This document shows, piece after piece, positions 1 through 27,872 of a DNA stretch of 27,872 nt. The notes below the pieces were generated by a model. The model was not told where the DNA came from, did not search any database, and saw nothing but the letters and a program-made list of their open reading frames with translations. Both the position numbers and the translations under genes were made by a program. The stretch's first letter is position 1; the number at the start of each line of letters is the position of its first letter. The stretch is from an uncultured Thermoplasmata archaeon (GTDB lineage Archaea > Thermoplasmatota > Thermoplasmata > Halarchaeoplasmatales > Halarchaeoplasmataceae): assembly GCA_964399335.1 (NCBI GenBank), contig CAYNQI010000013.1, positions 1 to 27,872 on the forward strand. Reading direction: 5' to 3'.

Positions 1-38
1 TTATGAAATCCCGATAAACGTGAATTCTCAACAGACAT
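1..38 (-). CDS. Probable class II HMG-CoA reductase, N-terminal fragment (runs off left edge)
   Basis: ATG at 38 with SD-like GGAGTGGTG (45-53); translates MSVENSRLSGFH, resembling the 'SR(I/L)xGF(Y/H)KL' N-terminus of class II HMG-CoA reductases. Only 12 codons are visible. Confidence 0.45.
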   Translation of the reverse strand, partial: MSVENSRLSGFH

Positions 39-146
39 ATCTAACACCACTCCTTTAAAGTTCAAGGTTGTATATTTAGCTTCGGATAAATCTTCTCAAT
101 AGCAAAACATTTATCCCAAGCCTCTATATGCAAAATTGTGGTACGG

Positions 147-794
147 ATGATTAGAGAATGCGAAGAACACGGGTATTACAAAGGAGAAAAATGTTCCGAA
201 TGTGGTGAGAGAGGAAAATTTATTATGAGTGACGAGGAGATCAAAAATCTTGGTAAAACAACTGCGGGTATACTCCGTCATTTTCCGGATAAATACGGTC
301 TAGACATGGATAATAGGGGTTGGGTCGATGTTGAACATTATGTCAAATCCCTAAGGAACAGACAGAAAAGATTCCACTGGTTAAGACAATATCACATAAG
401 AGCTCTAGCTGCAACTGACCCAAAAGGACGTTACCAGATCGAAAATGAACATATCAGAGCTACATACGGTCATTCAATCGATGTGGATCTAGATCTACCC
501 AGCGAAGACATACCGGATACACTTTTCATACCAACAACTTCCAAAGAAGCAGATCTTTTACTAGAAGGGGGTATCAAACCCTCAGATCGAACTTATGTAC
601 ATCTAAGCGGCACATATGAATCTGCTGTAGAAGCCGGTTCTGTCAGAACTGATGAACCGGTCATACTAAAAGTCGATGCAAAAAAAGCTTTGGATGAGGG
701 TGAAACTATTATGAAAGCAGGAAAAGAAGTTTACATAGCTAAAGAGGTTCCTGCAGAATACCTAAGTAAACACGAAGAACAGCCTACCGAATAG
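147..794 (+). CDS. kptA: RNA 2'-phosphotransferase (Tpt1/KptA) with N-terminal Cys/His cluster
   Basis: Motifs ILRHFP..GLDMDNRGWV, IRATYGHS and YVHLS. The track starts at GTG 138; ATG 147 is preferred. Confidence 0.92.
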   Translation: MIRECEEHGYYKGEKCSECGERGKFIMSDEEIKNLGKTTAGILRHFPDKYGLDMDNRGWVDVEHYVKSLRNRQKRFHWLRQYHIRALAATDPKGRYQIENEHIRATYGHSIDVDLDLPSEDIPDTLFIPTTSKEADLLLEGGIKPSDRTYVHLSGTYESAVEAGSVRTDEPVILKVDAKKALDEGETIMKAGKEVYIAKEVPAEYLSKHEEQPTE

Positions 795-798
795 ATCC

Positions 799-1014
799 TC
801 ACTCTGGATTGAGTGTTACTACGTTGTTACCTCTCAAAACGATAGTTCCGATCCTTCTTTTTCTATCTTTAGTTTCTTCTTCAGTATCTTCTAAAACGAG
901 ATTCATATGATCATCGAATCCGATCAAAGTACCAGTTAATTCCCTCCCGTCTTTCAAAAGTATCTCTACTTTATCTCCGAGTGAAGCGTTCAATAAATTT
1001 GAAGGTTTAGCCAT
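799..1014 (-). CDS. Sm-like archaeal protein (Lsm/SmAP)
   Basis: Sm1 motif (VEILLKDGRELTGTLIGFDDHMNLVL) and Sm2 motif (IGTIVLRGNNV); 71 aa. Confidence 0.93.
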   Translation of the reverse strand: MAKPSNLLNASLGDKVEILLKDGRELTGTLIGFDDHMNLVLEDTEEETKDRKRRIGTIVLRGNNVVTLNPE

Positions 1015-1040
1015 ATTACCATACCGTTCATAAGCTTAAA

Positions 1041-2336
1041 CTATTTTAATGATTTGGTCACTTCGGCCAAATTTTCTTCTACATTTTCTTTTCTATCGAT
1101 CAATCCTAAACTATCGTATATCGATATAGATTCTTCCATGAGTTCTGCTGCCTCTTCATACTTGTCCAATTCTGATTTCACCTTACCCAACTCCGAGATA
1201 GCGTCGGCTAGATATCTTTGGATGTTCAATTTTCTTAAACAATCAACAGCCTCCTGCAGATGCTTTTCAGCTTCATCGAATTCACCCTTTTTACCAAGTA
1301 ATTGGCCGTACTTCATCTCAACGCCGGCTTCTCCAACTGGGTCGTGCTGATCTTTCAACAACTCTAGAGATCCTCTAAGCGCATTTTCAGCAGCTTCGAA
1401 CTCCTTTAGATATGTATAGGATTCACCTAGGTTGAACAGTGCCCATGCTCTAGTATTTGGGAAATTGTTCTCCTTAGCAACACGTTGAGTTTTTTCATAA
1501 AATTCAGCAGCCTTTCCCCAATCTTTTTTCAAAGAGTATATCACACCTTTATTCATCAATATGTTGGTCCTTTCGTACTCATGACCTTCCTCTTCATATA
1601 ATGATAAACTCTTATCGTAATACTGGATACTAGTATCGTATTTTTCTTTTTCACCATACACATCACCCAGGTTCTTATACACTTGTGCGATCTTCTCTTT
1701 CTCATCGTTTCTATCATATATTCCAAGCGAATCTTGAAGTTTATTAACCGCCTCTTGGAACTCACCTTTACGGAAATCGATTAACGCGGTATTCCTTAAA
1801 CAATCAGCCTCACCTACTTCATGATCAGTAGATTTTATCAACTTCAAACATTCTTCACTTACCCCCTCCGCTGATCCTATCTCCCCCATCTGAGTGTGAG
1901 CCCTTATCAACTCGTTCATAGAATCTACGATGAGTTCGTCCTTATCGATCTCTTCACCGACTTTCTTAGCCTTTTTTAAATAATCTACAGCTTCCTCCAT
2001 CTCACCTAATTTTTCTGAAACATTCCCCAAGTCCATCAACAATTCGTACTCTTTCTTGAGCCTGATCAATGATTTCCCCACATCGTCGAGTCTGTTTAAT
2101 TTATCGATGAGTTTGTACTTCCTGATGGCGCTCTTGATCTCCTCCGCCTTCTCCATCCCAGTGAAAAATCTAACACTTTCAAAAACTCTATCCGCTAATT
2201 CATCTAGATCATCGACCTCAAGTTCTGAGGGGATGGTACCGATCTTCTTACACTGCTCTTCGAATATATTCTCACCCAGATCACCTAGTTCACCGTGTAA
2301 AACTTCCCTTATCTTGTGATTCATCCCTTTGACCAT
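1041..2336 (-). CDS. Tetratricopeptide-repeat protein with small N-terminal helical domain
   Basis: About eight TPR-like repeats (e.g. AQVYKNLGDVYGEKEKYDTSIQYYDKSL). ATG 2336 is preferred over 2375 because the TATA-like AAAAAATTATAA lies about 24 nt upstream. Confidence 0.8.
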   Translation of the reverse strand: MVKGMNHKIREVLHGELGDLGENIFEEQCKKIGTIPSELEVDDLDELADRVFESVRFFTGMEKAEEIKSAIRKYKLIDKLNRLDDVGKSLIRLKKEYELLMDLGNVSEKLGEMEEAVDYLKKAKKVGEEIDKDELIVDSMNELIRAHTQMGEIGSAEGVSEECLKLIKSTDHEVGEADCLRNTALIDFRKGEFQEAVNKLQDSLGIYDRNDEKEKIAQVYKNLGDVYGEKEKYDTSIQYYDKSLSLYEEEGHEYERTNILMNKGVIYSLKKDWGKAAEFYEKTQRVAKENNFPNTRAWALFNLGESYTYLKEFEAAENALRGSLELLKDQHDPVGEAGVEMKYGQLLGKKGEFDEAEKHLQEAVDCLRKLNIQRYLADAISELGKVKSELDKYEEAAELMEESISIYDSLGLIDRKENVEENLAEVTKSLK

Positions 2337-2371
2337 GAGAAAGCATATGCGCATATCCGTTATAATTTTTT

Positions 2372-3262
2372 TCAATCGATATCTTTACTGTTAAATATCT
2401 TCTCAGATATGATCAAAGGAACAGCGATCCAAACCACTAATAAAACGATCATAACCCATGTATCGTAGGGGTGTATCTCGGGTTCTTTTCCTCCGAATTC
2501 TAGTGCCCATTCTCTCAAAGGTACTATGTTAAGTGCTAAAAGAGTGTACCATAGCATAACTGGATTGAACAATTGGAGCATAAAATACCATTGAGGCGGA
2601 CGCCCCATCTGTAGACGTTCCCAACCGAATGTCAATTCAGCTATGGCATACATACTGAAAAGCCATATGAATGTGAATAGAAAAAGAACGAAGATCGATG
2701 CTGACATGGACGAACTCTCCTCCTCAAATATGACCGAGAACATCATACTTAATGATATATACACACCCCCTAGTATAACCGAAGAAAGTATGAAAAGGTA
2801 GTATTCTGCCAATACAACCTCTTCGACCATCAAACTGATAATGATCCCCCCCATACCCAGACCAAAAACCACTGATATCGATAAGACGGTCCATAAACCC
2901 AAAAATTTTCCTGCTAAAACTTCCCCTCTGTCTATAGGGTAAGATAAAAGAAGTTCCATGGAACCGTCTTTACACTCCCTAACTATCGTCGAATAACCAA
3001 GTATGACACCAAGTATAGGGACCATGTATTCGATATACGTGGTCATATATATTATCGTGTTCTGGAGTCCCATCCAATCTTTATGAGCCTCCATGGATGT
3101 TCCATAGAACGAAACCATGACGGAAAGACCTAAAAATAACAAAGATAGTAAGATAACCCATCTGTTTCTAAAATTATATTTTATCTCTTTTTTGGCGATG
3201 AACAGTATCCTTTTCCACATCTTTTTAGAGTAAAATAGTTTGAGATCTTCTATCTTGATCAT
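2372..3262 (-). CDS. ABC-2 type transporter permease (NosY-like)
   Basis: Multiple TM segments; motifs IAKKE and E..DGSMELLLSYPIDRGEVLAGKFLG; ATGA overlap with the upstream ATPase. Confidence 0.88.
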   Translation of the reverse strand: MIKIEDLKLFYSKKMWKRILFIAKKEIKYNFRNRWVILLSLLFLGLSVMVSFYGTSMEAHKDWMGLQNTIIYMTTYIEYMVPILGVILGYSTIVRECKDGSMELLLSYPIDRGEVLAGKFLGLWTVLSISVVFGLGMGGIIISLMVEEVVLAEYYLFILSSVILGGVYISLSMMFSVIFEEESSSMSASIFVLFLFTFIWLFSMYAIAELTFGWERLQMGRPPQWYFMLQLFNPVMLWYTLLALNIVPLREWALEFGGKEPEIHPYDTWVMIVLLVVWIAVPLIISEKIFNSKDID

Positions 3263-4170
3263 CGCCCATCACCTGCTGTCAACCTGACGAACACCTCTTC
3301 AAGGTCCGGTTCTTTAACACTGAAGTTCGTGATCTCCATGCCTTCATCAAGGAACTTCCGTATCACACTCATCTTTTTTTCTGCACTGCAGTACAAAACC
3401 AGTTTACTATCTTCAACCCTTGCCCTCTCAACGTAATCCAAGTTATTGACTATCTCTAAACCTTTATCCAAGGGTTCAAATCGAAGTTCCAATCTATCTT
3501 TTAAAGAAAGTTTATCACCTAAAGTCTCAACATCATCTTCTGCTAGCATACTCCCCTCATTGAGGATACCGACTCTATCACATAATTCCTGAACCTCGGA
3601 AAGCACATGACTTGAAAGGAAGATTGTTTTTCCCTTATCTTTCAAACTCAAAATCTTATCCTTGATCCATCTTCTTATATTCGGGTCCAATCCAGCAGTA
3701 GGTTCGTCCAAGATCAATAGATCCGGTTTTCCGATCAAAGTTTGAGCTATCCCCAAACGCTGAGTCATGCCTTTGGATAGATGTTTACATTTTTTCGATC
3801 TTTGCTCTTCAAATTTGAAATCTTTCAAGATCCTATCGATCTCACTTTTAGAACATCCCTTAACCTCACATAAAAATTCTAGATTCTCAGAAACTGTCAA
3901 ATTACCATAAAAAGACACTTTTTCAGGTAGATAACCTAACCTTTGCCGAACTTTCTTACCTTTCTTTTTAACATCATAACCGTCTATCTCTATAGTTCCC
4001 TTTTCCCCCTTCATCAGACCGATCATAATCCTGATGGTAGTCGTCTTACCTGCTCCATTAGGTCCAAGAAATCCATAGATCTCACCTTCTTTAACGTCTA
4101 AATCTAGTCCGGACACTGCCTTGAAACCGTTAAATTTCTTTTCTAACCCACGTATCTTAATGATACTCAT
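3259..4170 (-). CDS. ABC transporter ATP-binding protein
   Basis: Walker A GPNGAGKT, signature LSKGMTQR, Walker B LLILDEPT, H-loop SSH. Confidence 0.95.
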   Translation of the reverse strand: MSIIKIRGLEKKFNGFKAVSGLDLDVKEGEIYGFLGPNGAGKTTTIRIMIGLMKGEKGTIEIDGYDVKKKGKKVRQRLGYLPEKVSFYGNLTVSENLEFLCEVKGCSKSEIDRILKDFKFEEQRSKKCKHLSKGMTQRLGIAQTLIGKPDLLILDEPTAGLDPNIRRWIKDKILSLKDKGKTIFLSSHVLSEVQELCDRVGILNEGSMLAEDDVETLGDKLSLKDRLELRFEPLDKGLEIVNNLDYVERARVEDSKLVLYCSAEKKMSVIRKFLDEGMEITNFSVKEPDLEEVFVRLTAGDGR

Positions 4171-4217
4171 CAAATTTTATATGGTTTAAGCTCTAATAAA
4201 ATTTTTCTATAAACTTT

Positions 4218-4533
4218 TCAATTAGCTACGAACAGGACCCAGTATATGTCCATACCGATGAAAGTCCCTAAAAACAAACCGGTAAAGAGGCGTAAAGAGT
4301 TGCAGCTTTCCCAAGAAGTCACTTCCTGCATTAAACCGTCTAAACCGAAGGGGATCAGTGATAACATAGTAAGTATGAATAAATTGAGTGGAGATATGTC
4401 TCCTAGAAAAAAACTAAAGATCGTACCGAATATAATTCCTAAATAGAAGCCTGTACATCTGGAGCAAATAGGTAAAACTGAACCTTTTATCGTGACATCT
4501 CTCCTTTTTACCGTGACAGATGATATCTCTCAT
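4218..4533 (-). pseudogene. DUF2085-like membrane protein, interrupted by an apparent 2-nt deletion near 4495 (or an assembly error)
   Basis: ATG 4533 overlaps the GGR stop and reads MRDIICHGKKERC; the next frame reads TIKGSVLPICSRCTGFYLG...IPFGLDGLMQ...ESCNSLRLFTGLFLG...VAN* (TGA 4220-4218). This matches the DUF2085 pattern CH..ER.F.I.G...P.C.RC.G...DG..Q...ES.N..R..TG. Absent from the ORF track. Confidence 0.8.
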
Positions 4534-5735
4534 ATCATCTCTTTGAATTCATCGACTAGTTCAGGATACTTCTTTTTGACCCCGTCTAATATAGCTCCGA
4601 TTGTTACGGTTTCTAAATCTACATCAGAGAGAGCATCGATTATCTTATCGAAGGTTTCGTCTTTAAGCTGCATAGCAGCCTCTTTAGCCATGTAATTCCG
4701 CCACAATTTGTCTTCCATTTTATCCCTCCACTGTTTTTCATATCTCTGGAGGTACTCTTCATCTACTCTCCCTTCCTTTACTGCTTCTGCGGCAAACTTA
4801 CCAGCTATCTTACCCTGTATGAGACCGTTTACAATACCGCCTCCTGTCATAGGATCGACAACTCTAGAAGCATCGCCAACTAGAAGTATACCCGGGGCCG
4901 TCACTTTCTCAGGTGGATGTGTAACTGCTACTGCGCCAGCAACCATATCAACAGGTTCACCGCCTTTGTAATCATCGTGACTTTCTATGAATTCGTCCAG
5001 ATAATCTTTAGGAGTTTTTTCTCCGTTTAATCTACTAAACTGGATACCTAATCCCACATTGGCGGTATTTTCGCTTTTAGGAAAAACCCATACGTAGCCA
5101 CCGGGGGCGTCGGAACCCATAAAGAAATGAGTGTAATCAGGATCCATATCTATTCCAGTCAACCTGTACTGGAAGCATGTCATGATATCTTTAGGTTCTA
5201 AAGATTCATAGATCCCGGCCCATCTTCCGACCTGAGATTCGAATCCATCAGCACCGATCACCAAGTCAGCTCTAACCTCAAATTCTTTGCCTAGATTTTT
5301 AGCTTTGACGCCCTTTACGATACCCTCCTCTTTGATCAACCCTACTGCTGAGGTCTTAACCATGAAATCTGCTCCTTCCTCAACCGCTAATCTTGCCATC
5401 TCTTTGTCGAAATGGTCCCTTTCTAACACCACCCCGACTTCGTTCCCAGCCAATTTTTCTGTGATCTTTAGTTTGTGGCCGGCAGGTGAATACAATGTAG
5501 CTCCCTTCATGACACGACTGGTAGAACTATGGATGTTATCTATCTCTAATTCTTCAAGCCAGGAAAGTGAAACTCCCTCTGCACACCTTACAGGTGATCC
5601 TATCTCCTGCCTTTTCTCTAAAACTAAAACGTCAGCGCCTTCCTTTGCAGCAAATCTTGCTGCTGCACTTCCGGCAGGTCCACCACCTACTATCACTATA
5701 TCATAATTCAGTACGTCCCTCTCTTGGATATCCAT
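4530..5735 (-). CDS. Digeranylgeranylglycerophospholipid (geranylgeranyl) reductase, FAD-dependent
   Basis: VGGGPAG FAD motif, PVRCAEG, GGYVWVFPK and LVGDA...DPMTGGGI. SD GAGGTGA lies 5 nt upstream of ATG 5735. Confidence 0.92.
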   Translation of the reverse strand: MDIQERDVLNYDIVIVGGGPAGSAAARFAAKEGADVLVLEKRQEIGSPVRCAEGVSLSWLEELEIDNIHSSTSRVMKGATLYSPAGHKLKITEKLAGNEVGVVLERDHFDKEMARLAVEEGADFMVKTSAVGLIKEEGIVKGVKAKNLGKEFEVRADLVIGADGFESQVGRWAGIYESLEPKDIMTCFQYRLTGIDMDPDYTHFFMGSDAPGGYVWVFPKSENTANVGLGIQFSRLNGEKTPKDYLDEFIESHDDYKGGEPVDMVAGAVAVTHPPEKVTAPGILLVGDASRVVDPMTGGGIVNGLIQGKIAGKFAAEAVKEGRVDEEYLQRYEKQWRDKMEDKLWRNYMAKEAAMQLKDETFDKIIDALSDVDLETVTIGAILDGVKKKYPELVDEFKEMI

Positions 5736-5736
5736 A

Positions 5737-5913
5737 TCAATCACCTCTCATATCTAAGGCATCGATAGGACATACTTTCACACACATACCACACTCGGTA
5801 CAGTCATCGTTTATATCTATAGTAAATTCTTTGAGGAATATGGCATTGAACGGGCATGTACCGACACAAGCACCGCATCTCATACACTTTTCATCTTCGA
5901 CTTCAGGCTTCAT
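5737..5913 (-). CDS. 2x[4Fe-4S] ferredoxin
   Basis: Two CxxCxxCxxxCP motifs. ATG 5913 has a GGAGG SD and overlaps the tes 3' end by 11 nt. Confidence 0.93.
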   Translation of the reverse strand: MKPEVEDEKCMRCGACVGTCPFNAIFLKEFTIDINDDCTECGMCVKVCPIDALDMRGD

Positions 5914-7486
5914 CTCTTTTCCTCCATTCATCTAGTGGTACTGAAAATTTTTCTTCGATTTCATCACGGTAGGTAGGCCCTCCATTGTATGCGCAGAACG
6001 GGATTATCCTTCCGTCAGGAACTACGTAATGTATCACACATCTCTTCACCCTTTCTATATCGTAATTGTAATCGTCCTGGAAGTGCATACCGCCTACGAA
6101 GAGAGTCCTCCAAGAGAATTCACTAACGCTTTTTTTATCACCTCGATCCATCAATTGCTTCATAATTTCTCCGAGAGTCAATCCTCCAGGTAGTTCACGT
6201 TCTTTGAGATAATCCCCGAAGTACTTGTTGAAGTTTTCAACAAGACTTTTTTTCTTTTTTTCTTCATTCTTCAATTTACTTCCTATCTTGATCGCGGTCT
6301 TTTTAATGAAGGTGTCCCATTCTTCGGCTTTGTTCGCCATCTCTTTCATAAGCCCTTCCACATCTAAGAATTCAGTGATCGGGATTATCTCTCCATCGTC
6401 TCCAATGACAAGGTAACTAGCTAATCCGCAGTGTGGGTGGGATGTGAAAGCGATCTGTGGTTCGTCTTTTATAACCGAAACCAGTTGTGAAATAGGTGTG
6501 ACAAAAGGTACTGGGTAGAAATCTTTTCGTGATAGTGATCCGGTCTGTTCTTCTAACCCTATAGCTAGGTCAGAAAGAGTGTATCTTTGTTTCTGACGTT
6601 CTTCTTTATCTATCCTTCCAGTGAATGCAACGGGTTGGAAATTAACGCCCCTCACTACATCTCTATTATCGATTGCAAACTTCAAAATGTCCCCGACCTG
6701 GTCATCATTTATCCCTTTAACTATAGTAGGTACCAAAACCGTGGCTAAAGGCTTAGGACTGGTTTTTCTACAGTTTTCGATGGCCTTTTTCTTAACACCT
6801 AATAGTTTCTTACCCCTTGCCTGGATGTAGTTTTCTTCTTTTAACCCGTCGAATTGAAGGTAAACTGTGTGAAGGCCAGCATCTATACATTTTTGAGCAT
6901 AATCGTCATCTCTAGCAAGTTTGATACCGTTTGTAGCGATCTGTATCTGTTTAAATCCCATTTCGGAGGCCTTTCTTATAACATCAAAGAATCTCGGGTA
7001 AACAGTCGGTTCTCCGCCGGAGAATTGTACAGCAGTAGTTGGGACTGGTCTTTCTTCACGCAGAGTTTTCAGCATATTTACTACTTCTTTAAAAGTAGGC
7101 TGATAAACATAGCCAGCCTGATTTGCATTTGCGAAACATATCGGGCAATTTAGATTGCATCTGTTGGTCAGATCCAAATTAGCTAGACAGGTATGGCTTA
7201 AATGTAGATTACATAAGCCGCAGCTATCGGGACATTTAGCAGTTCCGGTTATGGCTGGATTCTCCACACCTACTCCATCATAAGCCCACTTCTCAGAATC
7301 TAGATACATATCTACATCTGACCACACCAAACTCTCAAATCGTCCATGTTCTGGACATTTTTTCAACATCACCGCACTTCCATCCTTTTCTACTATCTTT
7401 GCATCTATAACTTCTTTGCATTCTGGACACAAAGATTGTGTTTTCTTTGGAAGGCCCTTTTTTAAGCGGGACTCCTGAATCACCAT
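5903..7486 (-). CDS. tes: Tetraether lipid synthase (Tes/GDGT-MAS, MJ0619 family radical SAM)
   Basis: N-terminal CPEC..CPEH site, CPDSCGLCNLH, radical SAM motif CNLNCPIC, QFSGGEPT, HPHCG and C-terminal RCVIHY..DGRIIPFC. Confidence 0.9.
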   Translation of the reverse strand: MVIQESRLKKGLPKKTQSLCPECKEVIDAKIVEKDGSAVMLKKCPEHGRFESLVWSDVDMYLDSEKWAYDGVGVENPAITGTAKCPDSCGLCNLHLSHTCLANLDLTNRCNLNCPICFANANQAGYVYQPTFKEVVNMLKTLREERPVPTTAVQFSGGEPTVYPRFFDVIRKASEMGFKQIQIATNGIKLARDDDYAQKCIDAGLHTVYLQFDGLKEENYIQARGKKLLGVKKKAIENCRKTSPKPLATVLVPTIVKGINDDQVGDILKFAIDNRDVVRGVNFQPVAFTGRIDKEERQKQRYTLSDLAIGLEEQTGSLSRKDFYPVPFVTPISQLVSVIKDEPQIAFTSHPHCGLASYLVIGDDGEIIPITEFLDVEGLMKEMANKAEEWDTFIKKTAIKIGSKLKNEEKKKKSLVENFNKYFGDYLKERELPGGLTLGEIMKQLMDRGDKKSVSEFSWRTLFVGGMHFQDDYNYDIERVKRCVIHYVVPDGRIIPFCAYNGGPTYRDEIEEKFSVPLDEWRKRDEA

Positions 7487-7547
7487 GATTATCGGACCAA
7501 ATTATGAGTGCAAAGTATTAAATATTTTGTAGCGATAATCGCTAATA
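7487..7547. promoter_or_regulatory. Divergent tes/trmB promoter region with palindromes
   Basis: Near-palindromic AT-rich CAAAGTATTAAATATTTTG (7511-7529), which can act as BRE/TATA on both strands, followed by the perfect IR TAGCGAT-A-ATCGCTA (7530-7544). Confidence 0.6.
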
Positions 7548-8273
7548 ATGTCCGAAGACGTGTCAGATCCCGAGGATCTTAAGGAGGAATACGAGTATAT
7601 ATCCCAGGGATTGCAGAAATTCGGTTTAACGGATTATCAGGCTAGAGCATATACAGTTTTAGTTTCACACGGTGTTGCTGATGCAGAAACCATCGCATCT
7701 ACTTCACAGCTTCCTAGAACTTCAGTCTACAAGGCTCTTGACGATCTACATGAAAAAGGTTATGTTGTAGTCACCAAAGGAAGACCGAAGGTATATCGAC
7801 CTGCTGAACCCCTGGAAGTGAAGGCGAGATTGAACAGGGAACTTGATGAACTTTTTGGAAGGTTGAATACTATATACGAAATTCTATCTGAAAAAGGAGA
7901 ACCTCAAGTCATCTATACTATCAATGGTAAGGGAAAGGTCATGGATAAGATAGGGGAGATCTTGAAGAAAACAGAAGAGGATATTATAATATCTACACCG
8001 TCTTTTTCAGAAATAATAGATAGATTGGAAGGAGAACTTAATTCAACTTTGAAAAGGGAAGTCGACATGACTATAATAACAGCCCCAGGTGAGAGAGTTA
8101 CAAAAGGTGCAGAAGTTGAACGTAGGGATAGATTGATAGCTACCGATATCATAAGCGATGGAAAAAGAGCACTATTATCTTCACCAGAATTCGAAGCTTG
8201 TGGTTATACAGATAACCCTTCTCTTGCAAGACACCTAGTAAACTTTATGGATATATTGATGAAACGTGGTTGA
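7548..8273 (+). CDS. TrmB-family transcriptional regulator
   Basis: GLTDYQARAY..LV..G, LPRTSVYKALDDLHEKG and GRPKVY; C-terminal PLD-like effector domain (ISDGKRALL). Confidence 0.9.
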   Translation: MSEDVSDPEDLKEEYEYISQGLQKFGLTDYQARAYTVLVSHGVADAETIASTSQLPRTSVYKALDDLHEKGYVVVTKGRPKVYRPAEPLEVKARLNRELDELFGRLNTIYEILSEKGEPQVIYTINGKGKVMDKIGEILKKTEEDIIISTPSFSEIIDRLEGELNSTLKREVDMTIITAPGERVTKGAEVERRDRLIATDIISDGKRALLSSPEFEACGYTDNPSLARHLVNFMDILMKRG

Positions 8274-8320
8274 ATACTTAGAACCAAAATATTTTAAAAC
8301 ACCAATTCGATAACTATCCC

Positions 8321-8542
8321 ATGGATATAAAATCGATGGGCCTAATTGTGGGATTATTGATAATCATCGGTGGCGTGTTCGTTATATCCTTAACTCAAGA
8401 AGCAGGACAAGCTGGTGTATCTCCAAGTGGTGGTATAGCTGAAACTAGTGAGGAGAGTAGACCTTATTTTTGGCATGGAGTTTTTATTATAATCGGTGGA
8501 TTAGTGGTGACTGTAGTTTCTTATATTAAGGGGGAACCTTGA
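8321..8542 (+). CDS. Small two-TM membrane protein, unknown function
   Basis: Two hydrophobic segments in 73 aa; overlaps the cutA start. Confidence 0.7.
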   Translation: MDIKSMGLIVGLLIIIGGVFVISLTQEAGQAGVSPSGGIAETSEESRPYFWHGVFIIIGGLVVTVVSYIKGEP

Positions 8543-8856
8543 TGTCACATATCTTGGTAATTACCACTTTTAGTGAAAAAGAGGATGCCAAGAAGTTCGG
8601 AGAATTAGTCATAAAAAAAGAATTAGGGGCTTGCGTACAAATATTAGGACCTATCGAAAGCATTTATTCTTGGAATGACAAAGTCGGAGATTCCGAGGAA
8701 TATATCTGTTTTATCAAGACTAAAAAGGATCTTTACGAAGAGCTAGAAGAGCTGATTTTAGAAATTCATCCATACGAAACACCTGAGCTCATCGCTGTTG
8801 ATATCGTTGAAGGTAGTGAAGAATATCTAGACTGGATAAACCATGTAACTTCATAG
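8539..8856 (+). CDS. cutA: Divalent-cation tolerance protein CutA
   Basis: Motifs LGACVQI, SIYSW..K, IKT and HPYETPELI. Confidence 0.93.
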   Translation: MMSHILVITTFSEKEDAKKFGELVIKKELGACVQILGPIESIYSWNDKVGDSEEYICFIKTKKDLYEELEELILEIHPYETPELIAVDIVEGSEEYLDWINHVTS

Positions 8857-8866
8857 GTGAGTTGAA

Positions 8867-9589
8867 TTGTGCTTTAATATTTCAATAAATAAAGAGTCCA
8901 AGGAGCTGGAAGAACGCTTTGACGCATCCTTTGAAAATAATGATGATTTTGAAAAGATTTACCACGTATCAGCTGTAGCATCACCGTCTTTACCGGTGTT
9001 GACCTCTGATGAACCTTCAAAATTTCGTTTTTATAACTGGGGTTTGATACCTCATTGGGTCCAGTCCAGAGAACAGGCTGATGATCTACGTCTAAAAACT
9101 GTCAATGCCAGGGCGGAGAGTGTCTTCGATAAGCCTTCCTTCAGGGAACCTATTAAAATTAAAAGATGCCTGGTCATAGCCGATGGTTTCTTCGAGTGGA
9201 GGGAGGTCGGAGGAAAGAACTATCCTTACTATATCAAATTAAAAAATAACGACGCCTTTGCCTTTGCCGGGATCTGGGATGAGTGGAGAAACAAAAATGA
9301 TGTAACCCGGTCTTTTTCTATAATCACAACCGAAGCGAACCCTCTTCTGGCCAAGATCCATAATAAAAAAAAGAGGATGCCGGTCATGTTAGAAGATGAA
9401 AGAAGGTGGTTGGAAAAAGATCTAGATCGAGAAGAGATCACCAGTATGTTGAAACCGTATGACCAAGATAAAATGAGAGCTTATCCGGTCAGGCGGTTGA
9501 TCACTGAGGATGTCGAAGATGATGTACCGGAAATACTGGTACCTCATGAGTACCAAGCCCTAAAATTTCGTCAGAAGACTCTGTTTTGA
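8867..9589 (+). CDS. SOS response-associated peptidase (SRAP/HMCES/YedK family), abasic-site processing
   Basis: Cys2; WGLIPHW, NARAES, RCLVIADGFFEW, FAFAGIWD and IH..RMPV. TTG start 6 nt after AGGTGA. Confidence 0.92.
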   Translation: MCFNISINKESKELEERFDASFENNDDFEKIYHVSAVASPSLPVLTSDEPSKFRFYNWGLIPHWVQSREQADDLRLKTVNARAESVFDKPSFREPIKIKRCLVIADGFFEWREVGGKNYPYYIKLKNNDAFAFAGIWDEWRNKNDVTRSFSIITTEANPLLAKIHNKKKRMPVMLEDERRWLEKDLDREEITSMLKPYDQDKMRAYPVRRLITEDVEDDVPEILVPHEYQALKFRQKTLF

Positions 9590-9631
9590 TAATGCAAAAA
9601 ATTAATCTATCTTGTTAAGCTTTTACAACCC

Positions 9632-10348
9632 ATGAAAGTTGAAATCACCTATATTATCCACAGCTGTTTCACGGTTGAATTCGACGATAGAGTTTTACTA
9701 TTTGATTATCCAGGTCGAAGTTTTTCAACTAAAAGAACGAAGAAACTTGTTGAATCCAAATTGAATGACAAAACAGCGTTAATATTATCTTCTCACTCCC
9801 ATGGAGATCATTTCACCCAAGATGTATTTCAGTTCCAGAAAGCTGCATCACAGACAATTTTCGTACTCTCTGACGACATAGCTATCAGTAGAAATTCAAT
9901 CCCTTCGAACTTTAAAATGATCGGACCTGAAGAAGAGATCACAATTGAAGGTATTTCTATAGAAACCTTTGAAAGTAACGATGCCGGAGTGGCTTTTTTC
10001 TTAACCTATCGAGATAAGAAGATATACTATGGGGGGGATCTAGCTAAGTGGGATTGGCCTGAATGGAGTTCTTTAAAACAGAAACAGCATGTAAAAGTCT
10101 TTGAAGATGTTCTCGACATATTAAAAGATAGAGGAGTCGATGTGGCCTTTTCCAATATGGACGAAAGATTGGAATCCTGGGCCGGACCCTTAGACTTTAT
10201 CAGAACTCTAACTCCTAGATATTTTGTTCCTATGCACACTTTTGGTAACGAGGAATGGATCGAGGATTTAATGGATGAGGATATCCCTTCAAAGACCAAT
10301 ATTTTCAATTACAAAGAGATCGGAGATTCCGTTGAATGGAATATCTAA
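9632..10348 (+). CDS. MBL-fold metallo-hydrolase
   Basis: HSCF, SHSHGDH, GDL and PMH motifs. Confidence 0.85.
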   Translation: MKVEITYIIHSCFTVEFDDRVLLFDYPGRSFSTKRTKKLVESKLNDKTALILSSHSHGDHFTQDVFQFQKAASQTIFVLSDDIAISRNSIPSNFKMIGPEEEITIEGISIETFESNDAGVAFFLTYRDKKIYYGGDLAKWDWPEWSSLKQKQHVKVFEDVLDILKDRGVDVAFSNMDERLESWAGPLDFIRTLTPRYFVPMHTFGNEEWIEDLMDEDIPSKTNIFNYKEIGDSVEWNI

Positions 10349-10365
10349 AAATCGGAGGTTTAAAT

Positions 10366-10860
10366 ATGGATATAGGAAAGATAAATAATATACTCAAACA
10401 AGAAATAGAAGAAATGCCTTGGACTTATAAGTATTGGGATCGTGAAGGTACCTTAGAGTTTAGAAATACCGGAAGACATCTCGCTGAAGATGAGATCGAT
10501 GAACTCTTCGAAAACTTATTAGATAAACTCAAAAAAGATAGATTCGAGATACTATTGGAAGGGAAAGTAGGTGTAAAGTTAGAAAAAGACACTTACTGGT
10601 TGTGTAGTGTAAATAGGGATGGAAGCTGTGGTGAAAAAGACAGAAAGTTAGATCGCACCGAACTAAAAGACATATTCGTTGAAAGCCTATATCGTATAGA
10701 TTCTGGACAACTTCCCTCGAACATCATAGCCGTCAAAGCAGATGAGATCGTAGATATCTATAGTGAAAGTATGGCAGTAGATAAGTTTTTACATATAACC
10801 ATAATAAAAGGTCCTTCGATAACCCTAAGAGGTGATGGTGGTGTCCAGCTCAGATCTTGA
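10366..10860 (+). CDS. Hypothetical protein
   Basis: Open frame with GGAGG SD (10354-10358) before ATG 10366; no family recognised. Confidence 0.65.
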   Translation: MDIGKINNILKQEIEEMPWTYKYWDREGTLEFRNTGRHLAEDEIDELFENLLDKLKKDRFEILLEGKVGVKLEKDTYWLCSVNRDGSCGEKDRKLDRTELKDIFVESLYRIDSGQLPSNIIAVKADEIVDIYSESMAVDKFLHITIIKGPSITLRGDGGVQLRS

Positions 10861-10890
10861 TAAGCATGTTATATGTATCTTTATTTAAAG

Positions 10891-10984
10891 ATTGGGGAAA
10901 GTATTATATACTACCTAACACCAATATATATAACGGGATAATGGGATATAGTTTCAAACATTTTATATTAAAATATTGGGGAAA
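10891..10984 (+). promoter_or_regulatory. Putative tfb promoter with 10-bp direct repeat
   Basis: ATTGGGGAAA at 10891-10900 and 10975-10984; the first copy is followed by TATTATATA. Confidence 0.45.
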
Positions 10985-11029
10985 TCCGATTATCAAGATA
11001 AAATTCACGAAAGTTAAAAGGTGGAAGAT

Positions 11030-11983
11030 ATGGATACAGATGTAGAATATAAAAGTAAGGAGCATCCATCGGTTGAAAAGATCTCCAGGTGTCCGGAGTG
11101 TGGGAGCCGTAAGCTTTCTCAGGATTATGATAGAGGGGAGTTAGTATGCGAGGAGTGTGGTTTGGTCATAGATGAGACTTATATCGATCAAGGTCCAGAG
11201 TGGCGCTCTTTTGATTCTCAAGATGAGGGTGATAAATCCAGAGCCGGTCCTCCTATGTCGGAGATGATGCATGATAAAGGCCTATCTACAAACATAAGCA
11301 CGTCAGATAGAGACTCTTACGGCCGGTCTATTCCTAGTAAAAATAGAGCTCAGGTATACAGGTTGAGAAAATGGCAGCGAAGGATACGTGTTTCAAGTGC
11401 CAAAGAAAGGTCATTAGTTTCAGCTTTAAAAGAGATCAACCGTATAACTTCAACTATGGGTCTACCTAAGAATATAAGAGAGACCGCAGCAAGGTTGTAT
11501 AGAGAGGCTGTTGAAAAGAATCTTATCCGAGGCAGAAGCATCAGCAGTGTTGTGGTGGCTTCGCTTTACGCGGCAGCAAGGAAGATGAATTTGCCTAGGA
11601 CTTTGGATGAATTTTCAGATGCTACTCAATTTAAGAGAACTGACATAGGCAGAACCTATAGATTCTTGAGCAGGGAGTTAGATCTCCAGTTAAGACCTAC
11701 GAAACCTCAATTGTACCTTCAAAGATACTGTAACGAGCTCAATCTAAGCGGCGATATTAAGAAAAAGGCAGAAAGGATTCTTAAAGAGGCGGAAGAAAAA
11801 GAATTGATATCCGGTAAAGGTCCTTCTGGGTTGGCTGCAGCAGCCATATACATAGCATCCGTAAAAGGTGGGGAAAGAAGGACTCAAAGAGAGATCGCTG
11901 AGATCGCGGATGTGACCGAAGTAACTGTAAGAAATAGATATAAGGATCTAGTAGAAAAGATGGGTATCGAGATCGAAGTCTAA
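11030..11983 (+). CDS. tfb: Transcription initiation factor IIB (TFB)
   Basis: Zn ribbon CPECG..CEECG, GPEWR, HDKGLST and two cyclin repeats (RGRSI; [19 protein letters not shown]). ATG 11030 follows AAGGTGG. Confidence 0.96.
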
Positions 11984-11986
11984 GAC

Positions 11987-13408
11987 CTATTCTAATTGCT
12001 TTCTGATCATATCCTCAGCCCTATCTAAGAACTCATCTTGGGCTCCTTCCGGGAGGTAGGCACCTGCGGCGATGTCGTGCCCTCCTCCCTCGCCTCCTAA
12101 TTTATTAGAGATCACAGACATCACTTCTGAGAGATCCAATCCTCGATCTACCAGTCTTTTTGTACCTCTCGATGAAACTTTTAGTCCGTCTCTTTCACTG
12201 GAATTAGCGAAAGCTATCATCACTAGTTCTCTATCCACTTCACCAGAACCTAGGATCATACCTGCAACAGTGCCTAAAACAGTATCAGGTATCTCATCTT
12301 TTCCGTGGAAGTACTGTATCAAGTCCCTTTCATTCACTCCTCCAGAAGATTTTACATAATTCATGCATTCAACTAAAACCTTTTGATGTCCCTTAAGTAA
12401 CTGTTCAGCCTTCTTAAGATACTCTCCTCGATCTCCTAGACAAACTTGAAGACCGATCTCTCCTTTGTTGTATCTACCACAAGAGTTCAGGAGTGTAGAG
12501 AATTCTTTTGCTTCGTGCAGCATAGTCCCAACCTCCTCATCAGGAAATGTATAGACTTCTCCGATGAGGTTCTCAACGTAATAAGATGGATAACCCCTGT
12601 TCAACAATCTCTTTCCTAGTTCAGATAAAATTTTTCTTTTTTCACGCTTAGAAAGGTGGAACCATCGCCTCCAATCATCCCCATTTTTTAAAGGAATATC
12701 TAGATTTACAAGGAAATTTATACACGCCTCTTCGTCACCGGTTAGGCCGGGTAGTACGGGGTCATTTGCATACTGTAAAACCTTGTATAAAGGTCGGCTT
12801 TCTAGCCCATAGAATCTTGCGTCTTTCCTTTTATCGATATGGCCTTTAGATACTCCCTCTTCAAGTATCGCCCTATTTTTCCCGATAAGTTTACCTTCTT
12901 TTGAGGCCTGAAGATCACCTACGGCTCCGATCACCGCGAGTTTACTAAGGTCTCTGTTTTTGCCGAGTTCTCTAGCCACCATGTAAGTAGTTCCGGCGCC
13001 ACAGAGTTCTGTGGCACCATCTATATCATATCTATGTGGGTTCAATTCAAGTATTTCTAAATTGGTGTAATTTAGTAAATCTCCACGGTCCTTCAATTTA
13101 ACTGGACCTGCCTCTCCTTGAGGTTCGTGATGGTCAGTGATAACACAATTAACATCTTTAAGGTCTTTCAACTGTCCACTTCCTAGATCTGTGAACCATA
13201 TCAGCTCGTAATCTTGACTTTTTATCTCTTTTAACTTTTTACTTTCAAGTTGTTTAATAAATTCAAAATCGACCTGTATACCAGCACGGTCTAATGCCTT
13301 ATATGCAATGCTAGCGGAACTTAATCCATCTGCATCGATATGAGATACTATATGGACTTTATCAGAATCTTTAAGTTTATCAGCTAATTCCTTGGCTTTT
13401 TCCTGCAA
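11987..13408 (-). CDS. RecJ/Cdc45-like DHH-DHHA1 phosphoesterase
   Basis: HIDADG, TDLGSG, DHH and GGGHDIAAGA motifs; TTG start. Confidence 0.9.
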   Translation of the reverse strand: MQEKAKELADKLKDSDKVHIVSHIDADGLSSASIAYKALDRAGIQVDFEFIKQLESKKLKEIKSQDYELIWFTDLGSGQLKDLKDVNCVITDHHEPQGEAGPVKLKDRGDLLNYTNLEILELNPHRYDIDGATELCGAGTTYMVARELGKNRDLSKLAVIGAVGDLQASKEGKLIGKNRAILEEGVSKGHIDKRKDARFYGLESRPLYKVLQYANDPVLPGLTGDEEACINFLVNLDIPLKNGDDWRRWFHLSKREKRKILSELGKRLLNRGYPSYYVENLIGEVYTFPDEEVGTMLHEAKEFSTLLNSCGRYNKGEIGLQVCLGDRGEYLKKAEQLLKGHQKVLVECMNYVKSSGGVNERDLIQYFHGKDEIPDTVLGTVAGMILGSGEVDRELVMIAFANSSERDGLKVSSRGTKRLVDRGLDLSEVMSVISNKLGGEGGGHDIAAGAYLPEGAQDEFLDRAEDMIRKQLE

Positions 13409-13467
13409 ATTATCATTTTTGGCTTATGTTTGACTGGAAAATAAACCTTCCCCCTATTCAATTAACC

Positions 13468-13501
13468 TTTATAAATTAAACGTTGATATATCAATAACGT
13501 T
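13468..13501 (+). promoter_or_regulatory. TATA box plus palindromic operator candidate
   Basis: TTTATAAA (13468-13475) followed by AACGTTGATATATCAATAACGTT, which contains the perfect 12-bp palindrome TTGATATATCAA. Confidence 0.5.
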
Positions 13502-13533
13502 CATATACAACTTATGCGCTAAAAGAACTTAAC

Positions 13534-16029
13534 ATGGTTAAAGGATTCACTGCCAAGGACAAAGTAATAGTTCATCTATTAAAGTACTACGATAAACAAG
13601 ATAGATATCCACAACCCGCAGAGATCACACAGGAGGGGATAGCAGATTTTATCGAATCTAAACAAAATACTGTTTCTTATGCGGTTAGAAACTTAGTTAA
13701 AGATGATATCCTTCATGAAAAAACAACCCGTGTGGAGGGTAAAAAACAGAGAAGGAAGGGGTATTTTCTGACTGATAAGGGAGTAGAGAAAGCCAGGAAG
13801 AAAAAACGAGATATGGAACATACTCGGATAACCCTTGATATGGATGGTGATGAAAAGGAAGTTTTGTTAAGAGAGGTGAATAAGTACCTACATACAAACC
13901 TTTCAGTGATCGAGATAATGAATAAGTTAAAGGATGGACGATTTGAACATTCTATAAAGGGTGAAGAGATAGACTGTACTTCATTTCTAGTTGATATGCC
14001 CAAAGCAAAAAGCTATGAGATGGAGGGCACAAAATTATTAGAAAGGTGGTGGGAAGATAGCAAAAATAATATATTATACCTTAAGGGGAAATGTTTAGAA
14101 ACTAAGACCTCTGTCCTTTCGAGTTTCATCGAAAACATGCAGGATAGAGCCAACCTTTTTTATTTTAAATTGGATGATTGGCAAACACCTAGGTATTTGA
14201 TCCAACAGCTCGCTGATTTCTTATCAGAGGGAGGTCAACACAGACTCTCATCCTACCTTGAAGCTTCGATCAATCTAGACAAGATAGAAATATTTACCAA
14301 TTTCCAGAAAGACATAAGCTCAATATATACATCATTGATGGTCCTTGATGGTGTTCCCAAGGATGATGAACTACTCGATATAATTGAGAAGATATCTGAA
14401 ATAATACAGGAACATTCTGATATTAAATTGATACTAACTGCTAGGGATGATATAGAAGAGATCTTCCCCCAACTAGAACAGGTTAATATAGACGAAGAAA
14501 TCGAATCCGGTTTTTTTGATAAACTATCTCAACATTTTGGGATAATCCAGAAAAACGATTTCATAATCGATGAAGTTTTAAAAACTAGACTCACCTCAGA
14601 AGAATATTTGACTTTATCCTATATATCTATATTCAGGAGACCTGTTGAAAAGAGTGAGATACTTAGGTTCGAACCAGTTAATGAACTTATATTAAAGAAT
14701 CTTATGCAGACACCTTTGTTAACACAAACATTGGATGGGAAACCGATTTTACCTGAAGTACTGAAGGAACGTTTACAGGATTTTATAGGATATGAGGACC
14801 ATAGATGGTTACATAAAAAAGCATCTGATTACTACTGTGGATTACCTGTTAAGAACCCCTTTGAATCCATCGAATGTGCCTATCATACGGCCCAAACAGG
14901 CCAATATGGAAAATTCGTTAAGGAGTTAAAAATAATAGGTGAAGATATATTAAAATCTGGATTTTCAAGTAGTTTGCTTCAGGTTTTAGAGTCTATAAAT
15001 GAAGATGATCTGATTGAAGAAGAAAAAGCGATAATCGATTATTACATCGGTGAGTCCTACAGGACACAAAGTAATTTTAAAAAAGCTGAAGATAGAATTC
15101 AGTCACTTCTAGATAGGACCAAAGATAATATAATGTTAGCAAAGGCACATGAGAGTCTAGGATTAATCAGAGCACAACAAGGTCAATATACTAATGCAAT
15201 TCAGGAGTACAAAAAAGCGGAATCTTATCTGGAAGGCCTTTCTGATGAAAGAGAACCTATCCTCGGTAGGTTATATTTTAAAATAGCAAAATTATACAGT
15301 GATCAAGGCAAATACATCGATGCAAAAGAATTCCTAGAAAAATCTAGAAAAATATTAGAGAAGAAAAATAGTCATTCTTTGCTGACCTCAACTTACTTCT
15401 TATTAGCAAGGTTAGAAAAAGGTAGAGGTAAATGGGAGGAGGCTTTGCAGTACTTCAAAAAGGGTGTGGATTCTTGGAAAAAGATCAATGAAAGTTATCA
15501 GAGGGTAGGAGGATTGCACGATATAGGGTCGTTTTACAAAGGTATCCGGGAATTGAGTAATGCTGAGAAGTTCTTGAACGAAACTATAGAAACCTGCGAG
15601 AAATTTGGGTATAGGTATCTGAAGGCTCAGGCGTTGTTGACATTGAGTGAATGTTACCTGGAAAAGGAGGAATATGAAAAGGCCATCGAATCAGCAGAAG
15701 AGGCTGATGATATCTTTGGGTCTTTAGGCAAAGAGGAAGAGCAAGGATACGCCCATGCTCTTTTTGGACAGATATACATCAAACTCGATATGGACGACAA
15801 AGCTGAAGATCATCTAAGTCGTGCGATCTCGATATATCAAAAACTTGGATCATCTTATTCATTGGGTCTTGCTTATTTCTCCATGGCCAAATTACAGGAG
15901 AAAAAGGAAAACCCACAGGGTATAGCTGATAATTATAGGAAGGCTCTTGTTTCGATCAATTCAAGCGGGGCAGATGAGATGGCTCAAGAGATAAAAAGAG
16001 AGATGAAGACCGTTCCCTTATCGATGTGA
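13534..16029 (+). CDS. Winged-HTH / degenerate STAND-like NTPase / TPR protein (putative regulator)
   Basis: N-terminal wHTH (ITQEGIA..TVSYAVRNLV..YFLTDKG), central LYLKGKCLETKT / LMVLD / ILTAR, and C-terminal TPRs. Confidence 0.75.
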   Translation: MVKGFTAKDKVIVHLLKYYDKQDRYPQPAEITQEGIADFIESKQNTVSYAVRNLVKDDILHEKTTRVEGKKQRRKGYFLTDKGVEKARKKKRDMEHTRITLDMDGDEKEVLLREVNKYLHTNLSVIEIMNKLKDGRFEHSIKGEEIDCTSFLVDMPKAKSYEMEGTKLLERWWEDSKNNILYLKGKCLETKTSVLSSFIENMQDRANLFYFKLDDWQTPRYLIQQLADFLSEGGQHRLSSYLEASINLDKIEIFTNFQKDISSIYTSLMVLDGVPKDDELLDIIEKISEIIQEHSDIKLILTARDDIEEIFPQLEQVNIDEEIESGFFDKLSQHFGIIQKNDFIIDEVLKTRLTSEEYLTLSYISIFRRPVEKSEILRFEPVNELILKNLMQTPLLTQTLDGKPILPEVLKERLQDFIGYEDHRWLHKKASDYYCGLPVKNPFESIECAYHTAQTGQYGKFVKELKIIGEDILKSGFSSSLLQVLESINEDDLIEEEKAIIDYYIGESYRTQSNFKKAEDRIQSLLDRTKDNIMLAKAHESLGLIRAQQGQYTNAIQEYKKAESYLEGLSDEREPILGRLYFKIAKLYSDQGKYIDAKEFLEKSRKILEKKNSHSLLTSTYFLLARLEKGRGKWEEALQYFKKGVDSWKKINESYQRVGGLHDIGSFYKGIRELSNAEKFLNETIETCEKFGYRYLKAQALLTLSECYLEKEEYEKAIESAEEADDIFGSLGKEEEQGYAHALFGQIYIKLDMDDKAEDHLSRAISIYQKLGSSYSLGLAYFSMAKLQEKKENPQGIADNYRKALVSINSSGADEMAQEIKREMKTVPLSM

Positions 16030-16033
16030 AAAC

Positions 16034-16978
16034 ATGTCCAAATTACCTTATGATGTCATGAAATCGCTATTCTTCAATGGAGAAATTAAGGACAGATCCG
16101 TTATAAAGGGTCCTGAATTCGGTGAAGACGCTGCTGTTTTAAAGTTAGGTGATGAATACCTTGTAATACATACAGACCCGATATCCGGTGCTGTGGAAGA
16201 CATCGGTTGGCTGGCTATCAACATAGCCGCAAATGATATCGCCGTAACTGGAGCTGAACCTCGATGGGCCCTTTGTTCAATTCAGATACCTGAAGATATG
16301 AGTAAGGAGGATATAAAGAAGATATCAGAAGATCTAATAAGCGCTGCTGAAGAATTAGATATAACAATCATAGGGGGTCATACTGAAACAGTATCTAGGA
16401 TAGATCGACCTTTGTTATCAACTACAATGATGGGGATAACCGAAGAACCCGTTTATACATCCGGCTCCAAAGGTGGTGATAAGATAGTACAGATCAAACC
16501 AGCGGCTATGGAGGGAAGCTGGATCTTAGTCAATGATCATAGAGACAAACTACTCGAAATGGGTGTACACAAAACAACTTTGGATGAAGTCATGGATTGG
16601 AGTAAAGAGATCAGTGTAGTCAAACAGGCTTTAAAGATAATGGATAAAGCTACTTCACTCCATGATCCTACTGAAGGTGGTATATTACAGGGGCTCTACG
16701 AGATGGCCCATTGTTCAGGCAATGATTTCCACATCAATTCTGAGATAGAATTGAGAAATGAAACCAAGGAGATATGTAAAATTCTAGATATAGATCCATT
16801 ATATCTGATCTCCTCTGGATGTTTATTGGCTACTATTCCAAATGTATATGATTGTGATGAAGGAAGTGTAATCGGAGAAGTCCGTGAAGGTGAGGGAAGA
16901 GTGTTTTATCAAGGTGAGGAAGTAAAGGAGAGGCCGGAGGACGAGCTTTTTAGGATACTGAAAGAATTAGAGAAGTAA
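16034..16978 (+). CDS. AIR synthase-related (PurM/HypE-like) protein
   Basis: GEDAAV, DPISGA, ANDIA, IIGGHTE, HDPTEGG and SSGCLL motifs. Confidence 0.85.
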   Translation: MSKLPYDVMKSLFFNGEIKDRSVIKGPEFGEDAAVLKLGDEYLVIHTDPISGAVEDIGWLAINIAANDIAVTGAEPRWALCSIQIPEDMSKEDIKKISEDLISAAEELDITIIGGHTETVSRIDRPLLSTTMMGITEEPVYTSGSKGGDKIVQIKPAAMEGSWILVNDHRDKLLEMGVHKTTLDEVMDWSKEISVVKQALKIMDKATSLHDPTEGGILQGLYEMAHCSGNDFHINSEIELRNETKEICKILDIDPLYLISSGCLLATIPNVYDCDEGSVIGEVREGEGRVFYQGEEVKERPEDELFRILKELEK

Positions 16979-16980
16979 GA

Positions 16981-17343
16981 TCATTTGAAAGTCCTGCAAT
17001 CAGTGCAGTAATAACTGTCATAACTCTTTTTATAAACAAGCTCTGATCCACATTCATCACAGACCTTCTTTTTACCTAGGATCTTATCGAAGAAACTTAC
17101 TTTCTTACCGGTTTTCTTCTTCTGTTCATAATCTATATCAGCCAAGCTGTATGTTTTATCATCCTCTTCGTCCTCTATCTCCACTCGTTTTTTATCTTCA
17201 TACGGACTTGAACTTTCAGAATATTTGTGAGATATGTAAAAGATCGCTACTAAACCAGCTAGAAGCATTATGAACCCACAGCATGCGTATGCGGCAAGTT
17301 GCAACATTAAATATGGTGTTTGGTTTGTTACAAGATATATCAA
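16981..17343 (-). CDS. Single-TM membrane protein with C-terminal zinc ribbon
   Basis: Hydrophobic segment, acidic linker and CDECG-x11-CTDC; TTG start. Confidence 0.7.
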   Translation of the reverse strand: MIYLVTNQTPYLMLQLAAYACCGFIMLLAGLVAIFYISHKYSESSSPYEDKKRVEIEDEEDDKTYSLADIDYEQKKKTGKKVSFFDKILGKKKVCDECGSELVYKKSYDSYYCTDCRTFK

Positions 17344-17487
17344 ACGACTTCACATCCTGATGGGTCATCAACAATATATGTAAAAAATCTTTCTATTGGA
17401 AAAAGTATTTTGATGGATAAAGGATAAATATCGTTAGACAGGTGAAACCTCTTGAAAGATAGAGATCATATAGATGAATGATATTTA

Positions 17488-17958
17488 ATGAATATAAAAA
17501 AATGTTTGACGGTATTTATCTTCGTTCTTTTATCAGTTTCTATATTTTTACCTGGAGTGGCTTCTTCTAAAGAAATCTTTGACGATCCTGGTCGTGAGGA
17601 GCATGAATTAAGACTTAAAATAGATGGGTCAGGTATAGTTAATTATGATCCAGATGCTGAGGATATTAACGAGTTAGAGGAAGAGTGGATATTCACTTAC
17701 AGGAACGGTACCGAGATAATTCTATTCGCTGAACCCCGAGAAAACTGGGAGTTTGTAGAGTGGCGAGGAGATAAAGAGGGTAAAGAAAGGAACATCACTT
17801 TCCATATAGAAGAAGATATAGAGATAACTGCGGTTTTTGAAAATGACGTAATAGAACCGGAATCAACTCCAGGATTTAAATCACCCTCTATTATAATCGC
17901 TGTGATGATCTCGATAACTATTTTTGAAAAGTTGAGAACGTTAAAGATAAGAGAATAA
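17488..17958 (+). CDS. Secreted surface protein with InlB-B-repeat-like domain and PGF-CTERM-like tail
   Basis: Signal peptide; Y.NGTEIIL.AEP.ENWEFVEWRGD..ITAVFE; then TPGF, a hydrophobic stretch and a basic end. Confidence 0.7.
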   Translation: MNIKKCLTVFIFVLLSVSIFLPGVASSKEIFDDPGREEHELRLKIDGSGIVNYDPDAEDINELEEEWIFTYRNGTEIILFAEPRENWEFVEWRGDKEGKERNITFHIEEDIEITAVFENDVIEPESTPGFKSPSIIIAVMISITIFEKLRTLKIRE

Positions 17959-17987
17959 ATTATCTTCAATTCAATATACCGGTCTAT

Positions 17988-18319
17988 ACTGTTCAGAGGT
18001 AGAGAACCCCACGGTTCTACTGTGGGGGTGAATACCGATAGTAAGTTATATACCTCCCCATCATATGTATATCTGTTAGTCGAGATGACCTCTCGGCGAC
18101 TTGGTTCAAACTAGCGGTAGGTGTCCGCTTTAACAAAAGTAAGCACGAACCATCTACCGACGTAAAACGAGATAACTCAGAGTCCTCACGGATAAGAGTA
18201 ACGGTAGCGTGGCACTGCCTTCGCCCGTCGGTCGTAACCCTTAGATGACCAAAGGGACAGTATGTTTTCATCCTGTCGGTAGGGAAGCCCCACGGCTCTG
18301 CCGTGTGGGAGGATGTCAC
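17988..18319 (+). mobile_element. Non-autonomous IS200/IS605-family (IS1341/tnpB-derived) miniature element, 332 bp
   Basis: Left-end hairpin 18007-18028 and right-end hairpin 18288-18309 share sequence with covarying stems. The right end GAAG-hairpin-AGGATG-TCAC mirrors IS608 GAAT-hairpin-AGTATG-TCAA. Removing 17988-18319 restores an in-frame stop for the interrupted protease. Confidence 0.88.
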
Positions 18320-18339
18320 CTGGTTTTCTTATTTTTACA
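18078..18339 (+). ncRNA. Candidate TnpB omegaRNA (reRNA/sotRNA) scaffold plus flank-derived guide
   Basis: TATA-like TTATATA (18046-18052) inside the element, several stems, the right-end hairpin and a T-rich 3' flank. Inferred, not demonstrated. Confidence 0.4.
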
Positions 18340-19934
18340 TAGATAGCGATTATTGTACCTATAATCATGATCCCAACTATAAAAAAGAACCACCACTCAG
18401 TTATGACAGGTATTATAGGCGACGTAGTTTCATCTGTACCATCATGATCATCATTAACGGATATTTGGAGTGGATCTGAGGTAGGTCCCTCACCGATTTC
18501 ATTTGATGCACTTAAAGTGTATGTAACTTGTCCAGATGCATCAAGGTCAGTAAAAACAGTTTCATCTGTTTCCCCTATCAATTCTCCATTCCTGTAAATG
18601 TTATATTTTGTTATAGGAGCTCCACCGTCGTCCATGGGTTCAGACCACTTTATTTCAACTTGCGGTTCTATAGAAACTATATTGACTTCTCTTACTTTAG
18701 AAGGTTCAACAGGAGATTCACGAGGTGTTAAATATATAGGTGTGCTGAAAGAACTCTCCCCGTGAACGTTTGAAGCAGTTATTTTGTATGTGTATGTTAC
18801 TTCGTTGTTAACTTCGGTATCCACATATTCTAGTGTGTCCGGAGAAAGATCCGCGATGATCTCTAAGTCATCGTTGGAGGAACGGTAAAGATCGTATCTT
18901 TCTATAGGATCTAGACCATGAAAACGTGGTGGATCCCATCTTATCTTAGTTCTTTCATCTTCTGAACTCCCTCTTACATTTTCTGGATGGGAAGGGACTT
19001 CAACTCCTGCAGCAAGATAAGCATTAACTAAACCGTATCCATAATAATCCGGATTCCCTAGGTCGATAGCCTGTTCATTGATCCTATCTCTTATTTGTCG
19101 ACCATCTAATCCGGGATTTGCTCCCATCATGATAGCCGCTGTACCGGCTACAAAAGGAGTTGCCATGGAAGTACCGATTTTATAACCATATTCACCACCG
19201 GGGATCGTCGAGAGGATTTTCTTATCCGTATCCCCTCCTGGTGCCGTAAGGTCTAACCAATCCCCATAATTACTGTAACCTGTTTTCTCTTTTTCATGAT
19301 CGACGGCTGATACGGCTGCGGTAGAATCATAGGCTGCTGGGTAATTCTCTGAATCTGTGGCATCGTTTCCGGCTGCAGCGGTCATATAGAGTCCATCGTT
19401 GTAAGCTTGATTCAACTGGATTTCAAAAGCACGACCCATAGGACTGCCATCCGCACCAAAACTCATCGATATGATGTCAGCACCGTTTTCCCTAGCGAAC
19501 CTTAACGCTTTAGACACTTCCTGCCATCTACCTCCTTTTTCCTCTATCACTTTTAAAGCCATAAGTTCAGCATCAGGAGCAACACTGGCTATTATACCTG
19601 CTACGTGAGTACCGTGCCCGTCATTGTCCATGGGGTCTTCATCATCATTCACAAAATCATAACCTATACCATCCCACATCTTATCTTCTAGATCCGGATG
19701 AGTGTAATCTATACCTGTATCTAAAACTGCGATCCTCACTCCTTCTCCTGTTTCACCTAGATCGTGAGCCAGATCGGCCCCGACCATCTTCCATGCCCAG
19801 TCATCACCCGGGTAGGGATATGTACTGTTGGATTGAATGGGATGTGAGGGTTCATGAGATTGTGCAATATTCAGACTGAGGATAGGCATCAATAGTAAAA
19901 TTGATATCAGAATAACAATGAATTTCTTATCCAT
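18186..19934 (-). CDS. Membrane-anchored S8 subtilase with two Fn3-like domains; last 44 aa derive from the inserted element
   Basis: Catalytic triad motifs VLDTGID, HGTHVAG and GTSMATP; signal peptide; C-terminal TM followed by KIRK. Confidence 0.92.
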   Translation of the reverse strand: MDKKFIVILISILLLMPILSLNIAQSHEPSHPIQSNSTYPYPGDDWAWKMVGADLAHDLGETGEGVRIAVLDTGIDYTHPDLEDKMWDGIGYDFVNDDEDPMDNDGHGTHVAGIIASVAPDAELMALKVIEEKGGRWQEVSKALRFARENGADIISMSFGADGSPMGRAFEIQLNQAYNDGLYMTAAAGNDATDSENYPAAYDSTAAVSAVDHEKEKTGYSNYGDWLDLTAPGGDTDKKILSTIPGGEYGYKIGTSMATPFVAGTAAIMMGANPGLDGRQIRDRINEQAIDLGNPDYYGYGLVNAYLAAGVEVPSHPENVRGSSEDERTKIRWDPPRFHGLDPIERYDLYRSSNDDLEIIADLSPDTLEYVDTEVNNEVTYTYKITASNVHGESSFSTPIYLTPRESPVEPSKVREVNIVSIEPQVEIKWSEPMDDGGAPITKYNIYRNGELIGETDETVFTDLDASGQVTYTLSASNEIGEGPTSDPLQISVNDDHDGTDETTSPIIPVITEWWFFFIVGIMIIGTIIAIYVKIRKPGDILPHGRAVGLPYRQDENILSLWSSKGYDRRAKAVPRYRYSYP

Positions 19935-20042
19935 TATATCACATATATAGTTGTAAAATACAAGATTATCCGGTAAAAACCTTTCTCCTATAAGTGAATA
20001 TTTATCAAAAGCTTTATAGAAAGATACGAGATAAGAAAATCG

Positions 20043-20672
20043 ATGAACTTGCTCAAGGAAGCAAATTATTACTTCATAACCGACGAAAAAATCGAGCTAT
20101 CTCCAGTAGAACAGGTTGAAATAGCAGTAAATCAGGGTGTCAAGATAGTCCAGTATCGAAGGAAGAACGTATCCGGAAAAACTTTGTATGAAGAGGCTTC
20201 CCAGATCGCAGACATTTGTAAGGATAAAGCACTTTTCATAGTCAATGACAGGATAGATATCGCACAAGCAGTGGATGCAGACGGTGTTCATCTGGGCCAG
20301 GATGATTTACCATATAAAGTAGGTAGAGAGTTAGTAGAGGATATGATATTGGGCGTATCCACCCATAATTTAGAACAGGCTTTAGAGGTTGAGGGGGTGG
20401 CGGATTATATAGGGATAGGTCCGGTTCATTCCACGGAAACCAAACGGGATAAATGGAAGGAACTTGGGATCCAGGGAGCTCTTGAGATAGCAGAAAAGGT
20501 AAATGTTCCTACCACTGCCATCGGAGGGATAAGTTATGATGACTTGGAACCACTTTCTAGATCATTCGACATGGTATGTGCGATATCCAGTGTGACCCGT
20601 ACTGAAAACATTTCTAAGTCTATAAGAAAATTTGAAATGGACTTTAAGAAGCTTAAGAGGAGTTTATCATGA
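20043..20672 (+). CDS. thiE: Thiamine-phosphate synthase
   Basis: VQYRRK, FIVNDRIDIA, ADGVHLGQDD, GVSTH, DYIGIGP and AIGGI motifs. Confidence 0.93.
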   Translation: MNLLKEANYYFITDEKIELSPVEQVEIAVNQGVKIVQYRRKNVSGKTLYEEASQIADICKDKALFIVNDRIDIAQAVDADGVHLGQDDLPYKVGRELVEDMILGVSTHNLEQALEVEGVADYIGIGPVHSTETKRDKWKELGIQGALEIAEKVNVPTTAIGGISYDDLEPLSRSFDMVCAISSVTRTENISKSIRKFEMDFKKLKRSLS

Positions 20673-21607
20673 AGATCGATGAATTGGGAGAATTCGGGCT
20701 GATAGACCGATTCGCTGAAAGAGTGGAAGATAAAGAAGGACTTATAAAAGGTATAGGAGACGATTGTGCAGTATTGGACGATGGTGACACGTATACCTTG
20801 ATGACCACTGATATGCTTGTTTCTGGAGATCACTTTAATAGAGATTGGCATACTCCAAAACAGATCGGTAGTAAATCTATCGTGGTGAATATATCAGATA
20901 TCGCAGCCATGGGAGGTTATCCAGAGTGGGGATTGGTTTCTATCGCACTTCCAGATGATATAGATGTAGAGTATCTCGACGAGATATACAGCGGGATGCT
21001 GGAAGCATCGAAAGAATATGATCTTACGATCATAGGTGGTGATACCACTCATGGAGACATCTTAGTCATCAACGTGGTTGTTATCGGAAAGGTGGAAAAA
21101 GAAAATCTATGTTTGAGAGGGGATGCGGAAGTCGGCGATTTCGTTTGTGTTACCGGCGATCTCGGCAAAAGCTGGGCCGGTTTGGATCTACTCAGAGCTG
21201 GAAAAGAGGGATACACGGGATATCATCTAGAACCGAAGTGTAGACTCGAAGAAGGAAGAAAGCTAGCACCACATGTCAACGCGATGATAGATGTAAGTGA
21301 CGGGCTAGCCTCAGAGGTTAATCATATCTGTAGAGAAAGCAACGTCGGTGCGTTGATCGATAAAGATAAGGTCCCGATCTCAGAGAAAACTAAAGGGGCT
21401 GCTAGAACACTTGATAAAGATCCTATGTTCTGGGCATTATCTGGTGGAGAGGATTTTGAACTGGTTTTTACCATCCCTAAAGAAAAAATATCACTGATCC
21501 AAGAGATAGATCACGTCGTTGTTGGTGAGATCACAGAAGAAGGTGTATATCTTGTGGATGGTGAAAAAACAGAATTAAAAGGTGGTTACGATCACTTTAA
21601 AAATTGA
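20669..21607 (+). CDS. thiL: Thiamine-monophosphate kinase
   Basis: GEFGLI, GIGDDCA, VNISDIAAMGG, GGDT, IDVSDGL and SGGEDFEL motifs; ATGA overlap with thiE. Confidence 0.94.
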   Translation: MKIDELGEFGLIDRFAERVEDKEGLIKGIGDDCAVLDDGDTYTLMTTDMLVSGDHFNRDWHTPKQIGSKSIVVNISDIAAMGGYPEWGLVSIALPDDIDVEYLDEIYSGMLEASKEYDLTIIGGDTTHGDILVINVVVIGKVEKENLCLRGDAEVGDFVCVTGDLGKSWAGLDLLRAGKEGYTGYHLEPKCRLEEGRKLAPHVNAMIDVSDGLASEVNHICRESNVGALIDKDKVPISEKTKGAARTLDKDPMFWALSGGEDFELVFTIPKEKISLIQEIDHVVVGEITEEGVYLVDGEKTELKGGYDHFKN

Positions 21608-22078
21608 TCATAACTCTTTTCTTTTTTTCTCTAAGTACGTGTCATAACCTTTGTTATTCCAAAAATTTAAAGCAACTAGATTGGCTGGAGAAACTGTAAG
21701 AACAGCTAGTTTGACCCCTCTATTTTTTATCCACATTTCAGCAGCTTCGACTAAAGTACTTCCGATACCCTTACCTCTTTCATCATTTTTAACGAAAAGA
21801 TCCAGTATCAAACCAACATCTCTCTTCGCAAAAAATGGTGGTCTTTTTCTAAGTACGGTATTAACGAATCCCACCAATTCATCATCCTTATCTGCCACAA
21901 AAGTTACCATACCCTCTTTCTCGATGCCTTCTTTTATGAAATCCTTATATCTTTCCCTTGGGTTATAAGCGAGTTCATAGCCGTCCATGATCTCTTCGTG
22001 CATACGTGCTAGGTCGTACCACATGTCAGCTAGTTCTTCTATCTCGTATTTCCTAACTTGACGGATATTGAGTCTCAT
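21608..22078 (-). CDS. GNAT family N-acetyltransferase
   Basis: DLFVKNDERGKGIGSTLV (motif A) and N..ALNFW..KGY. Confidence 0.9.
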   Translation of the reverse strand: MRLNIRQVRKYEIEELADMWYDLARMHEEIMDGYELAYNPRERYKDFIKEGIEKEGMVTFVADKDDELVGFVNTVLRKRPPFFAKRDVGLILDLFVKNDERGKGIGSTLVEAAEMWIKNRGVKLAVLTVSPANLVALNFWNNKGYDTYLEKKRKEL

Positions 22079-22131
22079 CAACCTACAAATACATATACCG
22101 CCCTATATATCTCTAATTGAGGGTCTCTAAG

Positions 22132-22147
22132 GATAAAACTATAAATA
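22132..22147 (+). promoter_or_regulatory. BRE/TATA promoter of tuf
   Basis: GATAAAAC-TATAAATA upstream of tuf; GGAGG SD at 22181-22185. Confidence 0.55.
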
Positions 22148-22193
22148 TGGAAAGTCATTAGGGACAAAAAGATAGTTATTGGAGGCATAAACA

Positions 22194-23471
22194 ATGGCAG
22201 AAAAACCACATCTAAATCTTGTATTCATAGGTCACGTGGACCATGGTAAGTCCACTTTAGTAGGTCGTACTCTGTTCGAAACAGGGGCTATCAAAGAGCA
22301 CGTGATCAACGAATACAAAAAGAAAGCTGAAGAGAAAGGAAAAGGTACATTCGCGTTCGCATGGGAAATGGATCAGTTGGAAGAAGAAAGGGAAAGAGGA
22401 TTGACCATAGACGTCATGCATAAAAGATTCGACACGGATAAGTACTATTTCACGATCATAGACGCTCCAGGTCATAGAGATTTTGTTAAAAACATGATCA
22501 CAGGTACAAGTCAGGCTGACGCTGCAGTTCTAGTAGTTGCAGCCCCCGAAGGACCGATGGCCCAGACAAGGGAGCACACTTTCCTAGCAAGGACTCTTGG
22601 TGTAGACCAACTGATAATCGCTGTAAACAAGATGGATGCAACCCAACCGGAATTCAGTGAGGATCGTTTCAAAAAGGTAAAAGATGAGATAACAAAACTC
22701 TTGAACTCCGTTGGTTACAGAAACGAACAATTCCAGATAGTACCTATAAGTGCTTTGAAAGGTCACAATGTAACACGCAGCAGTGATGACATCTCATGGT
22801 GGGATGGAGAGACATTCCTGCAATGTATCAACAACCTGAAAGCACCAGAAAAGCCGGTAGACAAACCACTAAGATTACCTATACAGGATGTATATTCCAT
22901 CACCGGTATCGGAACGGTTCCTGTTGGTAGGGTTGAAACTGGTATCATGAGACCAGGTGATAAGATTCATTTCATGCCATCTAACGTAACTGGAGAAGTA
23001 AAATCTATCGAACAGCACCATGAAGAATTACCAAAAGCAGAACCTGGTGACAACGTAGGTTTCAATGTTAGAGGTGTAGGTAAGAACGATATCAGGAGAG
23101 GCGACGTAGCCGGTCCTGTAGATGATCCACCAACAGTTGCAGAAACATTCGATGCTAGAATAATCGTACTTGACCATCCAAGTGTTATAACACAAGGATA
23201 CACACCGGTGTTCCATGCACATACCTCTCAGGTAGCATGTACATTCATAGAGATCAAACAGAAACTCAATCCAAAGACAGGTGAAGTCGTCGAAGAGAAT
23301 CCGGACTTCATCAAGAACGGGGATGCAGCAGTTGTAACTGTAAAACCCACGAGGAATCTCTCGCTAGAAAGAGTAGAGGACTTCCCGGAAATGGGTAGAT
23401 TCGCTATCAGAGATATGGGTCAAACGGTAGCTGCTGGTCAGTGTATCGATATAAACGAAAAGGAGATGTAA
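22194..23471 (+). CDS. tuf: Translation elongation factor EF-1alpha
   Basis: [23 protein letters not shown] and NKMD motifs; archaeal-type C-terminus. Confidence 0.98.
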
Positions 23472-23517
23472 AAACCCATCTCCCCTTTAACCCCTTTAAT
23501 TTAAAGAGGAAGTTTTT

Positions 23518-23829
23518 ATGGCACAGAGAGCAAGGATATCATTAAGCGGTACCGATACGAAAAAGGTAGATGAGATATGTGGTCAGATCAAGCAGATCTC
23601 TGAAAGAACAGGTGTAGAGTTAAAAGGACCTATTCCCTTACCGACAAAAAAGTTGGTAGTTCCAGTAAGAAAAGCTCCTGATGGAGAAGGTTGCGAAACC
23701 TGGGAACGATGGGAGATGAGAGTCCATAAAAGGCTCATCGACATCGATGCCGATGAAAGAGCTCTAAGACAACTCATGCGTATACAGGTACCTGACGAAG
23801 TACACATCGAGATCGTACTTCGAAATTAA
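23518..23829 (+). CDS. rpsJ: 30S ribosomal protein S10 (uS10)
   Basis: GPIPLPT and [11 protein letters not shown] motifs. Confidence 0.98.
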
Positions 23830-23922
23830 AACCCATTTTCTTCTTAATTAATAATACGTAACTAGATTAACATCTTTAGAATTTGAGAGTGGATGCCTTT
23901 GCGTATTCACTCACGTTCATTC

Positions 23923-24250
23923 GTGGGCCATAGATAGTATCAGAGCACAGCTCTAGATATCTATGCACCCACTCAATCGCAAAAGCTCATTCAAGGGCCC
24001 ATAGATCAGTTCGGAAGATCGCGACCTTTGCAAGGTTGAGGCCGTGGGTTCAAATCCCACTGGGTCCATTTTTCGCTTCGCTCAAATGTCCCCAGTGGCA
24101 TTTGAAAACTGTGAGGAATAAATTCCTCACGCTCGGCAATTTTCTTCGAAAATTCCCTCGTCCCACTGGGCCACTAATCATAGATTAGTGGTAAGTTAGA
24201 ATACGTCAGTATTAGGACGAATAAATTTACTCCGTTCATTTATTTGTCCT
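23923..24250. repeat. Hairpin cluster with direct and inverted copies of tRNA-Ala ends
   Basis: 5'-end copies at 23925-23935 (direct) and 23959-23970 (inverted); 3'-end copies at 24091-24106 (inverted, 15/16) and 24161-24173 (direct); hairpins at 24111-24130, 24138-24154, 24171-24191 and 24214-24250. Confidence 0.7.
23995..24068 (+). tRNA. tRNA-Ala (anticodon TGC), intronless, CCA not encoded
   Basis: Full cloverleaf: GGGCCCA/TGGGTCC acceptor with G3:U70, GATC/GATC D stem, loop TT-TGC-AA and GTGGG-TTCAAAT-CCCAC T arm. Confidence 0.97.
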
Positions 24251-24363
24251 TATCCTCGATATTGTTAACGATTCTAAAAAAAGTAATACATCTATTTACT
24301 AGATTTGAGGGGTAAATATAAATATGCGTTCATTATCGCCTCACTTGATAGGTGAAACATCCC

Positions 24364-24534
24364 ATGGAAGAAGATATCTGCTCTATCGAAATAGTAAGGA
24401 ACAATGATATACTAAAAGCCAAAGTCCAACTGGATAAAGGAAGATACGAGGAGTATGAGAATGAGAATATGGAGTATCTTCTAGAGATGGTCTATGACGA
24501 CATCCAGATGGAAGTAAGAGAGGATTACTGGTAA
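24364..24534 (+). CDS. Small acidic hypothetical protein
   Basis: AGGTGA SD (24350-24355) 8 nt before ATG 24364; 56 aa. Confidence 0.65.
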   Translation: MEEDICSIEIVRNNDILKAKVQLDKGRYEEYENENMEYLLEMVYDDIQMEVREDYW

Positions 24535-24637
24535 ATATATTATAGAGGTATATACAAACCAATTTTTCTTAAACGTTGCGTAAATTATTTTAATAGAGCT
24601 CCTATTATCATTTAACCTGTTCCTCAGGGTGGTTGAT

Positions 24638-25135
24638 ATGCCAGAAGATAAAATTAAATATTTCGCTTATGGAAGTAACCTTAATATAGATCAAATGAAG
24701 GTAAGAGGTGCCAATATCTATAGTATGGATAAAGCAAAATTACCCGGTTGGAAACTTGCTTTTACTTTTAAGTCATCAAATAGAGGGGGTGGTGTTTTAG
24801 ATATAATACCTGGAGATGTTGATGATCTTGTGAAGGGAGTTGTCTACACCATCGATTTTGAGAGCCTAGAGAAACTAGATGAATTTGAAGGAAGAGAGAT
24901 CCAAGATAACAGAGAAGTAGGGATTTACAGAAGACAATACATACCAGTAATTCTAGGAAATAATTGTAAAACAGTTCTTACTTACGTTGTGAATCGAATA
25001 CTGGAGTATAAAAAGAAAACACATTTTCCTCCATCGGAAGAATACATAGAAACTGTGATAAATGGAGCTGAAAGCCACGATTTAGATGTTGATTATATAG
25101 ATAAGTTGAAAAAGTTTCAGGACCCTGAAAAATAA
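24638..25135 (+). CDS. Gamma-glutamylcyclotransferase family protein
   Basis: YFAYGSNL, VKGVVY, LDEFEG and P.EEY motifs. The track start is GTG 24629. Confidence 0.9.
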   Translation: MPEDKIKYFAYGSNLNIDQMKVRGANIYSMDKAKLPGWKLAFTFKSSNRGGGVLDIIPGDVDDLVKGVVYTIDFESLEKLDEFEGREIQDNREVGIYRRQYIPVILGNNCKTVLTYVVNRILEYKKKTHFPPSEEYIETVINGAESHDLDVDYIDKLKKFQDPEK

Positions 25136-25220
25136 AGTTAAAAGATATAATCTTAGAAATAAACATTATTTTTGCACAATCTATTTATTCAGTTGATTAT
25201 TAACATTATCTGTGAGGACC

Positions 25221-26255
25221 ATGCTCGAAAATACTGATAAATTAAAAGAGTTAGATAGTCAACACATGCTAGGTACTTTAGAAGAATTTCCGGAGCAGAT
25301 AGAAAAAGTTGTTGAAAAGCTGGATATCAATTTACTACCCTTTCATCCCTCCGAGATCGTGGTCACAGGGATGGGAGGTTCTGCCATAGTGGGTGACATC
25401 TTAAAGAGTTTTTTAGCTAACCGGGTAACCATACCTATACATGTGAACAAGGATTACACGTTACCTTCTTTCGTTAACCAGGATACTTTGGTATTCGTGG
25501 TTTCCTACTCAGGGAACACGGAAGAAACTTTGAGTGCTGCCAAGATAGCACTCAAAAAAGGTGCCAAAGTCGTTGGCATAAGTTCTGATGGAGATTTGGA
25601 AAAACTCTGTGAAGAGAAAGGCGTGGTCTTCATCAAAGCTCCAGAAGGTTATCATCCTAGAGCTGCTATAGCTTTCATGTTTATACCTATTTTAAAGATC
25701 TTAACTGAGATGCTTATCTATGATTCAGACGTTGCCATTATAGACACCGTTGAAGAATTGAAAAAGTTAAGAGACAGGATAAAGTGTGAAGTTCCAACCG
25801 AAGAAAATCCAGCTAAAAGGATAGCGAAGAAAATTAAAGGTAAGATCCCGGTTATTTATGGGCATTCGATTTACAACGCAGTTGCCAACAGATGGCACAC
25901 TCAGATCAACGAAAATGCAGAGGTCATGGCTTGGTACGGAGCTTTTCCAGAGATGAATCACAACGAGATAGTGGGTTGGAAAGGTGATGACAAGGCCAAA
26001 GACTTCATCCCTATACTTTTAAGGCATAAAGATGAGGACGAAAGGATAGATCGGAGGATAGAATTGACCAAGGAGTTGGTCTTCGAAAATAAATGTAGTG
26101 ATATTATAGAACTCTATGCAGAAGGGGAAACCCAGCTTGCTAGAATCCTTTATTTGATCTATTTCGGAGATTATATCAGCATCTATCTGGCACTATTATA
26201 TGGTCGAGATCCATCTCCGGTAAAAATAATCGACGAACTCAAAAAGAGATTGTAA
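25221..26255 (+). CDS. Bifunctional phosphoglucose/phosphomannose isomerase
   Basis: GMGGSAI, SYSGNTEET, PRAA, QINENA and PEMNHNEI motifs. The track start is GTG 25212. Confidence 0.92.
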   Translation: MLENTDKLKELDSQHMLGTLEEFPEQIEKVVEKLDINLLPFHPSEIVVTGMGGSAIVGDILKSFLANRVTIPIHVNKDYTLPSFVNQDTLVFVVSYSGNTEETLSAAKIALKKGAKVVGISSDGDLEKLCEEKGVVFIKAPEGYHPRAAIAFMFIPILKILTEMLIYDSDVAIIDTVEELKKLRDRIKCEVPTEENPAKRIAKKIKGKIPVIYGHSIYNAVANRWHTQINENAEVMAWYGAFPEMNHNEIVGWKGDDKAKDFIPILLRHKDEDERIDRRIELTKELVFENKCSDIIELYAEGETQLARILYLIYFGDYISIYLALLYGRDPSPVKIIDELKKRL

Positions 26256-26258
26256 AAC

Positions 26259-26756
26259 TTATTTGAACATGCCGTCTCCTACATGATGGAGACTCTTGAC
26301 GACCTTACCATCATCAGATTCGATCATGGTTACACCATCAGTCATAGCTCTACCCACGGCTAATGGTTTTTTATGATCTACATCCCTTATCCAGACCAGA
26401 TCACCTTCTTGAATGTTCTTATCGGCATCTACTATACCGGGTGCCATGATATCCGCACCGTTGTAAACGAACCTTACAGCACCCATATCTACGGTAACGA
26501 AAGCACGATCGGCATCGGTTTTCAACAAACCATCTATTGTTGGGAATATCTCATCATTAAAATAGGCCGCCACAGGTTTTTTCTTCATCAATAGAACTTT
26601 GCCGTCAGGGGAATCTGCAATATCAACTCGATCATCTAGACCGAAGGGTGAATCACCGAGGTAATCTTCTAGATACTTTGAATACTCTTCAAGCTTTTTA
26701 TTTTTCAAGCGGTGTTGGTTTTTGTAAGCCATCATGGGTTGAATTATTTGTGACAT
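26259..26756 (-). CDS. PUA-domain RNA-binding protein (DUF1947/MCTS1-like)
   Basis: VTVDMGAVRFV.NGADIMAPGI and KPLAVG..G..V...HHVGD. The start may be at 26735 or 26732. Confidence 0.9.
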   Translation of the reverse strand: MSQIIQPMMAYKNQHRLKNKKLEEYSKYLEDYLGDSPFGLDDRVDIADSPDGKVLLMKKKPVAAYFNDEIFPTIDGLLKTDADRAFVTVDMGAVRFVYNGADIMAPGIVDADKNIQEGDLVWIRDVDHKKPLAVGRAMTDGVTMIESDDGKVVKSLHHVGDGMFK

Positions 26757-26932
26757 ATTTATCCTTTGGGAGGTAGAAAACCTAAAATTTCACAATAATA
26801 TCGATTAGTATAATGTTGATTATTGTTGGTCTGTTATATTCTCTCCATGGATATAAATTAAAAAGTGAAAAAAACAACAATCAAATATTAGTATTAGAAA
26901 CGTTCATGGAACCTGATTGAAGACTGAGAGAC

Positions 26933-27872
26933 ATGAAGATCGACGAATTGGACATCACTGAAGATGCAAAAAAAATAATCAAAGCAGATGGTATCGAGGA
27001 ACTATATCCACCCCAAGCCGATGGTATCGAAGATGTTATATCAGGGAAGAGCTGCGTTTTTGCACTTCCAACAGCTTCTGGTAAATCACTTTTAGCTTAC
27101 GTTTCTATTATCAAAAGGGTCATAGAGGAAGGGGGAAAAGCACTATATATAGTTCCGTTAAGGGCCCTAGCTTCAGAAAAAGTGGAGGACCTTAAAAAGT
27201 TCGAGGAATTGGGTATACAAGTAGACGTATCGATGGGTGATTACGATAATCCGGACCCATCTTTAAAGTACTCGGATGTGATCGTAGCTACATCTGAAAA
27301 AGCCGACTCTCTTCTTAGGCAGAACGTGGACTGGTTAACCGAGATCAATGCTGTTATAGCCGATGAGGTTCACTTGGTAAACGATAGAGAGAGGGGCTCA
27401 ACATTGGAAGTAACACTTTCCAAACTCAAGCAGGTCAACCCGGAAGCTCAGATAGTTGCCTTATCAGCTACTATACGTAACTCGGAGGATATCGCAAACT
27501 GGTTAGATGGTGAACATCATAAGAGCGAATGGAGGCCCGTTGAACTCAGGCTCGGTGTGTTTTATGAAGGTATCATCAATTTCGAAGATGGTGAAACGTT
27601 CCGTACCGAAGATACTGATCCCGTTCCCGCTTTGACATTACCGATCATCGAACAGGGAGGTCAATGTCTAGTATTCGTAGGGACTAGAAGGTCAACGGAA
27701 GCGGTAAGTGAGCAGATGTCTAGGTCCGTATCAAAGTATTTAAGTGAAGACGAGGAAGAACGATTGGAACATATAGCAGACGAGATCAAAGAGAATAGCA
27801 GTACGTCCATGGGTAAGCGGTTGGCAAGTGATATGAGAAACGGAACGGCCTTCCATCATGCTGGACTGAATA
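26933..27872 (+). CDS. hel308: Ski2-like ATP-dependent DNA helicase Hel308 (partial, runs off right edge)
   Basis: MKIDELD...LYPPQ, PTASGKS, PLRALA, ATSEKADS, DEVH, LSAT and terminal AFHHAGL; absent from the ORF track because there is no stop in the window. Confidence 0.93.
   Translation, partial: MKIDELDITEDAKKIIKADGIEELYPPQADGIEDVISGKSCVFALPTASGKSLLAYVSIIKRVIEEGGKALYIVPLRALASEKVEDLKKFEELGIQVDVSMGDYDNPDPSLKYSDVIVATSEKADSLLRQNVDWLTEINAVIADEVHLVNDRERGSTLEVTLSKLKQVNPEAQIVALSATIRNSEDIANWLDGEHHKSEWRPVELRLGVFYEGIINFEDGETFRTEDTDPVPALTLPIIEQGGQCLVFVGTRRSTEAVSEQMSRSVSKYLSEDEEERLEHIADEIKENSSTSMGKRLASDMRNGTAFHHAGLN

Follow-up and report, generated by a model that had tools for sequence, protein, structure and literature searches.

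Palindrome-associated transposable elements (PATEs), which are non-autonomous, have been known in haloarchaea since 2011, examples from Haloquadratum being HqIRS46 and the terminal-only ISHwa23 (Dyall-Smith et al. 2011, PMC3119063), and PATE-like elements bearing a guide RNA have been noted in Geobacillus stearothermophilus (Meers et al. 2023, PMC10055086). The geometry of the ends is described for IS608. Its left cleavage site is located 19 nt 5' of the foot of the left hairpin, outside the element, and its right cleavage site 10 nt 3' of the foot of the right hairpin, inside the element, while the guides are the four nucleotides immediately 5' of each hairpin foot (PMC3201880). At the left end, guide position +16 pairs with position -3 of the cleavage site and +17 pairs with -4 (PMC5934647). 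In haloarchaea, an RNA termed sotRNA overlaps the tnpB gene of IS1341 elements in the sense orientation (Gomes-Filho et al. 2015, PMC4615843; RF02656), and RNA of the sot0042 type is now understood as a TnpB guide RNA (PMC4615843; PMC10055086).

The window analysed here is the whole stretch of 27,872 nucleotides and corresponds to contig C13 of the source genome (G000), an assembly of 1.57 Mb in 212 contigs that is 80% complete. We consider positions 17988-18319, with a probability of about 0.88, to be a PATE of the tnpB-only (IS1341) lineage, which lies 3' of a TCTAT sequence in the tail of a subtilase gene and combines ends suited to a TnpA acting in trans with a guide-RNA cargo. The insertion involves the following features.

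17988-18319, + strand: the element (PATE, non-autonomous IS200/IS605); homology with copies elsewhere spans exactly these bases, and there is no credible ORF
17983-17987, + strand: target pentanucleotide TCTAT, consisting of the left cleavage site CTAT plus a T; host DNA and presumed TAM, recognized from the junctions and the empty site
18186-19934, - strand: membrane subtilase gene with S8 and fn3 domains, the last 44 codons of which (18186-18319) are read from the element
17971-17987, - strand: severed original end of the subtilase gene, comprising its last codons and stop and including the target pentamer, located by in-silico removal of the element

The element is 332 bp long, contains no credibly coding frame and is too short for a transposase. 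This agrees with an earlier note on this DNA, made from the letters alone, which had described a transposase-less IS200/IS605 element of 332 bp with neither a tnpA nor a tnpB ORF: all of its coordinates were found as given, inspection of the frames revealed none that credibly codes, and the copies and the empty site described below confirm the boundaries. The possibility of a minus-strand protein gene was rejected: although the frame in question stays open over 100-111 codons in several copies, it lacks an ATG, and it is interrupted by stops in copy L010 and frameshifted in the window, L041 and L028. In several copies a stop-free minus-strand frame spans the entire element (111 codons in L008 and L009). 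We judge this open frame to be a by-product of G+C-rich structured sequence (50% in the element versus 40% in the window).

The insertion falls within the last five codons of the subtilase gene and replaces its tail. The closest homologues of the subtilase are 548-556 aa long, and four of five end just past the membrane anchor, with KPKGP followed by one or two residues; a homologue ending is given as KPKGPVY-stop. Deletion of 17988-18319 with retention of the pentamer resulted in a protein of 543 aa ending in KPDRPVY-stop, while deletion of the pentamer as well produced the ending KPAGILN-stop. The former result places the severed end of the gene beyond the element, at 17971-17987, and restoration of the subtilase tail at the same time validates the assembly of the window. 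No direct repeat shared by the two flanks was found in the window.

In order to find an empty allele of this insertion, an exact look-up was performed with the neighbouring protein of 156 aa, genus-level relatives being too diverged at this locus for such a comparison. The look-up returned five contigs from other samples, four of which are occupied at the left junction and one of which stops before it. No empty allele was present in these five contigs, and a pattern scan of metagenomes for the joined flanks was also blank. In an ENA contig from another sample (L041:3471-4072) the same left junction and element are followed on the right by the start of a response-regulator gene, which we take to be either an assembly chimera or a real rearrangement through the repeat. 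The contigs of three further samples break within the element.

Searches of 59 relatives resulted in matches in 13 genomes, all belonging to the same family. These matches fall into three classes: copies of ~333 bp, tnpB-only parents of ~1.45-1.48 kb and one-hairpin minis of ~51 bp. The first class comprises ~10 copies, 83-97% identical, at unrelated loci in six other genomes from four genera. When the junctions were compared across the source genome and seven related genomes, homology was found to begin at TCTAT in 16 of the 18 left junctions, the two exceptions reading TCCAT and TTTAT. The right end is GATGTCAC in 17 of 20 junctions, and beyond it the flanks are unrelated; the right end of L028 is GTTGTTAC, and the decayed copies L011 and L002 have degenerate ends.

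A filled and an empty site are available for comparison. In a relative of the same genus (G001, contig C20) a copy sits at the stop codon of a gene for a 427-aa protein, the orthologue of which, on contig C38 of the source genome, is 96% identical in protein sequence. At C38 there is neither an element nor a duplication: the two flanks meet at TCATAT, which differs from the pentamer by one base. Since a TCTAT-like pentamer is kept at this empty site, the pentamer represents the target and not the element. A conserved host gene at the left junction of one parent copy (L024) takes its Ile-Glu codons from the complement of the pentamer, and in the orthologue of this gene in the source genome Ile-Glu is encoded by a different codon. 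Taken together, the empty site at C38, the subtilase tail and the L024 junction identify the pentamer as the target and show that nothing is duplicated upon insertion. The earlier note had proposed (T)CTAT as the target motif, with no target duplication, and had expected other copies to follow CTAT and relatives lacking the element to display the same boundaries; the left junctions, the empty site and the continuity of the host genes contradict it on none of these points.

Apart from the intact copy in the window, the source genome holds one decayed copy (on contig C44) and one mini (on contig C11). Each ~51-bp mini is a fusion of the left end's 5' half with the right end's 3' half, and by analogy these minis look like repeat-mediated deletions of the core, of the type described for Haloquadratum PATEs. 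The C11 mini (L003:1501-1556, at about 3703-3758 of the contig; ~51 bp) follows TCCAT, and the other minis (L014, L030, L027 and L025) follow TCTAT. In one other sample the C11 mini has the same sequence, with no polymorphism there.

The organization of the two ends is as follows.

17984-17987: left cleavage site CTAT, preceded by a T at 17983
18003-18006, + strand: left guide AGAA, occupying +16 to +19 if 17988 is taken as +1, directly 5' of the hairpin foot
18007-18027, + strand: left subterminal imperfect palindrome, with a 9-bp stem including one G-T pair and a 3-nt loop (ssDNA fold)
18284-18287, + strand: right guide GAAG, which predicts TCxC
18288-18309, + strand: right subterminal palindrome, with a 9-bp stem and a bulged T at 18306 (ssDNA fold)
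18316-18319, + strand: right cleavage site TCAC, forming the tip of the element; its last base is 10 nt from the hairpin foot

Terminal inverted repeats are absent; instead, imperfect subterminal palindromes are located on the same strand at both ends. The two hairpins constitute direct, not inverted, repeats with 78% identity over 27 nt, and the right palindrome doubles as the last helix of the RNA scaffold described below. The foot of the left hairpin is at +20, i.e. 19 nt past CTAT, and that of the right hairpin is 10 nt before the end of the element. Under the pairing known from IS608, a CTxT site is expected for AGAA and a TCxC site for GAAG. The sequences at 19 and 10 nt, CTAT and TCAC, conform to this; the guide/cleavage pairing rule and the IS608 spacing to which the earlier note had drawn attention therefore hold at both ends. 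The pair of +19 with -1 was reportedly established for IS608 by Barabas et al. in 2008. All three predicted bases match at each end, which with position and spacing fixed would happen by chance about once in 4096 cases. Furthermore, the two ends differ from each other at all three paired positions, and do so in a compensating way.

Parents having both ends in common with the element were identified in four relatives (G005, G012, G002 and G020). The parent in G005, the only copy measured in full, is 1481 bp long; its left end is 94.5% identical to that of the element over 55 nt and its right end is identical at 38 of 38 nt, while the left-end likeness of the parents reaches window position 18037. 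The single ORF of the G005 parent (L024:1628-2938) encodes an intact TnpB of 436 aa with OrfB_IS605 and TNB domains, its stop codon being located 48 nt before the right end; since tnpA is lacking, this parent is of the IS1341 type. The earlier note had suggested a search for an autonomous tnpA/tnpB parent, and parents with the same ends do exist in relatives, but with tnpB only. The parent copy L024 (L024:1411-1505 and 2987-3076, on G005:C52) is flanked by interior pieces of two unrelated genes, the orthologues of which are found on contigs C163 and C125 of the source genome. These flanks suggest either recombination between two copies or a chimeric contig.

A different element, on the 3.4-kb contig C101 of the source genome (L006:1375-3089), carries an apparently intact tnpA (135 aa, Y1_Tnp domain, 141 bits) followed by a tnpB of 440 aa. 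At its right end, guide (GAAG), linker and tip (TCAC) agree with those of the PATE; the left end and its hairpin are different. The C101 element was rejected as a direct parent because only the last ~20 nt of its right end agree, its TnpB is ~25% identical to the cognate protein and its right end gives no match to sot0042. Genes for TnpA were present in all five relatives that were examined, and none of their loci has matching ends; an element that combines tnpA with this left end was found neither on C101 nor at the tnpA loci of these relatives. The cognate TnpB occurs in relatives that also contain the short element (G005, G012 and G002) and was not found in the 80%-complete source genome, where the best match has 41% identity over 70 residues. 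TnpB-like matches with the TNB domain were also observed in the source genome at C12:8479-8697 (L005/L039) and C1:19422-19499 (L007); one of the two is an open frame of 162 aa and the other a weak match within a frame of 370 aa.

The earlier note had regarded the element as still mobilisable, which is more than the data support. Its ends are indeed intact, and the presence of copies varies between species; however, neither a TnpA with matching ends nor a product of excision could be demonstrated. Copies at unrelated loci and the one filled/empty pair point, from sequence comparison, to mobility, and the element may still be able to move in this genome. A possible, if on the whole unlikely, explanation is that a genuine PATE has become fixed and immobile in this genome, where no compatible TnpA (or TnpB) exists, its RNA having no partner. 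Such a fossil would fit the small complement of one intact copy, one decayed copy and one mini, the failure to find the cognate TnpB, the different left end of the sole tnpA element and the occupied state of the four contigs from other samples that extend to the left junction. It is less easily reconciled with ends that are intact and identical to those of parents with an intact tnpB, with the difference in presence at the C38 locus between species, or with an assembly of 80% completeness, repeats being the sequences most often absent from such assemblies. A further observation against the fossil is that copies in other genera are 94-97% identical, versus 77-78% for a flanking host gene within the genus, a difference that suggests recent horizontal spread of the element between genera. 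No exact match of the conserved core was found in IMG/VR, which was searched for a viral carrier.

We prefer to view the element as a PATE with ends suited to TnpA in trans, and turn to its cargo, which is composed of the following parts.

18038-18169, + strand: central module, found in the short elements only; no similarity to the tnpB or leader of the parent
18046-18053 and 18068-18074: TATA-like boxes at the start of the central module
18170-18319, + strand: TnpB guide-RNA (omegaRNA/sotRNA-like) scaffold, which stops at the right end and includes decayed remnants of the 3' tail of tnpB
18320-18335, + strand: presumptive guide segment, i.e. the flank, antisense to the 3' end of the subtilase gene; assigned from the way in which TnpB guide RNAs are built

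The earlier note had mentioned neither this cargo nor the location of the element within the 3' part of a gene. The TATA-like boxes are the putative promoter of the cassette. The best-conserved core of the module is at about 18080-18147; over 68 nt it has 94% identity to the C44 copy, compared with 75% for the rest of that copy. The possibility that the module is a remnant of the tnpB gene or leader of the parent was rejected, since the likeness stops at the last ~20 codons of tnpB. Searches for sequences in the genome, the parent or C101 to which the module would be antisense gave chance-level matches only.

The scaffold has three blocks in common with the right end of the parent: one of 55 nt, a short central one and the last 38 nt. 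The remnants of the tnpB tail correspond to its last ~20 codons and are in two different frames. In the parent, the scaffold is located on the tnpB strand, spans the tnpB stop codon and halts at the right-end boundary. The Rfam model sot0042 (RF02656) matched the window with 22.4 bits (E 8e-4) and the homologous stretch of the parent with 72.6 bits (E 8e-19), both below the gathering score of 88. Judging from these E values, the window and parent sequences are relatives that stand outside the curated family.

The consensus fold of ten copies contains 72 pairs, with 95.9% of cells paired. Double changes were found in five pairs, versus 1.4 in shuffled alignments (2 of 500 shuffles reach this number), the ten sequences being close kin. 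Many one-sided changes keep G-U pairing on the + strand only, which, among ten copies that are close kin, provides modest support for an RNA on the + strand. The stability of the fold relative to shuffled sequences (z of -1.5 for the + strand and -2.3 for the - strand) does not discriminate between the strands, and with a z of -1.5 the RNA fold does not exceed shuffled sequence in stability. Searches of the genome for a second target of the guides of the window and C44 copies, beside a TCTAT, resulted in chance-level matches only, which fits a self-directed logic.

The divergent second copy of the cassette (75%) on contig C44 is situated between thiD and mgtC (L002:1154-1415, minus strand). 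It has no left end, and its tip is mutated to GTCGT, with a second GATGTCAC 13 nt further on. The TATA-like box of this copy is ~33 nt upstream of the start codon of the divergent mgtC gene and, judging from this position, may now be the promoter of mgtC. No orthologue of the C44 copy was found in 42 genomes of the family, and a look-up for polymorphism at the locus returned no record for the neighbouring protein.

These observations bear on the idea that the cassette acts without TnpB, be it as an outward promoter, as an antisense RNA to the 3' part of the subtilase mRNA or through a function of the module itself. We consider this improbable. The idea would account for a module that is absent from the parent and yet is the best-conserved part of the element, for the retention of the cassette in a C44 copy that has lost its left end and cleavage site, and for the antisense orientation, relative to the subtilase gene, that any transcript running out of the right end would have. 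However, the searches for a complementary target were negative in the genome, the parent and C101, the C44 copy, lacking orthologues in 42 genomes of the family, shows no sign of long-term retention, and the scaffold is homologous to a known guide-RNA family. Finally, the notion that the locus is not mobile but a resident ncRNA gene between convergent genes, with IS605-like hairpins that arose by chance, can invoke the near-complete filling of the space between two convergent ORFs and the RNA-like conservation, but is refuted by copies with sharp common boundaries at unrelated loci in several genera, by the filled/empty pair at C20 and C38, by a subtilase gene interrupted so that its severed end is on the other side, and by tnpB parents sharing the same ends.

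For a PATE of the tnpB-only lineage, the following scheme can be proposed. As each hairpin is preceded by a guide that pairs with its own cleavage site, the element would be excised and reinserted as single-stranded DNA by a Y1 (HUH) TnpA made elsewhere. This TnpA would bind both hairpins of the top strand while that strand is single-stranded, and the guides would place CTAT and TCAC in its active sites by the pairing of AGAA with the CTAT of the left flank and of GAAG with the TCAC tip on the right ('peel and paste'). The strand would then be excised as a circle, the donor being resealed so as to join TCTAT to the flank, and the circle would enter a new site on the 3' side of a further TCTAT. 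Transcription of the cassette would start from its own box and proceed through the scaffold into the flank, which would become the guide. Together with a cognate TnpB, this RNA could direct a cut at the emptied site, recognized by the TAM TCTAT and about 16 nt of flank; the element might then be restored by recombination and its retention favoured. Guide-directed retention has been shown for bacterial relatives (PMC10055086).

Going further, the element might be no decayed parent but a distinct, self-promoted parasite of the TnpA/TnpB machinery that carries only a guide RNA, having exchanged tnpB for a promoter and a new, strongly conserved 5' RNA domain, and that has spread horizontally to at least four genera of soda-lake Thermoplasmata; we put this forward very tentatively and find it rather doubtful as a whole. 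If true, the 5' domain could provide the RNA with something that the guide RNA of the parent does not have, such as stability, improved loading into TnpB in trans or a role independent of TnpB.

The results overturn no current understanding, and their interest lies in what they add to it. An uncultured lineage of archaea, remote from Helicobacter, displays the end code of IS608 (positions, spacings and pairing) with no change. The element's own sequence suffices to predict its target TCTAT, which provides a ready-made presumed TAM and scaffold for the TnpB of this family. An archaeal miniature that bears only a guide RNA, together with a promoter-like box, supports the view of TnpA, TnpB and guide RNA as separable modules. 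For annotation, the element explains both a repeat that breaks contigs in these MAGs and the aberrant tail of 44 residues in the subtilase.

When compared to known systems, the ends are closest to those of IS608 from Helicobacter pylori: in both, site positions -3, -4 and -1 have the first, second and fourth guide bases as their respective partners, and at both ends guide position 3 is an A, as is site position -2. The two differ in target and tip (TTAC and TCAA in IS608, TCTAT and TCAC here) and in the absence of tnpA and tnpB from the present element, for which cleavage is predicted. With the PATEs of haloarchaea (PMC3119063) the element shares the lack of a transposase and of inverted terminal repeats, near-terminal palindromes in direct repeat, a 5' targeting sequence of 4-5 nt, insertion with no duplication, and ends common to transposons of the IS1341 type. 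The ~52-bp forms of Haloquadratum, which consist of the termini only and result from deletion between the palindromes, are matched here by the ~51-bp minis. Unlike those PATEs, however, the present one resides in a soda-lake family of Thermoplasmata and not in Halobacteria, and more than a simple deletion separates its core from the parent: tnpB has given way to a 130-nt module that contains TATA-like boxes.

The elements of Geobacillus stearothermophilus are likewise protein-less IS200/IS605 miniatures with a guide-RNA scaffold at the right end, which would depend on TnpA and TnpB in trans; the element described here is archaeal, has an archaeal-type TATA-like box instead of a bacterial promoter, and its function is predicted. 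Compared to the sotRNAs of Halobacterium, its scaffold occupies the same strand and the same position at the right end and has the first two helices and the terminal hairpin in common, but the version in the window lacks the internal stem of 46 nt, has another stem inserted and an extra 5' module, and reaches 22.4 bits only. The element is of a known PATE kind. New are the lineage of its host, its specificity for TCTAT and TCAC, the exact recurrence of IS608 geometry and the putative promoter module that replaces tnpB.

Follow-up and report, generated by a model that had tools for sequence, protein, structure and literature searches.

The window, by which we mean the whole stretch of 27,872 nucleotides analysed here, carries between a PGF-CTERM gene and a protease gene a discrete, non-coding and nuclease-less derivative of the IS200/IS605 family, which is present in multiple copies. 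This element occupies positions 17988-18319 on the plus strand, 332 nt from left end to right end, and follows directly on the pentanucleotide TCTAT (17983-17987), which belongs to the target and not to the element. The gene to its right (18186-19934, minus strand) encodes a 582-residue membrane protease with subtilase (S8) and fibronectin-III domains (Pfam Peptidase_S8, 9e-50, plus fn3) and a C-terminal membrane helix; its frame now enters the element for 44 codons, and its translation ends in ...YVKIRKPG followed by an element-encoded tail. Apart from this read-in tail, the only frame crossing the element is one of 100 residues that is wholly internal to it (18017-18319, minus strand). Subterminal hairpins mark both ends, one at 18007-18027 (CCCCACGGT-TCT-ACTGTGGGG) and one at 18288-18309, the latter followed by the element terminus GGGAGGATGTCAC at 18319. 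As identified by a repeat finder, the two hairpins are in direct orientation and 78% identical over 27 nt, and such a pair is the left- and right-end signature of IS200/IS605 elements. Between the ends lie a promoter-like box, a 5′ module and a scaffold of omegaRNA type, in which a frameshifted trace of a TnpB C terminus is embedded. An earlier, sequence-only reading of this DNA had named the box, the first hairpin, the competing pairings, the coding trace, the TCTAT motif and a guide, and all of these are indeed present.

In alignments of the copies, homology begins at TCTAT and stops at ...GGATGTCAC, and TCTAT precedes every copy that possesses a left end, irrespective of the flank. Element-free orthologous sites for the copy in G001 (contig C20) are found in G003 (C43), in G004 (C41) and on C38 of the window's own genome. 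The empty site of G003 reads TCTAT|AAACAG... (at greater length, GATGATCTAT|AAACAGATAG), compared with TCTAT[element]ACACAG... in the filled site of G001 (GATGATCTAT[AGTG...GTCAC]ACACAGAGAG), and a target duplication is absent from this comparison. Because the empty site of G003 retains TCTAT, the motif is a target sequence, the TAM, as had been proposed before, and the element comprises exactly the 332 nt from 17988 to 18319. A corresponding search for the empty site of the G005 copy gave diverged intergenic DNA only.

Several properties define the element as a PATE. Subterminal imperfect palindromes are found at both ends and terminal inverted repeats at neither; insertion occurs 3′ of a short conserved motif without target duplication; neither a transposase nor any other protein gene is present; and copies occupy many unrelated sites. 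In addition, the ends are common to full-length IS605/IS1341-type elements, namely L025 (see below) and C101, the terminal 13 nt being identical in L025 and in the TnpA+TnpB element on contig C101 of the window's genome (G000). We are highly confident that 17988-18319 (plus strand) is a PATE that descends from a tnpB element and holds an omegaRNA-type scaffold. The insertion sequence from which it descends is of the IS1341 type, contains tnpB only and belongs to soda-lake Thermoplasmata.

Copies with 91-97% identity over a stretch of about 337 nt are present in 7 of 60 related genomes (four genera, one family of soda-lake Thermoplasmata). They are located at 10 or more different sites and have at least 10 distinct, unrelated right flanks; many are broken off at contig ends, as expected of a repetitive element. 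A scan of one genome per prokaryotic species detected the 32-nt core of the 5′ module at only 8 loci, all of them in MAGs of soda-lake Thermoplasmata, and the genes flanking the window element recur in Kulunda soda-lake metagenomes. The interior of the element is as conserved as the ends required for transposition. The copies are young, and this conservation may reflect recent spread only. Terminal-only derivatives of 56-57 nt exist, which suggests that the interior may be dispensable for persistence of the element, and a 226-nt derivative (L027) lacks the 5′ module. A second, old copy resides in the window's genome (C44:1156-1415; 75% identical overall). Having lost the left end, it is immobile; half of stem A is also gone, yet the box is unchanged, as is a block of 45 nt within the 5′ module (100%), and the remainder is about 63-75% identical. 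No closer relative of this diverged copy was found in the 42 family genomes searched. For this reason, and because no second genomic target was found for its guide or for that of the window copy, a conserved, domesticated locus of the TldR type was rejected.

The full-length parent type is represented in G005 (contig C52, here L025) by an element of about 1.49 kb that is preceded by TCTAT and carries left and right ends of the window type around a gene for a TnpB of 436 residues. Its left end (L025:53-107) is 94.5% identical to that of the window element, and its right end matches in 38 of 38 nt. The encoded protein, P0003, contains OrfB_IS605 and Cas12f1-like TNB domains and aligns with solved structures of TnpB and Cas12f. 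IGDL stands at the position of the canonical RuvC-II glutamate and NADVN in RuvC-III, a motif pattern that fits the 'derived/rearranged' TnpB clades, which have been described as probably active (PMC10691335). The C terminus of P0003 reads ...ITQNPERDMSNGCVAQPS... and is the source type of the frameshifted ITQSPH / DKSNGSVALPS relic in the window element (18172-18223, plus strand). The sequence-only reading had likened this trace to haloarchaeal TnpB C termini; the resemblance turned out to be true homology, with 84% DNA identity over 55 nt to the 3′ end of the intact P0003 gene. Apart from this relic, tnpB has been lost from the 332-nt element, in agreement with the earlier view of an IS200/IS605 derivative that has lost its nuclease.

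Close relatives of the P0003 TnpB are intact in G005 and G064, interrupted by one stop codon in G012, split across contigs in G002 and broken in G020 and G019, and proteins identical to P0003 are found in a MAG from Cock Soda Lake and in a metagenome of Kulunda sediment. A P0003-type tnpB, be it intact, stop-interrupted or fragmented, is found in 3 of the 7 genomes with near-identical element copies, a count that is limited by MAG incompleteness and by the loss of repeats from bins; no P0003-like tnpB was found in G000 (the window's MAG, 80% complete), G001, G014 and G023. The tnpB-related content of the window's MAG consists only of the TnpA+TnpB IS605 element on C101, a degraded pseudogene fragment on C12 and an unrelated zinc-ribbon protein; a 'TnpB' match on C1 was rejected, as the product is a multi-zinc-ribbon protein. 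The C101 TnpB, the sole intact one of this genome, is distant, with about 31% identity over an alignable C-terminal stretch of 97 residues, and Rfam gives no sot0042 match at the 3′ end of its gene. The C101 element nevertheless has the terminal GGGAGGATGTCAC and the left-end architecture in common with the window element. The earlier expectation of a related tnpB in the genome or community is thus borne out by sister genomes from the same soda-lake system, whose elements have identical ends, but not by the window's genome, in which no cognate gene was found.

The scaffold of omegaRNA type extends from 18168 to 18319 (plus strand) and combines a tnpB 3′ end with the right end of the element. 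It was recognized by a match to the Rfam family sot0042 and by homology to tnpB-linked relatives. Sot0042, the sense-overlapping transcript of IS1341-type tnpB genes of Halobacterium, is today regarded as the omegaRNA. In this covariance-model check of the earlier guide-RNA claim, the tnpB-linked 3′ ends of L025 (72.6 bits, E 4e-17) and L079 (79.9 bits, E 3e-19) both score just below the gathering threshold of 88, whereas the window element reaches only 22.4 bits (18170-18286, E 0.0033) and thus lies far below it. L079 also matches HgcC weakly in Rfam, and between 17000 and 19000 no RNA family besides sot0042 was found at E up to 1. At the DNA level, 18168-18225 and 18282-18319 are homologous to the tnpB 3′ end in L025, L078 and L079, and the scaffold ends exactly at the right-end boundary 18319, where inter-copy homology stops.

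The scaffold is composed of a closing helix (GAUA/UGUC), stem A (18175-18199), stem B (18203-18219), an added hairpin at about 18256-18275 and the right-end hairpin. From the tnpB-linked form it retains the closing helix, stem A, stem B with its CGUGGCA loop, the GUAAACCUUAGAU box and the right-end hairpin. It has lost about 55 nt from inside stem C, has gained the hairpin at about 18256-18275 and is preceded by 90 additional nt (18078-18167) on the 5′ side. Owing to this remodelling of the stem C interior, the extra hairpin and the 5′ module, compatibility with a P0003-type TnpB is unproven. In the stems common to the stand-alone and tnpB-linked forms, 95.3% of the cells pair, a proportion that drops to 29-48% once the 3′ partners are slid. 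Both sides have changed in five pairs, and 0 of 500 shuffles reach the covariation score, the sequences being close kin from which the structure itself was derived. The distal part of stem A occurs in three different sequences, each of them self-complementary, and in stem B an A-U pair is swapped for U-A. TnpA requires the end hairpins only, and the conservation of stems A and B therefore argues for a constraint at the RNA level, as supportive evidence rather than proof. Minimum free energy folding of the single window sequence is weakly better than that of shuffles (z = -1.9). The repeat finder also returned competing pairings, of 18115-18123 with 18151-18159 (9 nt) and of 18154-18161 with 18275-18282 (8 nt, perfect), and three CGGUAG motifs are each possible partners of CUACCG at 18154-18159, which allows alternative folds.

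Upstream of the scaffold, a BRE/TATA-like box, AGTAAG-TTATATAC, is found at 18041-18054 (plus strand); GTAAGTTATATA at 18042-18053 lies about 25 nt 5′ of A18078 and the start of the first hairpin. The box is retained in all copies, the diverged L002, L027 and L029 included, and boxes 5′ of tRNA genes in the window's genome look alike (GAAGCTTATATAAC, AGATTATATATC and AATATTTATATC). A composition-based estimate predicts TTATATA alone about 0.07 times per 332 nt. From its sequence we infer that the box may act as a promoter, with a predicted transcription start near A18078. The sequence-only reading had the element keeping both promoter and scaffold. A scaffold made of a tnpB 3′ end and the right end does indeed follow a promoter-like box, but it is remodelled, as its score of 22.4 bits versus 72.6-79.9 bits illustrates. 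Moreover, the box cannot be regarded as the retained promoter of the parent, since the sequence at the tnpB promoter of L025 differs from it.

The 5′ module of the predicted RNA (18078-18167, plus strand) is absent from the tnpB-linked scaffold. It consists of the first hairpin (18079-18098), GUCGAGA-UGACC-UCUCGGC starting at 18079, and a block of high conservation. No other segment of the element is as conserved as this module, with 92.8% identity among close copies and 85.6% to the C44 copy; it shows no covariation. No ribozyme, intron or known sRNA in Rfam matches the module. An origin as a tnpB coding relic was rejected, as the module does not align to the tnpB of L025 and its frames contain no TnpB-like peptides by inspection. 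Repeats spaced by 87 nt hint at a tandem duplicate of the scaffold start, which was rejected as well because the alignment is not significant, with 62 of 1000 shuffles scoring as high; the module may be an old partial duplication of this start.

Downstream of the right end, the next 20 nt (CTGGTTTTCTTATTTTTACA) are unique in the genome. By analogy with the architecture of omegaRNAs, positions 18320-18339 (plus strand; CUGGUUUUCUUAUUUUUACA) would represent the guide. They fall within the final codons of the protease gene, which is on the opposite strand, and contain T-runs at 18324-18327 and 18333-18337, which could end transcription.

We propose that the RNA encoded by the window element is transcribed and used in trans for homing, a model derived from sequence comparison that we consider somewhat probable. 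The box at 18041-18054 would direct transcription, from near 18078, of a plus-strand RNA some 240-260 nt long, which would run through the scaffold into the flank and end in the T-runs past the right end, thereby acquiring a guide of about 16-20 nt. A TnpB provided by a full-length relative would load this stand-alone RNA in trans and, after TnpA-mediated excision, would cut the empty site consisting of TCTAT and the guide sequence, so that recombination restores the element. Movement itself may depend on a Y1 TnpA such as that of C101, whose element likewise ends in GGGAGGATGTCAC.

The element might instead be an inert deletion derivative, that is, a MITE-like PATE moved by TnpA alone, in which scaffold, box and 5′ module are leftovers or products of chance and conservation reflects recent amplification. 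Identities of 91-97% among the copies leave little time for decay, the scaffold has lost stem C and scores only 22.4 bits to sot0042, and the 56-57-nt and 226-nt forms show that the interior can be lost. The failure to find a cognate tnpB in 4 of the 7 element-carrying genomes and the folding z-score of -1.9 point in the same direction. However, compensatory changes maintain stems A and B, which TnpA does not need, and the immobile C44 copy keeps the box and 45 nt of the 5′ module at 100% next to a remainder at about 63-75%. None of the diverged copies has lost the promoter-like box, and other archaea express comparable PATE RNAs (PMC4615843). Taken together, we regard inertness as possible, though rather unlikely.

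An exapted or otherwise TnpB-independent RNA, which would exert a regulatory or antisense effect on flanking genes (here on the 3′ end of the protease mRNA) or serve the element via its 5′ module, appears improbable to us. Such a function would account for the 5′ module being the best conserved part without a counterpart in tnpB-linked omegaRNAs and for the persistence of the element in genomes where a cognate tnpB was not found. The pairing options of CUACCG (18154-18159) with the three CGGUAG motifs would permit alternative folds, and growth of Halobacterium salinarum was improved by an overexpressed PATE-derived RNA (PMC4615843). Yet the 3′ flank differs at every copy, as expected of a guide and not of a fixed regulator, and the guide matches nowhere else in the genome. 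Furthermore, no copy occupies a locus that is conserved between species, the C44 type having been found in the window's genome only, and the 5′ module lacks covariation.

We also considered that the RNA-only element forms an independent lineage with its own promoter and strongly conserved 90-nt 5′ domain, which would have spread across genera of soda-lake Thermoplasmata and persisted without a cognate tnpB. The domain is absent from every tnpB-linked omegaRNA found in this analysis. We judge this version improbable. If true, it would imply either the use of a non-cognate TnpB, for instance the IS605 TnpB on C101, or an RNA function that is independent of TnpB.

The junction of right end and protease gene is reproduced in independent assemblies (L057, L058 and L059), and so is that of the PGF-CTERM gene and left end (L052-L054 and L056). 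Four independent contigs with the PGF-CTERM flank carry three SNPs (18051, 18055 and 18058) that are absent from the window, and in one of them a response-regulator gene takes the place of the protease. The protease flank, in turn, is joined to two other left flanks (L058 and L059), with the L059 element being identical to that of the window. In the window, the two flanks have probably been combined by joining across the shared left end. That both junctions stem from a collapsed or mis-joined repeat and that no such insertion exists at the locus, as these SNPs and alternative partners might suggest, is nonetheless very improbable, since each junction is singly reproduced in independent assemblies and the doubt is confined to the pairing of flanks, the element and its right-flank guide being real.

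As the protease-side copy has three different left flanks across assemblies, any reconstruction of an empty protease allele is unsafe, and the earlier claim that the guide matches the uninserted allele lacks a safe basis. The assignment of guide and TAM is independent of flank pairing; the reconstructed native C terminus of the protease is not. Searches for the empty allele of the protease locus with either flank against the genomes of the family gave distant paralogues only, and a metagenome scan with the guide sequence gave the filled site only. Exact-protein look-ups with both flanking genes retrieved contigs that end inside the element or join it to other flanks, so that the native protease C terminus could not be fixed. 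For annotation, these observations are a warning that the repeat scrambles contig joins in these metagenome assemblies.

As an archaeal IS200/IS605 derivative of the guide-RNA-only kind, the locus is clean and well bounded, and it offers filled and empty sites, a defined TAM (TCTAT) and a full-length tnpB parent type. Thanks to the promoter-like box, the RNA could be made without relying on transcription and processing of tnpB. Should it be expressed and then loaded in trans, Thermoplasmata would provide a case of the modular 'borrowing' of TnpA and TnpB proposed for PATEs, and the remodelled scaffold would reveal which parts of an omegaRNA are dispensable for this clade of TnpB.

That RNA-only elements may borrow TnpA and TnpB is an idea already in print (PMC10055086, PMC10691335). 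The model of the sequence-only reading is the accepted one for the class of stand-alone omegaRNAs and PATEs, and the mechanism is not new. Stand-alone omegaRNAs have been shown to function in trans when paired with a compatible effector (Altae-Tran et al. 2021, as summarised in PMC10691335). As far as that summary describes these OMEGA RNAs, the window element resembles them in being a mobilised locus with transposon ends and scaffold, without an effector or transposase gene and with the flank beyond the right end as guide, and in belonging to a lineage that also holds effector-bearing copies. It differs from the systems in this summary, for which trans activity was shown experimentally, in that it is known from sequence alone and from an uncultured Thermoplasmata host, and in that its scaffold departs from the tnpB-linked one through remodelling and bears an extra conserved 5′ module.

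With the PATEs of Haloquadratum walsbyi and Geobacillus stearothermophilus (PMC3119063, PMC10055086), the window element shares a length too short for a transposase, near-terminal palindromes, the lack of inverted repeats and of a target duplication, a motif of 4-5 nt at the 5′ end, and ends in common with IS605/IS1341-type elements. PATEs often encode omegaRNAs (PMC10055086). Those of Haloquadratum include terminal-only versions of about 52 nt, generated when repeats mediate loss of the core, and forms that retain C-terminal tnpB sequence (PMC3119063); the terminal-only versions in the family of the window element measure 56-57 nt. Unlike the Haloquadratum and Geobacillus PATEs, the window element belongs to another lineage and sequence family, and its BRE/TATA-like box is placed to drive the scaffold.

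PATE-derived and tnpB-3′-end RNAs are expressed in Halobacterium salinarum, among them the intergenic, tnpB-less VNG_R0052 and VNG_R6334, and similar intergenic RNAs occur in Pyrococcus abyssi (PMC4615843). Like sot0042 (RF02656), HgcC (RF00062), VNG_R0052 and VNG_R6334, the predicted RNA of the window derives from the 3′ end of an IS1341-type tnpB and includes the right-end hairpin (PMC4615843). Whereas no classical BRE-TATA was found upstream of the sotRNAs (PMC4615843), the window element possesses a BRE/TATA-like box. TldR guide RNAs likewise feature a TnpB-type scaffold away from a mobile tnpB gene; they occupy a fixed locus beside a nuclease-dead TnpB, and the promoter that they target lies elsewhere (PMC10705468). 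In contrast, the window element is mobile, has no adjacent protein and carries a guide without a second genomic match. Peculiar to this locus are the lineage in which it occurs, its evident BRE/TATA-like box and a remodelled scaffold that has an additional, conserved 5′ domain.

The contig C44 of the genome from which the window comes carries an old copy of the element (L002; positions 1156-1415, minus strand, 75% identical), which is flanked on one side by a gene for phosphomethylpyrimidine kinase and on the other by an MgtC/DUF4010 gene. The left end is missing from this copy, as is stem A's 3′ half; the TATA-like box is unchanged and so, within the 5′ module, is a block of 45 nt. A second occurrence of GGATGTCAC is present there, its end lying 22 nt beyond the first right end. 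On contig C101 of the same genome we found a complete IS605-type element (L004/L006), which encodes a Y1 TnpA of 135 amino acids and a TnpB of 440 amino acids. Since its terminus, GGGAGGATGTCAC, is identical to that of the PATE and its left-end architecture is similar, the C101 element is the likely transposase source for the PATEs of this genome.

The TnpB encoded on C101 lacks the canonical RuvC-II glutamate (FFGSPRYIR). In the parent-type TnpB (P0003 of locus L025, G005:C52) and in two further tnpB-linked relatives (L078 and L079), the position of this glutamate is occupied by glycine (IAIGDLS) and RuvC-III reads NADVN, a motif combination that fits the clades with a 'rearranged catalytic site' (Altae-Tran et al. 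2023). A degraded IS1341-type tnpB of a different subfamily (L003) is located on contig C12 of the window's genome at 8428-8868; only the part encoding the C-terminal 147 amino acids is in frame, the frames upstream are broken, and a search of this locus for the archaeal TnpB guide RNA family sot0042 gave no match. In a more diverged relative (L017; G033:C57, around 9700-9912, minus strand), whose terminus GATGTACAC is unlike that of the window element, a hairpin resembling that of the 5′ module (CTACTTGGTTCAAAGTAG-CGGTAG) immediately precedes the ...TCGGTCGTAAACCTTAGAT box. This arrangement hints that the 5′ module of the window element derives from a second scaffold variant.

Comparison of window positions 17983-18060 with loci L052-L054, L056, L058 and L059 revealed that the left flank is joined elsewhere to a response-regulator gene, and that the protease flank is joined to two different left flanks in other assemblies. 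Three SNPs (18051, 18055 and 18058) tell the copies apart. The window contig is probably a chimeric join across the left end common to the element copies. At 17488-17958 (plus strand) and 18320-18440 (minus strand), the two convergent flanking genes encode similar membrane-anchor tails (...TLKIRE-stop and ...VKIRKP...); the PGF-CTERM-type sorting signal of the former, TPGF together with a helix, points to archaeosortase-dependent surface proteins.

Mini-elements of 56-57 nt, consisting of ends only, occur at L016 (G027:C123), L024 and L033 (G014:C52 and G014:C14) and L035 (G002:C107). Each runs from TCTAT through the 5′ part of the left end and one hybrid hairpin to the right-end terminus, again GGGAGGATGTCAC, as would be expected if the two end hairpins had recombined. 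In this they resemble the 52-bp PATEs of Haloquadratum.
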